Part shown: one piece after another, positions 1-56,516 of the stretch | Numbering within the stretch: the stretch's first letter is position 1 | Layout of the letters: every line of letters begins with the position of its first letter | Assembly: GCA_003427395.1 (NCBI GenBank) | Contig: BFEA01000020.1 | Location: 2,767,552-2,824,067, forward strand | Source of the DNA: Chara braunii | Taxonomy: Eukaryota; Plantae; Charophyceae | Length of the DNA: 56,516 nt | Direction: 5' to 3' | Made by a program: the position numbers and the translations under genes | The notes under the pieces: generated by a model | The model's database searches: none | What the model saw: only the letters and a program-made list of their open reading frames with translations | What the model was told of the DNA's origin: nothing

Positions 1-172
1 ATGACCCAGACCCCACCATCTCATGATTGTATGTGTGTGGAGTGATGCCATGTAGGTCAGTCTATGTGAGTCAGTCTATGTGAGTCAGTTCGTTATCAGA
101 CTTCCGCTGCATAAATGCTCATCCTATATTGGTTGATCTTTGGTTCTGCCCATACTCACTGAAGTATGTAAC

Positions 173-173
173 A

Positions 174-230
<57 letters not shown>
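173..230. repeat. Compound (CT)n(CA)n microsatellite
   Basis: Directly visible dinucleotide runs. Confidence 0.95.
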
Positions 231-232
<2 letters not shown>

Positions 233-240
233 CCCAGTGA

Positions 241-1161
241 AGTGAAGGCGGGCCTGAATATTCATCAGAGGCCAAAATTCGACATTTTTATACGTGGGTA
301 ATCAGGATGTTCCAGCCCGTCAGTTGGTTGAGTGGACGCGAGAGCCTCACTAAGCTGCGTCATACAGTTGGCCCAGGCCTTGGCAATTGCGCCTGGGCAC
401 ATACACATAATGCAGGGCCGATACATCACGAAGTGGCTACAGGCCTATGCAAAAGCAGCTCTGTCGACGTACATACCCCTGGGTCCTGCGCAAATGCAGG
501 AAACGGCCCAAGTCTGGAGGCTCAGGCCGTGCCCAACCGTAAAGGGCCTTGGGCCCGGGCGCAGGCACGGGGCCCCGACTGGAAGCTACTGGAAGCTTCC
601 AGCCAGGCCACATGCAGCCACGCAGAGGCTGCCATTTCCATATAGGAAGGTGGACAGCCAGGGCAGGGATTCTGGGCCATGCAGCCAATGCGGTCATGCT
701 GCTGCGTTGCTGCCTTAGAGGCTGCGTGCTGCGCTGAGGCCAGAGCGCGTGCGGGCGCGTCGGTGGTCTTCAGGAAGGAGGTGAGTGTGGGTGGACAGGG
801 TCTGATGAGGGGAAGCGAGATACGTACCTGGTAAATGGAAGAGGTCGGCTATGGTGTTGACGTCATGTACATTGGTCTTCGAGAGTCGAAGTGAGCCTGT
901 TGCGAGAATGCTGATGTAGGTAGGATAGTCAGGTAGTGTAGGTGTAGGCTGGGCGCTGGGCGCCAGACAGAGAGGAGCGACTTTGGATACTGTGTTGGTG
1001 TGGCCTGAGGGCTTGAACATTGGAACATTACTTCATTGTATTGCTCTTATTTGGATGGGATCTCGGTGCATTTGTGCTCTCTGCTTGTACACGACTACCT
1101 GACACCTGTGTGATTTCGCAACTTGGTTTTCTGTATGTCGTTCCCAGTCACATTCCTTGCA
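241..1161 (+). mobile_element. 5'-truncated LTR of the Gypsy LTR family also at 37367, 52570 and 55888
   Basis: Shares AGTGAAGGCGGGCC, ACGTACCTGG, GTGTTGACGTCA(T/C)GTACATTGGTCTTCGA and the 3' terminus ...ATTCCTTGCA with the LTR at 37367-38426. Confidence 0.8.
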
Positions 1162-3857
1162 GTTTTACAAAGGTGGCCTATTTGGGCCGCCGATCTCTCA
1201 AGGAGACGTCCACGGCCTGCGTGGCGGTCCAGGCAGGCCTATCGGACCCGGTCCTTTTTTTTTTTCTTTTTTTTTTTGTCCAGGAGACGTCCACGGCCTG
1301 CGTGGAGGGCCAGTCGACAGGCCAGTTCCGGTCGGGGGNGGGGCCCCTGGTTGGACCAGAAATATAGACCTGTCTCACAACCATCTGGATTCAAACTCCG
1401 GTCTGTATTCAACAGCTCATGGGTGCACCAACTGAGCTACGCTGGTTCCCCTGACAATTTTTCTCGAATTGGATTGCATACCTAGCCCCTGAGACTTATA
1501 CCCAGCCCCTGATATTTTTGCCCAATCGTACTGCATGCTCATCCATGTACCTCCCAATCCCACAGAAACACTGCCCAGATCTACTGACCTACAAAAAGCC
1601 TGCCAAGGTCAAGCTTAAAACATCACACTGAGCAAAACCTGATTTGGCCAAATCCAGGGATCGAGTCCCAGTTGAGGTCAAGACACACAACTTCGCTATT
1701 ATAGGGGTGTTGGTGGGGTTTTCTTTCTTTCTTTTTTTTCTTCTTTTTTTTTTTTGCGGGGTGCTGACCGACCGCAGACTGGTAGGTGCGATGGTTCGCT
1801 CGTCAGCCTTCGACCACTCCAGGGGTGACAAACACGCAAGGCGAAGTATCTGCACATTTCTAGAAGAGCAGGAACGTATTGCAATAATGAACTGCCATGA
1901 TGAACAAGTTAGAACAACATCACCAGTGCAAAAAAAAAAATTCTGATTCACCTTAAAAATCATCATTTTGACATTTTCAACATTTTGACATTTCCATTTT
2001 CACATGTGGAAGGACAGTAATATGTACCTAGGACACAACTGCAAGGAATGTCATATATCTTTGCCCACATGGACAAGGAAAACTATTGGATCCGGATCTA
2101 TGGGAGGGGTTGGTAGTCCGTTGGGGGACATTGGGTGCAGAGTGGTTGTCGTCGGTTTTTCAATGTAAGGCTAAGGCACAGCGCTCAATTAGTCTGAAAC
2201 ACTTGTCAGAATGAGGTGTTGAAACAGGGGTTGGAAGTCGGCTGCACCACAATCCCCGTCACCCTCTCAGACTTAGCACGCTAGCCAGTCAGGGATTGGC
2301 CAAGTCAGCCTGCCGGAGCTGACTAGTACCGCCATTATAGTCCACACTTGCATCCAGCCCAACCCAAGACGGTTAGCGGAAGACACAAAAACACCAAAAT
2401 CCTTTCCACTGCCATGCATGGAAGATTCACTCCTCTGACTGTCCTGTTTTGAAACTCTAAATGCAAAAAAGGTAGGTGACGGAAGAAAGGATGGTAAACA
2501 AACATTAAAAAAGGCAAGCAGAAGTGAAGGGGAGAAAGGAAAGTGAGAGAGTAAAGGAAGATCAAGGAAGGAGGGTACAGAAATTGAAGACTGCAGAAGA
2601 GAGACCAATGCAGGTGTGTCAAGGAATAAAGGAAGGTACCGGAGGGTAGGCAAAGCAACGTAAGTTAGGTAAATGGAGATATTGTACGGCAGGTAAATCA
2701 AGAAGGGAACAGAAAAGAACTTGGCGGAAGTAATACGAACCCAATAAAAGGTTGGTGAAGGAAGAAGGAAAGGACACAAAAAACCATGGTGAAGGGGAAA
2801 AGGACGTTAGGACACAAGGGAAGATCAACGGAGAGGAAATAGAGAAACATCTATAGGAAACTTGAGGATTGTAATAACAATGTTGAAGCTAATGTACCAC
2901 ACCTTTTCCTAGTTGTTGTTCGTGAGCGTCTCACCCCTCCTCTACATGCTGTCCTTCCCTCTCCGTCCTCCTACTCCTGCCCTTGTCCTCGTTTGTTTTC
3001 ATCAGTGTCATGCACAGCAGCTGTGATCACACCGTCCTTCTACAACCACCACTGCACCTGGTCTTTCTTTTCTAACCCTACCTCCTCTGTACCTTTTTGG
3101 TCCTGCTCTTCCTGCCTTGCTTCCTCATTCAATGGTCATCACATCGTCTCTTCATCCACTATTTGATGTGCCAGGTTATCCTCCTCCTTCGCCTACTCCC
3201 AGCTCCTGTCATCTGTGTCATGCTCAGAAGATGCAACCACATCCTTCTAGTCCAACCATCACAGCTCCATGGTCTCTATATTTTCCTTCTCGGAGTTCTC
3301 TCCTCTTTTCCTTTCTGGTCCTGCCGTTCCTGCCCTGCATGCTGCTACTACTCGTTCACTTTTCGTCAGTTGTCCACCTCTCCTCTACTCCTGCTCCTCA
3401 TTCACTGCTGTGTTGTGCACAATTGCTTGAGACACGCCATCAACACAAACTCCTTTTTGTCCTCTTTTCTTACCCATTTCCTGCTTTTCTAGTTCTTTGT
3501 CCTCATGCCTGTATTCCTACGATTCCATCTCCTCCTCCTGCTACCCACCTCGTCTTCCTCTTTTTCCATCTATGAAGATGGATGAGTAAAAGTTCAGAGC
3601 CTTGGTTCATGGAGTGCTCACATATAAATAAACCCCTACATGTGAATGGGGCATTTCTATGGCTGCATCTCATACAAACCAAGGAGTTCAGCCTTTAATT
3701 TCCCTCCTTTACCTCCTTGCACAGAAGCAATGAGGTCGAGTGCACATACACTGTCACAATAGCTCTTAAAAGGCAAAGCGTGACCATCAGGGGGCAAAGC
3801 ATCACCATCAGGATAAAACAAGATTATAACGAAAGTGATGGATGTTAAGGACCATAC

Positions 3858-4547
3858 CCGGCTGTGTTCTGGTGCTGACAGTACTGCTTCCCAAAGCGCT
3901 CGAAGCTGGTGGGCATGCAATGGTGGCCATCCACACAATTTTGTCATCTGGAACACACACAGGAGCATCCACTCACTCTGCAGTATCTGTGATCGACTAA
4001 CTTGGACATTCCCTGCAAATGACTGTGAGTGCCCATTCCCTGAGGGCACTCCCATATCTTCCATTGTATCAACCCCATCACTGCCAACAGAGTATCCATC
4101 CAAGCTGTCAGCAAAGCTGCCAAAGCTGAGCCGGCTTTCAAGGAGTTGCAATTGATTGAGCCCACTGACAACCTTGCCAGTCTTTGAGGTAAGCAGTAAA
4201 CCAGATCCTCCACGAGAGCCCACACCAGGAACTTCCTTTCCAGGGCTGTCGAATACAGCTGAATGATTACTTCCAGCACTACCACTTCCCACACCTCCAA
4301 CGTACTTTTCATTCAACGATATCGAACGTGCCGATGCGTTAAACTCTGCACGCTCACTCACTGACCGTGGAGTGCAGGGATTAGAGGAGGAGTCGTTGAC
4401 TTGCTGCGATGACTGCACTCTGAGCTGGTATACCTTCTCTTGCTCAGCCAGGAACACTGTACAAAAGTTTTCTGCCCATGGTATCACTATGCTCAGCATC
4501 GTAGGCAAGGTTTCTTTTGACAGGCATGGCTGCAACGCCAATGCTTC
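3858..4547 (-). CDS. Furry/MOR2-PAG1-like protein, exon (EALALQ...IVIPWAENF...SEWMLLCVFQMTKLCG...LRALWEAVL)
   Basis: Acceptor gcacag| at 4548 (phase 0). Motifs are collinear with the Furry mid region as recalled (PW.EN; SE.LL..; LW). The 3' end is uncertain: donor at 3857 (GTATGG) or 3712 (GTAAAG); the frame stays open to 3657. Confidence 0.75.
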
Positions 4548-5110
4548 CTGTGCAATTCAAAAACAAAAGTCCATGTAAGTCAGACACTTCAGATGGGTCA
4601 TCACCTCAAGATTTTACCTTGCTACAAAGCTGAACCGCCATCATAATAGGGAGTTTACCTGTCATGTCACCTGCTGAAAATCCAGAGCATCTGGACGACA
4701 AGAAAATTTAGAAGTCTGATGTGTACATCTGAACCCTAAGGAAATTTTCAATACAATCACGTAAAGAGAACTGAGTGAAAACGTAAGGACTTTTAAAGTT
4801 TTTATTACTTTTTAATACAAAGCTTCGGTGCAAACAGAAGACATTGTGCTATTGCAATATAACTTCATCATGTATGCGACACAGATTTATAGTTTAATTT
4901 TAGTCTCCTGCTCCTTAAAAATATGAGAATTTCCCGATGGTTTCTCTTTAGGAGCACACGTCCAAAAGGCAGATTTGGCAGCCTGATCTAACTCTCTAGT
5001 AACTTTTGGAGGGTATTGTGGTTGGCCTACTCCCCATCTTCACCCGAATCGAACGCCCGGTCATTATAGCTGAGCTTGGAGCAACTTTTAGTCTCCATAC
5101 CAGGCATTCT

Positions 5111-5605
5111 TTTTCTTTTTTTTAAGAAAAGAGGGAAATACAGCTGTCTTCTCCACATCCGGGGACAAGCTGTACTTTACTACCCTATTCTCTCTTCTCT
5201 CAATACTATGCCTATTTCACACTTGCTACCTACCTACATCCTTCCTCAAGCTTCCTACCTATTGTACCATCCCAGTGGTTTAGTCTATAGAGACAGCGTG
5301 ACTATGAAACCCTACCTATGAAGTCTGGGACAAGGCTTAAATTCCCTAGCTAGAGCTAAACTATCGTAAGGTTATGGGTTGATCCTACCTATCTCTGCTC
5401 TTGTGCAGGGAGCAGTACCCAACCTGCTAACACCTGGCGTGGGTACGTCCAGAACCAGCCAGGAGGCCCAAACCAACAGTCTCCGCTGGTGAACCTAAAG
5501 CATACCCCCAGGAGGCCACAGGGATTGAAATGACGACGCTGGGTTTCGAACCCACAACCTCCTTAGTGCAACTTACGTGCTCAACCAACTGAGCTAGCCC
5601 GCTTG
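5111..5605 (-). mobile_element. tRNA-derived SINE
   Basis: Minus strand has A box TAGCTCAGTTGG, B box GGTTCGAAACC and an A-rich tail at ~5111-5123. 8-bp TSD GGCATTCT at 5103-5110 and 5606-5613. Confidence 0.85.
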
Positions 5606-6929
5606 GGCATTCTACTATTCGGTGAAGATGTGGCATTCTATTCGGGTAAGCCTGTACCCTTACTCGAAGCAACAGTGATGCGGGTCCATATACATGAATG
5701 GATCCTGTAAAAGGGTTTGAGTATGTTTTCATGAAAAGGTTCTACATCGGGTAGGCCTGTATCTTCATTGCCATGCCTTTGTACCCATTGCCGTATTCAG
5801 TCATACATTTAAGTCCATGTGCTCTGGTGACTAGCTAGAATCTGTGCGCGGGTGTGCATGTTTGTGCACGTGTATGCATGTCCTTTGTAACATCTCCTCA
5901 TATCAACGCACCCGATTAACTGAAAATCCACACAGGTTATAAACCACAGCACACAGCCCCAGTCTTGCAAAAAAATATTTGTCGCCTACTCTACGGCTCA
6001 GGCCTAACAGACTGGCGGCACCATCCAAAAAGAAAAAAAGTGCGCTGCTGACAGTTTGGAGAAGCTTGGCCCGCAGTGCAGTGCCTGCAGGCCCAGGTGT
6101 ACCCGGGGTTTAAGAAGAGTGCAAGGTTGCCTAGCTTCGTGTGGTCGAGTTCCGGGTGCCCACATAACCATCTCCTTGTAAGGTACACTTGGACATCATT
6201 AAGAAAGTGGGCAGATAGGCAAGGTAGAACCACCTGCAACCAACAACAAAAGTCACAAGCCAGTCCATGTGGCCAACGGCTGCAATTAAATAAGAACTTA
6301 AATAGTTCATTCCTGTGACACAAATTCACACAATAGACAGCTGCCAGACCTAATTGTGAAAACCCAAAGGATTAGCTTGGTTCAGTGACTACTCCAGTTG
6401 ACCTTCCCAAATTTACACAGACTTCATCAACAAAATCCCAGCAACCCACTCTATCGAGCACAGAATGTGCAAGGGACATTCAGAAACACAGACTTGACAG
6501 GCAGAGCTTCCCAGCAAAGAAGACGAGAAGGGAATGGTGGCTCTAACACTAGCCAGAGTCGGCGAGGATTGACAACTGTGAAAACCACTCACCATTGCAT
6601 GAGGAGCATTATCTACCCAAATTTTATTTGAGTTTTTAATACTTTTTATGTGTTATTAACTTGTTAAGTAATATGATGGAATACCAAAAATAAGTCGAAT
6701 TCTCAAATTATGAAAACAATTCAAAACTCTGCAATCACCTGTGCATGAGTACCATATTTCACCCATGCGCAAAATGAAGGACTGCCAAATAAAATCCAAA
6801 GTCGACAACAGGATTGTGATGATGTCCCAATTGTCCCAGAAACGGAACTATGGTACATCAGACAAAGACAATGCAGATCACACATGCTTTGAAACACATT
6901 CCAAACAACTGTAGAAGAAGACAGCTTAC

Positions 6930-7063
6930 CCTCAGGACGGCAGGAGTGTACTCAGGATGAGCATTGGCAAGAGACCTTGACGTGGCCACCGCCGCCTCAA
7001 TGTACACATCAGGTGGTGCATGAGCACTTGCAGGTAGTATACCCCATCCTGGAGGTGTTGGGT
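6930..7063 (-). CDS. Furry-like exon (PTPPGWGILPASAHAPPDVYIEAAVATSRSLANAHPEYTPAVLR)
   Basis: tttcttgcag| acceptor and |gtaagc donor. Only one of three frames is open. PD.Y...S..LA..HPE matches the Furry motif (plant LPDSY...LS.KLAKDHPEL as recalled). Ends in phase 0, in frame with the exon starting at 4547. Confidence 0.8.
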
Positions 7064-10000
7064 CTGCAAGAAAGAAATATGCATCATTCGACCACAATTA
7101 CTGTGACTGGAAACATGCTCAGATTTTTGTGGTTAGGACTCAGGAGAAACCCTTGACAGTAGTGTGTGCCACCGTTCTTGAACTCTTGCCTTGTAGGTAC
7201 ATAACTGTAGAGGGAGCACAGGGTTTTTTTTTGGGGGGGGGGTGCTGAACCAGCCACGTAAGCATTAACTTTCTGATCACATACTCCTTATCATTCCAAA
7301 TGAGGGCAGCAACATTTCTGGGTTTTTTTTTTTCCCACAAGAAAGTCAAATGCAGAGAGATACAGAGTGAGTGAGGGGGAGTGCATAGCCTGCAAAGTTA
7401 CTAAGTTGCAGAGGCTAAGTTGGCTGTGTCTGAAAGGGTGGATGGGGGCTAGGTAGTCGTGCATTTCAGGCGCCCAGCAGCAAGGCTGAAGAGGCCCCTT
7501 CTTCCTCCCTCTCTGGCTACTCATCTTCCTGCTCAGTTAATCCCCTGTTCTCAGGGCAATCAATGCTGGCAGTCGGTCAGGAAATCTTCAGAGAAACCTC
7601 AATGGCTTTTGTTAATGGACACTGGACCTGTTTTCCAGCAGGTGTTGCTCCCCACCCATAAATGGAGCCTCCCCGAGGGAGATAGAGGCGTCTGCTCATA
7701 CCAGCGCCCCTAGCTACCAAATGGGCAGCTTTTTGCAATAAATAAATACATAAATAAATAACGCACAGAGGTACCCATTCGGCACAGAACTCTCATTGTT
7801 CCTTCGTCACGGAGGTGCTTAACCCAATCCACACGCCGTAGATTCATTCCCGCATGCTGAATCATGTCTGCTTGGAAACCTCAATCCCAGTTGTAAGTAG
7901 TGGGATCCAAAAGCATGTTGCAGTGTGAAGATGTTACTGCTAACTGATGGAACACTCATTTCCTTTAGGGAGGCCACTTTCTTTTCTAGAGGTTGAGCAC
8001 TATCTTTTCCCACTGTCAAGCTAAACGCTTCCAGATACCTACTCCTATCAAGGCTGGAACTTCCTTGGGCATTGTCTCTCCTACCCACTGACCATAAAAC
8101 AGTTGTAACGCGTTCGACATACCGATCAGGCTTCATTTCCAAAATTCTCTGCCTGAAGCTTCTATGTAGATACATGAATCTCCTCCCTACTTCTGCAGCT
8201 AAGAGCTGGTGGTCTTTACCGTCCCTATACTTTTTGCAACTCTTCTTCCCCAGACTCTCTACGTGTGTCCGAAAATTAATACACATTTTCCACAACTTTA
8301 CCTTTCCACAACTTCACCTTCCCTTCTGTGCCAGTCCCGTCTAAGCTTTTACTCTAGGAGCTTAGGACGGACCTTTCTGAGGCGTGTCGATGGCGAGCGC
8401 GAAGGTGGCGGGCTGGCGCAGGGGCAATGGCCCTAGTGGGCTCAGCTGCAGGTCGAAGTTCACGTCCGCTCGAACGAGCGCGGCGTCAACCTCAACGTGG
8501 TCTCCCATGGGTGGGGTCGCTGTGGTGGGTGGGAGCAGGAAAGCTGTAAGGTGGTAGGCTCACATTTTCAAATTCGAAAACAACCGACTGTAGGACCCCG
8601 GAATTTTGAAAGATCACGCAGCGGATCTCCACCGCCGATCTCTGATGATCAGCGGTGGAGATATGCCGCGCATTCTCCCGAAATTACGAGGTCCTATAGG
8701 CCCCCCCTTTTTTTTTTTTTTTCAACGCTNNNNNNNNNNNNNNNNNNNNNNNNNNNNNNNNNNNNNNNNNNNNNNNNNNNNNNNNNNNNNNNNNNNNNNN
8801 NNNNNNNNNNNNNNNNNNNNNNNNNNNNNNNNNNNNNNNNNNNNNNNNNNNNNNNNNNNNNNNNNNNNNNNNNNNNNNNNNNNNNNNNNNNNNNNNNNNN
8901 NNNNNNNNNNNNNNNNNNNNNNNNNNNNNNNNNNNNNNNNNNNNNNNNNNNNNNNNNNNNNNNNNNNNNNNNNNNNNNNNNNNNNNNNNNNNNNNNNNNN
9001 NNNNNNNNNNNNNNNNNNNNNNNNNNNNNNNNNNNNNNNNNNNNNNNNNNNNNNNNNNNNNNNNNNNNNNNNNNNNNNNNNNNNNNNNNNNNNNNNNNNN
9101 NNNNNNNNNNNNNNNNNNNNNNNNNNNNNNNNNNNNNNNTTTCCTTTTGCCTTGTCATAGGTCTAGGTCCCCTTTTCCCCCTGTTTCCATCTAGATGCAG
9201 ATGAGTATTGGGTTGTTGCCTTTGGAGTCCGTCGTTGGTCTAGGCAGAGGGTAGAAGTAGCGGGCAGGAAATTTGGTTTGGGTCTTTTCATGTTTTCGTT
9301 GGCTGGGGGAAACTCTGCCCGTCCGTTGTTGGAGCGCTGCTGCTCTATTTTGGGCGAGGTCATCTTCTTCCTCGAAGCCCAGCCATAGCTGGGGTTGGGA
9401 AACGAAGTTGAAAATCGCACTGCTGCTATTTCGCAGCTCTGCATGAGAGCTTCCACAGGACTGCATTGTTGGGTTTGGGTGCTGCCATCTGCTGTTCCTC
9501 CTCTCGAGGAACTTTGTCTTCTTCGAAGTGCTGGATCGGTTTGTCTCCTTCTTCGACAGGACTTCCGTGTGGGTGCTGAGCTGGCGCTGTTATCATTACT
9601 GTTGCTGGTTCAGATTGGCACGCTGTGACAGCTGTGGGGTTACTGCTGCTACGACAGCCATAGCCAGGGGTATGAGGTGGTGAGGAGGAAGAAGAAGACT
9701 CCTGCATACTCCGTTGAACACTTGTTTTTGGTTGTTCGGGGTTGTTGTAAACGCGGTTGTCATTCTTGGAACAAGTACTCTGGATTGATTGGAGGAGGAC
9801 GAGGGTTTGCAGAATTGAAATTCATTTTTCAATTCTCTGTGTATTTTGAGCTTCCGCTGTGCATATCTTATCTCAGTTTTGTGTGGATTTGCCTACTTCG
9901 AGTCTACACTGCAATAGCATGCGTGTATGCGAACATGTGAATTTGTTGTGGATTGAAGTTCAATCGGGTACAGAACACTTTGGCATTGCCGAAACGATGT

Positions 10001-10768
10001 ACATGAGTTTAAAAATCTTTTAACTTCCTGTGTGCAGTCCTGCCCAGCTCCCACTACGTGATCAAACTCAAATCATATTGTCCACATCCTCTTCTACAAG
10101 CGGTGCGAGTTGTTAACAGCCTCCCTCATTAAAATGCTCCTCTTTATATGCCGCTGCATGCTACAGGTGCAATTAGACTTCTCCAATTGTATGTTGGTCG
10201 ATATTGGAAAGCCAGAGGTGTCTGCAATAGACCATAACTATTCAACCACAGCAACTTTTATGGTTGTGATATGCCCATGAATGTGAGAACCACAAACACA
10301 AAGAGAATAAGTGCCATTTGACTCTGTCGAGAGAAATTATCCCACAAATGGTTAACGAACTTAACGGGGAACCCCATTTTCAGGCCCTGGGTAACGAGTC
10401 CAAAACTGAAATTAGGGTTTCGGGGTCAAATTTTATGTTTTTTTTTTTTTTTTTTTTTTTTTGCCTGTTCTTGTTTTGGTTCAAGGTTGGTGTGTGCCAA
10501 ATTTTGTGTCATTTGGAGAATTGGAAATTCCCTCTGTTAAGATTTCTGAAATTTCTCAAGATTTCTGAAATTGAGATGTTGGCAAAATTTCATGAAAATG
10601 CACTTTTGCCTTGCTGTTTTATATGTTTTTTATTATTATTTTTTGGATTTTTTTTGCAGTTAGTTAGTATGGTCTCCACTCTACGAATTGGTGGCAAGTT
10701 TGATTAAAAAGACCCTTAGGTTTTCATATAAATGGCATGGCAAGTGGTCTGAAAATTAGGTTCTCTGT

Positions 10769-10915
10769 AGTGTAACCTCCCTCACTGGTTTACTGTTCCT
10801 GAACACCGTACCATTCCCAGAACCCCACTGCTCCTGTCAAACACCACAAGAAATATCTCCCACTGAGCTCAGTGTAACCTCCCTCACTGGTTTACTGTTC
10901 CTGAACACCGTACCA
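10769..10915. repeat. ~45-bp direct repeat pair
   Basis: AGTGTAACCTCCCTCACTGGTTTACTGTTCCTGAACACCGTACCA at ~10769 and ~10871. Confidence 0.85.
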
Positions 10916-12512
10916 TCCTCCTCGACCCCTCTCCAGTTCTGCGCTAAACTTTCTAGTCCTCCCAAATACCGTACCATCCTCCTCAATTTCTCTCCAGTTC
11001 TGTGCTGTTCATGCCCTGCATTATATGAGGTTCCTGGCCTCAGCAGATAGAACATCATGTGGTTATCAGATATTCTCAAGACTAAGTCAAATGCCGCTTA
11101 TTCTCTTTGTCGTTCGTTGTATGTCCAAAGTGGCAATGGTTAACCTTCATGTCCAGAGGGAAAATGAAGCAGAACAGGACATCTTGCAGTTGAATACTGA
11201 ACCGAAGGCAAACCCTCTGTACAGAGTTGTAGGATGCTCTCAAGTACTGATCATGAGGCGCAGTGAACTTGCCCTTGGGTTGGGAAGAACAACTGGAAAC
11301 AGCTGCTAAGACCCCATACACTGAGTAGTAAAAGGAGGAATCCGCCATCTACTTGCTTATCCCAGTTTCTTCATTTTCCTGGTTTACTCCAACATTCTGA
11401 CAAGGCTGCCATTTTTGCTGCAGCTTTTCACTTTCAAGCACGTTTAACGGCACTGGATCGATATCTGGAGTTAGTAATGTCTGACATTTCAATCTCGATG
11501 CTTAGCCTCAGAGACTTCAGGCGAGAAAGCCAGAGATCACAATACCAGCAAGGAATACCTAAAATCTGCACCAAACTAAATGAACTTTTCTCATAGAGTA
11601 ACAATGTTCAGCCCAGCAGTCCAGGCACATTGCCGGACCTTCTAGGCCCGGAAATTCCTGAAAAAAGGTTAGAAACAACCATGATCACATCTTCTCTGGT
11701 CAGGACTGCTATCATCATTATATTCCATTTGTCCAAATGGAGCCCGAACCTCAACCTCATTTTGGGAAAACATGCTTAGGCTCCAAGGGATTTTAAAAGG
11801 GGGACAAGGGTCGCTGTTGCGGCTTCGCCCGCCAAAAAGAAAAAGAAAAAGCATAATGAACTTTATCAGCAGCCAAAACCTGTTTGCAAGAAAACAAGAA
11901 GGCATACCAAGGAACCTTTTTTACGTTTTTACTGCGAGTCTTTTGTTTGGGAAGCTGTTATCTTTTCAGCCTGTTTTTTGGTTTTCTGTTGTGTTACGAC
12001 CCACAAAGTTTCAGTCTGAGATCTCTGTTATTTGCCGAGAAATGGCTGTGCTTAGTGCTAAGGATTCCGATGCCGAGTTTGCTTGCTGTCCTTGGTGAAT
12101 ACGTTTGTGATCAACCGATCTTGTATGTATGGCATGTGCTTACTTGTTGAGTTTTGACGCTGTCTGTGTGTGCAAATGCACGTGTGTGTGTCAGTCTCAG
12201 CTTGGTGCATGTGCATCTTTCAGTCTCCTCTTGGTGGGCCCAGATGGTGTGTTTGGTGATTGGCCTGGAGAAGTAGTTGCAAATCGTCTTCAATAATAAG
12301 AGTGCCACTATTAAGCAGGTGTTGTAATGTATGATTGGCATAATCAGCATCCAATCTGCTTGGCAGTTGCTGCTCGTGGGGAAAGTTGTTGGAAGTAGCA
12401 TTGTCATATGAGCTGTGATGCTGGGCATGCATCTTGGAGCATTTCCTGGTTTGCAAAGCCAAAGACAAAACCCAGCAGCACATGTCAGCATCATAAGATT
12501 GACAGCCTGGCA

Positions 12513-12515
<3 letters not shown>

Positions 12516-12597
<82 letters not shown>

Positions 12598-12598
12598 T
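12516..12598. repeat. (CT)n microsatellite
   Basis: Directly visible. Confidence 0.95.
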
Positions 12599-12664
12599 CC
12601 CCTGCCCCCACCCTTTCCCAATCTCTCCTGCGGCAAAAAGCGCAAAAGGCCACACACAATGAAA

Positions 12665-14210
12665 CCGGGTGGAAGAGGCGCGGAGGCGGTGCTGCAGAGG
12701 CACGGAGGGGAGGCGGAGAAGTACGGAGGAGGAGCGGAGAAGGCACGGAGGACGTGCGGAGGAGCTGTGGAGGAGGGGCGGAGGAGTGGAGAAGCTGCGG
12801 AGGAGGGGGGCAGGAGGGGCGAAGGAACGGAGAAAAGCTGCTGAGGAGGGTATAAGGCGGGGAGGAGCAAAGAAGCTAAGGAGGATGAGTGGGGGAGGAG
12901 GGGAGGAGAGGAGAGGCTGCCGGGGATGAGCGGGGAGAAGGTGCGGGGAAGCTGCGGAGAAGGGGTGGAGGAGGAGCAGAGGAGGAGCAGAGGAGGAGCA
13001 GAGGAGGCGCGGACGAAGGGCGAAGGAGGGGCCGAGGAAGGGCGAAGGAGGGGCCAAGGAGGGGCGGAGAAGGAGCATAGGAGTGGAGGTGGGGCAGAGG
13101 AGTGGAGTGGAGGACAGGCGGAGAGGGAGCGGAGGAATGGCGGAGGCGAGGAGGATGAGCAGAGGACGGGCAGAGGCAGAGCGGAGAAGTTGCGGAGGAG
13201 GAGGGGCAAATGCGCGGAGAATGAGCGGAGGAACGGGGGAGGAGGGGTGAAGGAGCGGAGAAGCTGCAGAGGAGGAGCGGAGGAGGAGCTCCAGAGGTGG
13301 GCTGGATGAGCAGCGGAAGAGCAGCAGAAGAGGCGCATAGGATTGGCCAAGAAGGATGGGCAGAGGAGCAGACGAGGCGTCGAGGAGGAGAGTGGGAGGA
13401 GCGGAGGAGCGGAGGAGGCACACATGAGGAGCGAAGGAGGCACAGAGGAGGAGGGGGAGGCGGGGCAAAGGGCGAGCGGAGGAGCTGCAGGAAAGGTGCG
13501 GAGAGGGAGCGGAGGACGAGCGGAGAATGTGTTGAGGAGGAGGGGCAGAGGAGGGCCTGACGAGAGGAGCAGCAGTGGAGGGGCAGCGGAAGCGGTGTGG
13601 ACGACTAGCGGAGGAGGAGGGGCAAAGGAGGGGAGGGGGAGGGGGGGAGCAGCGAAGGAGGCATGGAGGATGAGCGGGGCACGAGGGGCGGAGGGGAGGA
13701 GGATGAGCGGAGGAAGAGGAGCGGAGGAGGGGACGAGCAACAAAGGAGAGGCGCAGAAAAGCTCTGGGGGAGGAGCAGGGGAGGAGGGGAGGAGGGGAGG
13801 AGGGGCGGAGGATGAACGAAGGAGGTGGGGCGGGGGAGCGGAGAAGTAGCGGAGGCGGCGCAAAGGATGAGTCGAGGAGCGACAAAGGAGAGGAGAAGCT
13901 GTGGAGAAGGAGCAGGGAAGGATGGGAGAAGCAACAGAGGATGAGCGGACGATGGGCGGAGGGGAGCAAAAAAGCTGAGGAGTGGGGGAGCAGGGGAGGA
14001 GCAGCGGAGGATGAGCAGGGGCTGAGTGGGGGAGGAGGGGCGAAGGCGCAGAGGATGTGCGGAGGCTGAGTGGGGGAGGAGGGGCGAAGGCGCGGAGGAT
14101 GAGCGGAGGAGAGGTGGTGGAGCGGAGGAGCAGCGAAGGAGAGGGGCGAAGAAGCTACGAAGGATGAGAGGACGAGGGGGACAGAGGAGCGGGTGAGCAG
14201 AGTGGGACAA
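12665..14210. repeat. Degenerate purine-rich (GGA/GGAGCGGAG) low-complexity satellite
   Basis: About 1.5 kb of GGAGGAGC(A/G)G variants. Long Pro/Ser/Leu ORFs appear in several frames simply because stop codons are rare in this composition. Confidence 0.9.
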
Positions 14211-14465
14211 CGAACTCTCTCTCTATCTATCTATCTCTCGGTGAAATGGGAGGGTTGAGTCGTCACGGAGGAAGGCGAGGGAGCAGGAGGAGCGGGATAG
14301 CGGAGTTGGGTGATGGAAGAGGCACGGAGGGTGAACAGAGGCCGAGGATACTAACCTGAAAGTTCTTTCTTGTAGTGTCGTTGAGAGTCCACCACATGTC
14401 AATCACCAGGCACACCACAACTCACGACTGTCCACCACAAGTGACCGTGCCCACCATAGCTCACA

Positions 14466-14502
<37 letters not shown>

Positions 14503-14744
14503 CATGCGCGCCACAGGGCGCAGGCCCGACCAAACCCTACCGCCCATGCCAAGAAAAGGGCCGAAGTAACAAACAAAGGCGATAGGGCCGAAAATGAAGG
14601 CGGTAGGAGTGACGTACCGGCCCAACGGCCGGCTTCGCCCACAATAAAATGAAGGAAATAGTGTTAAAATGAGGATGGGTGGGGGGTTTGTTGCTTGGCG
14701 TTGGGATGGTTTTTAGGCTCACCTGTGGATTGTTGACGCAGTCC

Positions 14745-14778
<34 letters not shown>

Positions 14779-14994
14779 CACACACACACACACACACACG
14801 TGCATTGTTCACGCAGTTCCCCCCCCAAAAAATAGGGGCCTCGATAAATCTCGGATGAGATATGAAACTGATCAGATATTACACTTGTTCGGGTCCACCC
14901 GGGGAGGGGCCGTAATAGGTTAGATTCGGGTGCCTCTCTCTCACACACACTCACTCTCTCGTGCGGGTGTGTCTTCATGCGCTCGCTCGCGTGC

Positions 14995-15029
<35 letters not shown>

Positions 15030-17868
15030 AGAAAAAGGGGTTCTGATGGACCACGGATCGGATATGAAACTGATCGGAACACGTACGTTGATCGTGTTGT
15101 TGAGAGGGGGCGGGGCCGTACTTACTTAGATTGGGGTCTCTCTCTCTCTCTCTCGCTCGCTCGCGCGCGCACACACATGTGCTTCTTTTTTTTTGAAAAA
15201 CAGTTGCAAGGAAAATGAGCAATAGCTAAATGACCAATTTCCAGATTGCAAATCCCCTCGAAAGCCAAATAGTCGAACGTTGTCCAAAAAAGCAGACCTG
15301 CACTGCTATTACACCAAAGGAGAACAAAAGCATCGAACTTAATTGTCAATGAGAGCATATACTCGCCACCACCAACATTGCAATTGTAGCTCTTCCCCCT
15401 AGTGGCGCTCAACGCCCAAACTACTACCCTACATCTACTCGACAAGCAACGAATGATAAGCAACTTGTTGACGTCGGCAGCAGCAACCAAAGTACATGCA
15501 GATGTCGACCATGCGAACCATCACCAAGACCAAGGACGTGCCCTCACGCCATCATCCTCATCTCTCCCTCTCCTCACCCTCGTCTTCTTCACCCACGTCC
15601 GCCCTCAAAACGAAGACCACCACCACCCGCTGACCACCACCCACTGACTATCTTCCAAGCACCAAACTGGCTACGTAGGTTGTGCTATGGCGTTGCCTAG
15701 TAGCAGGGTCCTCACTTCCCGCGACCAAGGTCGCGACACTGTGCACTTGCGCCAACATGCCGCGCACAAGCAGGAGCTCCAGCAGCGCTATCGCACACAT
15801 GCACAAGCGCCCGAATGTCTCCCCCAGTGCCCGACACTTTCCCATATCGAAAGTGGGGGTGCACTGCCTGCTCTGCCCCGTCAGGACCCAGTTTCCAGTA
15901 GCTTCACTCTCGGCCAAAGTGCCCACGCCCAGTGTCGTTCAAACAGTGGCTTGGGACCGAACCGGTTGGGCATGCCCAACCACCCAGGCACAAACGCGCG
16001 GTGTACCCCGCTTTCACCATGTTGCTGGAAGTGCATGGAAAACTCACAAATATTTTGGATTCTCACGAGCAAGGCGGATGTAACCAATTGGCGCATGGCA
16101 ACTGTTTGGCGCCCAACAAGATTTGCGGATATTGACGCTCATTGGGATTAGGCCTCAACAAACTTGTCGACACCGCCCATCAATGGTGGATCACCGAATA
16201 CGCCAACCGACACTCCGGCGGCCTACCTCCCCTCTCCTTCCTCAAGTGGGCCTCCACCCTTCGCCAAAACATTCCCCATGGGCCACGACCAGATCAATGA
16301 CAACGTCTTCATCTCCCGCTTCAAGCGGGTTTGTCGAAAGGACATGGCATCTGCCCTCGCCTACAAGCCACGCATGTCCTTCACCGACCTCCTTATCCAT
16401 GCCCTTCAACACGATCACCTTCTCTGCCCCGTCCCCGGTCCCACCACCTCCCGTCTACGCTTCTTTCACAATATCTCCACAGATGAGACCACCATAGCGT
16501 CCCCCTTCGACAACAAGTTCACAGCCCTCTCGTTGAGCCCGACACCAACCCTGACTCCTCCACCCCGATGTCCCTCAATTCGGAGGAACTCAACACCATC
16601 CAATTCGTGCGCATGGAATGCAAGGACCGCATGGCTCGACCATCTTCCTCCACCCACCCACCCCGTCTCAAGAAACTAACAACTGATGAACGCGCCTACC
16701 AACAATGGCTCCTTCTATTGTCGGCACCTTGGATACCAGCAAACAAACTGCCCCAACGCCGGCTAGTTCCCTCTTCACGTGAACAAACCTGCGACATCCA
16801 CTCCTTCGGCCGCCACGGGACCCAACCCCTGCTCAACATCGTCTCTATACCCTTGATCTCGGCGTCCACGTTACTCCACCGACACCATCCTCTACCCTGT
16901 CAGACGAGATCATCACCGCCTCGTGCTCTTCCACCCTCCTCCCCAACCCTTCCTCCATCTCCTTCTCTGACGTTCTTACGGAACAAGCACGACTCGGTCG
17001 GCTCGTTAAGTTAGGCCTCGAACAACGACACCTCAACACCATGATCTCTTCCACCTCCATCGACTCCTGATTCCAACTCAAATTCATTGCCGCCTCCCTT
17101 GCTGCGTCTACACTCAAGTTTCAGGCTCTCCTTGACATCAAAGCTACCGACAACTTCATTACACGCTCGCGCTCGCAAAGTCGGTCTTCCTTCCACCGAC
17201 TATGACTCCCTAATCACCATTCGACTAGGGAACAAGGACACTGTCGTCGTAGTAGACCGCACCATTCCTGAGACCACAATAATTGTAGGCTCTCTCCGCA
17301 GTCAGGTCTCATTCGACGTCATGCACTTGATGTGCGACATCGTCCAGGGAACCCCATGGCTCGACCGTTTCATGCCCTACTCTTTCCATCCACCTTCTTT
17401 GGCATCACCACACCCCTGGCTCTACCCTTGGCATTCCCTACTTTCCCCACCCTACCTCCCAACCTTCCATCACTCCCCACCGGTTTCTCCACATGGCTCA
17501 TCACAACCCCGACTCCACCTATTATTGTCCTGTCCTTGACCATGAGCGTCCCGATGACTTGCTTCCAACGAAAAAAAAACGACCAAGCCCCCCATTCTGA
17601 CCTCGCTCTTACCTTTATCCTCGAGGACGTCTTTCCTGAGTCCTTACCCGCTAGACTACCTCCGGATCGTGTTGTCTCTCATACCATTGAATTGGAACCC
17701 GATCACGCTCCTCCATCTCGACCACGCTACCCACTCTCCATTCCCGAGGCCGAAGAAATGAAGTGACAACTCAATGAACTCCTTGAAAAATGATTCGTTA
17801 AGCCAAGCTCCTCCCCCCTTGGCACAAGTTGCCTCTTCGTCAAGAAAGGCGGAACCTCCGAACTCCAC

Positions 17869-18516
17869 ATGTGCACAGACTACCGCGCCCTCAACCGGAT
17901 CACGATCAAGAACAATTACCCCTTGCCTCGCATCTTCGAGCTTCTTGATCGCCTCCATGGTGCCAAGTACTTCACAAAGATCGACCTCCCGAGTGGCTTC
18001 CACCAGATCTGCATTCACGAAGAGGATACTCATAAGACTGCCTTTCGCTCTCGCTTTGGGCATTACGAGTTCCTTGTGATGCCTTTTGGCCTCACAAACG
18101 CATTTGCAACCTTCCAATCTCCTATGAATCACATTTTTCGCGATCATCTCGAAGTCTGTGTCGTCGTCTATCTTGATGATATCCTAGTCTTCAGTCCCAC
18201 CTTCGAGATTCTCCTTCAGCACATTCGTCGGGTCCTCTCTATCCTCAAAGACCAAAAGTCCTACGCCAAGCTCAGCAAATGCACTTTTGATGCCTCAAGC
18301 GTAGAATACCTTGGCCGAATTGTATCCGCTGACGGCATCCACATAGACCCCTCGAAGGTCATCGCCCTTGTCGAGTTTCCCCCACCTACGACCTTGCTGC
18401 AACTTTATTCCTTCCTCGGTCTTGCCAACTACTGCCGCCCCTTCATCCACAACTTCTCTGAATCTCCTAACCCCTCCACGAGCTCACTCGCAAGAAAGAG
18501 CTTTTGCATGGAATGA
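17869..18516 (+). pseudogene. Gypsy reverse transcriptase domain
   Basis: MCTDYRALN...YPLPRI...KTAF...YEFLVMPFGLTNA...YLDDILVFS...KC.F...EYLG. Stops and frameshifts on either side. Confidence 0.95.
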
Positions 18517-18954
18517 ACGTCGTCAAGCCGCATTCGACCTCCTTAAACAAGTCATTACATATGCCCCTGTCCTCAAGATTGCTGACCCTCTCGACACTTC
18601 TATGTTACCACCGATGCCTCAAACTTTGCTATTGGAGCCGTCCTGTCCCAACACTTCCCCCGCGACATTTCGGACCCCCCTTCCATCAAGGATTTCACCA
18701 CCCACTCTGAGGCTCCACCCGACGAGTATCCTATCGCATTTGTGAGCAAGAAGATCATACCCGTGGAGATGAATTATCCCTCCAATGAGAAGAAACTCCT
18801 CGCCATCATCCATGCCCTCAAAGTCTGACGCCCATACCTCGACGGTCAGCACTTCACTATCTGCACCGGCAACACCATCGTCTCAAGCATACTCACCACG
18901 AAGGATATCACACCCCGCCAATCTCAATGGTTTTAACTTTTCGCCCAGTTTACA

Positions 18955-20545
18955 TTGACCATCTGTCACACCCCCGACAAGAGCAACCGCGTCGCTGATC
19001 CCCTCTCTCGACGACCCGATCACAAGCCCGCTGAGAATGTCTACACTGCCACGACTCATGTTAAGCTCCTGCCTTCACTCCACCACCGCTATACTCACGG
19101 GTACCCTTCATGCCCCGATTTCTCTACCATCTACAACAAGCTTCGCGACTTCGACACCGTCCCCGACTACTCCCTCCACGACAACCTCTTGTACATTAAC
19201 ACTAAAGGGAACCGCCGACTTTGTATCCCTGACGCACGTGGTCTTCGTACCCATCTCTTGGCCAAACACCACGACGCCAAAACCGCAGGACACCTTGGTT
19301 TTCAAAAGACATTTGACGTAGTCTCTCGCTACTTCTACTAGCCCTCACTCCTCGCCAACATCAAAGCATACATTCGATCATGCCCCACTTGTCAAGCAAT
19401 CAACCCCTCAAACCAGGCCAAGCCTAGCAAGCTCCAGTCATTGCCTAACCCCACGACGCCAAACCCGCAGGACAAGCCTAGCAAGCTCTAGTCATTGCCC
19501 AACACCACGATGCCAAGACCGCAGGACACCTTGGTTTTCAAAAGACATTTGACACCGTCTCTCACTACTTCTTTTGGCCCTCACTCCTCGCCAACATCAA
19601 AGCATACATTCAATCATGCCCCACTTGTCAAGCAGTCAACCCCTCAAACCTGGCCAAGCCTAGCAAGCTCCAATCATTGCCTAACCCCACCCATAGGTGG
19701 CAGTCCATCTCTATGGATTTCGTGTGCGGTCTCCTCAAGACCGACCACGGCCGTACATCTACATCATTGTCTGCCGCTTGACCAAGCGGGCCCATTTTAT
19801 CCCTTGCACCACTTCTCACAATTCCAAAGACGTCGCCACACTCTTCTTCGATCATGTCGCACACCATCAGTCCCCGAAAACATTATCAGTGACCGTGATC
19901 CTCGCTTCTTTTCCCAAAACTTGTTCAAAGCCTCCGACACCACTCTCTAGTACAGCACTACATTCCATCCCCAGACCAATGGCCAGACCAAAAAGATGAA
20001 CGATACTCTCCAAAGGATCCTGCGAAAGTAGTGCCATCCACACCAACACGACTGAGATTAGTTGCTCACCGGCGTCACCGCTGTCGAGATTGCCTATAAC
20101 AACGTTGTCTGCCCTTCCACTGGCATGTCCCCATACTACCTTGACCTTGGCTACCATCCCCGCTTGCCCTCAGACTTCTTGCTCCCCGCTTGCACCACTT
20201 CTCACAATGCCAAAGACCTCGCCACACTCTTCTTCGATCATGTCTCACACCATCATGATCTCCCTGAAAACATCATCAGTGACCGTGATCCTCGCTTCCT
20301 TTCCCAATTCTAGAAAAAACTTGTTAAAATCCTCCAACATCACTCTCCAGTACAGCACTGCATTCCATCCCCAGACCAATGGCCAGACCAAAAAGATGAA
20401 CGATAATCTCCAAAGGATCCTGCGAAAGTACTGTCATCCACACCGACACGACTGGGATCAGTTGCTCATCGCTGCCGAGATTGCCTATAACAACGCTGTC
20501 TGCCCTTCCACTGGCATATCCCCATACTACCTTGACCTTGGCTGG
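18955..20545 (+). pseudogene. Gypsy integrase (zinc finger plus core) with internal tandem duplications
   Basis: HHDAKTAGHLG...C..CQ, SMDF, IISDRDPRF, STAFHPQTNGQT. Blocks ~19270-19450/19505-19690 and ~19800-20160/20190-20540 are duplicated. Confidence 0.9.
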
Positions 20546-22074
20546 CTCTCCGCCAAACGCTTTGAACCAAGGTAGTATGGGGATATGCCAGTGGAAGGGC
20601 AGACAACGTTGTTATAGGGCAGACAACATTGTTATAGGCAACGTTTGGTTCTATCCGCCATACTACCTTGACCTTGGCAAAGTCTGGCTCACCGCTGCCG
20701 AGATTGCCTATAGGCATATCCCCATACTACCTTGACAACGTTTGATGCAAAGTCTGGCTCTCCGAACACCGCTTGTCCAAAAAACTCTCAAACAAGTGGC
20801 TCTGCCCATTCCCCATCATTGAACAAACATCCTCTCTAAATTACAAACTTCAACTACCCCTGACAGGAGTCGTGTTCACCCTATCTTCCATGTCAAGCAC
20901 TTGAAAAAATACCATGAATCACCTCCACAATTCGTCGACCGCCCATATCCTAGAGCCCCACCAATCATGCTACCCACCCGGCCAGAATTCACGTGTAGAA
21001 TCTATCATAGGACGAAGAACTACTCAAGTATCCGATCACCCGGAACCAATCACTGAATACAAAGTCGAATGGACCGGACACCCATATACCTTGCATAAAC
21101 CTTGCCTCATTGCTCTACACACACCCCTGTACCAAGCGAAACCCTGCCCCTCGACCTCTCTCTGTCTGATCCGCTCTTGCCTCCATCTCGTTCCCCAATA
21201 TGTCCTCTGCCACATCCTCTGTCTCTCTTGTCCAAGCCTTACTTGTGGCTCCTGTTGATCGCCGGCGATAAAGGATCTAATGGCAAGTGCACGAGGACGA
21301 TGGCCTGCTGCAGCACAGCTCGAGGCAATTAAGCAGCTGGTTGGCCACCATGCTGCCCCATTGGTAGGCACCTGGACTCGCAAACTTCTGGAGCAGCACT
21401 CTTGACATGGACATCCAGACCAGTCTGTGACTGCCATCCGGATCAAACTCCATCATCAGGATCGTGTACCGGACACACCCTGGTGCTTGGACCTTCATAT
21501 ATTGGACTGCTACACTACTTTCAAGCTGGAACCCTCGCTACTACACGTCGCAAGCCTGCTGAAGACTGGTTTATCATCAGCATTTTGTACCTGGACTTAC
21601 TTCAAGGCCTGCTTCACGACTCTCACCCAGACCATTTTGCAGAACCTGTGATTTCCCCCCAACCCCATTCACTTCGAGATCCTCAGCAACCCCAACCCCC
21701 GAACACTGCAAAATAATTTTCATTGCTCACAGAACCCTTTTGCCCAATAGTTCAACAGTACGACAACCCTGTTCCCCCCTCAGATCATAACCCTGTAGTC
21801 CATCAGTAGGACAACCCTGTTCCCCTGCAGTTCCTAACCTTGTAGTTCATTAGTAGGCAAACTCTGTTCCCTCTCAGAAGTCCATCAGTACGCATACCCC
21901 GTAGCTCATAAGTAGGAAAACCCTGTTTCCCCCAGCCCTTGTTACCCACATTATACCCCTCTCCCTTTTTCTTCCTGCTTCCCGTGATCGACCCCGTCCC
22001 GTCCTTCACAGGATTCAGCATCATTTTCATGACTTTTGGCAGCCAGGACGCTGCCTTCTAGAGGGAGAGGATAG

Positions 22075-22606
22075 TGTTACGGACTCAGCCAGGGCTCGAT
22101 CCCTGGTCTGCGGGTTACCACCTTCAAGCTTACTGTATTTATGCTTTTTTTTTTTATACAATTTTCTTGTTTTATTTTGTTTTTGCTCATCTGATTTCAG
22201 ACAGTTGGCGCCATCTGCATCCAGGCCCACGTTTTCAAAATTCCTTCTTTTTGGACTTTCGGATTTCGGATACTTGGCGCCATCCGACATTCTGGCGCCC
22301 ACTCTCAGACTTTCGACTTTCAGTACTGGCCCTGAGGCATTTTCACTTTCGCCCCTAGGACCATACCTGACTCCGGTACGTCTGGACTCAAGCCCAGTAG
22401 GGGCACCAAGTTTTCAGCCTCAGTGCTTGTGTTCAGTGCGACATTGCCTCGACATTGTGTTCTGGAATTCAAGACTACGACTTTGTGACTTTGTGTCTGT
22501 GTCCGTCGAGTCGTGTCGAGTCTGCGTCGAGTTGAGTGAGAGCGTGCGTGTGCTCTCACTCTCCCTCTCTCTCCCAGCCTCACTGCTCTGCCTCTGCCTT
22601 GTCACA
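22075..22606 (+). mobile_element. Putative 3' LTR of the 15.6-22.6 kb Gypsy element
   Basis: TG start immediately after the polypurine tract. The end at ...TGTCACA is a guess. Confidence 0.55.
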
Positions 22607-22811
22607 ACCTAAGACTCCTGTGAGAGTTACGGGTCAAAGACAATGCCCAAACGACAAATCGTTTGCGGGTCAAATGGAGTTCACACATTGTAACCATGTT
22701 TTAGAACTCAAGATTTTACCGATGTGCTCCTTAGCTTTTTGCTTTTTTTATTTGCTACTCGGACGTATGGGCGATTGCAATTTTGATTTTAGTATTTTTT
22801 TACTATTTTAC

Positions 22812-24337
22812 CATTGTTGCACCCCCCGACGGTCGGCGGCCCTTGACTGGTCGGCTGCCGACCCGCCGACCCGCCGACCGATCGGCTGGTCAGCACCCAC
22901 CGGTCCGGGGTCGTCGGCACCCCACAAATATATATACATATATATATCGTCAAATGGAATATATATATATATATATATCGTCACAAACAGAACTGCCCGG
23001 TAAACCGTTGGCAGAGAGAGAGAAGAGGACAACAAACGAGGGGCTGTGACAAACTGTTTCGTCGGAGTTTACTCAGCATGCTAATTTTAATTCAACAATG
23101 GTATCACGAATCTACAATAGCTTTTCTAGGGAGTTTTGAAGTTAACCATTTTACTACATGCTTCCGTCTGATAATCAGCTTATGCTGTACCTTATAGGGT
23201 CACCAGCCCGTACGTACGGAGGTCCCCGGGCCGACCTCCGTACGTACGGGTGTTCGGGGTCCCGTACGGGGTCCGAACCCGACGGCGTTCGGCCCGCGCC
23301 AAAAATTATTTCGGGGCCTAAAAATAATATTTTTTTTCCGAATTTGTTTTTGTGAGTTCTCTATGACGTGAGGTATATGCCTGTAAATTTTCAAGTCATT
23401 TGGCTAAGCCCAATAATAATTAAAAATCGCCAAAGATGGCGGTGTCAAAACGTGCTCGCCCACATATTTTTTCACTTTTTACTTTTTGTTTTCACTTTAG
23501 TTCGGGGTCTAAACAATTTTATTATTTTTTGGAACTTTTTTAGTGGGTTTTGCATTATGTGCAGTATACATCTGTAAATTTTCAGCGCATTTAGCTATGC
23601 CAAAAAAAAATGAAAAATCGCCAAAGATGGCGGTGTCGAAAACATGCATGCGCACTCACTAAATTTAATTCTCTTTTTATTTTTATTTTTTTTATTATTA
23701 ATATTTGTTTTACGTATTTTATTTTTATTTCAAATTTGGTAAGGAATTCGGATGTAATGCTCAGGCAAATCTTGTTTAATTTATTTTTCTCCATAACATA
23801 TCTTTTTTTCAGATTTTTTTGATGAACTTTTTTTTTTTTTTTTTTTGGGTCAGTGTTCGGCCCGAACGGCCGAACGCATCCCCAAGGGGTCCCATACGTC
23901 CAGGCGTTTGGGTTCGGGCGTTCGGCCCGTCCCGAACGCCGGTCACCCTGTATATATATTTTTTTTGGGGGGGGGTTCAGAACCCCCAATAACACATCCA
24001 ACACCCCCATAGCGNNNNNNNNNNNNNNNNNNNNNNNNNNNNNNNNNNNNNNNNNNNNNNNNNNNNNNNNNNNNNNNNNNNNNNNNNNNNNNNNNNNNNN
24101 NNNNNNNNNNNNNNNNNNNNNNNNNNNNNNNNNNNNNNNNNNNNNNNNNNNNNNNNNNNNNNNNNNNNNNNNNNNNNNNNNNNNNNNNNNNNNNNNNNNN
24201 NNNNNNNNNNNNNNNNNNNNNNNNNNNNNNNNNNNNNNNNNNNNNNNNNNTTTTTTTGACTGGTTGGCAGACCGCCGACCAGTCAGCCCAACTGGTCGGC
24301 TGCAATACGGTCGGCGGTCGGCAGGGATGCAACCCTG
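22812..24337. mobile_element. hAT-like non-autonomous DNA transposon (MITE) with nested insert
   Basis: Termini CATTGTTGCA / TGCAACCCTG, subterminal CCGAC/GTCGG repeats, perfect 8-bp TSD TATTTTAC (22804-22811, 24338-24345). Confidence 0.85.
23195..23950. mobile_element. Nested TIR element (hAT-like MITE)
   Basis: Termini TAGGGTCACC / GGTCACCCTG, subterminal CCGTAC/CCGAAC repeats and an AT-rich core. No TSD seen. Confidence 0.65.
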
Positions 24338-25309
24338 TATTTTACTGATATGTCCCCATAGCTTGTTTCAGAACTTGAGATTTTATCGATGTGCTCCTTA
24401 GCTTTCTGCTTTTTTTATTCGCTACTCGGAGGTATGGGTAATTGCAATTTTGATTTTGCTGATATGTCCCCATAGCCTTGCACTTTTTTTTTTCCCTTTC
24501 TGGAAGTGCGAGAGCCTTGAGATATCACCATTGAAGTGACCAGGCCGAGGCAATTCAGAATTATTTTATTCTGGTCATCTCACTGTATCTGACCAGCCCC
24601 CGGCAATTGAGAATGATCTTATTCTGGTCATCTGATCATATCGGATTGGAACTTGGGTCTGTATTTCGACAGTTCATACATCCACAACAGAGTGAGGCCC
24701 GTTGGTTGGCCTTACGCTTAAAAAGAAGAGAGAAAAACAAAGAAAATGAATCCTCCATTATTAAGGTCCCGCTGTCTTGAGCCCCCAGCCTTGAGCCCCC
24801 CCACGGGTAACAGTTACATACCCCAGCCTCCCAACCAGCCGTTGGCCTATCCATACCGAAAAGTGCTAATCTCGAAAAAAAGGGGCCAAAAGCAACAGTA
24901 ACCGACACCCAGTCTACAGACACTAAACTCGGTTGTGCCACCCAGTACGTCCTCGTCAACTTAAACCAGTGAAAGACTTAGTGACACTCACAGACCCTGT
25001 GAGGCTTCGCCAGTATTCCAAAGTAGGTCAGTGCACGAAGGACTAATTGGCTCTCACAACGACAGCATGGCTTTGCCCACCTGACAAAGTCGCTGATGGT
25101 GAGTCTCACTGGCCAAGAGCGGCTTCACAAACATGACATGGTAGGTCAGTCACTCGACATCTAAGTCCAACACAGGCCAACAATGAATTACTTTGAAAAC
25201 AAATCAGACAGACACACCAAACACCAAAATATGAAGCAGCTGCACGCAACCGTCCTCCAAAGGTTGCCAATCTGGACGAGAGCAGAGTTGCATCACTTTG
25301 AGCACTTCC

Positions 25310-25860
25310 CTAAACTGAGTAGCTGAGTGACTTAGTGATTAGTCAGTGACTGAGGGACCGAAGAACTGACGGACTGATAAACCGATTCAGTGACTGAATG
25401 ACTCACTCAGTGAGGATTGACTAACTGACGAGTTGACTAACTGCCTGACTGCCTGACAGCTTGACAGACTGACTGAGTGACTGACTAAATATCGGACTAA
25501 CTACCTGCCTGCCTGAATGCCTGAATGACCGACTAAGAAACTGATTGACTGGCTGACTGGCTGGCTGGCTGACACATCCACTGCCTCACTGCCTGACGTA
25601 CTTACTGACTCACTAACTAACTGACTGGGTGGCTGGCTGCCTCGGTGACTTACTGACTGACCGACAGACTGACTGATTGACTAAGTGTCTGACAGACAGA
25701 CAATCGGACACGCTGACTGAACGACTCGCTGAATGAATGATTTACTGACTGACCCACAGACCGCCGGACAGACTGTCCGTCTGATTGACTGACTGACTCA
25801 CTAACGGACTCGCTGACAGACTGACCGACTGACTAACACACACTAACCGACAGACACAAA
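25310..25860. repeat. Degenerate (GACT)n tetranucleotide repeat
   Basis: Directly visible GACTGACT variants. Confidence 0.9.
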
Positions 25861-25917
25861 TTCACCACGTCACAAATTACATCGATGAAAACTTGACACA
25901 TGCAATGTCTCTTTGGT

Positions 25918-26533
25918 CATGGTTGCATCCCTGCCGACCGCCGACCCCGACCGCCGACCGTATTGCAGCCGACCAGTAGGGACGACCGGTCGGCGGTCTG
26001 CCGACCAGTCAGAAAACAACCATCCACTAATTTTTTTTCAGATCTGAGTTGGAAGCNNNNNNNNNNNNNNNNNNNNNNNNNNNNNNNNNNNNNNNNNNNN
26101 NNNNNNNNNNNNNNNNNNNNNNNNNNNNNNNNNNNNNNNNNNNNNNNNNNNNNNNNNNNNNNNNNNNNNNNNNNNNNNNNNNNNNNNNNNNNNNNNNNNN
26201 NNNNNNNNNNNNNNNNNNNNNNNNNNNNNNNNNNNNNNNNNNNNNNNNNNNNNNNNNNNNNNNNNNNNNNNNNNNNNNNNNNNNNNNNNNNNNNNNNNNN
26301 NNNNNNNNNNNNNNNNNNNNNNNNNNNNNNGGGTGTTGGGGGCCGGTTTGTGGGTGTTGGGGGGGTGTATGGGGGTATTTGGGGTGGGTATGGGGGTGTC
26401 CGTGGGGTTATTAGGGTTTTTTTTTTTGCGGGGTGCCGACGACCCCCGACCGGTAGGTGCCGACCAGCCGACCGGTCGGCGGGTCGGCAGCCGACCAGTC
26501 AGGGGTCGCCGACGGTTGGCGCGTGCAACAATG
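25918..26533. mobile_element. Second copy (inverted) of the hAT-like MITE
   Basis: Termini CATGGTTGCA / TGCAACAATG, TSD TCTTTGGT / TCTTTGAT (7 of 8 match), reverse-complement similarity to the ends of 22812-24337. Confidence 0.85.
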
Positions 26534-27535
26534 TCTTTGATTGATTAAACCATTCAAATGATCTTTCAGCATAATGCATCCAATCATCCATGAACCCATC
26601 GATCAAGCAACCAACCAACCAATCCCAACATAAATTGATCTGATCCACAGACTGATCGATATTTTGACTGCTACATTGATTGATCCATCCCAGACAGACG
26701 CACACAAACAATGATACACACTTCTCATGTGTGCAAACACACACTCACACACAGCATCCACACAAACCGGCACACCCAAGCACGTGAGCAAACCCTCACC
26801 GATGCCCCTCGCATACACAAACGCACAATGAGATACAAATATTACAAATTCCATAAAACACACACACACATGCACAAACGTACATTTCAGAGTGCATCAG
26901 CCACAACTTCCCTGAGGTCTATAAAATTGCTCAGCAACACCAAGACTCCAACGTCCATACTCTGTGGAGTAGATGATGCCAAGTCACCCTCGCATAAACA
27001 TTAAACCCACAGCGCAGCCTCCATATACATTGCGAGCCTCGGCTACCCACATTCTTCCACTTGAAAACATCATTTATCTTCTGTAACATGACCCTGCCAT
27101 TCATTACACATGAAATACACACAGTGTCTTGCACACAGCCAAGAACATACACAACCATTCAATCCAGAAAGGACACAGCTGATCTTGCTAAGACTCAGCT
27201 ACTTGCAATTCACAAAGCTCAATTTATACCACAGAAAGGGCAATCCAGCTGAACGCAAGACCGATGAACGTCATCATAGACATATCGCATAACTATGGTT
27301 ACATGTCTCCCACCAGATGGTTTTCCTCTATCAGCATCCTTGATCACATGTTTACCAGTACCTCGAATAACTTATGTACAGGTTCATTAATTATACAACT
27401 GCAGCAATGACCGACCGCATAAATAAACCTGTGTTGCACCCTGCACCCGTACGCAGGGAGTGCGAGTACGTACTCTGGAGTACGCGTACGTGCTAAAAAA
27501 AAACGCGTAGACATACGTTAAAAAAAAAAAAAAAA

Positions 27536-27868
27536 CAATCAAAAAGAGGACCGGACACACAGGGAAAGACAAGGACAAGCAACAGAACACCGAGCGGACC
27601 CCCCCACTGTTCTCGTATTACAGGGACTCATTCGACAGTCTCTAAATAGAAGTCTTAGAGGAACAAATGGTCAGGGCGAGCTGACAGTCAATCCTCCTTA
27701 GAAGGAGCAATCAATGCTGATCAGGGGTCCTTCGGCCAGACAGAAGGAAGCGTTGAGTGGGTAATATGATGTGATCCGTCTTTGACTAGCCGGGGGAATA
27801 GGAACCGGACTGATGCTCCCCAGAATGGATATGGAGCCAGGACCATAAGGACCTGTTAAAAAAAAAAA
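27536..27868 (+). mobile_element. 3'-end-only copy of the downstream LINE (3' UTR plus poly(A))
   Basis: Closely similar to ~36578-36927 and ends GGACCTGTT-poly(A). Confidence 0.9.
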
Positions 27869-28388
27869 NNNNNNNNNNNNNNNNNNNNNNNNNNNNNNNN
27901 NNNNNNNNNNNNNNNNNNNNNNNNNNNNNNNNNNNNNNNNNNNNNNNNNNNNNNNNNNNNNNNNNNNNNNNNNNNNNNNNNNNNNNNNNNNNNNNNNNNN
28001 NNNNNNNNNNNNNNNNNNNNNNNNNNNNNNNNNNNNNNNNNNNNNNNNNNNNNNNNNNNNNNNNNNNNNNNNNNNNNNNNNNNNNNNNNNNNNNNNNNNN
28101 NNNNNNNNNNNNNNNNNNNNNNNNNNNNNNNNNNNNNNNNNNNNNNNNNNNNNNNNNNNNNNNNNNNNNNNNNNNNNNNNNNNNNNNNNNNNNNNNNNNN
28201 NNNNNNNNNNNNNNNNNNNNNNNNNNNNNNNNNNNNNNNNNNNNNNNNNNNNNNNNNNNNNNNNNNNNNNNNNNNNNNNNNNNNNNNNNNNNNNNNNNNN
28301 NNNNNNNNNNNNNNNNNNNNNNNNNNNNNNNNNNNNNNNNNNNNNNNNNNNNNNNNNNNNNNNNNNNNNNNNNNNNNNNNNNNNNNNN

Positions 28389-31300
28389 CATTGTCACCCC
28401 CCGTCTCCCCAATCACCTACCAAGCACGCCACAAACACCCCCGCTTTCTCGATCTCCAACCGCCCTCCGTCACATTAACTACTCCCCCGAAGCCTAGCCA
28501 CCCTACAACAACACCAATTCCACCCCCCATCCTCTAACCCCCGATAACGCTCCAACAGTGAGACCCGGGCGATCTCCCATGTCCGGCAAGCCATAGCGAT
28601 CCAGCCCCCATCTCCAGCCACCATCCAGAAACGAATAGCCCCCCATCCAGACGCCCACGCACCAACGCGTGATCACCACCCAACACACCGCTAAATTCCA
28701 ACTATAATCCTTCAACCCCCCAATATCCCCCCCCCCCCCACCAACCTACACCAACCTAACCCAATTCCTGTGCAGGGCATACTCGTATATGCCTAGGCAG
28801 ACAGCCCAATTTCCACGTAGGCAAGCTGCGAATAGCAGCGTCCGATTTAACGCCGAAAACAACAACAACAATCAAACCGACGAAACACTAATACATAGCA
28901 AAAAGAGCAAAAGCAATCATTAAGAAAAAACAAAACGAACAACAGCAAGCATGGCCCAAAACTACCAACGCCGCTACAGCACGGTAGCAGCAACAAAAAC
29001 AGCCACCTCAAAGGACCCATCCCAAATTGCATCCAACGTGGATCATGAGACACTTCACTTCCTGTTGGAAGCCCCAAAAATTAAAGGAGAGAAAGTCACA
29101 ATCAAGGTCAGAAACGTTAAGGACAATACCGATGAGGAAGTGACCGCTTGGGCGTACCCAAAATACAAGATCGTCGACACCAACGCGACATACGAGAAGC
29201 ATGCACTCATCTTCTCCTTCTTCAACGTCGGTGCAAGACTCTCCCCCATCTAGAAAAGGAAATGGATGGTGAAAACCATCCAGGAACACGAGAACATCAA
29301 AACAGAAGTTTACAAGTTCTCCCTGCTAGGCCTGGGTAGAACCATGATGATCGTGGTCTTCAAAGATGCAGACCAAGCAACGCACATGTTGGAGAAATGT
29401 GAAACCTTGAACTACAACGGACCTGTCTGCACCCTGTCACGCTGGAAATCGGAGACAGCCCAGCGAGCTGAAGTCTCACCGACTGCCTCCTACAAACAGC
29501 GGTTGATGAGGGAGCAGTTTTGGGTACAATTCAACAACATCCCACCCAGAGGCCATCCCCTGCTTAAGGACCGGTTGGAAGTCGAATACCCAGCAAACAA
29601 AGTGATAAAGTGGGTCCTCCCCATGCCCGACTTCCTGGCCCCCAACTGCGATTCTGTCACAGCAATCCTGGAAGTACTGTCCGACGACCCCCCGGTGTTC
29701 CCAGAGGAGTGGCAATGTCTCATTGGGGACAAAGTCACGTCAGATGCAGAGAAGAGGTCACCTGGGAACAGATCCCAAATGCCCATGCTCCCCTGAACAA
29801 AAAAAACTGAGACAGAACGTGCTCGTCGAAGTTGAAGAGGCGAAAGGTATCTGGTTCGTTAGTGACCCAGACTACGACGGCAAGGTCTTCGACGACAATA
29901 TCCCAGAGCCTAAGTGGATATGGACATACACGAACACAACTCCGACAATCAAACAGCCAGACATCTTTCCACCGTCAGACAACAAATGGCACCACGTGGG
30001 AGCAAAGAAGATAACAAGGATCCCAGGGAAAATCTACTCAGACCCGATGGTGGACTCCCGGGCCATCAAAGAAGAAAAGAAACACGAAGACCTGCAGTGG
30101 GATCTCTATTCAATCAGACAGTAGACTGTAGACGCCCTCACCAAGCGAGAGGATGACAACGACATCCTGTTGTCATCCTGGACGCAGCCAAACAGATCAT
30201 CGGGGAACGCACCATTCAAACCAGCCCCTCCCTCAAGAGACGGGCCTCCCCACAAAAGGAGAACACTGAGACACCGAGTGGTAAGAAAATAAGAAAGAAC
30301 AGCTCAACTGAAAAGGGAAGCACCCCCTTTGACATACAGAGCACACAGGCAGCCCCGAATGATTCGGACCCCAGCCCAACATCAGATCAGGACTGTACTC
30401 ACAAAGGAATGGACATATCTCCCTCCAAGAGCGATAGAGTAGGCAAGCCAAAAGAACAGGGAGACTCCCCCATCGCCTGGCTGCAGGAATATCTGGAAAG
30501 AGCCAAAAATGAGAGGGAGAAAGATTCGACATCACAATGGCATGCATGATGCATCAGGAGAAGACAGGCCAGAGCAGCAAAGGCACGGTAGCAGGCATCC
30601 ACACATCCACACATCCACGAACACCTACGACATCGTGAGAGAACAAAGCGAGTTGTCAGAATTCAGCGCCTTCAGATATCCATGAGAAAAAGAGGGAAAG
30701 AGACAACTCGAGCTCGGAGTCTGGTTCCAGTGCAGAAACCCAGGTCCACAAGGACCCAATCAGAGACATGGTACCAAAGAAGTGGAAGCCCTCAAACGGC
30801 AGGGTCAAAAGACCCAGAAAGTCCACGACGGACACGATAGGAAATGACAACGAGCAGCGATCCCTCAAACAGGAGATCGCCATCGTCGCTGCTCAGACAA
30901 AGTGCCTGTTTGATCAGAACACGGAATACCGGAAAAGCAACCAAAAAGAGTACTGCACCATCCAAAACGTGGCAGACAACAAGCCCCCCCATATCACTGA
31001 GAAAGCTACCTCAGATCGCGATCAAGCCAGTCAGACCCTTGGTCCTATCTGGAACAGAAAGAAGTTCGGGAAGTGGCAGGTAGCCACAGATGTATCCTTC
31101 ACCTTCCCGGTCGTGGGTGACCATCGAACACTGGCCAAAACAATCAGGGAAGGCATATCCGAAGACTCCCCCTTAGGTGTCTACGGAATCCCTGGCCCCC
31201 TCGGGGAAGACTCGGACGAGATCGACCAGGAACTCGCCACAACCAGATCTTTTGAACCATTCCTTGTAAAATTAGAAGAAAAAGCGAGGCTGCACGAGGG

Positions 31301-34300
31301 GTTGGTGTGGAGAGCATGGAACACTGTGACCGCCTTGCCATACAACACATTCGCAGGCAAGATGTGCCCGGAGGAGGTCATGGCCGATTCCCAACGCTCC
31401 CTACAAGACGAAGTTGAGCCGTTGTACCTGGAACCGGAGGATGAGGATAGGCACATGAGGGAGTACGACGACGACGACGGGCTGAACGACAAGATATCCC
31501 CGGGCTGTGACGAGACCGATACCACCCCAGCATGGGAGGATACAGCCTGGGATCCTCCGCCGGGAGAAGGGCAAACGACAACAGCGGACGAACCGGAGGA
31601 ATCAGAGCTAACAGCGCAGGGACCACGGCAGCAGCTGATTAGAGACCCCCCCCCCCCCCCCCAACTGTACTCCGCACCACAACCGCTACCCCTAACACAG
31701 CAACCCGTCAAATGTAATCAAATGGNNNNNNNNNNNNNNNNNNNNNNNNNNNNNNNNNNNNNNNNNNNNNNNNNNNNNNNNNNNNNNNNNNNNNNNNNNN
31801 NNNNNNNNNNNNNNNNNNNNNNNNNNNNNNNNNNNNNNNNNNNNNNNNNNNNNNNNNNNNNNNNNNNNNNNNNNNNNNNNNNNNNNNNNNNNNNNNNNNN
31901 NNNNNNNNNNNNNNNNNNNNNNNNNNNNNNNNNNNNNNNNNNNNNNNNNNNNNNNNNNNNNNNNNNNNNNNNNNNNNNNNNNNNNAATCAAATGGACAAC
32001 AACAAAAATCAGTATGGGACAGTGAGAATGGACTGGCAAACCAAGGGGTCTGACGATCCACAGCTGGAACGTCAACGCCCTGGTCAACATTCTCGACGCA
32101 TATGACAAACTACGAGACATCAGACTCGGCCTCACAGAAAAAAGGAAAGCCCACACCCGACATCATTCTCCTACAAGAGACCCACCAATCCAACCTCACT
32201 AACCACACCAGAATAAAGAGGACAGCGGAGAAAAGCCTAGGGGGATGCCCTTTCTCACTGTGGTCCAAAAAAGCGAACCAAAGCATCCGCGACACAACAA
32301 TCCTCATACCAACTACTTCCAAAATCTGGTCTGAGGGTCTGGTAAGTACTGGCGAAGGAGACACAGCGGAAGGAAGATGGTCATGGATCCAAATTACATG
32401 GCAAGGGGAAGAGATCAGAATCCTAAACCTATACGCCCCCAACACGGAAGTTGAACGCCTAGCTTTCTTCGACCACATGAAATCATTTCTCCCGCCGCCG
32501 ATGCCGCTAATTATAGCAGGTGACTGGAACACTACGATGGACCCCAGCCTGGATCGCATTTCCCGGGCAGTGTTGTTGGGGCCCACACGAGCGAGCACAC
32601 ACATACGGAACATCATGACAGAGTTCAACTTGGTCGACCCATTCTGAATCCTCCACCCACGCACGAAAGTCTTCTCCCTAGTCAAGAGGAACCGATCTAA
32701 CCACACATAAATATCACGAATCGATTTCTTCCTAATTTCAGACATTCTACAGGGAGCAATTAAGGAGGCCAGTATCCTACAGCAGCAGACTTTAAGGGGC
32801 TCGACCACAAACCAAAAACTTCAACTCCTCGGTAGAAAAAGGACAAGGCTTCTTTAGACTCAACAACTCACTCCTCTCCACTGAACGCATGACCGAGGCA
32901 GTCAGATGGAACTGGTCGTTCATACAGCAAGACGAGAAGAAACACCAGGACAGGCACAAATGGTTCATAGACAACTATATGGACCTGTCTCAGACGGTCT
33001 CAGCAGAGTCTAGAAGCATAGCAGCAGACCGCAAACACAGGAAGGAGGAACTACAAATCGTACTCGACATCGTAGAAACCAACCTAGCATCTGATCCCTC
33101 TAACTCCTCCTACCACGACCTACTCCAATCAACCAAAGACGAACTAAATGAATGGAGAAGATGGGAACTCAAAGGCCTACAAATACGCACCCGTATGAAT
33201 GACTACACCCTCCAAGATCAAGGCCAACGCAAGGAATAACACAATCGAGGGGCTGAAGGACCAAAGTCAATCAGCGCAAACATGGTAAGAATAGCCAGGT
33301 CCTTTTACGCCGACCTCTACGAGTCCAACCCCCCCCCCCCCCCCCCAGCGAACATCATCGCCCGCCTGCACATGATAATCTACCTAGAGAGAACGGTCAC
33401 CCAAAAACAAACGTAGGACTTGGACAAACCAATCACCATAGGGGAACTNNNNNNNNNNNNNNNNNNNNNNNNNNNNNNNNNNNNNNNNNNNNNNNNNNNN
33501 NNNNNNNNNNNNNNCCCCCCCCCCCCTCCAACAACAAATATCAACGTCCGCCAACACATTGACCTGCCTAGAAAGAACGATTACCCAAGAACAAACGGAG
33601 GACTTGGACAAACCAATCACCATAGGGGAACTTCACCAGGAATTGATGGCCTGTCCAAAGAATTCTGGATCCAGTTCTGGCCAACACTGGGCAACGACCT
33701 CTTGAACTTCATCAACGACAGTATGGAAAAGAGAGGCCTGGGTCAATTTCTAAGCACCAGCGTAGTGTCACTAATATACAAAAAAAGGAGACAAGGAGGA
33801 CCTCAAGAACTACAGACCAATCTCACTTCTCACAACGCCATACAAAATCCTAGCAAAAGCATTAGCCAACAAAATCATAAAACTAACAGACAATTGCTTT
33901 CACATCAACCAAGCAGGATTCATCCCGGGTTGATACATTCTGGATAATGTGATGGCTCTAAATGAGGCAGCAAAGAAGATCACAAAAAAACGAATGCAAG
34001 CAGCGATCTTATTCTTCGACTTTGAAAAGGCGTACGATCAAGTCAATTGGGACTTCCTCCACAGCTGCATGGAAAAGATGGGAGTCGGCCCAAATTTCTG
34101 AGAATGGGTTAAGAGTACTCTAAGGGGATGCCACTACCACGGTGCAGATAAACAAAATAATGTCAGAAACCTACCCGATATCGAGATTCGTCCGGCAAGG
34201 CGACCCCCTTGCACCCCCAATATTCCTGCTCATAATGGAAGCCATCGCATCTTTCCTGCGCAAGGACCCATCCATAGACCGCCTCACCGAACAAAACTGC

Positions 34301-36893
34301 AACCCCCTCTACGACTTTGCTCTCCCCACTGCACAGATGTTCGCAGACGATCTCACGGTCCTCATCCGCGCTAACAACTTCACCTTCCAGGCCCTCGCCC
34401 GCACCATGGAAGCCTTCAAACTCTCCTCATAAATGAAAGTGAATTGGCTAAAAACGGAAGGGTGGTGGCTCACAGAAGGCATCTCCCCCCAACCCCGAGA
34501 CCCATCCACCCCAATGTCTTGGACTACAGGCGATCAAGCACTTCGATATCTACGCATCATGGTAAGTAAGGATGACATCTGATAAGGGATGGGGGAGTCA
34601 CTACTCGCCAGAGCAATAACCCGTTTAGCCACCTACAACAAAACTCAAGCCTCCTTACTAGGAAGAACCCTAATTATCAACACAACAGTATTCTCCACCT
34701 TGTGGTCATGGCCTCCATATGGTGCCCCCCCGACGACGACCTGAAGAAGCTGAAGGCTACAACCAGGTGCTATATGTGGACTGGCAACCCCAACAGAACC
34801 ACCTGCATAAACAAGGTGGCCTCACAAACTGTCATCAGGAAACCACAAGAAGGAGGGCTAGGTATAATCTAATGGATAATAAAAAATCCTAACCAAATCA
34901 AATGGATAATCAAAATCCTAACCAAACAAGCCCTCCCATGGACCGCGATGGCAATAGACAGCATAAGGAATTTGGCACCAGCAGCGACCCCACCAAACAT
35001 GAGTGGCCTATCCTAGATTATCGCAAAGGAGTGGACAATCAAATCGGGGAGACCAGCAAGGAAAACTAACACAGCGACCCCCATTCAACCCCCCACTACA
35101 CCCACCCCCTACTAGTCTCCGATCCTGAAGACCTGGCGTCGTCTGATGCCAAAAAGGAAAGGCCCCCCGAGCAACAAAGAGGAAGTCCTACAACAACCCC
35201 TGTTCTGCAATCCCTGGATCAAAGACACAGAGGGCAAACCGTGGACTCTCCGGGCCAAAGACCGCAGATGGCTGTCATGGGTGGAGAGAGGAGTATGGCA
35301 GGTCAAACATATGTGGTCCGAAGACAGACAAGAATGGCTCACCGCACAGGACCTCCGCACTCCCATAAAAGGTTGCCATCTACTGACCACCAACCTGTCC
35401 GAAATCCTCCTAAGCATTTCCCTCCCATGCACGACCCTCCTAAAAGAGACACATACCTGGAAACCAGAAGACTGGGGACTGCTCATCACACAAACCCCAC
35501 CAACGAAAGCCTACTGTTTTGAGTCAAAACCGGACTTAATCAACTACCAGGCCAAGTTCGTATCCTACCCCATCATCAAACATGACCTATATGAACTAGA
35601 GATCCTAAACAAAACACCACAGAACGAACAAATAGAAACCTACCTTCTCAGGAAGGTTAGTCTCTCACAAGACACCCTGGTTTATATTCCAGCCGGAGCT
35701 CGGCATCAACGAGTTGAAATTCAACCCAAAGGAATGGATCTGGGATCTGGGTGCCGCCAGTAAATCGAGAAGGATAACAGAATATGATGTAAAGTTCGGG
35801 TATAACCTCGGACTACAAACCAGGGACCCGATTTCAATGCTGGCAGAGAAATGGAGAACCATACTGAACCTAGATACCACGACCCCCATCACCATCACAT
35901 GGACCAAATACCTTCTCATCAGACCAAGCAGAATCCGAAGTATGCAATGGCTAATAGCACATGCAGCCCTGACAGTCAACCAATGGTTACATGAGAGAAG
36001 GAAACATTCTGATCCTGATAACTCTGCATGCTGCTCAATGTGTAGCAACGACTCACCCGAAGCCATCCCCCACTGCCTCCTCTTCTGCCCTGATGCAATC
36101 TGGATATGGAAGAAGATCCGCGAGCTATGGTCGATCCTGTTCGTTGCCCCCCCCCCAAAAAAACTTGCCCCCTATCTCTATCCTACTTCTAACTAACATC
36201 CCCATCAACATCACAGGCAGCTGGGAAGCATGGTTCACCCTACTCAGGAAGCTGGCACTGTGCGTGATACAAAAACGCAGATGCACTCAGACAATCGAGG
36301 GAACAGAGGTGGCACGAGAAGAAATGTGGTCACTACTGCTGAGCATGGCAGAGACGGAAATCAGGAGCAGATGGCAGAGAATAGCAAACTCTACGGGACA
36401 CAGACCAGAAAGACAAGCAACCAAGAAACGGACTTTCATAAGGAACTGGTTGCTAAAAGGCAAGGTGGCAACAATAGTAGACAATAGACTGAGATGGAAG
36501 AAATGGCACCAGGCAGAAGCATGAAGACCACAAGGATACATGCCGGGAGACCTGGCAGAAGGTTCTGAATGGTGATCAACAAAAAGAGGACCGGACACAC
36601 AGGGAAAGACAAGGACAAGCAACAGGACACAGAGCGGACCCCCCCACTGTTGTCGTATTACAGGGACTCATTCGACAGGCTCTAAATAGAAGCCTGAGAG
36701 GAACAAATGGTCAGGGCGAGCTCACAGTCAATCCTCCTTAGAAGGAGCAATCAATGCTGATCACGGGTCCTTCGGGCAGACGGAAGGAAGGGTTGAGTGG
36801 GTAATATGATGTAATCCGTTTTTGACTTGCCAGGGGAATAGGAACTGGACTGACGCTCCCCAGAATGGATATGGAGCCAGGACCCTAAGGACC

Positions 36894-36927
<34 letters not shown>
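28389..36927 (+). mobile_element. Near full-length decayed LINE (L1/Tx1-like)
   Basis: C-rich 5' region, fragmented ORF1 (~28951-31725), ORF2 with APE endonuclease, RT and C-terminal Cys/His finger, 3' UTR and a ~30-nt poly(A). Confidence 0.92.
32040..36524 (+). pseudogene. LINE ORF2 (APE endonuclease - RT - zinc finger), disrupted
   Basis: SWNVN, IILLQETH, LNLYAPN, IIAGDWN, SRIDFFL; SPGIDGL, YRPISLL, FDFEKAYD, VRQGDPLAP, FADDL; CSMC...HCLLFCP. Many stops and frameshifts. Confidence 0.92.
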
Positions 36928-36931
<4 letters not shown>

Positions 36932-37366
36932 ATTGTGGGTAGTGATATGGATGGTCCATACGTCATCAGAATCCCTGGTCATCTGTGATATGGATGGTCC
37001 TTCATACGTCATCAGAATCCCTGGTCATCTGCGCACTTACCCTGTATTTCACGCTTCGAAGCTTGCACCTTTCGCTGAGACAGATCCATTTCCATCAAGA
37101 AGGTCAATGCTGGCGCCAACCATGGATGGCCACGTTGACGTCAAGTTCGTCAACGATATTGTGGAACACAGAGACTTGCCTGTTCCCAAGCCAGAGGGCA
37201 GAGGAAGACCCCCCAACCCCGGTCAGGTTCAGGCATCATACGGATCCGAAGGAAGATCGTTGGTTCACAAGAGAGCCTGTCAATACAGCCCCTTACATCG
37301 TTCCAGAATACGAACGGAGACTGCGTAGAAGCATCTCAGAGACTTTCGAAGCTCAGGGGGATGGAA
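36928..37366 (+). pseudogene. Gypsy integrase C-terminus/chromodomain remnant and PPT
   Basis: GPSYVIRIPGHLRTYPVFHASKLAPF...VRFRHHTDPKEDRWFTRE; purine tract AGGGGGATGGAA before the LTR. Confidence 0.85.
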
Positions 37367-38426
37367 TCCGAGGAATGAGCCCTCGCGGGGCCCTTGTCAG
37401 CAATGCACATGTTCTGGGCTGAGGCCTCCAGCAAGGCCTGTGCCCGCCCTAAGTGAAGGCGGGCCAAAATATCCACATGAGGCCTATTTCAGACATTGTC
37501 CATATGTGGGTACTCAGACAATTGCAGCACGCCAGCTGGTTACAGTGAAATGTGAGCCTTCTGGCTCTTTCCAGAAACTTGGGTTGCGCCCTGGGCACGC
37601 ACAGTGTGGGGTTGACACATCACGCAGCGGCCATTGTCGTCACACATGAGCCGGAGCCAATGAGAAAGCGGCAAAGACTTGGAGGCTGCGTGGCTGCCTG
37701 AATGTGCTTAACTGCACGAGGCCCAGACCAATATCGGGAACTGGGCCTGGGCGCAGACACCTGGGGCCCAACCGAAGCTACTGGGCCCCCCCACATGCCT
37801 GGCCAGGCCAGCCAGCCGCGACACACTTTCCATAAAGGAAAGTGTGGAAAGTGTGAGCCCCTCTGGCAGAGGCATTCGGGCCTTGGCAGGCAATGCGGAC
37901 ACGCTGCTGCGCTGCTGCGCTAGCGTCTGCATGGGCCTGCCGGTCGGACGCGCCCACGGGCGCTGAGGTGAGGGGCGCTGCAAGGGCGGCGGGCACACAA
38001 CAGCCATAGCCGGCCTGCAGGGGCGCAAGGCGGGGGATGGCGGATGTGCGTGATGTGGGGAGACGAGGGATGATGAGGAGAGAGAGAGAGAGGACGTACC
38101 TGGCGTATGCTGGTGGTCGGCATTGGTGTTGACGTCACGTACATTGGTCTTCGACTTCGGTGTGATCCAGTCGCATGAACATAGATAGCATAGATAGGCT
38201 GAGTAGAGTAGGCTGGGCACTGAGCGCCAGACAGCAGGGGCGGCATTGGAAACAGTGTTCGTGTGACCAGAGAGTGTCAGCATTGGCACTCAAATTCATT
38301 GTAGTGCTCTTATGTGGATGGTATCTTGGTCCATTTGAGCTCTCTGCTTGGTACTTGACTATCTGGACTACTTCGTGATGCTGCATTCTGGTTTTCTGTC
38401 TATCGCTCTCGCTCATATTCCTTGCA
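37367..38426 (+). mobile_element. 3' LTR of the Gypsy fragment
   Basis: Follows the PPT; T(C)CGAGG...CCTTGCA termini; homologous to the other three LTRs. Confidence 0.85.
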
Positions 38427-39428
38427 ATGACCTGAGCACCACCATAGAATGAACATAGCTGACCTTCCATGGAATTCCAGATGCTTCCACTTGCTCCCAG
38501 AAAACTCGTGCCAATAATCATAAATGACTTCCCAACATACTGCACAAAGCCATGATCAACAACTATCCTCATGAATCTATTGCACCATCATCACTGAATG
38601 ATTCACAGATCATGAAATCGTGAGATGGGAAGAACCTCAACATGAAGAACGCTCGCAGTACCGAATATTCTCACCTCCTCCGCCAGTAAGAAACTCAACA
38701 CCATTATACGCAATAACCCGTCCTCAAAAAGCTCCCCTCGAATGAAACACAACTGAGATGATGTCACTCATCGTCCTCAATGTCTCCAGCACGTAATGAA
38801 CCACATGAAACATATCAAGTCAACCACCGCTTCATCTACCGTGTGACAATACTAAGAACCCGCTGGCCTTTTATAGCGCACTACCAATAACAGTACTGTG
38901 AACAGTGCATACGTCGGTGAAAACTCCCCACCGCCCATGACTATGCACGATCGATGAATCTGAACCCAAACACGTCAGCCATACTGTTTGTTCACTACCT
39001 CACAATACTGCCCTACGACAACCACACATATCAGATTCGACAGCAAGCTTACATAAACGAAGCTTCAGACAGACACGTGTATTGCGGTATATACACACGG
39101 CCAAGGTGTTGAACATTGCTTACCAGAAGAATGTTCCATTAGCTGTCAAGGTGCAAAATATTCAAACCAGAGAGCTGCGCTGTGGGTATAAACTTGAGGG
39201 CCACTCGATCACCATCAAACCTCCTGTCGAATGGACACATTGCAATCCACACTCTGCATCGACATCAAATTTTAGTAACACGGGGGCCCCGAAACCAGGA
39301 AACACTGGTGTGCCCATTTTGCAGAACCCCAAAAATAAAAAAACAGCCTTGCACCACCACCGTGAGTAACTCCACATTCCAATCCCTACACAATAAAACA
39401 AACACACCCCTCCCCACAGTCAACAGGT

Positions 39429-39442
39429 AGAGAGAGAGAGAG

Positions 39443-39525
<83 letters not shown>
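39429..39525. repeat. (GA)n(GT)n(GA)n microsatellite
   Basis: Directly visible. Confidence 0.95.
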
Positions 39526-40718
39526 CTCAGAGCGCAAGCATCGGTGCCTGCCCCCATGTCGAAGATGAATTGGTTGGTGTTTATGATCTGCTTAGGATTT
39601 TTTTTTTTTTCCCATATACAAAACGAATGTCGTCATAAACAACAAAAAGGTTGAAAAAACTCCAAAACGAAAAACAAACAAACAAAACCCCAGGTTATGA
39701 TGAAACCTCCAGAGGGCGTTAAGACGTTTTCTGGCTGTCAGAATATATCAGAATCTCCCACTTGGAAATACACGCTTTTTCATTTTTTTTTCTTTTTTCC
39801 TTTTTATTATTTCTGCATATATTGCATTGAGCCTCACTGCTCGACACCTTGAGCACACACGCACATTGAGAGATGCACGAAATCCACTCTGGAGTCCAGA
39901 AATATTCCTCACGGGGCTTCACTTCACCCCATCTCACTTTACCTATTGGTTAAGTGATCCGCCTCTTTAGTGGTAGGTCATAGGTTCGGTTCCTAGTGAG
40001 TTGATCTTGGACTTCTTGTGTATACATCCACTGCTACTCAGCTCTATCACTACTACTGACTTATGCGGTATGGCCGCCTTCCCTCTCAGTGCAGCGCTGC
40101 CCAGCAGGGCTCTTGCGTGCATGTCATTCGCGGATAGCGCACAAGCGCTTCAGCAGCACTTCCAGACTTCTCACGAATGAGCAATCTCCCGGAAATGTGG
40201 CTGGCCAGTCCTTATATTGACTTGGTTGAAGTCTGGCTGGTGCTGTGGGTTGTCCCTCAGTGCATTTGGGTCGAGTCTGGGTACACCAGGTCATGGTTGA
40301 TGCATGCTGGGGTGGGGTGAAATATTCCTCACGGGGCTTCACTTCATCCCAGTTCACCTATTGGTTAAGTGATCCGCCTCTTTGGTGATAGGTCATAGGT
40401 TCGGTTCCTAGTGAGTCGATCTTGGACTTCTTGTGTATAAAATCAAGCACTTATGAACCAGTCGGATGCCCTTGCCGTAGTGCTTGGTTGAAGTCTGGCC
40501 GGTGCCATGGGTTGTCCCTCACGTGCATTCGGGTCGAGTCGAGTCTGGGTACACAGGGTCATGGTTGATCCATGATGGGGTGGGGTGAAATGTCCTTCAT
40601 GGGACTTCATTTTCATCCCAGCTCACATTACCTATTGATCAAGTGATCCTCCTCTTTGGTGGTAGGTCATAGGTTCGATTCCTAGTGAGTTGATCTTGCA
40701 CTTCTTGTGTATAAAAAC

Positions 40719-40776
40719 AAGCACTTATGAACCGGTCGGACGCCCTTGCAGTAGTGCTTGGTTGAAGTCTGGCCGG
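40719..40776 (+). ncRNA. Candidate minimal HDV-like ribozyme fold (second copy at 40445-40502)
   Basis: P1 AAGCACT/AGTGCTT, P2 CCGGTCGG(AC)/(GT)CTGGCCGG, P3 ACG/CGT (consensus of the two copies) around loop CCCTTGC, followed by GG. The catalytic-C position reads TGAA. Confidence 0.4.
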
Positions 40777-40873
40777 TGCCGTGGGTTGTCCCTCACGTGC
40801 ATTCGGGTCGCGTCATGGTTGATCCATGCTCGGGTAGGGTGAAATGCCCCTCACGGGGCTTCACTTTCATCCC

Positions 40874-40945
40874 AGCTCACTTTACCTATTGGTTAAGTGA
40901 TCCGCCTCTTTGGTGGCAGGTCATAGGTTCGATTCCTAGTGAGTT
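40874..40945 (+). ncRNA. tRNA-like cassette within the repeat unit (not a functional tRNA)
   Basis: 72 nt. Acceptor stem AGCTCAC/GTGAGTT, D-loop-like TATTGGTTAAG, anticodon-like hairpin CCGC-CTCTTTG-GTGG, B box GGTTCGATTCC. Equivalent cassettes occur in the other units. Confidence 0.7.
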
Positions 40946-41021
40946 GATCTTGGACTTCTTCTTGTGTATAAAAACAAAATTATATTGACTTGGAGTGAGC
41001 CTCAATTGACTTACCGTGAGG

Positions 41022-41474
41022 GCACGGGTGCGCAGCCCGTAGTTTGTTTCGTTNNNNNNNNNNNNNNNNNNNNNNNNNNNNNNNNNNNNNNNNNNNNNNN
41101 NNNNNNNNNNNNNCAGAACTGCTTCCAGATTCAGACAAAATCATCCAGGCCGATTGGGCCGAAGTGGGTGGGCTGGGCATGAGGCTGTAGGCCTGGGTCC
41201 ACGCCGTTCCATATTTGAATTTCAAGGACCTGCGGCCCCCAAGCCGTTTCAAAATATTTTAGACCACGGCCACCTACCGGTTCCCAGGAAAATGCCACGG
41301 GCAAATACCGGTCCTGCATTTGCTTGAACTACGGCCCCCCTCCCTAAATGCCAGTGCCTTTCATTTTATCAGCCTTTGAACGACCAATGGGCCCGAATGA
41401 ACGACCGGTATAACGAACGACGACGAAAATGTCTCCGGGGGGGGAAACGCAACCCTGACGGGCTGCGAACTCGT
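41022..41474. mobile_element. Small insert with imperfect terminal inverted repeats inside the left Gypsy repeat
   Basis: ACGGGTGCGCAGCCCGT at ~41023 versus ACGGGCTGCGAACTCGT at ~41458. Absent from the right-hand repeat. Confidence 0.5.
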
Positions 41475-44400
41475 CCCAACCTCTGCTTCCCTTGGCTTGA
41501 CTTGGACCCGATACCACATGCCCACAGCCTGCTTGCTTCAGAATGTCAAGGCCTGGTACTTTTCCCGAATTTTCATTGGTGTGCTGCTGCTTGAGTCTGT
41601 GAGTCACAACTTGTCATCTGTGGAACATGACTTTTGACTGTGGGTTGTGACTCTTGCCTCTGGGACATGACTTTTGCCTGGAGAAGTGTCCTTTGCCTGT
41701 GGGACATGACTTTTCAGTACGACTTTTTAATATGAAACGTGACTATTGCTTATAGGACGCAACCTTTGACTCTGGGCTGTGACTGTTCACCGGGTGCCTG
41801 TTGGACTTGACTTCTAAGGTACCCAACTGTGACCTTTCAGAACTGGCCGACTTGGCCTCCCTTGGCTTGAGACCTAGACCTTGAAATTCGAATTTGGGGT
41901 CTGCAGAGTGGAATGCCTTTCACTCTCGCCGGCCTAATTTCTAGGTCCTCCGAAAAAGTTACAATCTTTACCTATCATCTATGTTGATTCCTCGCCTGGC
42001 TCTTTCATAGTAAGACACTATGTGTGGTGCTGTTTCAATTAGCTCACCCCTTATAAAGCAGCGATCTTCCGAAGGCTTTGGACAAGTGAATCTGACTTTA
42101 TGCTGCCGCTTGGGCCTACCCCTGCGTCCGGATCTATAGACATCCTGAGCAACAATGCGGTCGACGTCATACTTGCCATGCATATCGGGAGGAACCATAG
42201 ATCTGCGAGATGGAAATAGCTCATTGCTGACAAAAGGGAGCAAGGTATGAAACACCAGGTAAGTCTGCAAATGCGAAGGAATCTCAACAACACAGGACCA
42301 TCCGCGTCACCAATCACGTCGAGTACCTGCCACGGTCCCCTATACGCAGGCAATAAGTTCTCCTCTGGGTTGTGGTGTTTATTTGCTTGTTCTGTCATCT
42401 GATGCTGTGCCTTTCTGATGTTCTCTCTCACCTTCTCTAAGTCTTTCTGATATTGCACAGCAAACTCTCTAGTCCCCATCAGGGTTAAGACAATCGATGG
42501 GCCTACGTGGGTGCCAACCTAAATGTAGTTCCATAGGCGTTCGTGCTGTAGCCAAATGCACAAAATTGTTATAGCCACTACCGACCTTTGCTAGATGTTC
42601 ATCCCGATCAATCTGATCTGGTCGGATGCACATACACAGCACCTGCTGCAACACTTTGTTCATCTGCTCGGTCTGTCCATTTGTCTCAGGATGTGTGCCT
42701 GAGGACCTAGTCAGTTTGGACCCATAAACATTCACGAGTTGTTGCCAGTGCTCACCCGTGAATCTCGCATCCCTATCACTTACAATAGTCAAGGGATGCC
42801 CGTAGTCTTTCACCCAATGATTAAAGAACTCTCAAATTACTAAATCTGTCCTGGCTTCAACAGGAAGCGGCACAAAAACAACAAACTTGCTAAATCTGTC
42901 CACTATCACCATAACTTGGCTCTTCCCATTCCTACTTCTCGCCTTAGTGTCCATAAAGTCTATAGACTGAGTCTCCGGGACCCGACGGTATAGGCAGCAA
43001 TCTAAGTAAACCAAGGGGAGGCTGCATGGAACTCTTGTTCGGCTGACAAACTTTGCAGCCTTGTACACAGGCTATACAGTCATGTTTCATACAAGTCCAT
43101 GTGTAGGAACGCAGGAGGTTAGCATACGTCTTCCTCCAACCAAAATGTACCTCGGTATCGTGGCATTCACCTAGGATTAGACTGCGAATCTGTTCACTGT
43201 TTGGGATGCACAATCTGTCGTGCACATCTGTCTTCTCAAGCAGCAGTTCCTGAGTCACTCTATAATCCGGAATCCGGAACTTCATGTGGTGTTGTCTGCA
43301 CCTTGCCAATCAACTGACTATAGATTGGCTCACTAGTGTAGGCAGACCTAATCTTCTCTTGTAATTCACCGCCCGCATCCAAGTGTGTTACAATAGCACT
43401 GAAGAAATTTGCTCACTACTTAGCGCATCAGCAACAATGTTATATTTCCCTTTCACTGGCTTCAGTTCGAAGTAAAACTGGTCAATCTCCCCAGCCCACC
43501 TTGTCAACTTAGGTGTCATTCTAGCTTGGGTCTTCAGCCAGCGAAGTGACTTATGGTCTGAATACACTTTGAAATGTCAACCTAGGAGGTAGTGTCGCCA
43601 ATGATTCAAGGCTTCTCTGAGAGCAAACAACTCTCCCTCATACGTAGAAGCGGCGACCTTCTCACTAGGTAGTCTACAGGACATGAACTCAACAGGATTG
43701 TACCCATTTCCATCATTCTGTTGGAGTACAACACCTATCCCGTATTAATTGGTGGTTTAGAAATGTCGACCTAGGAGGTAGTGTCGCCAATCATTCAAGG
43801 TTTCTCTAAGAGCAAACAGCTCTCTCTCATACGTAGAAGCGGCGACCTTCTCACTAGGTAGTCTACAGGACATGAACTCAACAGGACTGTACCCATATCT
43901 ATCATTTTGTTGGAGTACAGTACCTATCCCGTATTGACAGGCGGCAGTGGTAACGATAAATGGCAAGGATGGATCAACGATCTTCAGAACCGGGTACTCT
44001 ATCAAGCACTTCTTTAAAATCTTAAAGGCTGAAGTACAATCTTTATCCCATCTTCGGACTGTCTCTTTCCTCAACAGCCTATGCAACAAAACAACTACTA
44101 CAGTAAAGAGTCCTACGAACTTGCGATGATAGTTGGCCAGACCAAGGAATGATTGTAGTTCCGTCAAAGTACGTGGTGTCAGCCAATCCTTGATTGATTT
44201 TATTTTGGCGTCTTCCAACTTAATTCCATCTCCATCCAACACATCTCCCAAGCACAAAACCTGACGCTTGGCCGATTCACACTTCTTTGGGTTCAACTTA
44301 AAATGTGCGTCGCGCAACTTACTTAGCACTAAACGTAAGTGTTGTTGGTGTTCCTCTAACGACGTGCTAAAGATCAGAATGTGTTTATTCCCATCTGCAC

Positions 44401-46714
44401 CCAAGGTTTGTGTTGAGCTATTACCGGGTGCTCTGGTACGGCTGCCAAGTCCTACCTCTACCTCTACCCCTTGGGAAAGGAGAACCTCTACCACCTTACA
44501 ACAGACCATAACCCCTACCTCCCGCGTAGTAGCTACCTTCGCCACCACCCCTCTAGGTAGTGTGTCCTTGTCCTCCACCTCGTCCTCCACCTCCTCTACC
44601 TCAACCTCTACCTTGTCGCCCTCCCCCACAGATTGCAACTATCGCATAGTCCCCTCCCCGGGCTACTTGGTTGTTGTTATCTTCTAGACCATAATCTATT
44701 TGGTCGTATGGTAACGACTCTACACCTTCCTCGAAGGTGACCAGCAGATTATCCATCCCCTCTATACTACCGGATATCGTCCTATTCTTCCACCTCTTAC
44801 CGGCTTGCAGATCCTTCTAGTAGTGGCAATAGTTCGCCTCTTGCAGGAAGCCGACATGGTCTACAACAATCTTACTAAACTTTTCATAAGTCATCCCCTC
44901 CTCTTTTGTACGAGATATAACTTGGTTTTAAGGGGTCTTAAGGGGTTCAGGAAGCGCTCTAGCAAAATTGTTCAGGATCTGAGTGGGGGTCAGTCCGTGT
45001 TCCGGACATTGTAGCAACTCATCCATAATGGCGCTAAGTGGCAATAGTTTGCCTCTTGCAGGAAGCCGGCATGGTCTACAACAATCTTAGTAAACTTTTC
45101 GTAAGTCATCCCCTCCTCTTTTATACGGGGATATAACTTGGTCTTAAGGGGTTCAGGAAGCGCTCTAGCAAAATTGTTCAGGATCTGAGTAGGAGTCAGT
45201 CCGTGTTCCTGACATTGTAGCAACGCATCCATAATGGCGCTAAGTGTCGACGCACTCACTTGCGGGCACTAATGTCGAGTATGAGGGACTCAGTACCACG
45301 GGCTAAGTTCTTATCTTCGAATCGGTCTTTCAAGGCCCTGAGAAAATCCTCTATTCTAGTGCGCTGCGAGTACTACACCATCGAGGTACTGCCTCCTTCA
45401 CCAACGAAATTGCGCAGCTTGCTGCATCTCGCCCTAGACACGAACTCACAATAAGTATGCGGTCCCAATATGGTGTCAATTGTGCGTGTACGCGTCCTTC
45501 GCCGCCTCCCAATGAAAAATGATATCCTCCTTCCCAGTGTATGTCCAAGGAAGTTTTACCTTCATTTTCTCCCTTTGTTCTCCTCCCTCAGACTTATCTC
45601 CTTCCTTTCGTCCATCATCCTTACTAGACCCTTTCCTTTCTTATCGCCATCCCCATCATCGCCACCAACGAAATTGCGAAGCTTGCTGCATCTCGCCCTA
45701 GACACGAACTCACAATCAGTATGCGGTCCCAATATGGTGTCAATTGTGCGTACATGTACGCGTCCATCGCCGCCTCCCAATGAAAAATGATATCCTCCTT
45801 CCCAGTGTATGTCNAAGGAAGTTTTACCTTCATTTTCTCCCTTTGTTCTCCTCCCTCAGACTTATCTCCTTCCTTTCGTCCATCATCCTTACTAGACCCT
45901 TTCCTTTCTTATCGCCATCCCCATCGTCGCCACCATCTCCACCGCCACCTATCTTAACTGCAACAATGGTGTTAGTCAATTATTGAGTGAAGATATCGTC
46001 TAATTGGCGTGCATATTGTAGGACCCTATGGTCCACTTGGCTAGATGACGCAATAAGATAAGTACTCCAGATGCCCTTAAACTCCTAGTGTTGTTCTACC
46101 TTTCCAACGGCTCGTTGAAGCGCAGAGAGTTCTTGGGTGGTATGTAGCGAAGTGTCTGTTAGAAGGTTCCAACGTTCCTCAGTTTCTACTTGCTTCCCTT
46201 TCTGCTCCTTAAGCAAAGCCTACAGTCTCTCCCCTTCCTCCTTCAATCTTTTCTTCTCCTCAAATTCTTTTCTTCTTGCGGCCAGCAACTTTTGATTGAG
46301 TTCACCCTTCTCCTCAATCAACAACTTCCTTTCCTCTTGATCCTTTGTTCCTGCCAACTTCGCTACAAAACGATCACTCTCTTCATCAAGCTCTATCTGG
46401 TGCCCAAATTTCTCCACCCAGTCCAAGTCCTCAACCTGCTGGAGTCTCAACTACTCGATACCTTGAGCACACACACACACATTGAGAGATACATGAAATC
46501 CACTCTGGAGTCCAGATATGCGCAACTTAGGGAATCCAACAAATCATCACATTAAACAGTTTCAGAGACCTAGTCACCAAGCGCTCAACAACACAGAATT
46601 CAGCAATCCAATACCAGCATCCTCATCTAAGGTAGGTGACTCTCTTCTCTCCCTGGCTCACTCTCCCTCTCTGTCTTCTCTCTCAATTTGTCCCTCCTGG
46701 TCTTCTTCATGCAT

Positions 46715-46759
<45 letters not shown>

Positions 46760-47399
46760 AGAATCTAGACTCTGAATACATCCGCTGCCACTCAGCTATA
46801 TCCCTACTACTAACTTACGCGGCTATGTTGCCTTCCCTCTCAGTGGAGCGCTGCCCAGCAGGGCTCTCGAGTGCATGCTATATTCGCGGATAGCGCGCAA
46901 GCGCTTCAGCAGCACTTCCACACTTCTCACGAATGAGCAATCTCCCCGAAATGTGGTTGGCCAGTACTTATATTGACTTGGACTGAGCCTCAACTCGTTC
47001 CAACCTCTGCTTCCTTTGGCTTGACTTGGACCCAGTACCACATGCCCACAGCCTGATTGCTTCAGAATGCCACTGCTCGAGTCTGTGAGTCACGACTTGT
47101 CATCTGTGAAACATGACTCTTGACTGTGGGTTGTGACTCTTGCCTCGGCAACACGACTTTTGCCAGGAGAAATGTCCTTTGCCTGTGGGACACGACTTTT
47201 TAATACAAGACATGACTTTTGCCTATAGGACACCACCTTTGCCTCTGGGCTGTGACTGTTCACCGGGTGCCAGTTGGTCTTGACTCTTACGGTACCCGAC
47301 TGTGACCTTTCTGAACTGGTCGAATTGGCCTCCCTTGGCTTGAGACCTAGACCCTGAAATTCGAATTTGGGGTCTGCATCGTGGAATACCTTTCAATGC

Positions 47400-47820
47400 T
47401 AGTCAAAACCCTACCACGTTCATGCATGCAGGCCTTATGACGATTCCTCCAGAAGGTGTTAGGACGTGTTGAGTCTGTCAGAATATATCAGAATCTTCCA
47501 CTTGGAAATACAAGCTCTTTCAATTTTCAATTTTTTTCCTTCTTATTATTTCTGCATATATCAGTCAAAACCCTTCCATGTCTGAATGTCGCCATAAACA
47601 ACAAATAAACAACAAAGACTTGAAAAAACTCCAAAAAGGAACAAACAAACAAAAACCCAGGGTATGACGAAACCTCCAGAGGGTGTTGGGACATTTCAAG
47701 GCTGTCAGAATATATCAAAATCTCCCACTTGGAATTTCACGCTTTTTCAATTTTTCCCTGTTTATTATTTCTGCATATATCAGTCAAAACCCTACCACGT
47801 TCATCCACGCAGGCCTTATA
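47400..47820. repeat. ~220-bp AT-rich tandem repeat, continued on the other side of the Gypsy element at ~39630-39822
   Basis: Recurrent CTGTCAGAATATATCA.AATCT.CCACTTGGAA...TTCTGCATATAT(CAGTCAAAACCCT). Confidence 0.8.
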
Positions 47821-48587
47821 TCCCATGTATTGCCCTCACTCCCGAGGTTGCATGACACATCCCTCAAACTCTCTAACAATCTCTCAGCATCCCTGACACA
47901 CCCTGACATCCTCTCGACCTCTCTCCGATCACTGACAACCTCTGACATTCTCTCGTGCTCTCTCCAACTCCTGATATATTTTCCCGACCAGCCGCACTGT
48001 CCACTTGTCCGCCAAACACCCCACCAGGTGGCGACAAAAGAAAATGTTTGAGGACAATCTCAGCCATGGGATCGACGATCCGAAGTCGAGCAAAAGGCCA
48101 CGCCGGGCTGTGTCAGAGCCCGCTGCTGGTAAAAATTAACGAGGTGTAATCGATTTAATGACCTTGAAGGCTTGAATGTGTAGTGGGGTATGCACTTTGG
48201 TCCCCTATCCAGGTCCTTTTGGAAAATATTACATAATTCAACTTCACAGTGTTTGCCAACCGTGGCACACAGGTTGTCCAGCTGTCCGAATCTTGACACT
48301 GATTGCCCAGGGCCTGCCATACATCACACCCCACTACCAAGGTTTCCTTTGATTTGTAAATAACAAAAAAAGTTATGGCCAAATCATAGCATGAGGTAGA
48401 ACAAAGAATCCCAAAGCCATAGAAAAAAATGCGCTCCAACAATTTCTGCAAACACTGCGCAGTAGACCAGACAAAAATGAAGTAGAAACCTGGGGAGGAG
48501 GATTTTCTTTTAAGGTATACAATCTAGAACAACACAAAAACTAGAGCATGTTGATGACTCTCTCTACTGCTGGGGCAGATGTCTTAC

Positions 48588-48684
48588 TTGGGCAAGCTGC
48601 TTCAATCGCATTGATCAGCTCCAATGCCAGGTGTCGCATAGGCTCATTGTGAGAGCACATGTGAAGGAGGCATAGATATGACAT
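48588..48684 (-). CDS. Furry-like exon (MSYLCLLHMCSHNEPMRHLALELINAIEAACP)
   Basis: ccacag| acceptor and |gtaaga donor; 97 bp, phase 0 to phase 1. Resembles Furry LILYKVVD...RDDALQML as recalled. Confidence 0.78.
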
Positions 48685-49005
48685 CTGTGGGCCAGCCGTC
48701 AGAATTGAAACATGACAACCAACAATGGATAAGCATTTTTATGTTGCCAAAAGAAAACACCATATTGAGTGACAGATAAGCATTAAGAACGGGTCATTCA
48801 CAACAAACAGCAGAAAGCAATGCCGAAAACCCCACAAAGTGTTCTGAAATGTTTTGCTCAAGTTGTTGACGAAGAGGTAGCTTGGAATCCCAGCAACCAA
48901 AAGCAATCCTCTTCCTCTTTTTTTCTTCTCAATGGTCCTGGCTCCATTCTATTCTGTGCGCAGCACTACGGTTCCTTTTCCACCCGCAAGTCAGAAAATG
49001 CATAC

Positions 49006-49128
49006 AGATAACACAGACACAATCCCTTTTGTTACGGCCAAGGGACCTCCGGCAGCATTGGTCGCTTCAACTAAAATCCTGTCCTGCTTCCCTGAAGATA
49101 TTACACCCCTTCCTTCTTCCTTCAATAT
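49006..49128 (-). CDS. Furry-like exon (ILKEEGRGVISS...GIVSVLS)
   Basis: gttag| acceptor and |gtatgc donor; 123 bp, phase 0/0, open and in frame with its neighbours. Little motif evidence. Confidence 0.6.
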
Positions 49129-49596
49129 CTAACATTACCAACCATTAGAGGCCAAATACGTGCACCCTTGTGTCTGGGACATGTACGGAAGCATCACACA
49201 ATCTTCAGGGGGCATTAATTGCTCTAACAAGGGGATAATCAACATCAGTTCTGGTCGAGAATCAAGATCTTAGATTGTTCTGAAAACTCCAAACCCCAGA
49301 GCAAACAATTGTGTAGCCTTCCTGAACTGTCATGCACTCGAGCTTCTTAAGAAAGGCATGGCAATTTACAGTCCTGTTTGGAGTGCTTGACTTGCATGGA
49401 CTCCTTATGCCAGGCATTTGTTGATTGAAGTATTCAAAAGCATTCACGCACATTGGGCTTATAACCCTAGGACAACATTCAAGTCGGACCTAGACAAGAG
49501 TCTTCTGGATGAAATATGCATAGCCATTGCCTTGCCAAAGAGTCCACAGCTCAGTACCCGAGGCAGTGTTCATGTCACATCTCAGCATGGCCCCAC

Positions 49597-49845
49597 CTTT
49601 GCCGGAGAAACAATGTGAGCATTCAACCAGTCATCCACTCTCCGGCTCACTGTCTGCACAAGAGCTCTGAAGTATGTCAATGCCAGCTCTTTCGCCTCAA
49701 GTTTATCAACACTCTTCCGTATCCATGTCAGCTTGAAGCTTGCTGCTATAAAATTCTTGAGCCGATGAGCATTGTGCTCAAGAAGCTGCGCCAAAGCCTC
49801 ACGAACATTTTCTCGAACGACAGGACCACCTTTGGAATGATGATT
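49597..49845 (-). CDS. Furry-like exon (NHHSKGGP...VREALAQLLEHN...ELALTYFRALVQTV...SPAK)
   Basis: tgtcag| acceptor and |gtgggg donor; 249 bp, phase 0/0. AL..LL..N...A..YF..L pattern of Furry. Confidence 0.78.
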
Positions 49846-50616
49846 CTGACAAGTCACAAAAAGAGGAAAGTACGAATTAATGAGCAAAAATCCAGGACTG
49901 CTATATACGTGCTAGTAAAAACAGCTTTTCAGCCTTCCAACCCCTTAAGATGCTCCTTCAGAGTTGAAATCAAGATTGGCACATTCACAACAAGCATCCT
50001 CATTAAAACTTTGCACCGAACAACAAGCATGCTCATTAAAACTTTGCACCGAAGTATACACCAAAGGCCCCAGAAACAATCCCCCCACCCCCACCCCCTG
50101 CCTCCCCCCCTCCCCTCTCTCTCTCTCTCTAAGCCACCCCCAACCGTGCCCCCAATATGCTTGCTGCTATAAAATTCTTGAGCCGATGAACATTGTGCTC
50201 AAGAAGCTGCGCCGAAGCCTCGCGAACATTTTCTCGAACGACAGGACCACCTTTGGAATGATGATTCCGAGAAGTCACAAAAAGAGGAAAGCACGACTTA
50301 ATGAGCAAAAATCCAGGACTGCTATATACGTGCTACTGAAAACAGCTTTTCAGCCTTCCAACCCCTTAGGATGCTCCTTCAGAGTTGAAATCAAGATCGG
50401 CACATTCACAACAAGCATGCTCATTAAAACTTTGCACCGAACAACAACCATGCTCATTAAAACTTTGCACCGAACAACAAGCATGCTCATTAAAACTTCA
50501 CACCGAAGTATACACCAAAGGCCCCAGAAACAATCCCCCCACCCCCACCCCCTGCCTCCCCCTCCCCCCCCCCTTCTCTCTCTCTCTCTGTGCCACCCCC
50601 AACCGTGCCCCCAATA
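49738..50616. repeat. ~420-bp tandem duplication containing the 5' half of an exon; internal ~30-bp repeats
   Basis: 49738-50158 is repeated at 50159-~50616. CAAGCATGCTCATTAAAACTTTGCACCGAA units occur 2 versus 3 times. Confidence 0.92.
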
Positions 50617-51228
50617 TCTTTCTACTAACCCCATCAAAAGCCTCTCTGCTGACTTTCATTCTCACACCGAAAAGAAAAGGGGGAGAAAGCATGGGAAGGT
50701 GGGGGTGAGGGTGGGGGCCACAGAATAGTCTTCCCAGGGTTTGTGGGTGGTATATGCATAATATTGTCAGAAAACAGAGGAGACACACTTTTCAGGTTCA
50801 CAGACTGTACAAATGTCAAATGTTTCCACACGTTCATCTACCTTAAGCCGCTTTGGTTTGAACACATATTCAACAGATCTCAACAAGACTCATATAGGTA
50901 CTCGGTAATAAAATGTTATCCATGATGTCATCAGGAGGACAACATCAACAACAGTGAGAGAAGGTATCACAATGATAATGGTGATCAAGATATCGTCATC
51001 ATCATCATTGTCATCATCGTCGTCGTTGCTGTCATCATCATCATCATCATCAAGATCATCATGTGCACCTTCGCATGCACATTCTTTGTTTTGTAGAGAA
51101 AAAAAGGGACCTGATGTACACACATTCCCATAGCTAGTAAAGCCCACAAACCTGAAGAAATCTTCGCGCACAAATTCTTTGTTTTGTGGAGAAAAGGGAC
51201 CTGACCACCACTAGTAGAGCCCACAAAC

Positions 51229-51654
51229 CTGAAGAAAGCGAAGGATATCAGTCTCAAAAGGCGAATCATTCACAGGACCCATTCCAATAAGCGCCTTGAC
51301 TGCTCGAGCTACTGCTATTTCCAGTTCAAGAATTGCACTCTCTTCATCTCCTTGGCCGTCACTAAGAGCGTCGTCTGAAGCTGGATATCCAACGCTCCCT
51401 GCATCTGTGTCCCCAGTTGCATCAGGATTTTCAGATACAACACCAGAGGAGTCCACGCTGCTGCTCACTCGTGCATATCCACCAAGTCGCTGTGATTTGG
51501 CTGCAGCGCTTCTCGCACCCCTAACCCACTTGACAGTCAAGTTTCTGAAGACTTTCTGACGGTAGCTGAGCGAAGGCACAAGAGATTTTTGCTGCAATGT
51601 GTTCAAAGGACTGGAATCCTCAGTGGAAGATCCAACCACATTAGCAGAAGCTGC
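51229..51654 (-). CDS. Furry-like exon (AASANVV...YRQKVFRNLTVKW...ELEIAVARAVKALIGMGP...ILRFLQ)
   Basis: gtgcag| acceptor and |gtttgt donor; 426 bp, phase 0/0. Resembles Furry R..LF.L...W and A...AMA.LL.GP motifs as recalled. Confidence 0.78.
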
Positions 51655-51920
51655 CTGCACCAACCCAAAACAAGAAAGGAAAACAGCAAATAATGTCAAC
51701 AAAATCGATGTCCTGTGCACCACCTGATGGAACTACATACCTTCCCATGAAGGAATATGAAACCACTACCAAAAATCTGACCTTCATAAGAAACTAAAGC
51801 ATTACACATAAGATGGAAAAATTACACACAAATGATAAGATGGAAAAATGTTAAAATAATCTACAGGTCTCTCAACAGGCTTAGGAAGCTACACAGCCTC
51901 TCTCACAACTTATGGGGCCT

Positions 51921-52000
51921 GAAGAAGAAGAAGAAGAAGAAGAAGAAGAGGAGGAGAAGAAAAAGAAGATGAAGAAGAGGAAGATGAAGACGACGAGGAA
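51921..52000. repeat. (GAA)n-type microsatellite
   Basis: Directly visible. Confidence 0.9.
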
Positions 52001-52232
52001 GCTACAAAAGACAGACTATGTGGAACAATTGATATTGAAAAGGCATAAACAGAAGGAATTAAGGCTTTTGAACCCGGATTGTTGGCTAAAGCCAACAGAG
52101 GTATTCTTTATGTTGTTGAAGTAAACCTACTAGATGATCACTTAGTTAATGTTTTATTGGATGTAGCTGCTTCTGGTTGGAACACTGTAGAGAGAGAAGG
52201 AATATCAATATCTCATCCTTCGCGTTTTATTC
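52001..52232 (+). pseudogene. chlI: Mg-chelatase subunit I fragment, probably plastid-derived (NUPT)
   Basis: AT(K)[73 protein letters not shown]. In-frame TAA at 52046; AT-rich codons. Confidence 0.92.
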
Positions 52233-52244
52233 GAAGAAGAAGAA

Positions 52245-52276
<32 letters not shown>

Positions 52277-52367
52277 AGAAGAAGAGGAAGAAGAAGAGGA
52301 GGAGGAAGAAGAAGAAGAAGAAGAACAAGAAGAAGAAGAACAAGAAGAACAAGAAGAAGAAGAAGAA
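52233..52367. repeat. (GAA)n-type microsatellite
   Basis: Directly visible. Confidence 0.95.
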
Positions 52368-52569
52368 GTCTATTTTATACGAATAAATAAGATAAAAATC
52401 AAAACAAAGATAATAATAATATTTATTCCTGTCTTGATACCAATATAATATCAAAATAAATTGAAAATAACAAAAAGAGACAATATCAATATATAACAAA
52501 TCAAAAGCAAAAAAAAATCATACAATAAATACAACAGATAGATACATTTATCGATCTATCTACCTATTG

Positions 52570-53570
52570 TGCGAGGCTAAAGCCCCGATGTGCCCCTTTC
52601 AGGCCCTGCCAAGCAGCACGTCGGTCGCCCTAAGTGAAGGCAGGCTCGACGAGGGCCTGAGAGCCCTGAATTTTGGCCACCACGCAACTAAGGAAATTCA
52701 GGCAGTTGCGCAGCGCCAGTTGGTTGAGAGAACCCAGGCCCCTGGTCGCCTGTGTGCATGAATCAAAGGCAGGCCCTGGGCTGGATACGAGAGGTGGGCC
52801 AGACACAGGCCGATGCCAGTTGGGCGCAAGCAACCACCACAGGCCCAGGGCCTGAGTTGTTTGGACTGGGCCTCAGCCTACCGGGGCCTACCGGAAGCTT
52901 CTTGGGAAAGGCCCAGCGCAGCCTGGGACAGAACGCAGGCAGGCCACTTCCATATAGCAAAGGGCCTGCCTCCGCATTCGGCATTCGGGTGCTGGCTGAA
53001 TGCTGCGCTGAAGCTGGCCAGCGCTCACGCGCTTGCGGGCGAGCTGGAAGGAGCAGGCAGCCATAGCCGAGCTGCGCTGCTGTGAGCTGGGTGTGGCGCA
53101 GGGTGGTCTTGGGTGCATGTGGCATCTGNGGCAGCCATAGCCGAGCTGCGCTGCTGTGAGCTGGGTGTGGCGCAGGGTGGTCTTGGGTGCATGTGGCATC
53201 TGTGTGTTGGGGAACGAGGTTGTGAGTGATAAGAGAGACATACCTGGTGCTGGAAGCGTGCGGCATTGGCCGCTATCTGCTCGTACTTCGGGAGAGCTGT
53301 TGTCGTCATCTTCGACATTGTAGTCTAGGCTAGATAGGATCTGCCATCTGTAGTCTGGGCGCCAAGCGCCAGATAGGATATCAACATTGGTTCTTCGTTG
53401 ATGATGATGATGAGACTATTCCAGCATTGTCAATTATGAGCTTTTGCTGTGCTCTTATTTGGTGAAACTCGTGATGCAATTCTGCTGTTGGTTCGAGGTC
53501 ACGACTATCTGGTCTTATGTGTATGATGCTGTTTGATTGCTGAAGTTCGCTATTGCTCATCTTCCTTGCA
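52570..53570 (+). mobile_element. Solo LTR
   Basis: TGCGAGG...CCTTGCA termini and 4-bp TSD ATTG (52566-52569, 53571-53574). Confidence 0.9.
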
Positions 53571-53648
53571 ATTGTATTTTCAAGAAATCAATAAATTGTT
53601 ATTATTATAATTTGTTTTAGCTTATATATAAGGCTTCTTTGTTTTTAA

Positions 53649-55823
53649 TTAACCAAATTTTGCAGAAGTAGAAGCTATTAAAAATGCAGCGTAAGTAAAT
53701 ATATAACCTACAGAGAAATGAGATAAACCAACTAATCTTTGCTTGAACAATTGAAAGAGCTACAGGTTTGTCTTTCCAACGAATTAAGGAGTACGTTCAT
53801 GTGCCCAAGCTAGCGTTTCGATCAATTTTTGCCAATGACCACGCCATGAAATAAGGAACATAAAACCTGTTGCCCATATAAGATGGCCAAATAAGAACAT
53901 CCAAACCCATACAAATAAACTATTCATTCCAAGTGGATTATAGCCATTAATAAGCTGAGACGAGTTTAACCATAAATAATCTCTTAACCATCCCATTAAA
54001 TAAGTAGATGACTCCTTAGATTGAGATACATTTCCCTGCCAAAGAGTAATATGTTTCCAATGCCAATAGAATGTTACCCATCCTATCGTATTAAGCATCC
54101 AAAATACAGCTAGATAAAAAGCATCCCAAGCTGAAATATCACAAGTAACACCTCTTCCCGGTCCATCACATGGAAAACTATAACCGAATTCTTTTTTATC
54201 TGGCATGAGTTTTGATCCACGAGCATCTAAAGCACCTTTTACTAAAATTAAAGTGGTAGCATGTAAGCCTAAAGCTATTGCATGGTGGACTAAGAAATCA
54301 CCAGGTCCAATTGTTAAAAATAATGAGTTATTACCATTATTAATAGCATCTAACCATCCAGGCAACCAAAGATTTGCACCTGCATTTAAAGCAAGGCTTT
54401 GATTAGAGGAAAGTAAAACATCAAATCCATAAAAGTGTTTTTCCATGTGTAGCCTGTATACATTGTGCAAAGACAGTTTCAATCAAAATTTGTTTTTCTG
54501 GAGTACCAAAAGCTTGCATTACATCATTATGGACATATAATCCTAAACTGTCAAATCCTAAGAATAAACTAGCCCACTAGCCCTAATTGAGATATAATAG
54601 CTTCTTTATGTTCAAGCATTACAGCAAAAAGTTATTTTCTTCTGGATTATAATCGCCTATAAAGAAAATAGCTCCATGAGCAAAAGCACCTTCCATTATA
54701 AAACTAGCAATATAGTAATATACTGATGATGAGTATACAAAGCAGCTTGAGTAGTAAAATCTTGTGCAATAAAAGCATACGATGGTAATGCATACATATG
54801 TTGACCTACCAAGGACATGATCACTCCTAAAGAAGCTAATGCAAGTCCTAATTGAAAATGAAGAGAATTCTTTAGGGTGTCATATAAGCCATTCTGACCA
54901 CATCCAAGTCTTCCTCCAGGAGGTGTACGAGCTTCTAATATTCCATTTATACTATGGCCAATCCCAAAGTTTGTACGGTACATATGACCTGCAACAATAA
55001 ATAAAATAGCAATAGCAAGATGGTGATGAGCTATGTTTGTAAGCCACAAACTTTGAGTTTGTGGATGAAAGTCACCAAGGTAAGTAAAGCAGTGCCTGCA
55101 CCTTCAGAAGTCCCAAATAAATGGTTCATTGAATCTAGTTCTTGTGCATAGATACTCCAATTTCCCGTAAAAAAATGTTGTAATCCTTGAGGATGCAGAA
55201 TAGAAGTTCAAAAATTGCCCCATCTTAAATGTTGTGCTCTAGCTTCTGGAATAGCTACATGAACCAAATGTCTAGACCAAGCCAATGAACCAACTCCAAA
55301 AAGACTAGATAAATGATGGTTAAGACGAGATTCTGCATTTTTNAACCAAGAAACACTAGGCTTCCATTTCAGTTGTAGATGTAACCAACCTGCTAAAAGA
55401 GCTGAAGTAGATAAGAATAACCAGAAGAGAGCTCCCCTATATAAATCCAAATTTGTATGCATACCTATAGTGAACCACCATTGACTTACTCCAGAGTATG
55501 CAATATTGATTGGACCTGACACTCCTCCCCTAGTGAAAGCCTCTACAGCTGGTTGCCCAAAATCAGGATCCCAGATTGCATGAGCAATTGGACGTACATG
55601 TAAAGGGTCTTGTACCCATTGTTCAAAATTGCCTTGCCAAGCTACGTGAAAAAGGTTACCATATGTCCATTAAAAAATAACAGCTAACTCAGCAAAATGA
55701 GAGGCAAATGATTTTTTATATATGGCTCTCAAAATCATGCGCGGTGGCAATGCCATACCAAATTCGACAAGTGGTCGGATCTTTGGATAGGCCCTGGCTA
55801 AATTTGGGAAATCTCGTTGCCAT
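53649..55823 (-). pseudogene. psaB: Photosystem I P700 apoprotein A2 pseudogene (NUPT)
   Basis: Runs from [12 protein letters not shown]... through [19 protein letters not shown] to [13 protein letters not shown]. Multiple frameshifts, stops and small deletions. Confidence 0.97.
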
Positions 55824-55853
55824 ATTAGTTTTCAACGCCTCCTAGCCATTAAT

Positions 55854-55887
55854 TTACGCTACTGAAATAGTTCTTGCTAGGAAGAAT
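55854..55887 (-). pseudogene. psaA: psaA C-terminal tail, cut by an LTR
   Basis: FFLARTISVA* followed by a short spacer with Shine-Dalgarno AGGAGG before the psaB ATG, as in plastid psaA-psaB operons. Confidence 0.85.
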
Positions 55888-56516
55888 TGTGAGGATTGAG
55901 CCCTCAAGTAGGGGCCTTGCCATGATGTACATGTTCTGGGCTAAGGCCCCAGCAAGCCTAGTGCCCGCCCTAAGTGAAGGCGGGCCAGCAAATCAACAAG
56001 AGCCCTCTGTGCCAACATTTCACGAAGTGGGGTCTATACAGTTGCAGCACGCCAGTTGGTTGGAGTGCACCGAGTCTCGGATTTCAGCAAATGTTGAAAT
56101 GCCCAGGGCCTCGTTAGTTAGGCCCTGGGCACTCGAATGTGAGGCCAACAATGCATGCTGGGTAGAGAGGCCGAAAATGCCAAAGGGAAATCGGCCCACT
56201 GTCTGAATCTGGCCGCAGGCCTTGATGAAGGAGGCGCAACTGCATTTGCCCCGGGGCCCAACTGTATCGAGTTGGCTTCAGCCTCTGGGCCCCGGTCACA
56301 GGCTGAAGGGAGGCTGCCCACACGCTGCACTGGTATATAGGCAAGCAGGGCGAGGCAGCGGGGATCTTGGCCAATGCTGGCATATGCGGGCACGCTGCGC
56401 AGATGCAAGTGTGCAGCGCTATGCAGGGCACTGGCGGCCATAGCCGGGCCGCATGAGGGTGCAGGGGAGGTGAGGGCGAAGGTGGTACTTCGGAGGTGAA
56501 GGGCGCTGTGTGGGTA
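55888..56516 (+). mobile_element. LTR running off the window end
   Basis: TGTGAGGATTGAGCCC start and GCCCGCCCTAAGTGAAGGCGGGCC motif shared with the 37367 LTR. Confidence 0.85.

Follow-up and report, generated by a model that had tools for sequence, protein, structure and literature searches.

The tRNA-derived SINEs, including the TSD-(SINE)n-TSD multimers of bivalves and potato, are non-coding elements that carry a tRNA-related module that includes a B box, have an A-rich 3′ end, are flanked by target-site duplications (TSDs) of variable length, undergo 5′ truncation, form dispersed and moderately repeated families and can occur as multimers within one TSD (PMC11481361). Their tRNA-like part lies at the 5′ end. 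The non-autonomous Chlamys Penelope-like elements (PLEs) of green algae, such as MRC1, are short non-coding sequences found as multicopy head-to-tail insertions with frequent 5′ truncation, and Chlamys elements are very abundant in Chara braunii (PMC8557442). Animal non-LTR retrozymes, for example newt satellite 2 and Schistosoma Sm-alpha, consist of tandem 150–450-nt repeats, from dimers to multimers, with TSDs of more than 4 bp when these are present and with structured RNA; their defining features are a hammerhead ribozyme and circular RNAs (PMC7229834). A fourth group for comparison comprises the HDV-like ribozymes of R2/RTE retrotransposons and the minimal theta ribozymes of phages, which have a P1/P2 pseudoknot, a GG after P1, a C-rich loop and, nearby, tRNA-like sequence (PMC10879173). 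Theta ribozymes retain P4, and in both HDV-like and theta ribozymes a change of the catalytic C to U is inactivating, serves as the standard inactive control and has no known rescue; a motif with U was the false-positive control in the theta-ribozyme study (PMC10879173).

Here we describe an insertion at 40226–40979 of a 56,516-nt stretch of C. braunii DNA (contig BFEA01000020.1; the whole stretch is referred to as the window) and compare it with these systems. We regard it as probably an old insertion of a SINE-like non-autonomous retroposon of this alga, made by a LINE or Penelope-like reverse transcriptase from a multimeric RNA template, with no self-cleaving ribozyme taking part. It has the features of tRNA-derived SINEs listed above except that the tRNA-like part is near the 3′ end; it differs further in that the template itself was multimeric, and no LINE-derived tail was found in the window. 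With Chlamys PLEs it shares its short non-coding nature, its 5′ truncation and the multicopy head-to-tail arrangement (2.9 units within one TSD, and other tandem loci in public reads), as well as one opposite-strand, inverted-copy joint of the family, seen in three sequencing runs. Unlike those elements, it sits in unique target sequence rather than in a (CA)n or (C)n microsatellite, and it has a clear TSD and an A-rich end, with no 30–40-bp tail extension seen. Its likeness to animal non-LTR retrozymes lies in the tandem repeats of comparable length, the TSD and the structured RNA, but the hammerhead core CUGANGA is absent from both strands of the array and no Rfam ribozyme matches it. A literature search found no paper on SINEs of C. 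braunii.

The array was delimited by TRF at 40221–40977 (period 274, 2.9 copies, 85% matches), and the inserted block at 40226–40979 is made up of 2.9 head-to-tail units of 219, 274 and 257 nt, all on the forward strand. Flanking it are two identical copies of TTATATTGACTTGG, at 40212–40225 and 40980–40993, that form a perfect 14-bp direct repeat, and the same 14-mer occurs as a single copy at an empty paralogous site (46968–46981, forward strand). The original prediction of one block of three head-to-tail units with a 14-bp TSD is therefore borne out by the tandem-repeat analysis, the direct repeat and the empty site. Unit 1 (40226–40444) is 5′-truncated, without the 43-nt head, and has the tail TATAAAATC. 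Unit 2 (40445–40718) is complete from its head, AAGCAC, to its tail, GTGTATAAAAAC, and has two private features, a 5-nt GAGTC duplication and the only TTTT of the array (40610), the unit consensus being free of any TTTT. Unit 3 (40719–40975) runs from head to tail with an internal deletion of 20 nt, and is followed by four extra A residues (40976–40979), the first two of which could also have been templated by the AAGCAC head.

Both ends of the block carry the marks that had been claimed for them, namely microhomology (CTTGG) at the 5′ junction and a 3′ end rich in A. CTTGG (40221–40225) forms the last five nucleotides of the left TSD copy and also stands before TTGAAG in the units at both internal junctions; the 5′ end is thus a microhomology join, with a true duplication of 9–14 bp. 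The 3′ end reads TATAAAAAC followed by AAAA, and outside the three tails and this terminal AAAA the array contains no run of four or more A. As with SINEs, then, a TSD, an A-rich tail, 5′ truncation and empty sites are all found. The insertion bears the marks of target-primed reverse transcription: a duplication of 9–14 bp, an A-rich 3′ end and a 5′ truncation sealed by 5 nt of microhomology. These features support the view that the block entered as one retroposition-type insertion of a multimeric non-coding element with a putative tRNA-derived, Pol III-type module.

The empty site provides a control for this view. A BLAST search of the flanks against the window placed the array inside one copy of a host repeat, the second copy of which, at about 46.4–47.8 kb, is uninterrupted across the insertion site, and the flank at 40019–40225 is 89.5% identical to 46773–46981. 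In public DNA and RNA reads most copies of the host repeat continue beyond 40225 with the empty-site sequence, and loose-end reads at 40225 carrying that sequence were counted in run X1 (DNA, 39 reads) and run X12 (RNA, 19 reads). The uninterrupted paralogous site and the reads running past 40225 together show that the block entered once and is confined to this copy of the host repeat. This host repeat, to which the flanks belong, is very abundant, with a summed word depth in the thousands in DNA contigs and with poly(A) RNA reads present. The two host-repeat copies (39635–41922 and 46442–47780) are about 84–94% identical by segment, with the segments in permuted or tandem order, and a small tandem repeat of 20/39-nt units (2.5–4.9 copies) lies within the host repeat at 41618–41714.

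The only other occurrence of the unit in the 56-kb window is a fourth, partial copy of 128 nt at 39899–40026 (forward strand), which comprises the leader, tRNA-like module and tail as far as GTGTATA and has no A tail. It stands in place of 257 bp that the paralogue has kept (46517–46772). At all three informative sites this fragment groups with unit 1, from which it is separated by 420 bp, against units 2 and 3. Two independent hits within 200 bp by a family of this abundance would be very unlikely, and we therefore take the fragment to be probably filler DNA that was copied from the adjacent unit 1 when a deletion was repaired, rather than an independent retroposition. The presence of such filler-like DNA next to the array is what speaks for a further explanation of the block itself, the capture at a double-strand break of satellite or extrachromosomal circular DNA with no reverse transcription. 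We consider this extremely improbable, because break repair does not produce a 14-bp duplication, and because the perfect TSD, the end at the unit's only A tract and the 5′ microhomology form the pattern of target-primed reverse transcription.

How much of the array was present in the original insertion can be judged from the differences between its units. Pairwise substitution divergence is 7.5–12.3%, with the smallest value, 7.5%, between units 2 and 3 (the other pairs differ by 9.8–12.3%). This is a point against our preferred explanation in that duplication after insertion could account for part of the array. A shorter insertion, of at least 1.84 units, may have been enlarged later by unequal crossing-over or replication slippage, as has been proposed for the TSD-(SINE)n-TSD arrays of bivalves (PMC11481361), and the length of the array would then partly reflect events at the DNA level. 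The differences in divergence are small, and we think such growth unlikely. It would also leave the conclusion of a multimeric template standing, since the original template still needs a tail-to-head junction when the insertion is reduced to its minimum of 1.84 units. The template must thus have contained at least one tail-to-head junction, and so must have been longer than one unit.

Each unit of about 270 nt is composed of a structured head of about 135 nt, starting with AAGCAC, and a module of about 140 nt in which a leader hairpin is followed by a decayed tRNA-Lys-like cloverleaf, its B box intact, and then by a 33-nt tail that ends in UAUAAAAAC; the tail sequence of the unit is GATCTTGGACTTCTTGTGTATAAAAAC. 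The tRNA-like modules lie on the forward strand at 40352–40417 in unit 1, which carries a deletion here, 40621–40691 in unit 2 and 40875–40945 in unit 3, with B boxes at 40398–40408 (GGTTCGGTTCC), 40672–40682 and 40926–40936, respectively. The B box of units 2 and 3, GGTTCGATTCC, matches the consensus at every specified position, while the A box and D arm of the module are degenerate. In the cloverleaf of unit 3 (fold z = −3.8) the acceptor stem is 7 bp long, the T arm has the loop UUCGAUU and the anticodon loop reads CUCUUUG (anticodon CUU, Lys type); this module scores 17.2 bits against the Rfam tRNA model (E=2.2), below the gathering score of 29. ARAGORN called no tRNA genes in the window. 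The weak Rfam match and the lack of an ARAGORN call indicate that the module is tRNA-derived and not a tRNA gene. The original claim of a tRNA-like cassette with a B box in each unit holds, with the qualification that the cloverleaf is degenerate and the B box perfect in units 2 and 3. Rfam searches of 39700–41050 and of 40690–40800 yielded no SRP match and no second tRNA match at E≤10. We also considered whether the unit might be a diverged dimer, with its head corresponding to the tRNA module, and rejected this: the best local alignment between the two covers 11 nt and was equalled by 112 of 500 shuffles.

The phase of the unit is set by its 3′ end, and in this phase the tRNA-like module stops 33 nt before the tail, with about 155 nt of other sequence 5′ of it. 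The retroposed unit therefore does not have a tRNA-related head at its 5′ end, and this placement near the 3′ end, unlike that in canonical SINEs, which begin with such a module, is a second point against our explanation. It nonetheless suggests how the multimer could have arisen. If the tRNA-like module serves as an internal promoter for Pol III, its degenerate A box notwithstanding, a transcript initiated in one unit would run on into the next, because only about 35 nt separate the module from the A-rich priming tract and no T4 terminator is present in the unit. To inherit a complete promoter and body, a copy would then have to exceed one unit in length, and the same logic underlies the pseudo-LTRs of Penelope-like elements. 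This part of the original prediction, that the promoter of one unit reads into the next, fits the lack of TTTT in the consensus; the ribozyme processing of the transcript that went with it found no support.

That processing had been ascribed to a minimal, P4-less HDV-like ribozyme at each unit junction, which would cut multimeric Pol III transcripts into monomers or circles for copying by a LINE. Several observations favour this idea. Candidate folds can be drawn on the forward strand at both junctions (40445–40502 and 40719–40776), each with an identical 7-bp P1 (AAGCACU/AGUGCUU) that is followed by GG, and with an L3-like CCCUUGC. The array ends within 0–2 nt of the predicted cut, the local fold at the second junction has z = −3.1, and a descriptor of the topology (P1 of 7 bp, P2 of 6 bp, P1.1 and no P4) was matched by 19 of 1000 dinucleotide shuffles of the unit (1.9%) and so is uncommon. 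The proposed HDV topology is thus present at both junctions as far as P1 is concerned. It does not extend to the rest of the fold: P2 (CCGGUC/GGCCGG) is intact only at the second junction and has an A.C mismatch at the first (local fold z = +0.5), P3 is 3 bp at the first (AUG/CGU) and 2 bp at the second (AC/GU), and there is no P4. The descriptor, which 1.9% of shuffles also pass, matches only the junction at 40719, and does so only when P3 is allowed to be 2 bp; with a 3-bp P3 neither junction matches.

Conservation and catalytic residues also argue against cleavage. In contigs of the family assembled from public reads P3 is mostly 2 bp, its first 3′ nucleotide being mostly G and so forming a G.G pair (40476 C>G in seven contigs, 40750 A>G in 11), and in one tail-to-head junction variant L3 reads CUA for CCC and P3 is broken. 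At the catalytic position all three units have U (UUGAA), the change that inactivates the HDV-like and theta ribozymes described above. CpG decay among the units affects 9 of 26 unit-sites (35%), at which rate three independent C-to-T changes at this position would have a chance of about 4%, and no C variant at the position is listed among the family reads. A C does occur 2 nt before the 6-bp P2, but it is paired within a longer helix, and position +1 is A instead of G. Searches with the Rfam ribozyme models (HDV, CPEB3, the drz families, hammerhead, twister and others) returned nothing at E≤10 either for 1351 nt around the array (39700–41050) or for a 111-nt slice (40690–40800), where the filters are laxest, and the whole window gave nothing against Rfam at gathering scores. 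The HDV covariance-model check proposed with the original prediction is covered by these searches and gave no match.

The sequence around P2 points to a different structure. P2 at the second junction can be extended to an 11-bp nested helix, ACCGGUCGGAC/GUCUGGCCGGU, which appears in the minimum-free-energy fold of that junction and uses up the 5′ strand of P3. In the CUA junction variant two changes in the 5′ strand of this helix preserve pairing (C-G to U-G and G-U to A-U), which favours the nested helix over the pseudoknot. An RNAalifold analysis of the three units and the fragment, that is, of four local copies only, found one compensatory pair among 52 and is uninformative. There is likewise no pile-up of RNA ends at the predicted site in oligo-dT RNA-seq, where array depth is about zero. 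We consider the HDV-like ribozyme reading very unlikely, and with no Rfam ribozyme match, a catalytic U in three of three units and an unconserved P3 and L3, the name ‘retrozyme-like’ falls with it. From the sequence we conclude that probably no self-cleaving ribozyme is involved, and that the P1 hairpin and long P2 helix would be ordinary structure of the element RNA. A variant of the idea is that these two helices are a processing signal, either a divergent ribozyme that does without the canonical cytosine or a substrate for host tRNA-processing or ligating enzymes, that releases unit-length or circular RNAs for rolling-circle reverse transcription. We find this highly doubtful. If true, it would represent a tRNA-promoter-driven, ribozyme-independent ‘retrozyme’ lineage in streptophyte algae.

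Beyond this locus the family was followed in public reads, and statements at the level of the family rest on summary tables of contigs from those reads rather than on full copies. In DNA contigs of C. braunii the sequence of the array shows a moderate degree of repetition, its most abundant part being the leader, tRNA and tail module. Tail-to-head junction variants are present, and other loci are also tandem, with joints going back 245+27 and 205+66 nt, giving a period of about 271 nt. A related and shorter tandem family, in which the module at 40837–40953 is joined to 48 other letters with a period of about 165 nt, is commoner than the 270-nt family. Metagenome scans for further copies gave no matches to a pattern of the B-box region, and the 19 loci matching a junction 18-mer were all chance matches of 18–23 nt. 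The forward-strand RNA of the element is predicted to be strongly structured: in unit 3 the folding energy is −106.3 kcal/mol (z = −5.7, as against −3.7 for the reverse strand), and in unit 2 the corresponding z scores are −2.9 and −0.4. Oligo-dT RNA-seq, of which 6% of run X12 was read, covered the array-specific parts to a depth of about zero and showed no unit-length RNA ends or pile-up of molecule ends, in a library type that under-samples Pol III and circular RNA.

These RNA data bear on another route to a multimer, in which an RNA circle of unit length, formed with no ribozyme (tRNA-processing enzymes and tRNA ligase being one possible source), is reverse transcribed by a rolling-circle mechanism primed on the circle's only A-rich tract. 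The coincidence of the 3′ end of the insertion with the single A-rich tract and the insertion of 2.9 units with a truncated 5′ end are what such copying would give, and animal non-LTR retrozymes are thought to move in this way (10.64898/2026.07.22.740005). The oligo-dT reads hold no evidence of circular or unit-length RNA, although a tandem reference hides the back-junctions of circle reads, which then look the same as linear ones. A circle would also have to be reconciled with units that are 7.5–12% apart and with unit 1 variants that are common to the upstream fragment, which a diverged linear multimeric template fits at least as well. We regard the rolling-circle route as decidedly unlikely, and continue to prefer a SINE-like retroposon copied from a multimeric RNA.

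Under this preferred explanation the copying enzyme would have been borrowed, either from a LINE or from the very abundant Chlamys Penelope-like elements of the alga. A LINE is slightly favoured as its putative source by the A-rich end, the TSD and the 5′ microhomology, and by an open reading frame (ORF) for an APE endonuclease in the window; a Chlamys PLE is a serious alternative. A search of the window with the tail revealed no LINE or PLE partner sharing that 3′ tail, its only matches being the four SINE-like copies. Elements of both the LINE and the LTR type are present near the array. The ORFs concerned are an APE-type endonuclease (Exo_endo_phos, a LINE fragment) at 32102–32647 on the forward strand, an RVT_1 reverse transcriptase at 17869–18516, also forward, and an LTR-type RT/RNase H fragment at 43757–44638 on the reverse strand. 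Two other features of the window were recorded. A 232-aa ORF at 53784–54482 (reverse strand) matches photosystem I PsaA/PsaB (Pfam E = 2e-110, profile positions 448–670 of 711), and is a plastid-gene fragment in a nuclear-looking, repeat-rich scaffold that may reflect either a plastid DNA insertion or an assembly chimera. At 12689–14150 degenerate, purine-rich repeats of the GGAGGAG type extend over about 1.4 kb with a spacing of 11 nt (GC 0.60, GC skew +0.46) and give rise to long spurious ORFs on the reverse strand.

The comparison with HDV-like and theta ribozymes thus ends in differences, with U for the catalytic C, A at +1, a 2-bp P3, no P4, no conservation of the motif among family copies and no covariance-model match, and the Chara element is a SINE-like repeat rather than a new kind of ribozyme system. 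Finding an HDV-like ribozyme in a streptophyte alga would have been of note, but the evidence speaks against one here, and a false lead is removed. The promoter near the 3′ end of the unit would be inherited only through tandem copies, in a manner comparable to the pseudo-LTRs of PLEs. Finally, the insertion documents, with an empty-site control, the retroposition of a multimeric tRNA-like non-coding RNA in Chara braunii.
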